A DNA stretch of 25,450 bases from a virus. Its lineage: Duplodnaviria > Caudoviricetes. Made by a program: the position numbers and the translations under genes. Below are positions 1 through 25,450 of the stretch, one piece after another (within the stretch, counting starts at the first letter, position 1; every line of letters begins with the position of its first letter). A model generated the notes under the pieces. That model saw nothing but the letters and a program-made list of their open reading frames with translations. It did not search any database and was not told the origin of the DNA. Location of the stretch: positions 1 through 25,450 of the IMG/VR virus record IMGVR_UViG_3300044448_000819; one strand, written 5' to 3'.

Positions 1-228
1 AGAGAACCTAATCGTACAAATCTTTTGCAAAGTCTTTGGAATTTGGCTACTCCTGCTTCAATGTTTCCTGATAGTATGCGTTTTGAAGGTAATCCTATAG
101 GGCTGGAGCAGGCTTTGTATGAGATTAGGCAAATGAATGATTTGGGTACGTATTTGCAGCCGGGTCAAAGTTTGAATCTTCCTCAAGGTATGGGTTATAA
201 CATTTGGGGTAAACCTACTAGAGGATGA
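1..228 (+). CDS. 5'-truncated LysM-like domain protein
   Basis: Frame is open from base 1 (REPNRTNLLQSLWNLA...). SLWNLA...EIRQMN...LQPGQSLNLP resembles the LysM consensus. The stop overlaps the terminase start (ATGA). Confidence 0.5.
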   Translation, partial: REPNRTNLLQSLWNLATPASMFPDSMRFEGNPIGLEQALYEIRQMNDLGTYLQPGQSLNLPQGMGYNIWGKPTRG

Positions 229-1115
229 GTCGTGTCGCTGATTTACGGAGAGAGGCTGAATGGCGCAGATGCGTCAACGACGAAGAGCATTTTCTTTGCA
301 ATTATTGGCATATTGCTCACCCTGCTCACGGTAGGATACTGTTTGATCTCCGAGAGGCTCAAAGATATGCGCTTGGGCATTGGGATGCTAATAGATACTC
401 GCTGACTCTTAAAGCCCGCCAGATCGGATGGTCCACTTTGGTGGCGGCCCATCAGTTTTGGCTTGCTTTTTTTCATCCTGACCAGAATATTATTGATTTG
501 TCACGTACGGAACGTGAATCTGTGTTGTTGTTAAAGAAAACTAAGTATGGTTTTAAGCATTTACCTGAGTGGATGATTGACCGTGGTCCTAAATCGTTGA
601 TGGAACATCAACAACGTATGGCATTTGACAATGGATCACAAATCACATCTATGCCTTCAGCGTCAGATCCCGCCCGTGGCGAATCTGCCTCTTTAATAGT
701 GGTGGATGAGTGGGCTTTCTTACCTAATCCTGAAGAAGCGTGGGCTTCTATTGAGCCTGTAGCCGACGTTGGTGGACGTATTATTGGTTTATCTACCGCT
801 AATGGGTCAGGTAACTTTTATCATCAACTGTGGGTTGGGGCGCAGACAGGCACAAACAAGTTTGAGCCTATGTTTTTTCCGTGGTCTGCGACGGAGGACC
901 GTGCTGATGCGTGGTATCAGGAAAAAGTTGACTCTATGTTGCCTTGGCAACTTGCTCAAGAGTATCCGACTACACCAGAAGAGGCGTTTATTAAGTCTGG
1001 TAACCCTGTTTTTGATTTAGATGTGCTAGAAAGAATGGAATCGGCGTGCCGTGAGGGTGTTTCTGGCTGGTTGCATCATATTCCGGGCGGTCCTGTAGAG
1101 TTTAGAGTGTCATGA
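225..1115 (+). CDS. terL: Terminase large subunit, N-terminal ATPase half
   Basis: Walker A LKARQIGWST, Walker B LIVVDEWAF, motif C STANG, followed by the QEYP...FIKSGNPVFD linker typical of TerL. No nuclease domain in this ORF. Confidence 0.92.
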   Translation: MSRVADLRREAEWRRCVNDEEHFLCNYWHIAHPAHGRILFDLREAQRYALGHWDANRYSLTLKARQIGWSTLVAAHQFWLAFFHPDQNIIDLSRTERESVLLLKKTKYGFKHLPEWMIDRGPKSLMEHQQRMAFDNGSQITSMPSASDPARGESASLIVVDEWAFLPNPEEAWASIEPVADVGGRIIGLSTANGSGNFYHQLWVGAQTGTNKFEPMFFPWSATEDRADAWYQEKVDSMLPWQLAQEYPTTPEEAFIKSGNPVFDLDVLERMESACREGVSGWLHHIPGGPVEFRVS

Positions 1116-1121
1116 GTTTAA
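1111..1121 (+). repeat. 11-bp direct repeat CATGAGTTTAA, copy 1 (copy 2 at 1389-1399)
   Basis: Exact match read at both ends of the ferredoxin gene; each copy contains the ATGA stop/start overlap. Confidence 0.9.
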
Positions 1122-1393
1122 TAAAAGTGTGGATAGATCAAGATTTGTGCACTGGTGACGGATTGTGCGCTGAGATCGCACCTGATGTGTTCCAAATGCA
1201 CGATGATGGTTTGGCTTATGTTAAAGAAAAAGATTGGCCGACTATTTACGGTCCTGATGGTGCGCCTAAAGGCGACCCTGCGTTAAAAATGGCTGAAGGT
1301 ATGGCTGTTGTTGAAGAGGTTGACCTTGAAGCAACTATTGAATCTGCGGAAGAGTGCCCCGGCGAATGTATTTTTATTGAGGTTGAAGCATGA
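1112..1393 (+). CDS. fdx: Monocluster [3Fe-4S]/[4Fe-4S] ferredoxin, actinobacterial type
   Basis: KVWIDQDL-CTGDGLC (CxxDxxC), APDVF, distal ECPGECI; acidic 93-aa protein; ATGA-coupled on both sides. Confidence 0.92.
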   Translation: MSLIKVWIDQDLCTGDGLCAEIAPDVFQMHDDGLAYVKEKDWPTIYGPDGAPKGDPALKMAEGMAVVEEVDLEATIESAEECPGECIFIEVEA

Positions 1394-1399
1394 GTTTAA
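1389..1399 (+). repeat. 11-bp direct repeat CATGAGTTTAA, copy 2
   Basis: Exact match to 1111-1121. Confidence 0.9.
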
Positions 1400-2064
1400 C
1401 TGTTTGGAAAGAACCAGAAACTAATCATATTTATTGTATGGGTGTTGACACCGCTGAGGGTTTAGCGCACGGAGATTTTTCTTGTATACAAATTTTAGAC
1501 GTGCGTACAGGCGAACAAGTTGCGGTTTGGCACGGGCATATTCCACCTGATGAACTAGCGGAAGAAGTTAGCAACCTTGGCTTGTGGTACAACAAGGCTT
1601 TATGCTGTGTAGAGTCAAACAACCATGGTTTGACTACTATTGTTCAGTTGCGTCATCTGGGTTACCCTAACTTGTTTAGGAAACGTTCTTTAAATCAAGT
1701 TACTAATAATGTTTCCCAAGAATTTGGTTGGAAAACAACTCGTACGTCTAAACCTTTACTAATTGATGATCTGGGAATGGCGTTACGTAGTGATGAATTA
1801 ACGTTGTATGATCGTTTTACTGTCGCTGAGTTACGTTCTTACGTTCGTAACGAGCGTGGAACCATGGCTGGTTCCCCGCATGATGACCGTGTAATGGCTT
1901 TAGCGTTGTCTAATCAAATGAGACAATACGCGTTTATGCCTGAATATGCGCCGGTTGTAGACGATTACTGGACTGTGGATTGGTTTATGAGAATGGTCAT
2001 AAATGACGATTCTGATGAGCCTAATACCAGAATTGGGGCTTCTACTACAAGAGGTTCTGTATAA
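1390..2064 (+). CDS. terL: Terminase large subunit, C-terminal RNase H-fold nuclease half
   Basis: YCMGVDTAEG...GDFS, CVESNNHG, FGWKTT..SKP and HDDRVMALAL are the conserved acidic motifs of TerL nuclease domains. Confidence 0.92.
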   Translation: MSLTVWKEPETNHIYCMGVDTAEGLAHGDFSCIQILDVRTGEQVAVWHGHIPPDELAEEVSNLGLWYNKALCCVESNNHGLTTIVQLRHLGYPNLFRKRSLNQVTNNVSQEFGWKTTRTSKPLLIDDLGMALRSDELTLYDRFTVAELRSYVRNERGTMAGSPHDDRVMALALSNQMRQYAFMPEYAPVVDDYWTVDWFMRMVINDDSDEPNTRIGASTTRGSV

Positions 2065-2067
2065 AGT

Positions 2068-2091
2068 GGGACACAACGTCCTTTCTATATG
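2068..2091 (+). promoter_or_regulatory. Putative late promoter motif GGGACA-N14-TATG, copy 1
   Basis: GGGACA caacgtcctttcta TATG in the gap after terL-C, upstream of the AAGGAGG RBS; contains GGAC-N5-GTCC dyad. Confidence 0.6.
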
Positions 2092-2116
2092 ACGATATTC
2101 TTAAGGAGGATATTCA

Positions 2117-2383
2117 ATGGCAACAAAATTTGTTTCCCATACTAGCGGTACTCGTACTGTTGATGGGACCGGCCAAAGTTCACGTTTAGAGCGCGGTCAA
2201 TCTGTATGCTCTAATCCGGCTAAAGAGGGAAGTTCTACTAACACGCAGAAATCATCTCCTCGTGCAGCAGGAAGTGGCGATTACCATGCTGGTGTTTCAA
2301 CACGTCAAACTCCGTTTAACCAACATGGAACTACAGGTGACGTAGAACCTGCCGGTCAGCAACCAAAGCATAGCCGCGCATAG
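2117..2383 (+). CDS. Hypothetical protein, Ser/Thr/Gly-rich, probably disordered
   Basis: Strong AAGGAGGA RBS and ATG start; fills the operon gap; no motif recognised. Confidence 0.7.
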   Translation: MATKFVSHTSGTRTVDGTGQSSRLERGQSVCSNPAKEGSSTNTQKSSPRAAGSGDYHAGVSTRQTPFNQHGTTGDVEPAGQQPKHSRA

Positions 2384-2385
2384 CA

Positions 2386-2655
2386 ATGGCGGTTTTACCA
2401 CCGTCTGCTACTTTTAAAGAGTTCAGCGCTTATTGCGCTGAAGTTAACGGACCTCAGACGGATGAAGAAATTGCTGAACTGTGGGAATGGCGACAAAAAC
2501 TTTTAGGTTTCCAAGTTATAACTGGTGCCGGGTTTAGGTCTATGCTTCCTGCGGATGAGCAGGATATGACAATTAAAGAAAGAAGCGACAAGGCTTATGC
2601 TGAGGCTACAGCCGGAGGTCGCAACATTGAACCTGTTGGAGCGCGGTGGGTGTAA
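2386..2655 (+). CDS. Hypothetical protein
   Basis: Starts 2 nt after the previous stop; TAATG-coupled to the portal gene. Confidence 0.7.
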   Translation: MAVLPPSATFKEFSAYCAEVNGPQTDEEIAELWEWRQKLLGFQVITGAGFRSMLPADEQDMTIKERSDKAYAEATAGGRNIEPVGARWV

Positions 2656-4544
2656 TGGCACGTAAAACCCGTAAAGAAAAACACGAAATAATAACTGAAA
2701 GAATTATTGCGTCTACTCGTTGGCGTGAAGAAATGGGTTATGACCAACTTTGGCAACGAATGATTGATCTTTACCGAGGAAAACATTGGCCACAAACAAC
2801 TGTTAATAACGAAGATTTAATAGCAGTAAACATTGCGTTTTCTACTATTAATGTTATTGCTCCTTCAGTTTCAGTAAATTATCCTAAAATTGTTGTAACT
2901 CCTAATAAACCAGAGGACGAAGACCGTTCTGCTTTTGTTGAAGCAGTAGTCAACTATCTTTGGAAACATCATGACTTTCGTACGCCGTTTAAACGTGCAG
3001 TAAAAGATTTCCTTATTTTTGGACATGGCTGGATTAAAGTTGGTTGGAAATTTGTTGAGCAAGAACGTGCATTAAGCGACGCTGAACGAGAAATGTATTT
3101 AGAAGAATCCATTACTGAAGCAGATCTTTTCGCTATGCAAAATCCTGACATGGCTGGAGATTTACCAACTAACGAAGATCTTTTAGCAAACCTCCCTTCT
3201 ACAGAAATGACTATTGTAGAAGATCAGCCTTTCGTAGAACGTGTTTCTCCTTTTGATATTTTGGTTGACCCAGAAGCAACTTGCATGGAAGATGCTAAAT
3301 GGATCGCTCAAAGAATTATCCGACCTTTAGAAGAAGCGCAAGCAGATAAACGATACAAACCTTCTGTAAGAAAACAATTATCTGCGGATGCGTCAATGGT
3401 TGATTCTTTACAAAACCCTGTCCGAGATGAACGCTACGTTTCCGACAAAGAACGTGTAATCATTTGGGAATACTACGACATGATGGAAAACACTATGTCT
3501 GTTTTGGCTGATTCAGGCGATGAATTTCTTTTAGACCCAACTCCTATGCCTTACGCTTACGGCCAACCTTTTGTAATGATACGAAATTACGATGTTCCTG
3601 ATTTTTTCTACCCAATGGGTGATTTAGAAGCAATAGAATCTTTGCAAGAAGAATTAGATAAAACACGAAGCCAACTTGTAAATGCTAGAAAACGTTATGG
3701 ACGTAAATATTTATATCACGAACGTTCGTTTGGTCCTGAAGGACGTGAGGCTTTAGAATCTGAACAAGATGGACGGTTTGTTCCTGTTGTAGACGAGAAC
3801 AAACCATTATCTGAAATTGTTATGCCTTTGCCGCAAGTGCCTTTATCTCCAGAAGTTTATAACACTTCTTCAATTATTGAAAATGACATTAATGTTGTTT
3901 CTGGTGTTTCAGAGTATGCTCGCGGGCAGATGCCTGAGATACGTCGTACTGCTACTGAGGCTTCAATTATTGCTGATGCTGGTAACGCTAGAGCAGCAGA
4001 CAAACTAGCGATTGTAGAACTTAGTATCGGGATGATAGCCCGTCGTGTGATCCAAGTTATGCAACAGTTTATGACTGGTGAAATGATGGCTCATGTCGCC
4101 GCTAATGGCGGAGAAAATCTTTTTATTCCGTTCTCAAGAGAAGATATTGTTGGGGAATATGATTTCAGTGTAGAGGCTGGGTCTACACAGCCAATGAATG
4201 ACACAATTAGAAAACAACAGGCTGTTTCTTTATTAAATGCTATGGCTCCTTTAATTGGAACTGTTATTGATCCTACGGCTTTAGCAAAACATGTTCTTCA
4301 GCAAGGGTTCGGTATTAAGAATCCTGATAAATTTATTATGCAACAACCTCCTATGCCTATGGGACCGGAACAAGCCGATCCTGAAGGTGGACCGGATGTT
4401 GCAATGGGTATGCCTTCGGACATGGGAGCAATGATGCCGCCTACGGCCCCTGAAGCCGGTGCTTTTGCACCGACTGGTGGTATACCCCCTGAGTTGTTAG
4501 CACAAATGCAAGGCCAAATGGGTTTGGATTTGTTTAACTTATAA
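2655..4544 (+). CDS. Portal protein (podovirus P22/T7-like)
   Basis: About 630 aa between terminase and scaffold; FVERVSPFDILVDP and SGVSEYARG motifs typical of these portals; Pro/Met/Gly-rich tail. Start moved to the ATG at 2655 (TAATG overlap). Confidence 0.85.
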   Translation: MARKTRKEKHEIITERIIASTRWREEMGYDQLWQRMIDLYRGKHWPQTTVNNEDLIAVNIAFSTINVIAPSVSVNYPKIVVTPNKPEDEDRSAFVEAVVNYLWKHHDFRTPFKRAVKDFLIFGHGWIKVGWKFVEQERALSDAEREMYLEESITEADLFAMQNPDMAGDLPTNEDLLANLPSTEMTIVEDQPFVERVSPFDILVDPEATCMEDAKWIAQRIIRPLEEAQADKRYKPSVRKQLSADASMVDSLQNPVRDERYVSDKERVIIWEYYDMMENTMSVLADSGDEFLLDPTPMPYAYGQPFVMIRNYDVPDFFYPMGDLEAIESLQEELDKTRSQLVNARKRYGRKYLYHERSFGPEGREALESEQDGRFVPVVDENKPLSEIVMPLPQVPLSPEVYNTSSIIENDINVVSGVSEYARGQMPEIRRTATEASIIADAGNARAADKLAIVELSIGMIARRVIQVMQQFMTGEMMAHVAANGGENLFIPFSREDIVGEYDFSVEAGSTQPMNDTIRKQQAVSLLNAMAPLIGTVIDPTALAKHVLQQGFGIKNPDKFIMQQPPMPMGPEQADPEGGPDVAMGMPSDMGAMMPPTAPEAGAFAPTGGIPPELLAQMQGQMGLDLFNL

Positions 4545-4545
4545 T

Positions 4546-4569
4546 GGGACAGTTTGTCCTGTTCTTATA
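4546..4569 (+). promoter_or_regulatory. Putative late promoter motif GGGACA-N14-TATA, copy 2
   Basis: GGGACA gtttgtcctgttct TATA directly after the portal stop, ahead of scaffold and capsid; contains GGAC-N5-GTCC dyad. Confidence 0.65.
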
Positions 4570-4604
4570 GAGCAACCTTATGGACTCTAAAGTGAGGTAA
4601 AAAA

Positions 4605-5363
4605 ATGGATGACGAGTTGATGGAACCCACAGAAGTGGATAATTCTGAAGCGTCAATAGAAGTTATAGAGGAACCTGTTGAAGGAGCCTACACCGTAAAG
4701 GTAGATGGTGAAGAACAGCAGGTCAGTCTTGAGGAACTTCAAGACGGCTACCAACGACAAGCGGATTACACCCGTAAGACGCAGGAGTTGGCAGACGAAC
4801 GCAAACGATTGCAGCAAGCAGAGGCGATAGTTTCTTCGTTGGAAAATAATCCAGCAGAAACTTTAAACGCTTTAGGTGAGGCATTTGGTTTGGTAGCACA
4901 ACCTCCGGCTCCTAAAAGAAATACTGAACGTTATGAAAATGATTGGTATAGCGACGAGGAACCGCAAATAAATGAATTTGAGGATGCTACTGCCCAAAGG
5001 TTGGCTGAACTTGAAGGTCGCTTGGCTATGCAAGATCGTGTAGCGCGTAGACAACAAGTAGAAAAACAAGTAGAAGATCTTAAAGGTCAATATGGAGAGT
5101 TTGACTCTACGGAACTTTTTCAACATGCGTTGCGTCACAAAATAGGAAACCTTGAAGCAGCATTAACTCATATGCGGTTTGGTGAAGTTTCTGAAAAAGC
5201 GACAAAGTTGGAAAAAGAGCAAGAGCGTACTGGGGCTAAACGGGATGCTGCGGTTGTTGAATCTGGTGGTTCAACTGCTGCACAGGCTGTTAAAACCCAG
5301 ACTCAAACTCCTCCACAAACGATCCGAGAGGCTTTTGCTCAGGCTAAGAAAAACTTAACCTGA
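4605..5363 (+). CDS. Capsid scaffolding protein
   Basis: Acidic N-terminus, YTVKVDGEEQQVSLEELQDGYQRQADYTRKTQELA motif, coiled coils, position just before the capsid gene. Confidence 0.82.
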   Translation: MDDELMEPTEVDNSEASIEVIEEPVEGAYTVKVDGEEQQVSLEELQDGYQRQADYTRKTQELADERKRLQQAEAIVSSLENNPAETLNALGEAFGLVAQPPAPKRNTERYENDWYSDEEPQINEFEDATAQRLAELEGRLAMQDRVARRQQVEKQVEDLKGQYGEFDSTELFQHALRHKIGNLEAALTHMRFGEVSEKATKLEKEQERTGAKRDAAVVESGGSTAAQAVKTQTQTPPQTIREAFAQAKKNLT

Positions 5364-5393
5364 TAATTTCACTGTAGGAGGTGGACAACAAAA

Positions 5394-6335
5394 ATGGCTG
5401 GTAACAGTAATTTTGATGAAATACTTACCACTACCCTGAATAACTACGTACCGAAGTTAGTTGATAACGTCTTTTCGGCTCGGCCTCTATTTTATGCCAT
5501 GACCAAAGGCGACAACATTCGTCGTGTATCAGGTGGTGCTAAGATTGTAGTCCCCATTATTTACGGTTCAAACTCTACTGCTGCTTCATATTCTGGTGCA
5601 GATACTTTGACGGTTACCGCTCAAACAGGTATCTCAGCCGCTGAATACGACTGGAAACAGTACGCAGCAACAGTAACTATTACTGGTATAGAGGAAGCCA
5701 AAAACAATGGTGAGGCTCAAATAATTGACTTGCTTGAAGGAAAAATATTCCAAGCACAGGAAACAATCATTGACAACATGAACACCATGTTGTGGGGTGA
5801 TGGTTCTGGCAACTCAAGCAAGGACTGGGAAGGTATCCAAAGTTTAGTTTCTGGAAGCACCGTAGGTGGTATTAACCCATCTGGTTCTGGTAACTCTTTC
5901 TGGGCACCAACTCAAACAAACCTTGGTGGAGCGTTGTCTCTTTCAGGAATGGGAACTATTTATAACACCGTTTCTGTAGGTAACGATCAACCTACCATCA
6001 TATTCGCAAGACAACAGGGCTATGAAGCCTACGAAGCATTGCTTTCAAGTCAAATTCGGTACACCGACACTGACTTGGCTGACGGTGGATTCCAGAATCT
6101 TATGTTCAAGGGTGCGCCCGTAACATTTGATTCAAATTGCGAAGCAAATGCAATGTACTTCCTTAACACGAAATACATTCAACTTGTAGCCCACAGCGAC
6201 GTTTGGTTCAAACCAACCCCGTTTGTGCGCCCAACTAACCAAGATTCTGTGTTCTCACAAATTCTTTGTTACGGAAACATGACCATTAGCAACCGTGCAC
6301 GTCAAGGACGTTTACACGGAATTACTAACGGTTAA
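5394..6335 (+). CDS. Major capsid protein
   Basis: 313 aa after the scaffold; strong AGGAGGT RBS; HK97-fold-like pattern (GFQNLMFKG, MYFLNTKY); followed by a strong hairpin. Confidence 0.85.
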   Translation: MAGNSNFDEILTTTLNNYVPKLVDNVFSARPLFYAMTKGDNIRRVSGGAKIVVPIIYGSNSTAASYSGADTLTVTAQTGISAAEYDWKQYAATVTITGIEEAKNNGEAQIIDLLEGKIFQAQETIIDNMNTMLWGDGSGNSSKDWEGIQSLVSGSTVGGINPSGSGNSFWAPTQTNLGGALSLSGMGTIYNTVSVGNDQPTIIFARQQGYEAYEALLSSQIRYTDTDLADGGFQNLMFKGAPVTFDSNCEANAMYFLNTKYIQLVAHSDVWFKPTPFVRPTNQDSVFSQILCYGNMTISNRARQGRLHGITNG

Positions 6336-6341
6336 TTCTAT

Positions 6342-6377
6342 TGTTAGGTGGGGGCTGCTTGCGGCCCCCACCCGACA
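6342..6377 (+). terminator. GC-rich hairpin after the capsid gene (terminator, attenuator or mRNA stabiliser)
   Basis: GGTGGGGGCTG-CTTG-CGGCCCCCACC: 11-bp stem with CUUG loop, extendable by 4 bp past one mismatch; no U-tract. Confidence 0.6.
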
Positions 6378-6390
6378 TGAAAGAAAAAAT

Positions 6391-6639
6391 ATGAGAGTTA
6401 GAGCAATCGCTTACAAACAAGATATGCGGCCTTACGGCCAACCAGCAGAAAATTTTAGAGATGCTAGTCCACGACCTCAGGCTGTAGGGCCAAACAGAAA
6501 TGTTCATCGTGTAGCAGATACCAGTGTTCAAGGACCAGTGTATGATTCTAATATTTGTTCTTCAGTTAAAAAAAATGGAGAACCATGCAAGGGGCATAAG
6601 GCGGGAGATAGCGAGTTTTGTTCTTTTCATAGAGGATAG
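6391..6639 (+). CDS. Small protein with C-terminal CCCH zinc-finger-like motif
   Basis: C-SSVKKNGEP-C-KGHKAGDSEF-C-SF-H. Start placed at the ATG after the hairpin rather than GTG 6295. Confidence 0.65.
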   Translation: MRVRAIAYKQDMRPYGQPAENFRDASPRPQAVGPNRNVHRVADTSVQGPVYDSNICSSVKKNGEPCKGHKAGDSEFCSFHRG

Positions 6640-6647
6640 AGGATTTA

Positions 6648-7355
6648 ATGCAATTATCAGAAATGCGTGAATACGCCAGAAACGTTGTTGATATAGATAC
6701 AACAGATATTTCTGACGCTACATTAAATCATTTTATCTCTGAAGGATATAATCTTATTATCCATTCTGAGAAACGTTGGCCGTTTCTTGAAACCTCAACT
6801 ACTTTTACTGCTACTTCTGATACTAAAGACTACACCCTTACGACAGTTGGTGCTTCAGTTACAAATGGGTTGCGTGAAATAAACAGTTTAAGAACAGACG
6901 ATCATGTTCTTGAATTAATCGGATCAGATGATGCGGATATTATGTATCCGTTAGATACGAATACTACTGGTGAACCTTGGTATTGGTCTTACTGGGGTGA
7001 CACTGTAAGGTTGTATCCTACTCCTGATTCTTCTTACACTATTTATGTTCGTGGGTATAAAAACGCTGCTCCTTTTGGCAGCAGTTCAGGCGTCGCAGAT
7101 GATACTGAGCCTGATCTTCCAGATCCTTTTGATAATGTTTTAAGCCTTTATGTTATTTACCGTTGTTACCAGCAGCAAGAAGATGGCGGTATGGCTCAAC
7201 AATATTATGTTCAGTTTTTAGGAGAGTTATCTAACCTTGCTGCTCGTTTTAATGATACTCCTGCCCCGCAGCCTATGATTTTAAATAGTCGTGCGGTTAG
7301 CAAGTGGGCTAGTCAATCTTATTTGCCGCCTCGTTTACGTTACTCTTGGGAGTAG
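6648..7355 (+). CDS. Head-tail adaptor / tail tubular protein A-like
   Basis: Size, position, helical N-terminus (LNHFISEG...WPFL) and VRLYPTPD motif typical of podovirus adaptors. Confidence 0.7.
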   Translation: MQLSEMREYARNVVDIDTTDISDATLNHFISEGYNLIIHSEKRWPFLETSTTFTATSDTKDYTLTTVGASVTNGLREINSLRTDDHVLELIGSDDADIMYPLDTNTTGEPWYWSYWGDTVRLYPTPDSSYTIYVRGYKNAAPFGSSSGVADDTEPDLPDPFDNVLSLYVIYRCYQQQEDGGMAQQYYVQFLGELSNLAARFNDTPAPQPMILNSRAVSKWASQSYLPPRLRYSWE

Positions 7356-7358
7356 CCG

Positions 7359-9050
7359 ATGGGTTTAGAAGATAATATTCCGCCTGCTAGTAGCGGAGAA
7401 CCGTATCGTTATGAAGAATTGTCTAATTTTACAGGCGGTTTGAATCTTAGAGCGGATCAGACTTCTCTTGGTCCTGATGAATCTCCTGCAATGTTAAATG
7501 TTGAAGTTGATCCACGTGGTGGTGTTGCTCGTCGTGACGCTATTGATGCGTTAAACGCTTCTGCTTTGGGTGAAATTCTTAAAATTTCTTCTCACCATGA
7601 AACTACTGGGGATAATCAGATTCTTGTTGCCGCTAAGGATAGTTCTAATACGGCTTTATATTATGGTTCTGGTGGGAATTTTACTCGTATAAACACTAGC
7701 GCTAGTGGTTCTGGTGTTGCTTTGGCTGGTCATGCTTTGCCGGGTTTTGTTACGTTTAATGATGAAACATATATTTGTAATGGGACGTTGTTTGAAACTG
7801 ATAAGTCTGCTGTGAAGTGGACTGGCGCTAATAGCGCCTCTGTGTTAACGCCTGATATTGATGGTACGGCTGGGCATTTTCCTTTGGCTCGGTTGATGTG
7901 TACTTGGGGTGAACGTGTTTGGGTTGCTAATACTAAAGAAGATGATACTGGGAGTTGGGTCACTCACGCAAATCGTATTCGTTGGTCTGAGTTAGACAAA
8001 GGTGATGAATGGGAATCAGATTCTTATATAGATATTGACATTGGTGAACATGGCGACCATATTACCGCCATTGTTCCTAACGGAGATCGTTTACTCGTGT
8101 TCAAAGAGAACGCTGTTTATGGTGTTTACGGGTTTGATTCAGATTCTTTTCAAGTTATTAACTTGACAAGAATTGCAGGAAGCATAGATGATTGCACTCC
8201 GGTTGCTACTCCAGCGGGAGTTTTCTTCTGGTACGCGCAAGAAGGCGTGTACATGTTGAGCACGGAATCTTTAAGTTACATGTTTCACCCTCTTAAACCA
8301 GCGATAACTAGAAGCCAGTTGACGTTTACTGGCGTTCCTTCTTTAATGTGGTTTGATAATCGTTTATGGGTTTCTGTTGATTATCAGTCTGGTGACGGGA
8401 TACAAAACTCTAACCAAACTAATCGTCGTAACGTTTTTGTTTTAGATCCTTCTTTGGGGCAAGGAGGTAGTTGGACTCGTTTTGATATTAATGCTCGGAA
8501 TTTGTTTGCTTATAAACCACCGGGCGGAACGCATTTAGGTTTATGCGCTACTTCTGATGTCGCTAGTGGGGTGACAACTGCTGCGTTTACTCGCGTGTGT
8601 AAAGTCAATGTTGATGCCGATGTGGACGATTATACTGGCGCTCCTTCTAATACTCAGATTCATTCGTTTTATCAGACTCGCTGGTTGGAGGGTAATCGCC
8701 CCACGTTTGGTAAACGGTGGGGCAAAACTAGGACTGTTCTTTTGGCTGATAACACTGTTTCTGTTCAAATGAAAATTTATAAAGACTACAACACGGGAAG
8801 TGAGGCTGTTACTTTGTCTCAGCAGATTACTGGTGAGGCTTCTACTGCTGCTTGGGATTCTGCTACGTGGGATACTGATTCTTGGGTTTCTTTTGGTGAT
8901 TCTCAGATTTATAAGTTCTTTAAGTGGCCTTCTGCTGGGACAGCAAAGGCTATATCTATAAGGTTTAATGTTGATCCGACTACAAATAACAACGGCAAAT
9001 GGGGATGCACTTCTGTAGTAGGAATGTACAGAACTAGGAGAATAAGGTAA
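7359..9050 (+). CDS. Tail nozzle / tail tubular protein B-like (beta-propeller)
   Basis: FTGGLN, NVEVDPRGGVARR, RIRWS and LLVFKENAVY motifs; 563 aa; follows the adaptor. Confidence 0.7.
   Translation: MGLEDNIPPASSGEPYRYEELSNFTGGLNLRADQTSLGPDESPAMLNVEVDPRGGVARRDAIDALNASALGEILKISSHHETTGDNQILVAAKDSSNTALYYGSGGNFTRINTSASGSGVALAGHALPGFVTFNDETYICNGTLFETDKSAVKWTGANSASVLTPDIDGTAGHFPLARLMCTWGERVWVANTKEDDTGSWVTHANRIRWSELDKGDEWESDSYIDIDIGEHGDHITAIVPNGDRLLVFKENAVYGVYGFDSDSFQVINLTRIAGSIDDCTPVATPAGVFFWYAQEGVYMLSTESLSYMFHPLKPAITRSQLTFTGVPSLMWFDNRLWVSVDYQSGDGIQNSNQTNRRNVFVLDPSLGQGGSWTRFDINARNLFAYKPPGGTHLGLCATSDVASGVTTAAFTRVCKVNVDADVDDYTGAPSNTQIHSFYQTRWLEGNRPTFGKRWGKTRTVLLADNTVSVQMKIYKDYNTGSEAVTLSQQITGEASTAAWDSATWDTDSWVSFGDSQIYKFFKWPSAGTAKAISIRFNVDPTTNNNGKWGCTSVVGMYRTRRIR
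8937..8960 (+). promoter_or_regulatory. Putative late promoter motif GGGACA-N14-TATA, copy 3 (intragenic)
   Basis: GGGACA gcaaaggctatatc TATA, 90 nt upstream of the first tail fibre gene. Confidence 0.5.
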
Positions 9051-10036
9051 TGGCAGATTTAAGCACAGGCTCGGCGTTTGTTGCTGGAACTACGATTGTG
9101 GCTTCAGCGATGAATACTCGGTTTACTAATATAGAGACTTGGGCTAAGGGTACTCCTGATTTAAGTACTTCTGGGTCTATGACTACAATTAAAGGTACTT
9201 TGAATGTTGATGAGGCGGTTACGTTTGATGCTACTTTAGGTGTGACTGGTACTGCAACGTTTTCTGGAAATATAGATGTTGATGGTACTACTAATCTTGA
9301 TGCTGTAGATATTGATGGCGCTGTTCAAATTGATGGAACAGTTACTGTTGGAGCCAACGACACAGGTTACAATGTAAAATTTTATGGTGCAACTGATGGA
9401 GCGTACATGTTGTACGATCAAGCCGCTGACAGGCTAGTTCTTATAGGCGGTGAGGTAGGTATTGGTACTGCTTCTCCTGATAAACCGCTTCATATCGCAA
9501 CAGCAAGCGGTGATGCTTATATTAAACAATCCGATGGTACGACAACTACTGTTTTTGGTCCTGCTGGAAACTCTTCTGCTTTATGGGGTACTACCTCTGA
9601 TCACGACATTTATTTCATTGTAAACAATACAGAAAAATTAAGGTTAAAATCCACTGGTATTCTAAACAGTCCTACAACTTATACCACTACGACTACCGAT
9701 TCCGCAAATATGGTTGTTGATTCTTCACCTCAAGGAGATTTTAAACGTTCTACTTCTTCTATAAGGTTTAAAACAGATGTTGAAACAATGGATGACGATT
9801 CTGCTGATGCGGTGTTAAATCTTCGTCCTGTTTCTTACAAGTCTTTATGTTCTGGCGATGATAAAGATAGATCTCATTGGGGTTTTATCGCTGAAGAAGT
9901 TGTTGAAATTGATTCTCGTTTAGTGCATTTTGGTCCTAACGGAGAAGCAGATGGTGTTCAATATGACCGTGTTATACCTGCTTTAGTAAATGTTATTAAA
10001 CGTCAAGAAGCACGAATAACAGCGCTGGAGGCATAA
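9050..10036 (+). CDS. Tail fibre/spike with C-terminal S74 intramolecular chaperone
   Basis: Beta-repeat shaft and GEVGIGTASP; then S-S-IRFK, LRPVSY, WGFIAEEV, VQYDRVIPAL and a terminal coiled coil. Confidence 0.85.
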   Translation: MADLSTGSAFVAGTTIVASAMNTRFTNIETWAKGTPDLSTSGSMTTIKGTLNVDEAVTFDATLGVTGTATFSGNIDVDGTTNLDAVDIDGAVQIDGTVTVGANDTGYNVKFYGATDGAYMLYDQAADRLVLIGGEVGIGTASPDKPLHIATASGDAYIKQSDGTTTTVFGPAGNSSALWGTTSDHDIYFIVNNTEKLRLKSTGILNSPTTYTTTTTDSANMVVDSSPQGDFKRSTSSIRFKTDVETMDDDSADAVLNLRPVSYKSLCSGDDKDRSHWGFIAEEVVEIDSRLVHFGPNGEADGVQYDRVIPALVNVIKRQEARITALEA

Positions 10037-10266
10037 TGGGTGCCGAAATCATCGGCGCAGTCGGGCTAATCGCAGCCGCAACTGTAAGCGGTATCTTGGC
10101 GTTGCTGGGCAAACGATTTCGGGACGAAAACAATGAGCAACACGCTCAAAATTTAACCATGTTGGAAATGATTATAGATGATGTTGGAGAAGTAAAAGAT
10201 GATGTGCGCGAAGTCAGAGACTCGCAAAACCGGCATCTTGAGTGGCACTTGGAGGAGGCTGAATGA
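10036..10266 (+). CDS. Small membrane protein (single TM plus coiled coil), possibly holin-like
   Basis: Hydrophobic N-terminal 25 aa; overlaps both neighbouring genes. Confidence 0.6.
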   Translation: MGAEIIGAVGLIAAATVSGILALLGKRFRDENNEQHAQNLTMLEMIIDDVGEVKDDVREVRDSQNRHLEWHLEEAE

Positions 10267-12800
10267 GTATCCCAAAATTTCAGGTACAAAAAAACCTTAC
10301 ACCACCCGCTACTATCGCGATATCGGGAAGCCCCGATTACGTAGGGACATACGGGTCTGGCACAACATACGCTACTGGTGATGTAGTTACATATAACGGG
10401 TCGTCGTATGTTGCTAGACAGGCGACAACTGGGAACACTCCGGGTGATAATGCTTACTGGCAGACTCTTGCGGCTCAAGGAAATACTGGGGCGACTGGTC
10501 CTGCTGGCGCATCGGGTTCGTCAGGAACTGACGGTGTGATAAATACTCTTACTGCTGGTACTAATTTAAACGGTGGAGGCTCTGCCGCCACCGTGACAGT
10601 AAATCTTGATTCAGACATTTCTATTAATTCTGCTACGTTTGCTGCTGCTAGCCCTCTCGTGTTTGAAGGCGCTACTGCTAATGATTATGAGACTACAGTT
10701 GCGGTAACTGATCCGACTGCGGATCGTACGGTTACAATTCCTGATGGTTCGGGAACGGTTGCTTTTACTTCTAGTAGTATCACAGGTAATGCTGCAACTG
10801 CTACTGCTTTGCAAACGGCTCGTACTATAGGTGGAGTTAGTTTTGACGGTACGGGTAACATTAATTTACCGGGGGTAAATACTGCTGGAAATCAAAGCAC
10901 AAGCGGCAATGCTGCTACTGCTACAGAGTCTACTAATGTTACAGCGACTGCTAACAACACTACAGACGAGACTGTGTACCTTACTTTTGTTGACGGCGCT
11001 ACAGGTACTCAAGGAATTGAAACAGACACTGGTCTTAATTACAATCCGAGTACGGGGGTGTTAACAACCACGTCGGTAACAGGTAATTTGACAGGAAATG
11101 TTACTGGTAACGTTTCAGGTACTGCTGGTTCTGCTACAGGAAACGCAGCGACAGCGACTGCGTTACAAACTGCAAGAAACATTGGCGGTGTAAGTTTTGA
11201 TGGCACCGGCAATATTGATTTGCCGGGTGTTAATACAGCCGGTAATCAAAATACTTCTGGCTCTTCTGGATCTACGACTGGTAATGCGGCTACTGCGACT
11301 GCTTTAGCGACAGCACGAAACATAAATGGTGTTTCGTTTGACGGCACAGGTAATATTACTGTTACTGCTGCCGCAGGAACTTTGACAGGTTCTTCGTTAG
11401 CAAGCGGAGTAACTGGTTCTTCTTTAACTAGCGTTGGTACGCTTGGCTCTTTAACTGTTTCAGGTACGGTGACAATAGATTCAGTTGGGATCACAGCGGT
11501 ACAAACTTCTAGCGAATCATTTGCGGACAACGATACTTCGCTAATGACTAGTGCTGCTATTGATGACAGGATTAATGCGGCTAGTAGTGCTTCTCCCGGT
11601 GGGTCTAATACTCAAGTCCAATATAACGGTTCTGGTTCTTTTTCTGGTTCTTCAAGTTTTACTTTTAATTCTGGAACTGGAGTTGTAACTGCTACTGGGT
11701 TTGCTGGCGCTTTAACTGGTAATGTCACTGGTAATGCTTCTGGTTCTTCTGGTTCTTGCACGGGAAATGCGGCTACTGCTACGGCGTTAGAAACTGCGAG
11801 AACTATTGGTGGCGTTTCTTTTGATGGAACGGGGAATATAAATCTTCCCGGTGTAAACACGTCAGGGAATCAAGATACTTCTGGAAATTCTGCTACTGCT
11901 ACAGCGCTTGCTACTGCAAGAAACATCGGAGGTGTTTCTTTTGACGGGACTGGCAATATAGATCTTCCGGGAGTGAACTCTGCTGGTAATCAGAACACGA
12001 GTGGAAATGCTGCAACGGCAACTGCATTGGCTACGGCTAGGAACATAAACGGTGTTTCGTTTGATGGTACGGGCAACATTACGGTTACGGCGGCTGCTGG
12101 TACTTTGTCTGGCGGTACTTTGGCTAGTGGTGTTACTGCTTCATCTTTAACAAGCGTTGGTACTTTAGGAAGTTTAAATGTTACTGGAGCGGTAGCGATT
12201 ACAGGGAGTGGAGATGTAACAGTTGGAGTTGATGGTACCAGTTCTGATGTAAAGTTTTATAGCGATACTGCTGGTTCGTATTTTTTATGGGATAATTCAG
12301 AAGATAGGTTAGATGTAGTTTCGTCAGGTAAAGCGGCGTATTTTAGATCGTTAAATGGTACGACTACTACTTTCATAGGTTCTGATGGTTCCGATACTGG
12401 ACTGTTTGGAACTAGCACAGCGCATAGAGTTAGGTTTATAACTAACGACAGTGAAAGAATGACTATTTTAAGTGGTGGCAATGTTGGTATTGGAAAATCT
12501 GATCCTGCTACAGCGTTAGATGTTGTAGGCACTATAGATTCAACAGTAAACCCGCCACCTATCGTAGAAACATTTGCCTCGCAATCAATTAGCGCTTCAG
12601 GAACCACTGTTACGTTTACTTCTGGCAGATTTAGTTCTGCACCAAATGTGATGGTTACGCAAGCAAACAGTGGCGGCGGCGCGAGCAAAGTCCCGAATGT
12701 GGACAATATTACTTCGTCGTCTTGCAGAGTTTTCTTGCTTAATACTTCTAGTTCTTTTGTTTCCGGTGACGCTTCACTTTTAGCAACTTTGGAGGTTTGA
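10263..12800 (+). CDS. Long tail fibre / adhesin with internal repeats
   Basis: CBM5/12-like YATGDVVTYNGSSYVA..W, short collagen-like GxT stretch, six GVSFDGTGNI repeats, C-terminal TVTF...FSSAPNVMVT lectin-like domain. Confidence 0.8.
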   Translation: MSIPKFQVQKNLTPPATIAISGSPDYVGTYGSGTTYATGDVVTYNGSSYVARQATTGNTPGDNAYWQTLAAQGNTGATGPAGASGSSGTDGVINTLTAGTNLNGGGSAATVTVNLDSDISINSATFAAASPLVFEGATANDYETTVAVTDPTADRTVTIPDGSGTVAFTSSSITGNAATATALQTARTIGGVSFDGTGNINLPGVNTAGNQSTSGNAATATESTNVTATANNTTDETVYLTFVDGATGTQGIETDTGLNYNPSTGVLTTTSVTGNLTGNVTGNVSGTAGSATGNAATATALQTARNIGGVSFDGTGNIDLPGVNTAGNQNTSGSSGSTTGNAATATALATARNINGVSFDGTGNITVTAAAGTLTGSSLASGVTGSSLTSVGTLGSLTVSGTVTIDSVGITAVQTSSESFADNDTSLMTSAAIDDRINAASSASPGGSNTQVQYNGSGSFSGSSSFTFNSGTGVVTATGFAGALTGNVTGNASGSSGSCTGNAATATALETARTIGGVSFDGTGNINLPGVNTSGNQDTSGNSATATALATARNIGGVSFDGTGNIDLPGVNSAGNQNTSGNAATATALATARNINGVSFDGTGNITVTAAAGTLSGGTLASGVTASSLTSVGTLGSLNVTGAVAITGSGDVTVGVDGTSSDVKFYSDTAGSYFLWDNSEDRLDVVSSGKAAYFRSLNGTTTTFIGSDGSDTGLFGTSTAHRVRFITNDSERMTILSGGNVGIGKSDPATALDVVGTIDSTVNPPPIVETFASQSISASGTTVTFTSGRFSSAPNVMVTQANSGGGASKVPNVDNITSSSCRVFLLNTSSSFVSGDASLLATLEV
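10785..12180 (+). repeat. Six protein-level repeats (ATAL.TAR.I.GVSFDGTGNI) in the tail fibre
   Basis: GVSFDGTGNI copies start at 10833, 11187, 11328, 11811, 11931 and 12051; the last three have a 120-nt period. Confidence 0.9.
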
Positions 12801-12802
12801 TT

Positions 12803-12940
12803 ATGAATACTTATATTGTTACTTGCCGTACCGCAAATTGTCCAAATGAAAATGTTGGAATAGAAGTAATAAAGCCTGCTGATGGTGATGTCATATGTGG
12901 ACCGTGTAAACAACCTATTACTGATGTAGTGGAGGGATAA
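12803..12940 (+). CDS. 45-aa zinc-ribbon-like microprotein (not in ORF track)
   Basis: MNTYIVTCRTANCPNENVGIEVIKPADGDVICGPCKQPITDVVEG; GGAGG RBS; TAATG overlap with the next gene; C-x4-C...CxxC. Confidence 0.8.
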   Translation: MNTYIVTCRTANCPNENVGIEVIKPADGDVICGPCKQPITDVVEG

Positions 12941-13305
12941 TGAGTGAGGAGCAACCATCATCATGGAAAGACGTAAGCCTGAAGAAAACGACTCTAGGGT
13001 TTGTTGCTTCGTGCGTGACACTGGGGGCTGTCATTGCATGGCAGGGTTCCTTGGTGGTAGGAAGAATAAGCGATCTAGAAAGAAGCGTTCAGCACTTTGA
13101 CAACGGAATAACATCCGTTGTTGAAGAAGACATGGACGAATTAAGACAACAAATGCGTGTATTAGACGACAGCATGGACAATTTGAACACGTTACGTGCT
13201 GCCGATTTGGAACGTAATACTCCTCAGTGGATAACTGATGAGATTAATAATCGTTTGATACAGGTGGAAGCACAAATGAATATATTGTTAGAAGATGAGG
13301 ATTAA
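12940..13305 (+). CDS. Membrane-anchored coiled-coil protein
   Basis: One hydrophobic segment followed by acidic heptads; TAATG-coupled on both sides. Confidence 0.7.
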   Translation: MSEEQPSSWKDVSLKKTTLGFVASCVTLGAVIAWQGSLVVGRISDLERSVQHFDNGITSVVEEDMDELRQQMRVLDDSMDNLNTLRAADLERNTPQWITDEINNRLIQVEAQMNILLEDED

Positions 13306-13400
13306 TGGACGAAGAATGGGGAGAATTTGACATTGAGGGATCTGATGTTGAATTGGTGTGTGGGCTTGAAGATCCAGAAGTTTGCGAGTCTTGCCAGTAA
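13305..13400 (+). CDS. 31-aa acidic Cys-rich peptide resembling the RNR alpha C-terminal tail (not in ORF track)
   Basis: MDEEWGEFDIEGSDVELVCGLEDPEVCESCQ; TAATG overlaps at both ends; GAGG upstream. Confidence 0.75.
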   Translation: MDEEWGEFDIEGSDVELVCGLEDPEVCESCQ

Positions 13401-13603
13401 TGTCGTTTACGAAAATAATAACGGCTATTACTGCTTTGGCTACCGCTATGGGCGGTTTAATTGTGGCTATTAATACGATGTTTGGTGATGAGAATAGTGG
13501 ACCTCAGCCGATAACAACGATTATTATTCAAGAAGTAGGGGATTATCAACAATTCGTGGAAAACACGGACTTATCTTATTACGAAGGAATGAAGAGTGAG
13601 TGA
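13400..13603 (+). CDS. Small membrane protein
   Basis: MSFTKIITAITALATAMGGLIVAI hydrophobic helix; start moved to ATG 13400 (TAATG overlap). Confidence 0.65.
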   Translation: MSFTKIITAITALATAMGGLIVAINTMFGDENSGPQPITTIIIQEVGDYQQFVENTDLSYYEGMKSE

Positions 13604-13760
13604 TATTACTTTAAACGACGTTACGTCTAATTTGTCGGAACGTGGTGCTTTAGAGTTTGAATTGGCTACTTTACGGGCGCAAGTCGCGCATTTACAACAA
13701 CTTATTGTTGATTGTAATTGCTGTGATGACTGTGTTTCTCAGGATTCTGGGACAGAATAA
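13596..13760 (+). CDS. 54-aa coiled-coil microprotein with CNCCDDC cluster (not in ORF track)
   Basis: GTG start; MSDITLNDVTSNLSERGALEFELATLRAQVAHLQQLIVDCNCCDDCVSQDSGTE fills the gap exactly. Confidence 0.6.
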   Translation: MSDITLNDVTSNLSERGALEFELATLRAQVAHLQQLIVDCNCCDDCVSQDSGTE

Positions 13761-13772
13761 CACTGTTTTATA
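13749..13772 (+). promoter_or_regulatory. Putative late promoter motif GGGACA-N14-TATA, copy 4
   Basis: GGGACA gaataacactgttt TATA immediately before the GGAGG RBS of the ejection-protein module. Confidence 0.55.
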
Positions 13773-13782
13773 GGAGGCTTTT

Positions 13783-14175
13783 ATGAGTTTTGGAGAACAA
13801 GACTACAATATGGCGAGAGCCGCTACCAATTATCAATCTGGTTTAGCGGGGCAAACGTATGCTAGAGGTGTTCGTGATTGGGGTTTGCAGCGTACGCCGG
13901 GTATGCAGAAGATGTATTCGGGGTTGGCTAGTCGCGGGTTGATTAATTCTGGTATTAAACGTAAGGATTTAGGCGAGTACGCTGATGAGACTTTGCGTGG
14001 TTACGGGGATTTGCGTAGTGCTTTGGATACTGCTATAGCGCAGTTGGCTTTTCAAAATATGGGTTATGCGATGGATTATGCTGACCCTCGTTTTATGCAG
14101 GCTATTTCTGAGGGTACTGCGGCTGCTCAAAGGCAGGCGAATGTGGCGGATCAGTATTGGAAGGCTACACAATGA
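13783..14175 (+). CDS. Probable small internal virion (ejection) protein
   Basis: Ala/Gly/Gln-rich helical 130 aa, first of a small-medium-large trio after the tail genes; AGGAGG RBS. Confidence 0.55.
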   Translation: MSFGEQDYNMARAATNYQSGLAGQTYARGVRDWGLQRTPGMQKMYSGLASRGLINSGIKRKDLGEYADETLRGYGDLRSALDTAIAQLAFQNMGYAMDYADPRFMQAISEGTAAAQRQANVADQYWKATQ

Positions 14176-15662
14176 GTGTTACATATAGATACGAGCCTTC
14201 TTGGGAAGATATTAACCAAGAAGATGATTCAAGTCCCGAATTATTAGATGCTTACGCAGATGCTTACTGGGGAAATCGGGTTTCTCCTATAGAACCTGTT
14301 GATGTGCCCCGACCAAACGATAGACCTTGGTGGGCTGGAATACCCTTAATAGGTGATGCTATTTATGAAAGCCCTATTGGTAATCAAGTAGGTCAAGTGG
14401 TAGACAGAATTGGCGACATTCCTTTAATAGACAGTTACATAAACGCACAACGCAATACTTGGGGTTGGGCGGACAGAAATCTTAGAAAACCACTAGAGAT
14501 ATTACTTTCTCCAACTGCACGTCAAGAATTTATTTCTCGTCAGTTTCATAACGAAGATCTTAACTGGGGCAATCTTTTAAAAGATATTGCATGGCAAGTT
14601 ACAGGTGATAAAGATGAACCTTTAGATCCTGACGAACGTTTTGCACAGCCTATTGAAACATTTGGCGAGGAAGAATACGCTACTTTGATGGATCAAGTAG
14701 CAGGCATGGATTTTGCTGATCCGTTTCAGGACGAAATAATTAAATTGGCTATGGCTGATTTAGAAGAAAAAGAAGAAGAAGAAGAAGGAAGAACTGGTCC
14801 GAGTTGGGATCCTATGGGATTAACCAATTTGCTCGGTGACCAAATTGGTTTAATCAATCAGTTGACACAAGCAGGTTTGATGAACGCTGAACAATGGCGT
14901 GATACTACATTGGATACTCTTGACAGAGTTTATGGAGATTTGCAAACAGATTTTCAAAGGCAAGTAGATACGTTATCTGAGGGAGAGTTGGCTTCTTTAG
15001 AGAGTCTAGGTTTAAGCGCTGATACTGTTGCGGGAGAATTAGCCGATATGGGTGTGGAAAGCGCTGTGTTGTCTCTTGGAGAGCAAGCCATCGCAGATGC
15101 TATGGCTTTGCAGAGCGGAAATCAAATGGATTTCGCTCAAAACCTAATCAGTTCCGCTCAAATTGGTCAAGCAGACCGGGAAACTTCAGCAATGAACGCT
15201 TTCAATGATATTGTTATGGGTATCCAAACTGGGCAGACAGAACAAATCGGACAGTTGCAGAATATGGCGCAAGCCGCTCAGGTCCAAGGTCAGGCTTTAG
15301 GTGTTGATCCTATGATTTTGTTTGCCGACATGTTGTATGGCACAGGCATTGCTCAACAACAGATGGGTGCTAATGCTTCTGCGGCTGCTGATGCTCAGTT
15401 GTGGGCAGACGCAGAATATTTGGCTCAGCGTGTTCCAGATTTTGGTGGGGATCCAATGCTGGCATACTCGGTTCTTAGCGGTCAATTACCCGGCAATTAT
15501 TTTAAACCTACAGAAGGTTCTTATTTAGATTCTCTTGCACCGGGTACTTTGGGAGCGTTGTCAGAAACTATTCAAGACATATTGATGAATAACCCAAGTG
15601 TTCGTTTTGAAGATGCAGTTCGTTTAGCGGAAGATGCACTATATTTTAATCCGATGGAGTAG
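14172..15662 (+). CDS. Probable medium internal virion (ejection) protein
   Basis: Acidic, Ala/Gln-rich helical protein; ATGA overlap at 14172; position in the trio. Confidence 0.55.
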   Translation: MSVTYRYEPSWEDINQEDDSSPELLDAYADAYWGNRVSPIEPVDVPRPNDRPWWAGIPLIGDAIYESPIGNQVGQVVDRIGDIPLIDSYINAQRNTWGWADRNLRKPLEILLSPTARQEFISRQFHNEDLNWGNLLKDIAWQVTGDKDEPLDPDERFAQPIETFGEEEYATLMDQVAGMDFADPFQDEIIKLAMADLEEKEEEEEGRTGPSWDPMGLTNLLGDQIGLINQLTQAGLMNAEQWRDTTLDTLDRVYGDLQTDFQRQVDTLSEGELASLESLGLSADTVAGELADMGVESAVLSLGEQAIADAMALQSGNQMDFAQNLISSAQIGQADRETSAMNAFNDIVMGIQTGQTEQIGQLQNMAQAAQVQGQALGVDPMILFADMLYGTGIAQQQMGANASAAADAQLWADAEYLAQRVPDFGGDPMLAYSVLSGQLPGNYFKPTEGSYLDSLAPGTLGALSETIQDILMNNPSVRFEDAVRLAEDALYFNPME

Positions 15663-15664
15663 CG

Positions 15665-18600
15665 ATGCCTCCAACTAGAGAAGATTATTTAAACACTTTA
15701 ACAAATAACGCTGCAACTCCTGTTCCCCAAACAAATTATGCGCCTATACGTGGGTCGGCACGTAGACCAACTCCTGCTTTGACCCCTGACGTTCTTGCTG
15801 GTGTGCAAGAACGTTTAAAGCCTTGGACCACAGGAAACACTGACGCTGGAGGTGTCGGTGGTTTCATAATGAAAGCATTAGGGGCGCTTGATATGCCTCG
15901 TTCCGCTATCGCTTCCACTATTCAGGAAACTGTGGACCTATTCCAAGGAGAAGGGTTTTCTGGTTCCGACTGGTTACAGCAAACCCGTCAACATCACGGG
16001 TTTGGTGACATTATCGCTGACATGGGTATTGATGCTGGCTTAGGCGGTTGGGGTAACCGTATTCTAGGTTTCGTTGGGGATGTCGCTACTGATCCTTTGA
16101 TGTGGCTTGGCGGTATGGGTGCTTACAGCAGGGCTAGAGGTGCGGCTGGTCTTATAGACGACATGGGTGTAAGAGTGGGGCAACTTAAAAAAATGGGTGA
16201 CACTGGACCTGAGTTGGCTGCTTTGAGTGACGCTATTTCAGCGGCTGGTAAAAACAAGAGTGTTTCGGCAGCCCGTAATACTTTGATTAGAAATCATGGG
16301 GATGTTGGTGCTCGTATCGTTGATGATCTGGGTATAGGAACTGGTTTGAAAGTAAGGGTTCCGGGCACTGGACCTGTGTTGGGTCGTATTTCTCGCTCTA
16401 CTCCTTTTCTGGAAATGTCTGCTGCTCGCAGAGCAAGCCAAGTTCCGTTGTTTACTCAGCGTAGGTTGGCGGAATCTTTAGGGGATGAATCGTTAGAAAA
16501 TCTTATTAGGACTGCTTCTAGAAGGGAAGCGTTTGATGAAAGTGTCAACCAGACTGTGCGTGAAGTTGCTCGTAGAGCAGCGTACATGCCTGTTGAATTT
16601 TCTATTCCTATCCTTAAGGGAACGTTTGGGACTATTCAAGCGTTGCCGGGTTCTTTAGTTAACCGTGCTGCTGTAACAAAATTTGGTGCGGCTATGGGTC
16701 AAAGGTTGGGGACCACTCAATCTAACATGATTGCTTCTATGGCTCGTTCTGAAAACCCTGACCAAGTTATTCTTTCTTCTATTATTAAACGAGGCAATTT
16801 CAGAGGAGATGCTTTATCTTCTCGTTGGACAGACCTTGGTCAAAGAGTGAACGAGGAATTTGGGAACCGTGTCGCTACCCGTTACGGGGTTAGAGATGAT
16901 CTGGTTTTGGGTCGTTTAACCCAAAACGTTTCTGACACTGTGGTTGCTTCTATTAAAGATGGATCTATTGCTCCTGAGATGGTGGCTAAGTTAGCAAAAG
17001 ATTTTCCTAACCTTTCGTTAACGCAAATAGCGGAGATTCGCTCTTTGTTTAACGATGTGGTAAATAAGAATTTAGAAACATTCCTTTTACGACCTGATGT
17101 TTATGGACCTGATGGCAGAGTTTCTAAAATGTTTCAACAGGTAAGGGATGAGTATGGGGGATACAGTCCACAGTCTTTAGAGAGAGATGCAGTTGGCGGG
17201 TTTGATAACGGTAAAACTCTTCTTACTTATATTTGGAGAGACACTCCTGAAGATCAGATACCTGATTGGGTTAAAGGTTTGTTAGAACCTGATGTTGATT
17301 ATGCTTCTATTGCTACAGCGACTGAGGCGAGAAATAGAAACTGGTCGCGTCACTTGCAAGAGCGTTCTTTACGTCCGGCTCATTTTGATTCTACAGGAAA
17401 ATTTGTTAAGGGAACAGAGATAACTATTCCTTACAAAAATAATCCTGAAAGTTTTTTTAAGATGAAATTAAAAAGCCAACTGCCTACCGAGGGGAAAAAT
17501 CCTTTGCTTACTTCTTGGCCTAAAGGGGATGTTCGGTTTGGTATGTCTGTCCCTGAACAAGTTGATTATGCTTTGAAGCGTGCGGGTTGGCTTGGGCCTG
17601 AAGAATCTGTTTATATGCAAAGGTTCTCTGCGCGACAAAACGGTTACATTTCTTCTTTGTCTAGAGATATTCGTTTAGCAGCAAACGAACAGTATCTGGC
17701 TTCTAGAGGCATTTTGTTGAATGTGGAAGAGTTTGATAATTATTTTCAGTTGATGCAAAATTATGACAGTACCGCTCAAAGGCTAGTTAATGTTATAAGT
17801 AAGCAAGATGCTAAAATGAAAGCGAAACAATCTGAGATTGAAACCATTGCTACTGTTGAAGGAGGGCTGAAACATACTTTTGCGAATACTAGAAGGTGGC
17901 GTGAAGCCGCTGTTGCTGGCCGTGAAAAATATGCTACTGAGATAGATGATCTTCTTAAACCTTTAGATGAACTTCTTGGCGGGACTGCTGCCCGTATGGA
18001 ACTTTCTGGTTTGATTAAAAGCGGTCAAGTGTCTGAAGCGGAGATTCGTTCTTTATTGCGAGAGGCCGGTCAGACTCTCGCTGAAAGCAATCATCTTGTT
18101 GACGAGTTGTGGTCCTTACGTAAAGAATTAGATTCTTTACTAGCGAGGGCTGGTTTGCAGCCTCCTGAAAGAGCAATCGTTAGAGAGGCTGATGGCAGAT
18201 TAAGTGTTTACCACGGGCTAGAAGATCCTCCTGCTGTTTTACCGGGTGAGGAACTTTTATATGGTAAAGCATTTAATGAGAATTTGGATGTTGTTCGTGA
18301 CATCGTTCCGATTATGGAACGATTACAAGTTCTTAGTGCCCGTTCTGATGTTGTTGACCAAGGCTTAGTTAAGTTAGGGAGTGTTATAGATCAGTTAGAA
18401 ACTTTAGCCCCTAACGGAAATGTTTTTGTTGGCGACATCGCTGCACGTATCGCAGATGATATCAAATTTATTAGAGAAGATTTGATAGAGGACATTAGTT
18501 CTAAGATGGACAAGTTGATGGTTAATGATGAGACTGTCCTGAAAATGAAAGGGTATGAACATTTTTTCCGTGGAGAGTATAACCAGTATTATCCTTCTCA

Positions 18601-21600
18601 GTTGTACCGTAATTCTGAAGAAATGTTTGATTCGTTTAACGGAGTAGTTGTTGAACCAGATGGTACTCCTTCCACTCTTGGGAATTGGTTTAGAGGAAAT
18701 TCTCATGGCATACCCAGAAGCAGGGAACAGTTGGATTCGTTAAATGGTTTTGCTAGTCACCCTCGTGCTGCGGAATTGCAGAAAATTTCTGAAGATGCTT
18801 TAAAACTTAAAGAAGAAACTAAAATTTACGTATCAGTGACTGCCGATTTTGAAGATCATTCTATAGGTTGGTCAATGATTGAAGACAAACATGGGGCACT
18901 AATTCCTCTTACTGAAAACCCAGTTGAAGTATCATGGTCTGTAGCAGGTGATACACGCCTTGGTAGCGTAGTTTCTGATGCCGCTATGCAAACCGGAATC
19001 CCCGAATCAGAATTGTCACAAAGGATTATGAGCATTGTGGGGCGATGGATGAACAATACTGTTCTTCTGCACGCTGATATGTCGGGAAGAGTTTTAACTG
19101 CAACCGTTGAATCTGAAACAGCGGAATTGTTTTGGAAAAATTTAATTTCTTTAGACGGCAATTTACCTCCAGCCTTAAGAGGCGGGATAGAAGTTGACTC
19201 AATTTTTCCTGAACCAACGGATGTTTTTAAACAGTCCGCTAAAGGTAACGCTCAGTTAGAAATTAACATGAGACCTATTGAAGATTTTTTTGGAGATATT
19301 GAAGAACGCTTACTTAGAACAGACCCTGTGGGTATGAACGCAGAGCAGGCGGAAGATGTTTGGTCTGCTTTACAAGATATAACATCTCCTAGAATGGGGG
19401 TAAGTTGGCTTTCTACATTAGACCCAGAAGATCCTTTTAAACTTCAACGATTATGGAATGAAGCATGGGACGATGAAGTTTTTGAATCTGGCTTTCAAAT
19501 ATCTGGCTTTGCGGAAGATATTTTTGATGAGTCAACATTGCTTGCAAGACGGGAATTGCGAGACTACTTGGAAGAAATAAATTTCACAACAGAACTTGTA
19601 AACGTTATTAAGCGTAGAATGAATATGGATTACAGGCGGTACAACAATTACGGTAGAACTGGTTTCAGGGCAAATACTGGTCCTAATACATATACGCCTA
19701 TGACCGCACAAAGTTGGATTGACCTGCAAGGTTATAATCAATGGGATTCTGTGGAATTTATTAGGCGTGAACCTTTGTCTCATGCCCAATACGAGGCAGC
19801 CGGAATGATACCCAACCAGCAGAACGGCCTGTGGTTTATTAAAGACGGTAAAAAAATACCGGACGTTGTTGCCACCAAAGCGAACTTGTTAACTGGTTCT
19901 ACAATTTCTACACGTTTAGGTCGTGGAGTAGCAGACCCATCTGATTGGGTTCCTGATTTTAAAGAACTTGAATCTGTGATACACCACGAATTTTCTCAGA
20001 GTGTTTTATCTAAGGAATTGTTTACAAAAGCACCGGAAGATTTACAGAAAATTATTGATGCTGTCAATAATTTACGTGGCGTTACCGGCGCACGTGTTCC
20101 TTTTGTCGGCGCTACTGGTGCGGTTAGTCCTGTTGTTTCTCAAACTCCTTTTTCAGCGACAATAGATTCGTTGTTTTCTACTGCCGGAAGATTGCCGAGT
20201 AGGGTTCCTTCTTTTGAAGAAAGTTTCATATCGTTGTCAAGAGCAACAGGAGGCAACCCTACTTTAGATGACATACACAATATGTTTAAACAATTAGAGT
20301 CAGCGCGAATGACTCGTACGGCAATTTTCTCTGAAGAAGGAAAATTGCTTACATCGCTACGACCAGAAACAAGGATAGAAGATCTTATTGAGTTGTCTAC
20401 GTTGGTGAAAGAAATTGACGCTAAGTTACCTGCCGCTCGTAAAGCATACGCTGGTGCGTTAGACAGGATTTTGAATGACCAAACTGAAAAACTTTTGTAC
20501 TTGCAAAAAAGACATGCTGAGTTCGCTAAGAGCGAAGCGTACTGGCAGCAAAGATCTGGTGCTGCTGGTAAGCAGTATGCTGAGGGGCAAAGATCTTTGT
20601 ATCAAATGATGGCTAATAAAGAAAATTTAGAAACTCAACTTTTGATGAACGATGCTCGGAAAATCCAAACGCATGAAGAACTTGTTGTAAAACGTTTCGC
20701 TAAAACTGAAAACGATTTATACAATTTAAATGGTTTAGGTCAAGGAGATTTTGATATAAAAAATATTTCCATAGATGACATTCAGGCTCTTTTCAATGAG
20801 CAGCAAAGAATGTGGGGTCCGTGGAGAATTTCTGGAGATCAAGAGTTTGCCGATCAAGTCACTTATGCGCTGTTAGCAGCACAGAAGATGAATGATCGGC
20901 AACAGGTCAAAGGGTTTTTGCAGCATTACGACAGAGTTCATAATTGGATGAAAGCACAGATGGTGGCTACTCCGGGGTTCGTTACTCGTAACATTATGGG
21001 TGGGATGTTTAACATGTGGGTAGACGACATCCCACTATCTGCCACTTTGCAAACTGGTAAGATGATAGAGAAAGCATATCGTTTAGGTAAAGGCGATTTG
21101 TTGGCTGGATTAAAAGCAATAAAGAATCCTTCTGAAGAAGTCAAGTTTGCTATTGAGTTGGTTCAGCAGGGTGCTCATGCGGGTGGTCAGGCTGCTTCTG
21201 CTGTTGAACGAAATCTTTTACTTGACCGTAAACTGCAATGGATTCTAGGTACGAAGAATGGTGCCGCTAAGGGTTGGCGAGTAAACCTTAATCCTTTGGA
21301 TGCTCAGTTTGTTTTGTATTCTAGTATTCGTAACGCTAACACGTTCGCTGAGGAAATGTTAAGGCTCGCTACTGGTGTTCATGCTATGCGAATCGGCGGC
21401 ACTTTAGATGACGCTATAGAAAGCATTTACAAACTGCATTTTAATTACGGCAACTTATCTTCTTTTGAAAGCGGCGCAATGAAACGTGTGTTCCCTTTCT
21501 ATACTTGGTCACGTAACAACTTACCTCTTCAAATTTCTCAACTGGCCGCTAACCCGAAACGTTACAACAGGTTACTTAGCATTAAACGTAATTTGGAATA

Positions 21601-22201
21601 CGGAACTGAAGAAGAAGGTAATGTGCCTAGTTATTTCTTGGAACCTTTTGGTTTCCGTTTACCTTTCAGTATCGGTGGAAGTCAGGTTTACTCCGTACCT
21701 GATCTTCCTTTCCAAGATTTGTTAAGGTTTGACCCTACTGGTGTCGGGTTTGTTGATGCTGCTCAACACATTCTTTCTTCTGGTTCTCCGATGATTAAAG
21801 TCCCGTTGGAGTATTGGGGAGGTAAACAGTTCTTTAAAGGCATCCCTTACACTGGTCGTTACCAGCAGGTTCCCACTCCGTGGGAAAAAATACCGGGGTT
21901 AATGCCTGCATTAAACATGATCGGGTGGGCAGAAAAAAATAATAGGGGGGAATGGAAGATGATGGATTCCCGCATAGCGGTTATGGATGGCTTGATGCCA
22001 TACATAGGCCGTCTCCGGCGTATGATCCCTAATGAAAGCCGTTATCAAGAACGCATGATTCAAACTCTTACTTCTACTTTAGGCGGTTTAAGCATTAGGA
22101 TTAACACACCGTACGAGCAAAGGATGCAGGTGATTCGTCAAATGATTGAAGACGATAAAGAGTGGCGTGATGAACGAGACATTCGTTTTAGACAGCGCTG
22201 A
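15665..22201 (+). CDS. Very large internal virion (ejection) protein, 2178 aa
   Basis: N-terminal LGFVGDVATDPLMW and C-terminal PGFVTRN...FPFYTWSRNNLPLQ motifs recur in large podovirus ejection proteins; mostly helical; Cys-free. Confidence 0.65.
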   Translation: MPPTREDYLNTLTNNAATPVPQTNYAPIRGSARRPTPALTPDVLAGVQERLKPWTTGNTDAGGVGGFIMKALGALDMPRSAIASTIQETVDLFQGEGFSGSDWLQQTRQHHGFGDIIADMGIDAGLGGWGNRILGFVGDVATDPLMWLGGMGAYSRARGAAGLIDDMGVRVGQLKKMGDTGPELAALSDAISAAGKNKSVSAARNTLIRNHGDVGARIVDDLGIGTGLKVRVPGTGPVLGRISRSTPFLEMSAARRASQVPLFTQRRLAESLGDESLENLIRTASRREAFDESVNQTVREVARRAAYMPVEFSIPILKGTFGTIQALPGSLVNRAAVTKFGAAMGQRLGTTQSNMIASMARSENPDQVILSSIIKRGNFRGDALSSRWTDLGQRVNEEFGNRVATRYGVRDDLVLGRLTQNVSDTVVASIKDGSIAPEMVAKLAKDFPNLSLTQIAEIRSLFNDVVNKNLETFLLRPDVYGPDGRVSKMFQQVRDEYGGYSPQSLERDAVGGFDNGKTLLTYIWRDTPEDQIPDWVKGLLEPDVDYASIATATEARNRNWSRHLQERSLRPAHFDSTGKFVKGTEITIPYKNNPESFFKMKLKSQLPTEGKNPLLTSWPKGDVRFGMSVPEQVDYALKRAGWLGPEESVYMQRFSARQNGYISSLSRDIRLAANEQYLASRGILLNVEEFDNYFQLMQNYDSTAQRLVNVISKQDAKMKAKQSEIETIATVEGGLKHTFANTRRWREAAVAGREKYATEIDDLLKPLDELLGGTAARMELSGLIKSGQVSEAEIRSLLREAGQTLAESNHLVDELWSLRKELDSLLARAGLQPPERAIVREADGRLSVYHGLEDPPAVLPGEELLYGKAFNENLDVVRDIVPIMERLQVLSARSDVVDQGLVKLGSVIDQLETLAPNGNVFVGDIAARIADDIKFIREDLIEDISSKMDKLMVNDETVLKMKGYEHFFRGEYNQYYPSQLYRNSEEMFDSFNGVVVEPDGTPSTLGNWFRGNSHGIPRSREQLDSLNGFASHPRAAELQKISEDALKLKEETKIYVSVTADFEDHSIGWSMIEDKHGALIPLTENPVEVSWSVAGDTRLGSVVSDAAMQTGIPESELSQRIMSIVGRWMNNTVLLHADMSGRVLTATVESETAELFWKNLISLDGNLPPALRGGIEVDSIFPEPTDVFKQSAKGNAQLEINMRPIEDFFGDIEERLLRTDPVGMNAEQAEDVWSALQDITSPRMGVSWLSTLDPEDPFKLQRLWNEAWDDEVFESGFQISGFAEDIFDESTLLARRELRDYLEEINFTTELVNVIKRRMNMDYRRYNNYGRTGFRANTGPNTYTPMTAQSWIDLQGYNQWDSVEFIRREPLSHAQYEAAGMIPNQQNGLWFIKDGKKIPDVVATKANLLTGSTISTRLGRGVADPSDWVPDFKELESVIHHEFSQSVLSKELFTKAPEDLQKIIDAVNNLRGVTGARVPFVGATGAVSPVVSQTPFSATIDSLFSTAGRLPSRVPSFEESFISLSRATGGNPTLDDIHNMFKQLESARMTRTAIFSEEGKLLTSLRPETRIEDLIELSTLVKEIDAKLPAARKAYAGALDRILNDQTEKLLYLQKRHAEFAKSEAYWQQRSGAAGKQYAEGQRSLYQMMANKENLETQLLMNDARKIQTHEELVVKRFAKTENDLYNLNGLGQGDFDIKNISIDDIQALFNEQQRMWGPWRISGDQEFADQVTYALLAAQKMNDRQQVKGFLQHYDRVHNWMKAQMVATPGFVTRNIMGGMFNMWVDDIPLSATLQTGKMIEKAYRLGKGDLLAGLKAIKNPSEEVKFAIELVQQGAHAGGQAASAVERNLLLDRKLQWILGTKNGAAKGWRVNLNPLDAQFVLYSSIRNANTFAEEMLRLATGVHAMRIGGTLDDAIESIYKLHFNYGNLSSFESGAMKRVFPFYTWSRNNLPLQISQLAANPKRYNRLLSIKRNLEYGTEEEGNVPSYFLEPFGFRLPFSIGGSQVYSVPDLPFQDLLRFDPTGVGFVDAAQHILSSGSPMIKVPLEYWGGKQFFKGIPYTGRYQQVPTPWEKIPGLMPALNMIGWAEKNNRGEWKMMDSRIAVMDGLMPYIGRLRRMIPNESRYQERMIQTLTSTLGGLSIRINTPYEQRMQVIRQMIEDDKEWRDERDIRFRQR

Positions 22202-22204
22202 CAC

Positions 22205-22228
22205 GGGACAGAGGAGCCTGTTATAATA
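22205..22228 (+). promoter_or_regulatory. Putative late promoter motif GGGACA-N14-AATA, copy 5
   Basis: GGGACA gaggagcctgttat AATA just after the 2178-aa gene stop, ahead of the lysis module; overlaps a GAGGAG RBS and a TATAAT. Confidence 0.5.
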
Positions 22229-22353
22229 TGGAAGAAGAAAAAGAAACTGAGCAACCTGACGCAGTTCCAGCGAAAGCCGCTGAATCTGCTGAAACTTTGA
22301 GAGAAATGGGTTTGGCTAATCATCATCATTCCCCTAGATCGTTTGGAAAATAA
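22228..22353 (+). CDS. 41-aa hypothetical microprotein (not in ORF track)
   Basis: MEEEKETEQPDAVPAKAAESAETLREMGLANHHHSPRSFGK; GAGGAG upstream; ends 1 nt before the endolysin ATG. Confidence 0.55.
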   Translation: MEEEKETEQPDAVPAKAAESAETLREMGLANHHHSPRSFGK

Positions 22354-22354
22354 T

Positions 22355-23128
22355 ATGGATTTTAATTTGCCAGTAACTTCTAAGTGGGTGCGTACAGAAG
22401 AACTGCATCCGAAGTTTAAGTATCGTTTGAACCAGTTTTTTAAAGATAACCGTATCGCTGGTCGTGTAAAGATTGTCAGCGGCGTACGCACGCTAGCCCA
22501 GCAGCAAGCCTTATATGACAAGTACAAGGCAGGCCGAGGGAACCTCGCTGCGAACCCGAACAGACGCATGTCCAATGGTATGAGAGGCTCATACCATATG
22601 GCTCAGGAGGCTTTCGGTGGTTACGGTTACGCTGTTGATTTAAGGATCACAGGTAAGGGGCTGTCTACGGAGGAAGTTAACCGTATCGCAGCGGAGTACG
22701 GCTGTGTAAAAACGGTTCCTAGTGAGTGGTGGCATGTATGTCCGGGTCGTGTGCAGGGTTCAGAGTTTGTTTGGTTTGACGCTCCTGCCGTTTCAGGAGA
22801 TGAAACGTTAGACGCTGCTCAGATGGAACCTAAAACTCCTTTGCAGATTTTTGCTGAGGCTGTCGCTGAGGCTCGCAGGTTTGTGTTACGAAAAGGTAAC
22901 AAAGGGCCACACGTCAGAGTTCTTCAACTTTACTTAGAACAAGAGGGATTTAACACAGCACGAAATAAGAGTCGTTCTCGTAAAGGTGCAGGGGTGGATG
23001 GGATTTTTGGTTCAGGCACAAAGGCTGCCGTTATGAAATTCCAAGACTCAGAATCTATTAACACAGGTAAAAAACTTAAAGTAGACGGGATTGTCGGTCC
23101 TGCTACTTGGGATGCCTTAATTAACTAG
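22355..23128 (+). CDS. Endolysin: M15-family Zn peptidase plus C-terminal peptidoglycan-binding domain
   Basis: SGVRTLAQQQALY, SYH...AVD and EWWH Zn-binding motifs; LRKG..G..V..LQ, VDGIFG..T..AV..FQ and VDGIVGPATW PG_binding_1 pattern. Confidence 0.88.
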   Translation: MDFNLPVTSKWVRTEELHPKFKYRLNQFFKDNRIAGRVKIVSGVRTLAQQQALYDKYKAGRGNLAANPNRRMSNGMRGSYHMAQEAFGGYGYAVDLRITGKGLSTEEVNRIAAEYGCVKTVPSEWWHVCPGRVQGSEFVWFDAPAVSGDETLDAAQMEPKTPLQIFAEAVAEARRFVLRKGNKGPHVRVLQLYLEQEGFNTARNKSRSRKGAGVDGIFGSGTKAAVMKFQDSESINTGKKLKVDGIVGPATWDALIN

Positions 23129-23136
23129 GAGTATTT

Positions 23137-23421
23137 ATGGCTGCTAAAAAAGATCCACGGTTAGCAAGAGCAGGCGTTTCTGGGTATAACAAACCTAAAC
23201 GCACACCTAATCATGCCACAAAGTCTCATGTTGTAGTCGCTAAAGAAGGCGATCAAATTAAAACAATTCGTTTTGGACAACAGGGAGTTAAGGGTGCAGG
23301 TAAAAATCCTACATCCGCTAAAGAAAAAGCAAGAAAAAAATCGTTTAAGGCTCGTCATGCGAAGAACATTTCTAAAGGAAAAATGTCTGCTGCGTATTGG
23401 GCTAATAAAACGAAATGGTAA
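23137..23421 (+). CDS. Highly basic conserved phage protein
   Basis: KSHVVVA...IRFGQQG...RKKSFKARH...SAAYWA..W pattern, which I recall from environmental phages; AGGAG RBS. Confidence 0.75.
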   Translation: MAAKKDPRLARAGVSGYNKPKRTPNHATKSHVVVAKEGDQIKTIRFGQQGVKGAGKNPTSAKEKARKKSFKARHAKNISKGKMSAAYWANKTKW

Positions 23422-23433
23422 ACAGGAGGAAAA

Positions 23434-23520
23434 ATGCCAAGAGTTGCTGGAAAAAAATATCCTTACACCGCTAAGGGTAAAGCCGCTGCTGCTAAAGCAA
23501 GAAAAAGAAAGAAGAAATAA
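23434..23520 (+). CDS. 28-aa Lys/Ala-rich microprotein (not in ORF track)
   Basis: MPRVAGKKYPYTAKGKAAAAKARKRKKK; AGGAGGA RBS; TAATG overlap with the holin. Confidence 0.75.
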   Translation: MPRVAGKKYPYTAKGKAAAAKARKRKKK

Positions 23521-23729
23521 TGGATTATAAAGATCTCGCTGAGAGAACAGGGGCAACATTTGTTCAAGCCGCTGTTGGTGCTATGGGTACTAACGCTTTC
23601 CTTGACCTTGGTGTAGACCAATGGAAAATGATTGTTATGGCTGGCGTGTCTGCTGCTCTTTCAGTTTTGAAAGGTGCTGCTGCTGCACGTTTGGCTGGAA
23701 CCAAGGGTTCTGCTTCTCTGGTTGATTAA
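23520..23729 (+). CDS. Holin, r1t-like
   Basis: DLAERTGATFVQA matches the r1t holin ER..kTF.Q motif; two hydrophobic segments; near the endolysin. Confidence 0.75.
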   Translation: MDYKDLAERTGATFVQAAVGAMGTNAFLDLGVDQWKMIVMAGVSAALSVLKGAAAARLAGTKGSASLVD

Positions 23730-24028
23730 TGGATAAACAATGGGATGAATGGTGCGAGGAATACTCGTATCTCGGTGAGGAAATCTTCAAAGATTTAGCC
23801 ACCGAATCTCACTTGTTTGATACTAGAGATGGGGTTCACGCCAAGTTCACTCAGGATGGTGAACTTGGCTTACTTCTTGTCTTTGATCCAGATGAGGCTG
23901 ACGGTTTATTAGCCGCTTACTATGCAGGGTTGGATGGGGTTGAAGAGGCTACAGCCACGTTTGCAATGTGGGCTGGTTCTTTGATGGGGATGATTCGCCA
24001 CATTATGGATTCTTTAGAGGATTATTAA
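23729..24028 (+). CDS. Acidic hypothetical protein
   Basis: TAATG-coupled to the holin; last gene of the + strand operon. Confidence 0.65.
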   Translation: MDKQWDEWCEEYSYLGEEIFKDLATESHLFDTRDGVHAKFTQDGELGLLLVFDPDEADGLLAAYYAGLDGVEEATATFAMWAGSLMGMIRHIMDSLEDY

Positions 24029-24402
24029 AAGTCTCTGTACATCCATCTCTGAACTCTTTTATCTTGGCTTAGGTCTAACATGAGTCTGCGCCTGATCTTG
24101 TCTCTGCGTCGTGCTAGAGATGTTTTAGGTATGTTGACTATCTTTCCTGTGACCCGTAAGGAGAGATTCGCTACGAATATTAGGTTGAATATGAATCTAT
24201 CTTCTTCAGGTAGGTTATCTATTGCTTCTCCGACTGCTTCTTTAAGATCGGAGGTTGCTTCTATGGTGCTGATTAAAGGTTGGTCGCCGGGTGCAAGCAC
24301 CATGAGTTGTTCTAACTCTGTTTCATAGCGGTGTGTTTTCGCTCCGGCTGTTGATAATTCTTCGTCTGTAAAGTTTTTTACTAGGTCTTTTCTTCTTGCC
24401 AT
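24025..24402 (-). CDS. Stand-alone sigma-70 region 4-like HTH protein (putative late transcription activator)
   Basis: AIDNLPEEDRFIFNL...NLSLRVTGKIVNIPKTSLARRRDKIRRRL fits the sigma4 consensus; 125 aa with no recognisable region 2. Confidence 0.75.
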   Translation of the reverse strand: MARRKDLVKNFTDEELSTAGAKTHRYETELEQLMVLAPGDQPLISTIEATSDLKEAVGEAIDNLPEEDRFIFNLIFVANLSLRVTGKIVNIPKTSLARRRDKIRRRLMLDLSQDKRVQRWMYRDF

Positions 24403-24917
24403 TGTCCATTTTTGTTATATCCCTCAAATTCTGTGACGCTTTTTAACAGAGTTGATGCGATATTCCTTGTGGAGTCTGGCGCATAACTTGACGGTTTTCC
24501 TTTTTCCCACGCTTCATCGTGATCTATCCAGCCTAAAATATCTATGCTGCGTAGTTCCGGTGGTTCTGGTTGCGCTACGAAAAGGATAAGCCCTTTACCT
24601 AATTGACGTTTACGCACAGCCGCATCGGGGCTGGTGCGTATCCGTCTAACTTCTATGTTGGTTCCCACATCTGGCAGGTCTTTGTATTGTTTGTGTTTAC
24701 TACCTGACCAAACGTGACCACCCCAGTATTGGTTGATTGCTTTTGCTACAGCGAGTTCGCAAACTGCTGCTGCTACTTGTGCTGTGCGGTTATCTTCCAT
24801 GCGGAAATGATCGTAATGCTTGGCATCTGCTTTGCCCCAGTTCTCAGCGTAACGCCGGATACCTACTTGGCTAGCGTGCTCATATTCCCACGGTTCTAAT
24901 TCAATCCGTACTGTCAT
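24381..24917 (-). CDS. Hypothetical protein, possible PD-(D/E)XK nuclease fold
   Basis: CELAVAK...PDVG..IEVR spacing resembles E...PD...ExK. Start could be 24917 or 24923. Confidence 0.5.
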   Translation of the reverse strand: MTVRIELEPWEYEHASQVGIRRYAENWGKADAKHYDHFRMEDNRTAQVAAAVCELAVAKAINQYWGGHVWSGSKHKQYKDLPDVGTNIEVRRIRTSPDAAVRKRQLGKGLILFVAQPEPPELRSIDILGWIDHDEAWEKGKPSSYAPDSTRNIASTLLKSVTEFEGYNKNGQWQEEKT

Positions 24918-25269
24918 TTGCATCTACCTTTACTGCCGATATGCGGACGACTTGTTTGTCGTCCACCCATGCGACTTTGTTTAGAGCATCTAAAGTTAAT
25001 TTGACATAGTTGTCTAAGTCCCCTCGTAACGTTTTAGCGTCATGAGGAGACTCTAGCACAGTTAAGACTGTCTCTGTGGGGGAATAGCGTAAAGTTATTT
25101 CCACAGGACAATCTAAAGTTTCTCCTACTTGTTCTTCCCACGCCTGTTTCACATAATCTTCTGCTTCCATCGTTGTCTTGGGAGTAAACCCATGCCCTTT
25201 TTTTGTCCAACGAGGTCGTGCTTTTACTTTCGGTCTGCGGTTTATTATTACTGTGTGCGCTTTAGTCAT
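24901..25269 (-). CDS. rusA: RusA-family Holliday junction resolvase
   Basis: PKVKARPR and GDLDNYVKLTLDALN..AWVDDKQVV catalytic motif; ATG at 25269 overlaps the upstream stop. Confidence 0.88.
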   Translation of the reverse strand: MTKAHTVIINRRPKVKARPRWTKKGHGFTPKTTMEAEDYVKQAWEEQVGETLDCPVEITLRYSPTETVLTVLESPHDAKTLRGDLDNYVKLTLDALNKVAWVDDKQVVRISAVKVDANDSTD

Positions 25270-25450
25270 TCTTCCATTCCTCTCACTGACCGTTGGGCAC
25301 GAACTACAGTTTCCCACAAACGTTTTCTGCCATCTGGTCGGTTGGCAAACTTGCCTCCCCAATCTCTGTCGGCGGATTCCAGTTCAGTCATTATGTCGGC
25401 TGATCCAAATCCTTGTTTATGCATGGCGCAAGCAAGAGAGAACAAAGTAC
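25266..25450 (-). CDS. C-terminal end of a probable primase/primase-polymerase (truncated by the window)
   Basis: Open frame TLFSLACAMHKQGFGSADIMTELESADRDWGGKFANRPDGRKRLWETVVRA resembles helical C-terminal domains of RepB-like phage primases; ATGA overlap with rusA. Confidence 0.45.
   Translation of the reverse strand, partial: TLFSLACAMHKQGFGSADIMTELESADRDWGGKFANRPDGRKRLWETVVRAQRSVRGMEE

Follow-up and report, generated by a model that had tools for sequence, protein, structure and literature searches.

Models of the packaging motor assume that in the large terminase subunit (TerL) the ATPase and nuclease domains are covalently linked through a hinge. In phage T4, the two domains reportedly do not package DNA when made separately. 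The hinge of T4 gp17 comprises residues 354-364, and the T4 work emphasises this covalent hinge and the interdomain track (PMC3074133). A motor built of two chains must therefore solve a real problem. TerL coding sequences can be interrupted, as in herpesvirus UL15, where the terminase gene is distributed over exons. Other examples are the terminase introns of the Bastillevirinae (PMC11878797) and the bypassing proposed for the terminase of Streptomyces phage Hau3 (PMC10732093). In all of these intron, intein or bypass terminases a single chain results after splicing or recoding. A TerL with ATPase and nuclease on two overlapping genes is reported for most Arthrobacter phages of cluster AY (PMC11920828, PMC12820723; gp2/gp3 in BillyTP and BlueShadow), and BillyTP is annotated accordingly. 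A plain two-gene TerL is thus not without precedent, contrary to the premise of a preliminary description of the present locus. In the literature covered, which includes few subscription journals, no paper was found that deals with the clade described here, with cargo in the gap of a split TerL or with a ferredoxin within TerL.

The window analysed here is a stretch of 25,450 nucleotides, a 25-kb fragment, 66% complete, of an uncultured marine phage (IMG/VR record IMGVR_UViG_3300044448_000819). It contains a cassette of three overlapping genes, coding for a TerL ATPase, a ferredoxin and a TerL nuclease (Table 1), downstream of which lie portal, scaffold, capsid, tail and lysis genes.

Table 1. 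Features of the terminase cassette and its surroundings in the window
Feature	Position	Strand	Basis
TerL ATPase gene, 296 aa, T4-gp17-like	225..1115	+	Pfam/PHROG matches, motifs
Ferredoxin gene, 93 aa, single-cluster, Acidimicrobiia-like, mobile cargo gene	1112..1393	+	Pfam, motif
TerL nuclease gene, 224 aa, RNase H fold, D20/E75/D166	1390..2064	+	PHROG, motifs, fold of fused relative
ATGA overlap, ATPase stop / ferredoxin start	1112..1115	+	sequence
ATGA overlap, ferredoxin stop / nuclease start	1390..1393	+	sequence
GAGG Shine-Dalgarno-like word, 7 nt 5' of nuclease start, within the last codons of the ferredoxin gene	1379..1382	+	sequence
C-terminal ~37 codons of ATPase gene, putative docking arm for nuclease chain	1002..1112	+	fused-relative model, blastp mapping, conservation
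11-nt direct repeat, copy 1, over ferredoxin start codon	1111..1121	+	sequence
11-nt direct repeat, copy 2, over nuclease start codon	1389..1399	+	sequence
Portal gene, SU10/P22-like, opens head module after terminase genes	2655..4544	+	Pfam/PHROG

The three reading frames and their ATGA overlaps, as laid out in the preliminary description, are confirmed. The ATPase matches Pfam Terminase_6N (E 1.6e-7) and the PHROG terminase large subunit (E 2.2e-28), the ferredoxin matches Pfam Fer4_15 (E 8.8e-17), and the nuclease matches a PHROG terminase (E 3e-20) but nothing in Pfam. The best solved relative, both by profile (E 1e-54) and by fold (Z 26.9 for the ATPase, 23.1 for the nuclease), is the one-chain T4-type terminase (T4 gp17, 3cpe/3ezk/2o0h, with the RB49 nuclease domain 3c6a), with which Walker B, the coupling motif and the D/E/D triad are shared. 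Through a profile of fused relatives, D20, E75 and D166 of the nuclease align with D401, E458 and D542 of T4 gp17. The earlier statement that the catalytic motifs are intact holds for this triad and for Walker B (D161-E162), with a refinement for Walker A, where the T4 lysine is displaced: the motif reads K63-A-R-Q-I-G-W-S-T, with W69 at the position of the lysine, a K63-x-R65 form that we take to be a deviant Walker A. Residues K63, R65, D161-E162 and D20/E75/D166 are invariant in 49 aligned relatives. The locus encodes an N-terminal ASCE ATPase with Walker A, Walker B and coupling motif, and an RNase H-fold nuclease with D/E/D triad; the two domains are not carried on one hinge-joined polypeptide, since a stop and a separate start lie between them in 166 of 166 related contigs. 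As judged by its motifs the split enzyme would work like a T4-type TerL, but it is not a one-chain member of that group. Unlike T4, the phages concerned have ~38-kb podovirus-like genomes.

Both junctions are bridged by single contigs in three of four runs (X3, 1067-2100; X4, 966-2100; X9, 675-2100), which come from three different studies, and hence the window is not a chimera, the outcome on which the preliminary description had made its split terminase depend. The remaining run (X1) contributes short pieces only, one across each junction. The same three-gene order is present in three independent IMG/VR contigs (L001, L003 and L004). The datasets that best match the window are all seawater or marine metagenomes, and no RNA dataset is among those listed for positions 200-2100. 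Promoter-like sites are not in excess in positions 1-2800 (3, versus 5.2 in shuffles). The record starts within the gene 5' of the ATPase. For this reason the likely small terminase subunit (TerS) gene is absent from the window; in relatives an HTH protein (weak PF13022) is encoded 5' of a cargo region (L001:10-411, L086:1465-1932) and is likely the small terminase.

To place the split among related terminases, the best 80 IMG/VR loci were taken for each of the three proteins (out of 592, 518 and 327 confirmed matches), giving 217 distinct contigs once 19 duplicated loci and that of the window itself had been removed. These loci were chosen by similarity to the window, so that the counts are not a census, and many are near-copies; they contain 125 distinct full-length ATPase/nuclease pairs, window included. 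Both halves of TerL are present in 166 contigs, 44 contain no TerL, five only the ATPase and two only the nuclease. In each of the 166 the protein is split, always between V-E-F-R and L-x-V-W in the same loop, and within the best 80 loci of the ATPase query alone the split is found in all 80. Fused relatives of 515-545 aa exist, with identities of up to 77% to the ATPase and up to 54% to the nuclease; the mean identity is 84% in the split set versus 49% in the fused set. In trees of either half, the split forms make up one side of a single branch (SH-aLRT 99), requiring one change among fused forms. Hand-picked rows (33 split, 29 fused) went into these trees, which come from quick searches with midpoint rooting; other trees are similar. 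By these trees, the split forms are a clade of single origin that lies within the one-chain T4-gp17-like terminases. The stem leading to this clade measures 0.55 in the nuclease tree versus 0.12-0.21 in the ATPase trees, the sampling of which differs, as if the nuclease half had evolved faster around the fission. Among cultured phages none is close: the best INPHARED match (56%/44% identical) is an uncultured spring phage annotated with one TerL. In a search of 50%-representatives, most of the best 150 matches are full length, and the short ones (nine were read) are possibly contig fragments or wrong starts and are not counted as further fissions.

The two genes appear to be the only terminase of these phages. 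A full TerL profile matches only the two halves in all five near-complete relatives (95-100%). Comparison of the window with L001, L003, L004, L002 and L005 yields dN/dS values of 0.016-0.045 for the ATPase and 0.032-0.092 for the nuclease (about 0.02-0.09 overall), and reaches 0.2 at most in a single pair of low divergence, which shows strong purifying selection on both halves. The two-subunit TerL proposed in the preliminary description is supported by these data. Taken together, two genes are the fixed form of TerL in this clade; they probably give two chains that combine into one motor, and the ferredoxin is likely a swappable passenger at a translationally coupled junction.

To understand where the cut falls in the fold, the break was mapped by blastp onto an AlphaFold2 model of the fused relative P0005 (pLDDT 90.5), which stands in for the window's own two chains. 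The model contains helices 252-259 and 266-271, strands 278-286 and 289-294, a loop 295-303 and a strand 304-306, followed by the catalytic strand. The ATPase of the window ends at model residue 295 and the nuclease begins at 302-304. Solved ATPase-domain crystals align to residues 3-257/261 of the model, whereas isolated nuclease-domain crystals (G20c, RB49, P74-26 and P22) align from residues 257-262 onward, including 5m1o (Z 24.1, rmsd 1.8, 182 aligned residues) and the RB49 domain 3c6a (Z 23.1, rmsd 2.0, 186 aligned residues). The break is thus predicted to lie ~35 residues past the ATPase/nuclease boundary, beyond the hinge and inside the nuclease domain, in the loop after a β-hairpin. 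The structure alignment (VIA) reports the first and last aligned residue of each match. In T4 numbering the first residue of the nuclease gene corresponds to about 382. The length of the loop varies among fused relatives.

As a consequence, the tail of the ATPase chain corresponds, in the fused model, to the start of the nuclease domain: a short strand, a helix and a β-hairpin ending in V-E-F-R. In 49 split ATPases G278, G281 and E292 are invariant, and positions 282, 283, 291 and 293 are hydrophobic. On the basis of the model, the nuclease chain probably docks on this helix-hairpin arm by fragment complementation. It is less probable, and on balance unlikely, that the two chains are joined only through the portal or the DNA-bound motor, as an ATPase ring with a separately recruited nuclease, and that the tail is mainly a translation signal. 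Consistent with such an arrangement, the codon of E292 is GAG in 125 of 151 sequences versus 53% at other Glu codons, and a Shine-Dalgarno-like word occurs within 22 nt of the nuclease start in 116 of the 166 contigs, a raw count. Translation signals account for part of the conservation of the tail, and the split set is also less diverse than the fused one. In addition, the halves diverge unequally in close pairs: between the window and L001 the nuclease is identical, while dS amounts to 0.18 for the ferredoxin and 0.37 for the ATPase. The halves can thus be re-assorted, and by this comparison recent recombination swaps terminase halves across the junction. However, the helix-hairpin pattern of glycines and hydrophobic residues is not explained by Shine-Dalgarno pairing, the tail belongs to the nuclease domain in solved structures, and the break position is identical in all 166 contigs.

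The ATPase chain is predicted to keep the hinge together with the nuclease domain's opening helix and hairpin. Under the docking arrangement, the nuclease chain would attach to this arm, such that the mechanical and allosteric link would be kept without a covalent bond. Ribosomes would be restarted by the stop/start overlaps and the Shine-Dalgarno-like word, giving joint synthesis of the two chains, and of any cargo, late in infection.

A full-length TerL could, alternatively, arise by recoding or splicing, i.e., by a frameshift, by ribosome bypass or by excision of the ferredoxin stretch from the mRNA. Excision of the stretch between the two 11-nt repeats would recreate the usual junction of the clade, in which an overlap matching 1112..1115 joins the ATPase stop and the nuclease start, but the stop codon would still be retained. 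Bypassing, as proposed for the Hau3 terminase, has a precedent, and 157 of 158 cargo-free junctions are just one step out of frame. The steps nevertheless differ: the nuclease start lies in the -1 frame relative to the ATPase in 82 of the 166 contigs, in the +1 frame in 75, in frame behind a stop in one and behind a whole gene in eight, with inserts of 127, 265-274 and 826-841 nt within one clade. No single recoding mechanism fits all of these, and the occurrence of all three frames argues against recoding. A programmed frameshift or bypass would be expected to use one conserved frame and a slippery or take-off site; of these, slippery heptamers were tested, and a phased X XXY YYZ heptamer is found in the last 48 nt in none of the 166 contigs. 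Every nuclease gene has its own ATG or GTG (166/166). The gap between the halves is fully protein-coding, and at the gathering threshold no Rfam family is found in the whole window, so that by this test a self-splicing intron is absent. The RNA of the junction plus ferredoxin folds no better than shuffles (z -0.82). Production of a full-length TerL is on these grounds very unlikely, although low-level frameshifting in cargo-free members is possible. The locus resembles the Bastillevirinae, Hau3 and UL15 terminases in that the TerL coding sequence is interrupted, and differs from them in the lack of an intron family, in the use of three frames and in the whole unrelated genes that occupy the gap.

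The ferredoxin is one of several occupants of the junction. Among the 166 contigs a ferredoxin is present in three, a 43-aa CxxC..CxxC (zinc ribbon) protein in two (L027:4885-5019, and L035) and a PAPS-reductase-like protein in three (L055:4873-5721 and L062:2626-3459/L064, two genes 51% identical to each other, with sub-threshold Pfam scores), while 158 have no cargo. Every insert retains the 4-nt overlap at both ends. Four sister pairs with near-identical halves differ in the presence of cargo (L004/L005, L055/L054, L062/L065 and L027/L036). Comparison of these loci shows that the junction has gained and lost three cargo genes that are unrelated to one another. The ferredoxin is not the cause of the split, which is present in all 166 contigs. 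Each cargo type is also found upstream of TerL in other relatives, between TerL and the likely TerS gene; this region 5' of TerL varies greatly and serves these phages for cargo in general. The ferredoxin is likely a passenger gene, gained and lost at the junction, and not a component of the motor. In L001 the 11-nt repeat is imperfect, and L001, L003 and L004 have in common only its first 7 nt from the ATG; at the other cargo types it is reduced to ATGA or GTGA. A target-site duplication at the junctions is ruled out by this shrinkage, and the 7 nt amount at most to microhomology around start codons.

By sequence, the ferredoxin itself is of the single-cluster [4Fe-4S]/[3Fe-4S] type with C-x2-(C/D)-x2-C and a distal C-P. 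Its C-x2-D-x2-C ... C-P motif is shared with the Pyrococcus-type ferredoxin 1siz (Fer4_15; E 6e-8), one of the single-cluster bacterial ferredoxins with an Asp ligand, from which the Acidimicrobiia and phage copies differ by an insertion of ~25 residues and, here, by their occurrence as mobile phage cargo. All 181 copies from phages and hosts contain the motif CTGDG[LI]C. The closest copies are found in L083 (95%) and L084 (92%), which represent another phage type and contain ParB-like, nuclease and methyltransferase genes next to the ferredoxin; the loci as retrieved encode no such TerL. The ferredoxin is itself under purifying selection (dN/dS 0.05-0.09; 0.077-0.087 in the comparison of the window with its close relatives). 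The three junction cargo types are all cysteine-rich and likely bind metal or Fe-S clusters, which may mirror the general gene content of these phages, as WhiB and 2OG-Fe(II) oxygenase-like genes are present too.

Could the ferredoxin be a functional partner of the motor, e.g., by sensing the redox state and adjusting packaging or cutting to it? The overlaps on both of its sides, the purifying selection, the cysteine-rich nature of all three cargo types and its frequent position beside or inside TerL (inside in three and upstream in 11 of the 80 closest ATPase loci) are compatible with this. In the other 66 of these best 80 loci, however, no ferredoxin is seen; it is unmatched in three of the five near-complete relatives and missing from L005, the near-identical sister of L004; unrelated genes substitute for it in the slot; its closest homologs lie in loci without such a TerL; and the region upstream of TerL accepts cargo in general. 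A coupling of the ferredoxin to the motor, or redox sensing, as considered in the preliminary description, is therefore highly improbable, whereas its other suggestion, an auxiliary gene with coupled late expression, is plausible in view of the conserved overlaps and the selection. As a passenger, the ferredoxin may provide the infected Acidimicrobiia cell with a general electron carrier or an Fe-S store, and would be selected as a protein while being dispensable for packaging.

Nothing but the unusual layout would suggest that the cassette is an artefact of assembly or a terminase that has decayed into pseudogenes; both readings can be dismissed in view of the bridged junctions, the 166 split contigs, the strong purifying selection and the absence of another TerL from the complete relatives.

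Comparison with the cluster AY phages suggests that TerL has been divided more than once. Apart from the use of two overlapping genes, the AY nuclease gene also starts at a 'VW..P' strand, ~15-20 residues before the first catalytic Asp (weak, E 0.43). The V-W-x-x-P strand start in BillyTP gp3 (L318:1648-1720) is a weak hint of a possible convergent fission site. In contrast, the sequences of the BillyTP halves cannot be aligned with those of the present family (blastp E 0.056 or worse; below zero bits with a 60-sequence family profile, for this one AY phage), which argues for an independent fission in another TerL family. Moreover, the AY genes are described as consecutive and without cargo, and belong to temperate soil siphoviruses, unlike the marine Acidimicrobiia phages described here.

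The lasting result is that the motor is fixed as two genes, together with the position of the cut, the two-gene TerL as such being already known from the AY phages. A large clade under selection and cut at a defined loop provides a natural experiment on the need for a covalent link, on nuclease number and on the control of cutting, and its T4-like fold permits direct comparison with the best-studied motor. The junction is a tolerated insertion site within an essential late operon. As these phages have no full-length TerL marker, surveys and trees based on TerL can miss or mis-call them. A wider reading is tentative, and rather less than even in likelihood: in this abundant marine clade the ATPase ring would hold the hinge and docking arm while the nuclease core is detachable, the number of nucleases per motor and headful cutting would be set by coupling at the junction and tuned by the cargo, and unrelated TerL fissions would converge on the same intra-nuclease loop.

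The hosts of these phages are likely Acidimicrobiia, as indicated by the ferredoxin. Of its 80 best cellular matches, in a search of 10 of the 64 parts of the collection, 57 are from Acidimicrobiia or a subgroup, 16 from broader Actinomycetota, three from other taxa and four unnamed. A split TerL with an upstream ferredoxin is present in one of 401 Acidimicrobiia genomes, a genome of 0.6 Mb. No other genome in this set has the ATPase, so that the survey yields no evidence of an integrated prophage. WhiB is encoded in two of the five near-complete relatives, including L004, which has the ferredoxin inside TerL. Marine Acidimicrobiia phages with WhiB have been described (PMC7771536, PMC10205998), and the accessible parts of these papers contain no mention of a split terminase or a ferredoxin.

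Some further genes of the window deserve mention. Two small genes of no known family (2117-2383 and 2386-2655) are kept between the nuclease and portal genes in the relatives examined. An NCBIfam search of 12 proteins assigned no family. A 2178-aa open reading frame (15665-22201) without Pfam, PHROG or NCBIfam match probably codes for an internal virion protein, and its first 1000 aa are similar to unnamed viral clusters in the ESM Atlas (0.95). On the minus strand, at 24025-25362, a small sigma-70 region 4-like protein and a RusA resolvase mark the start of a gene block of opposite orientation.
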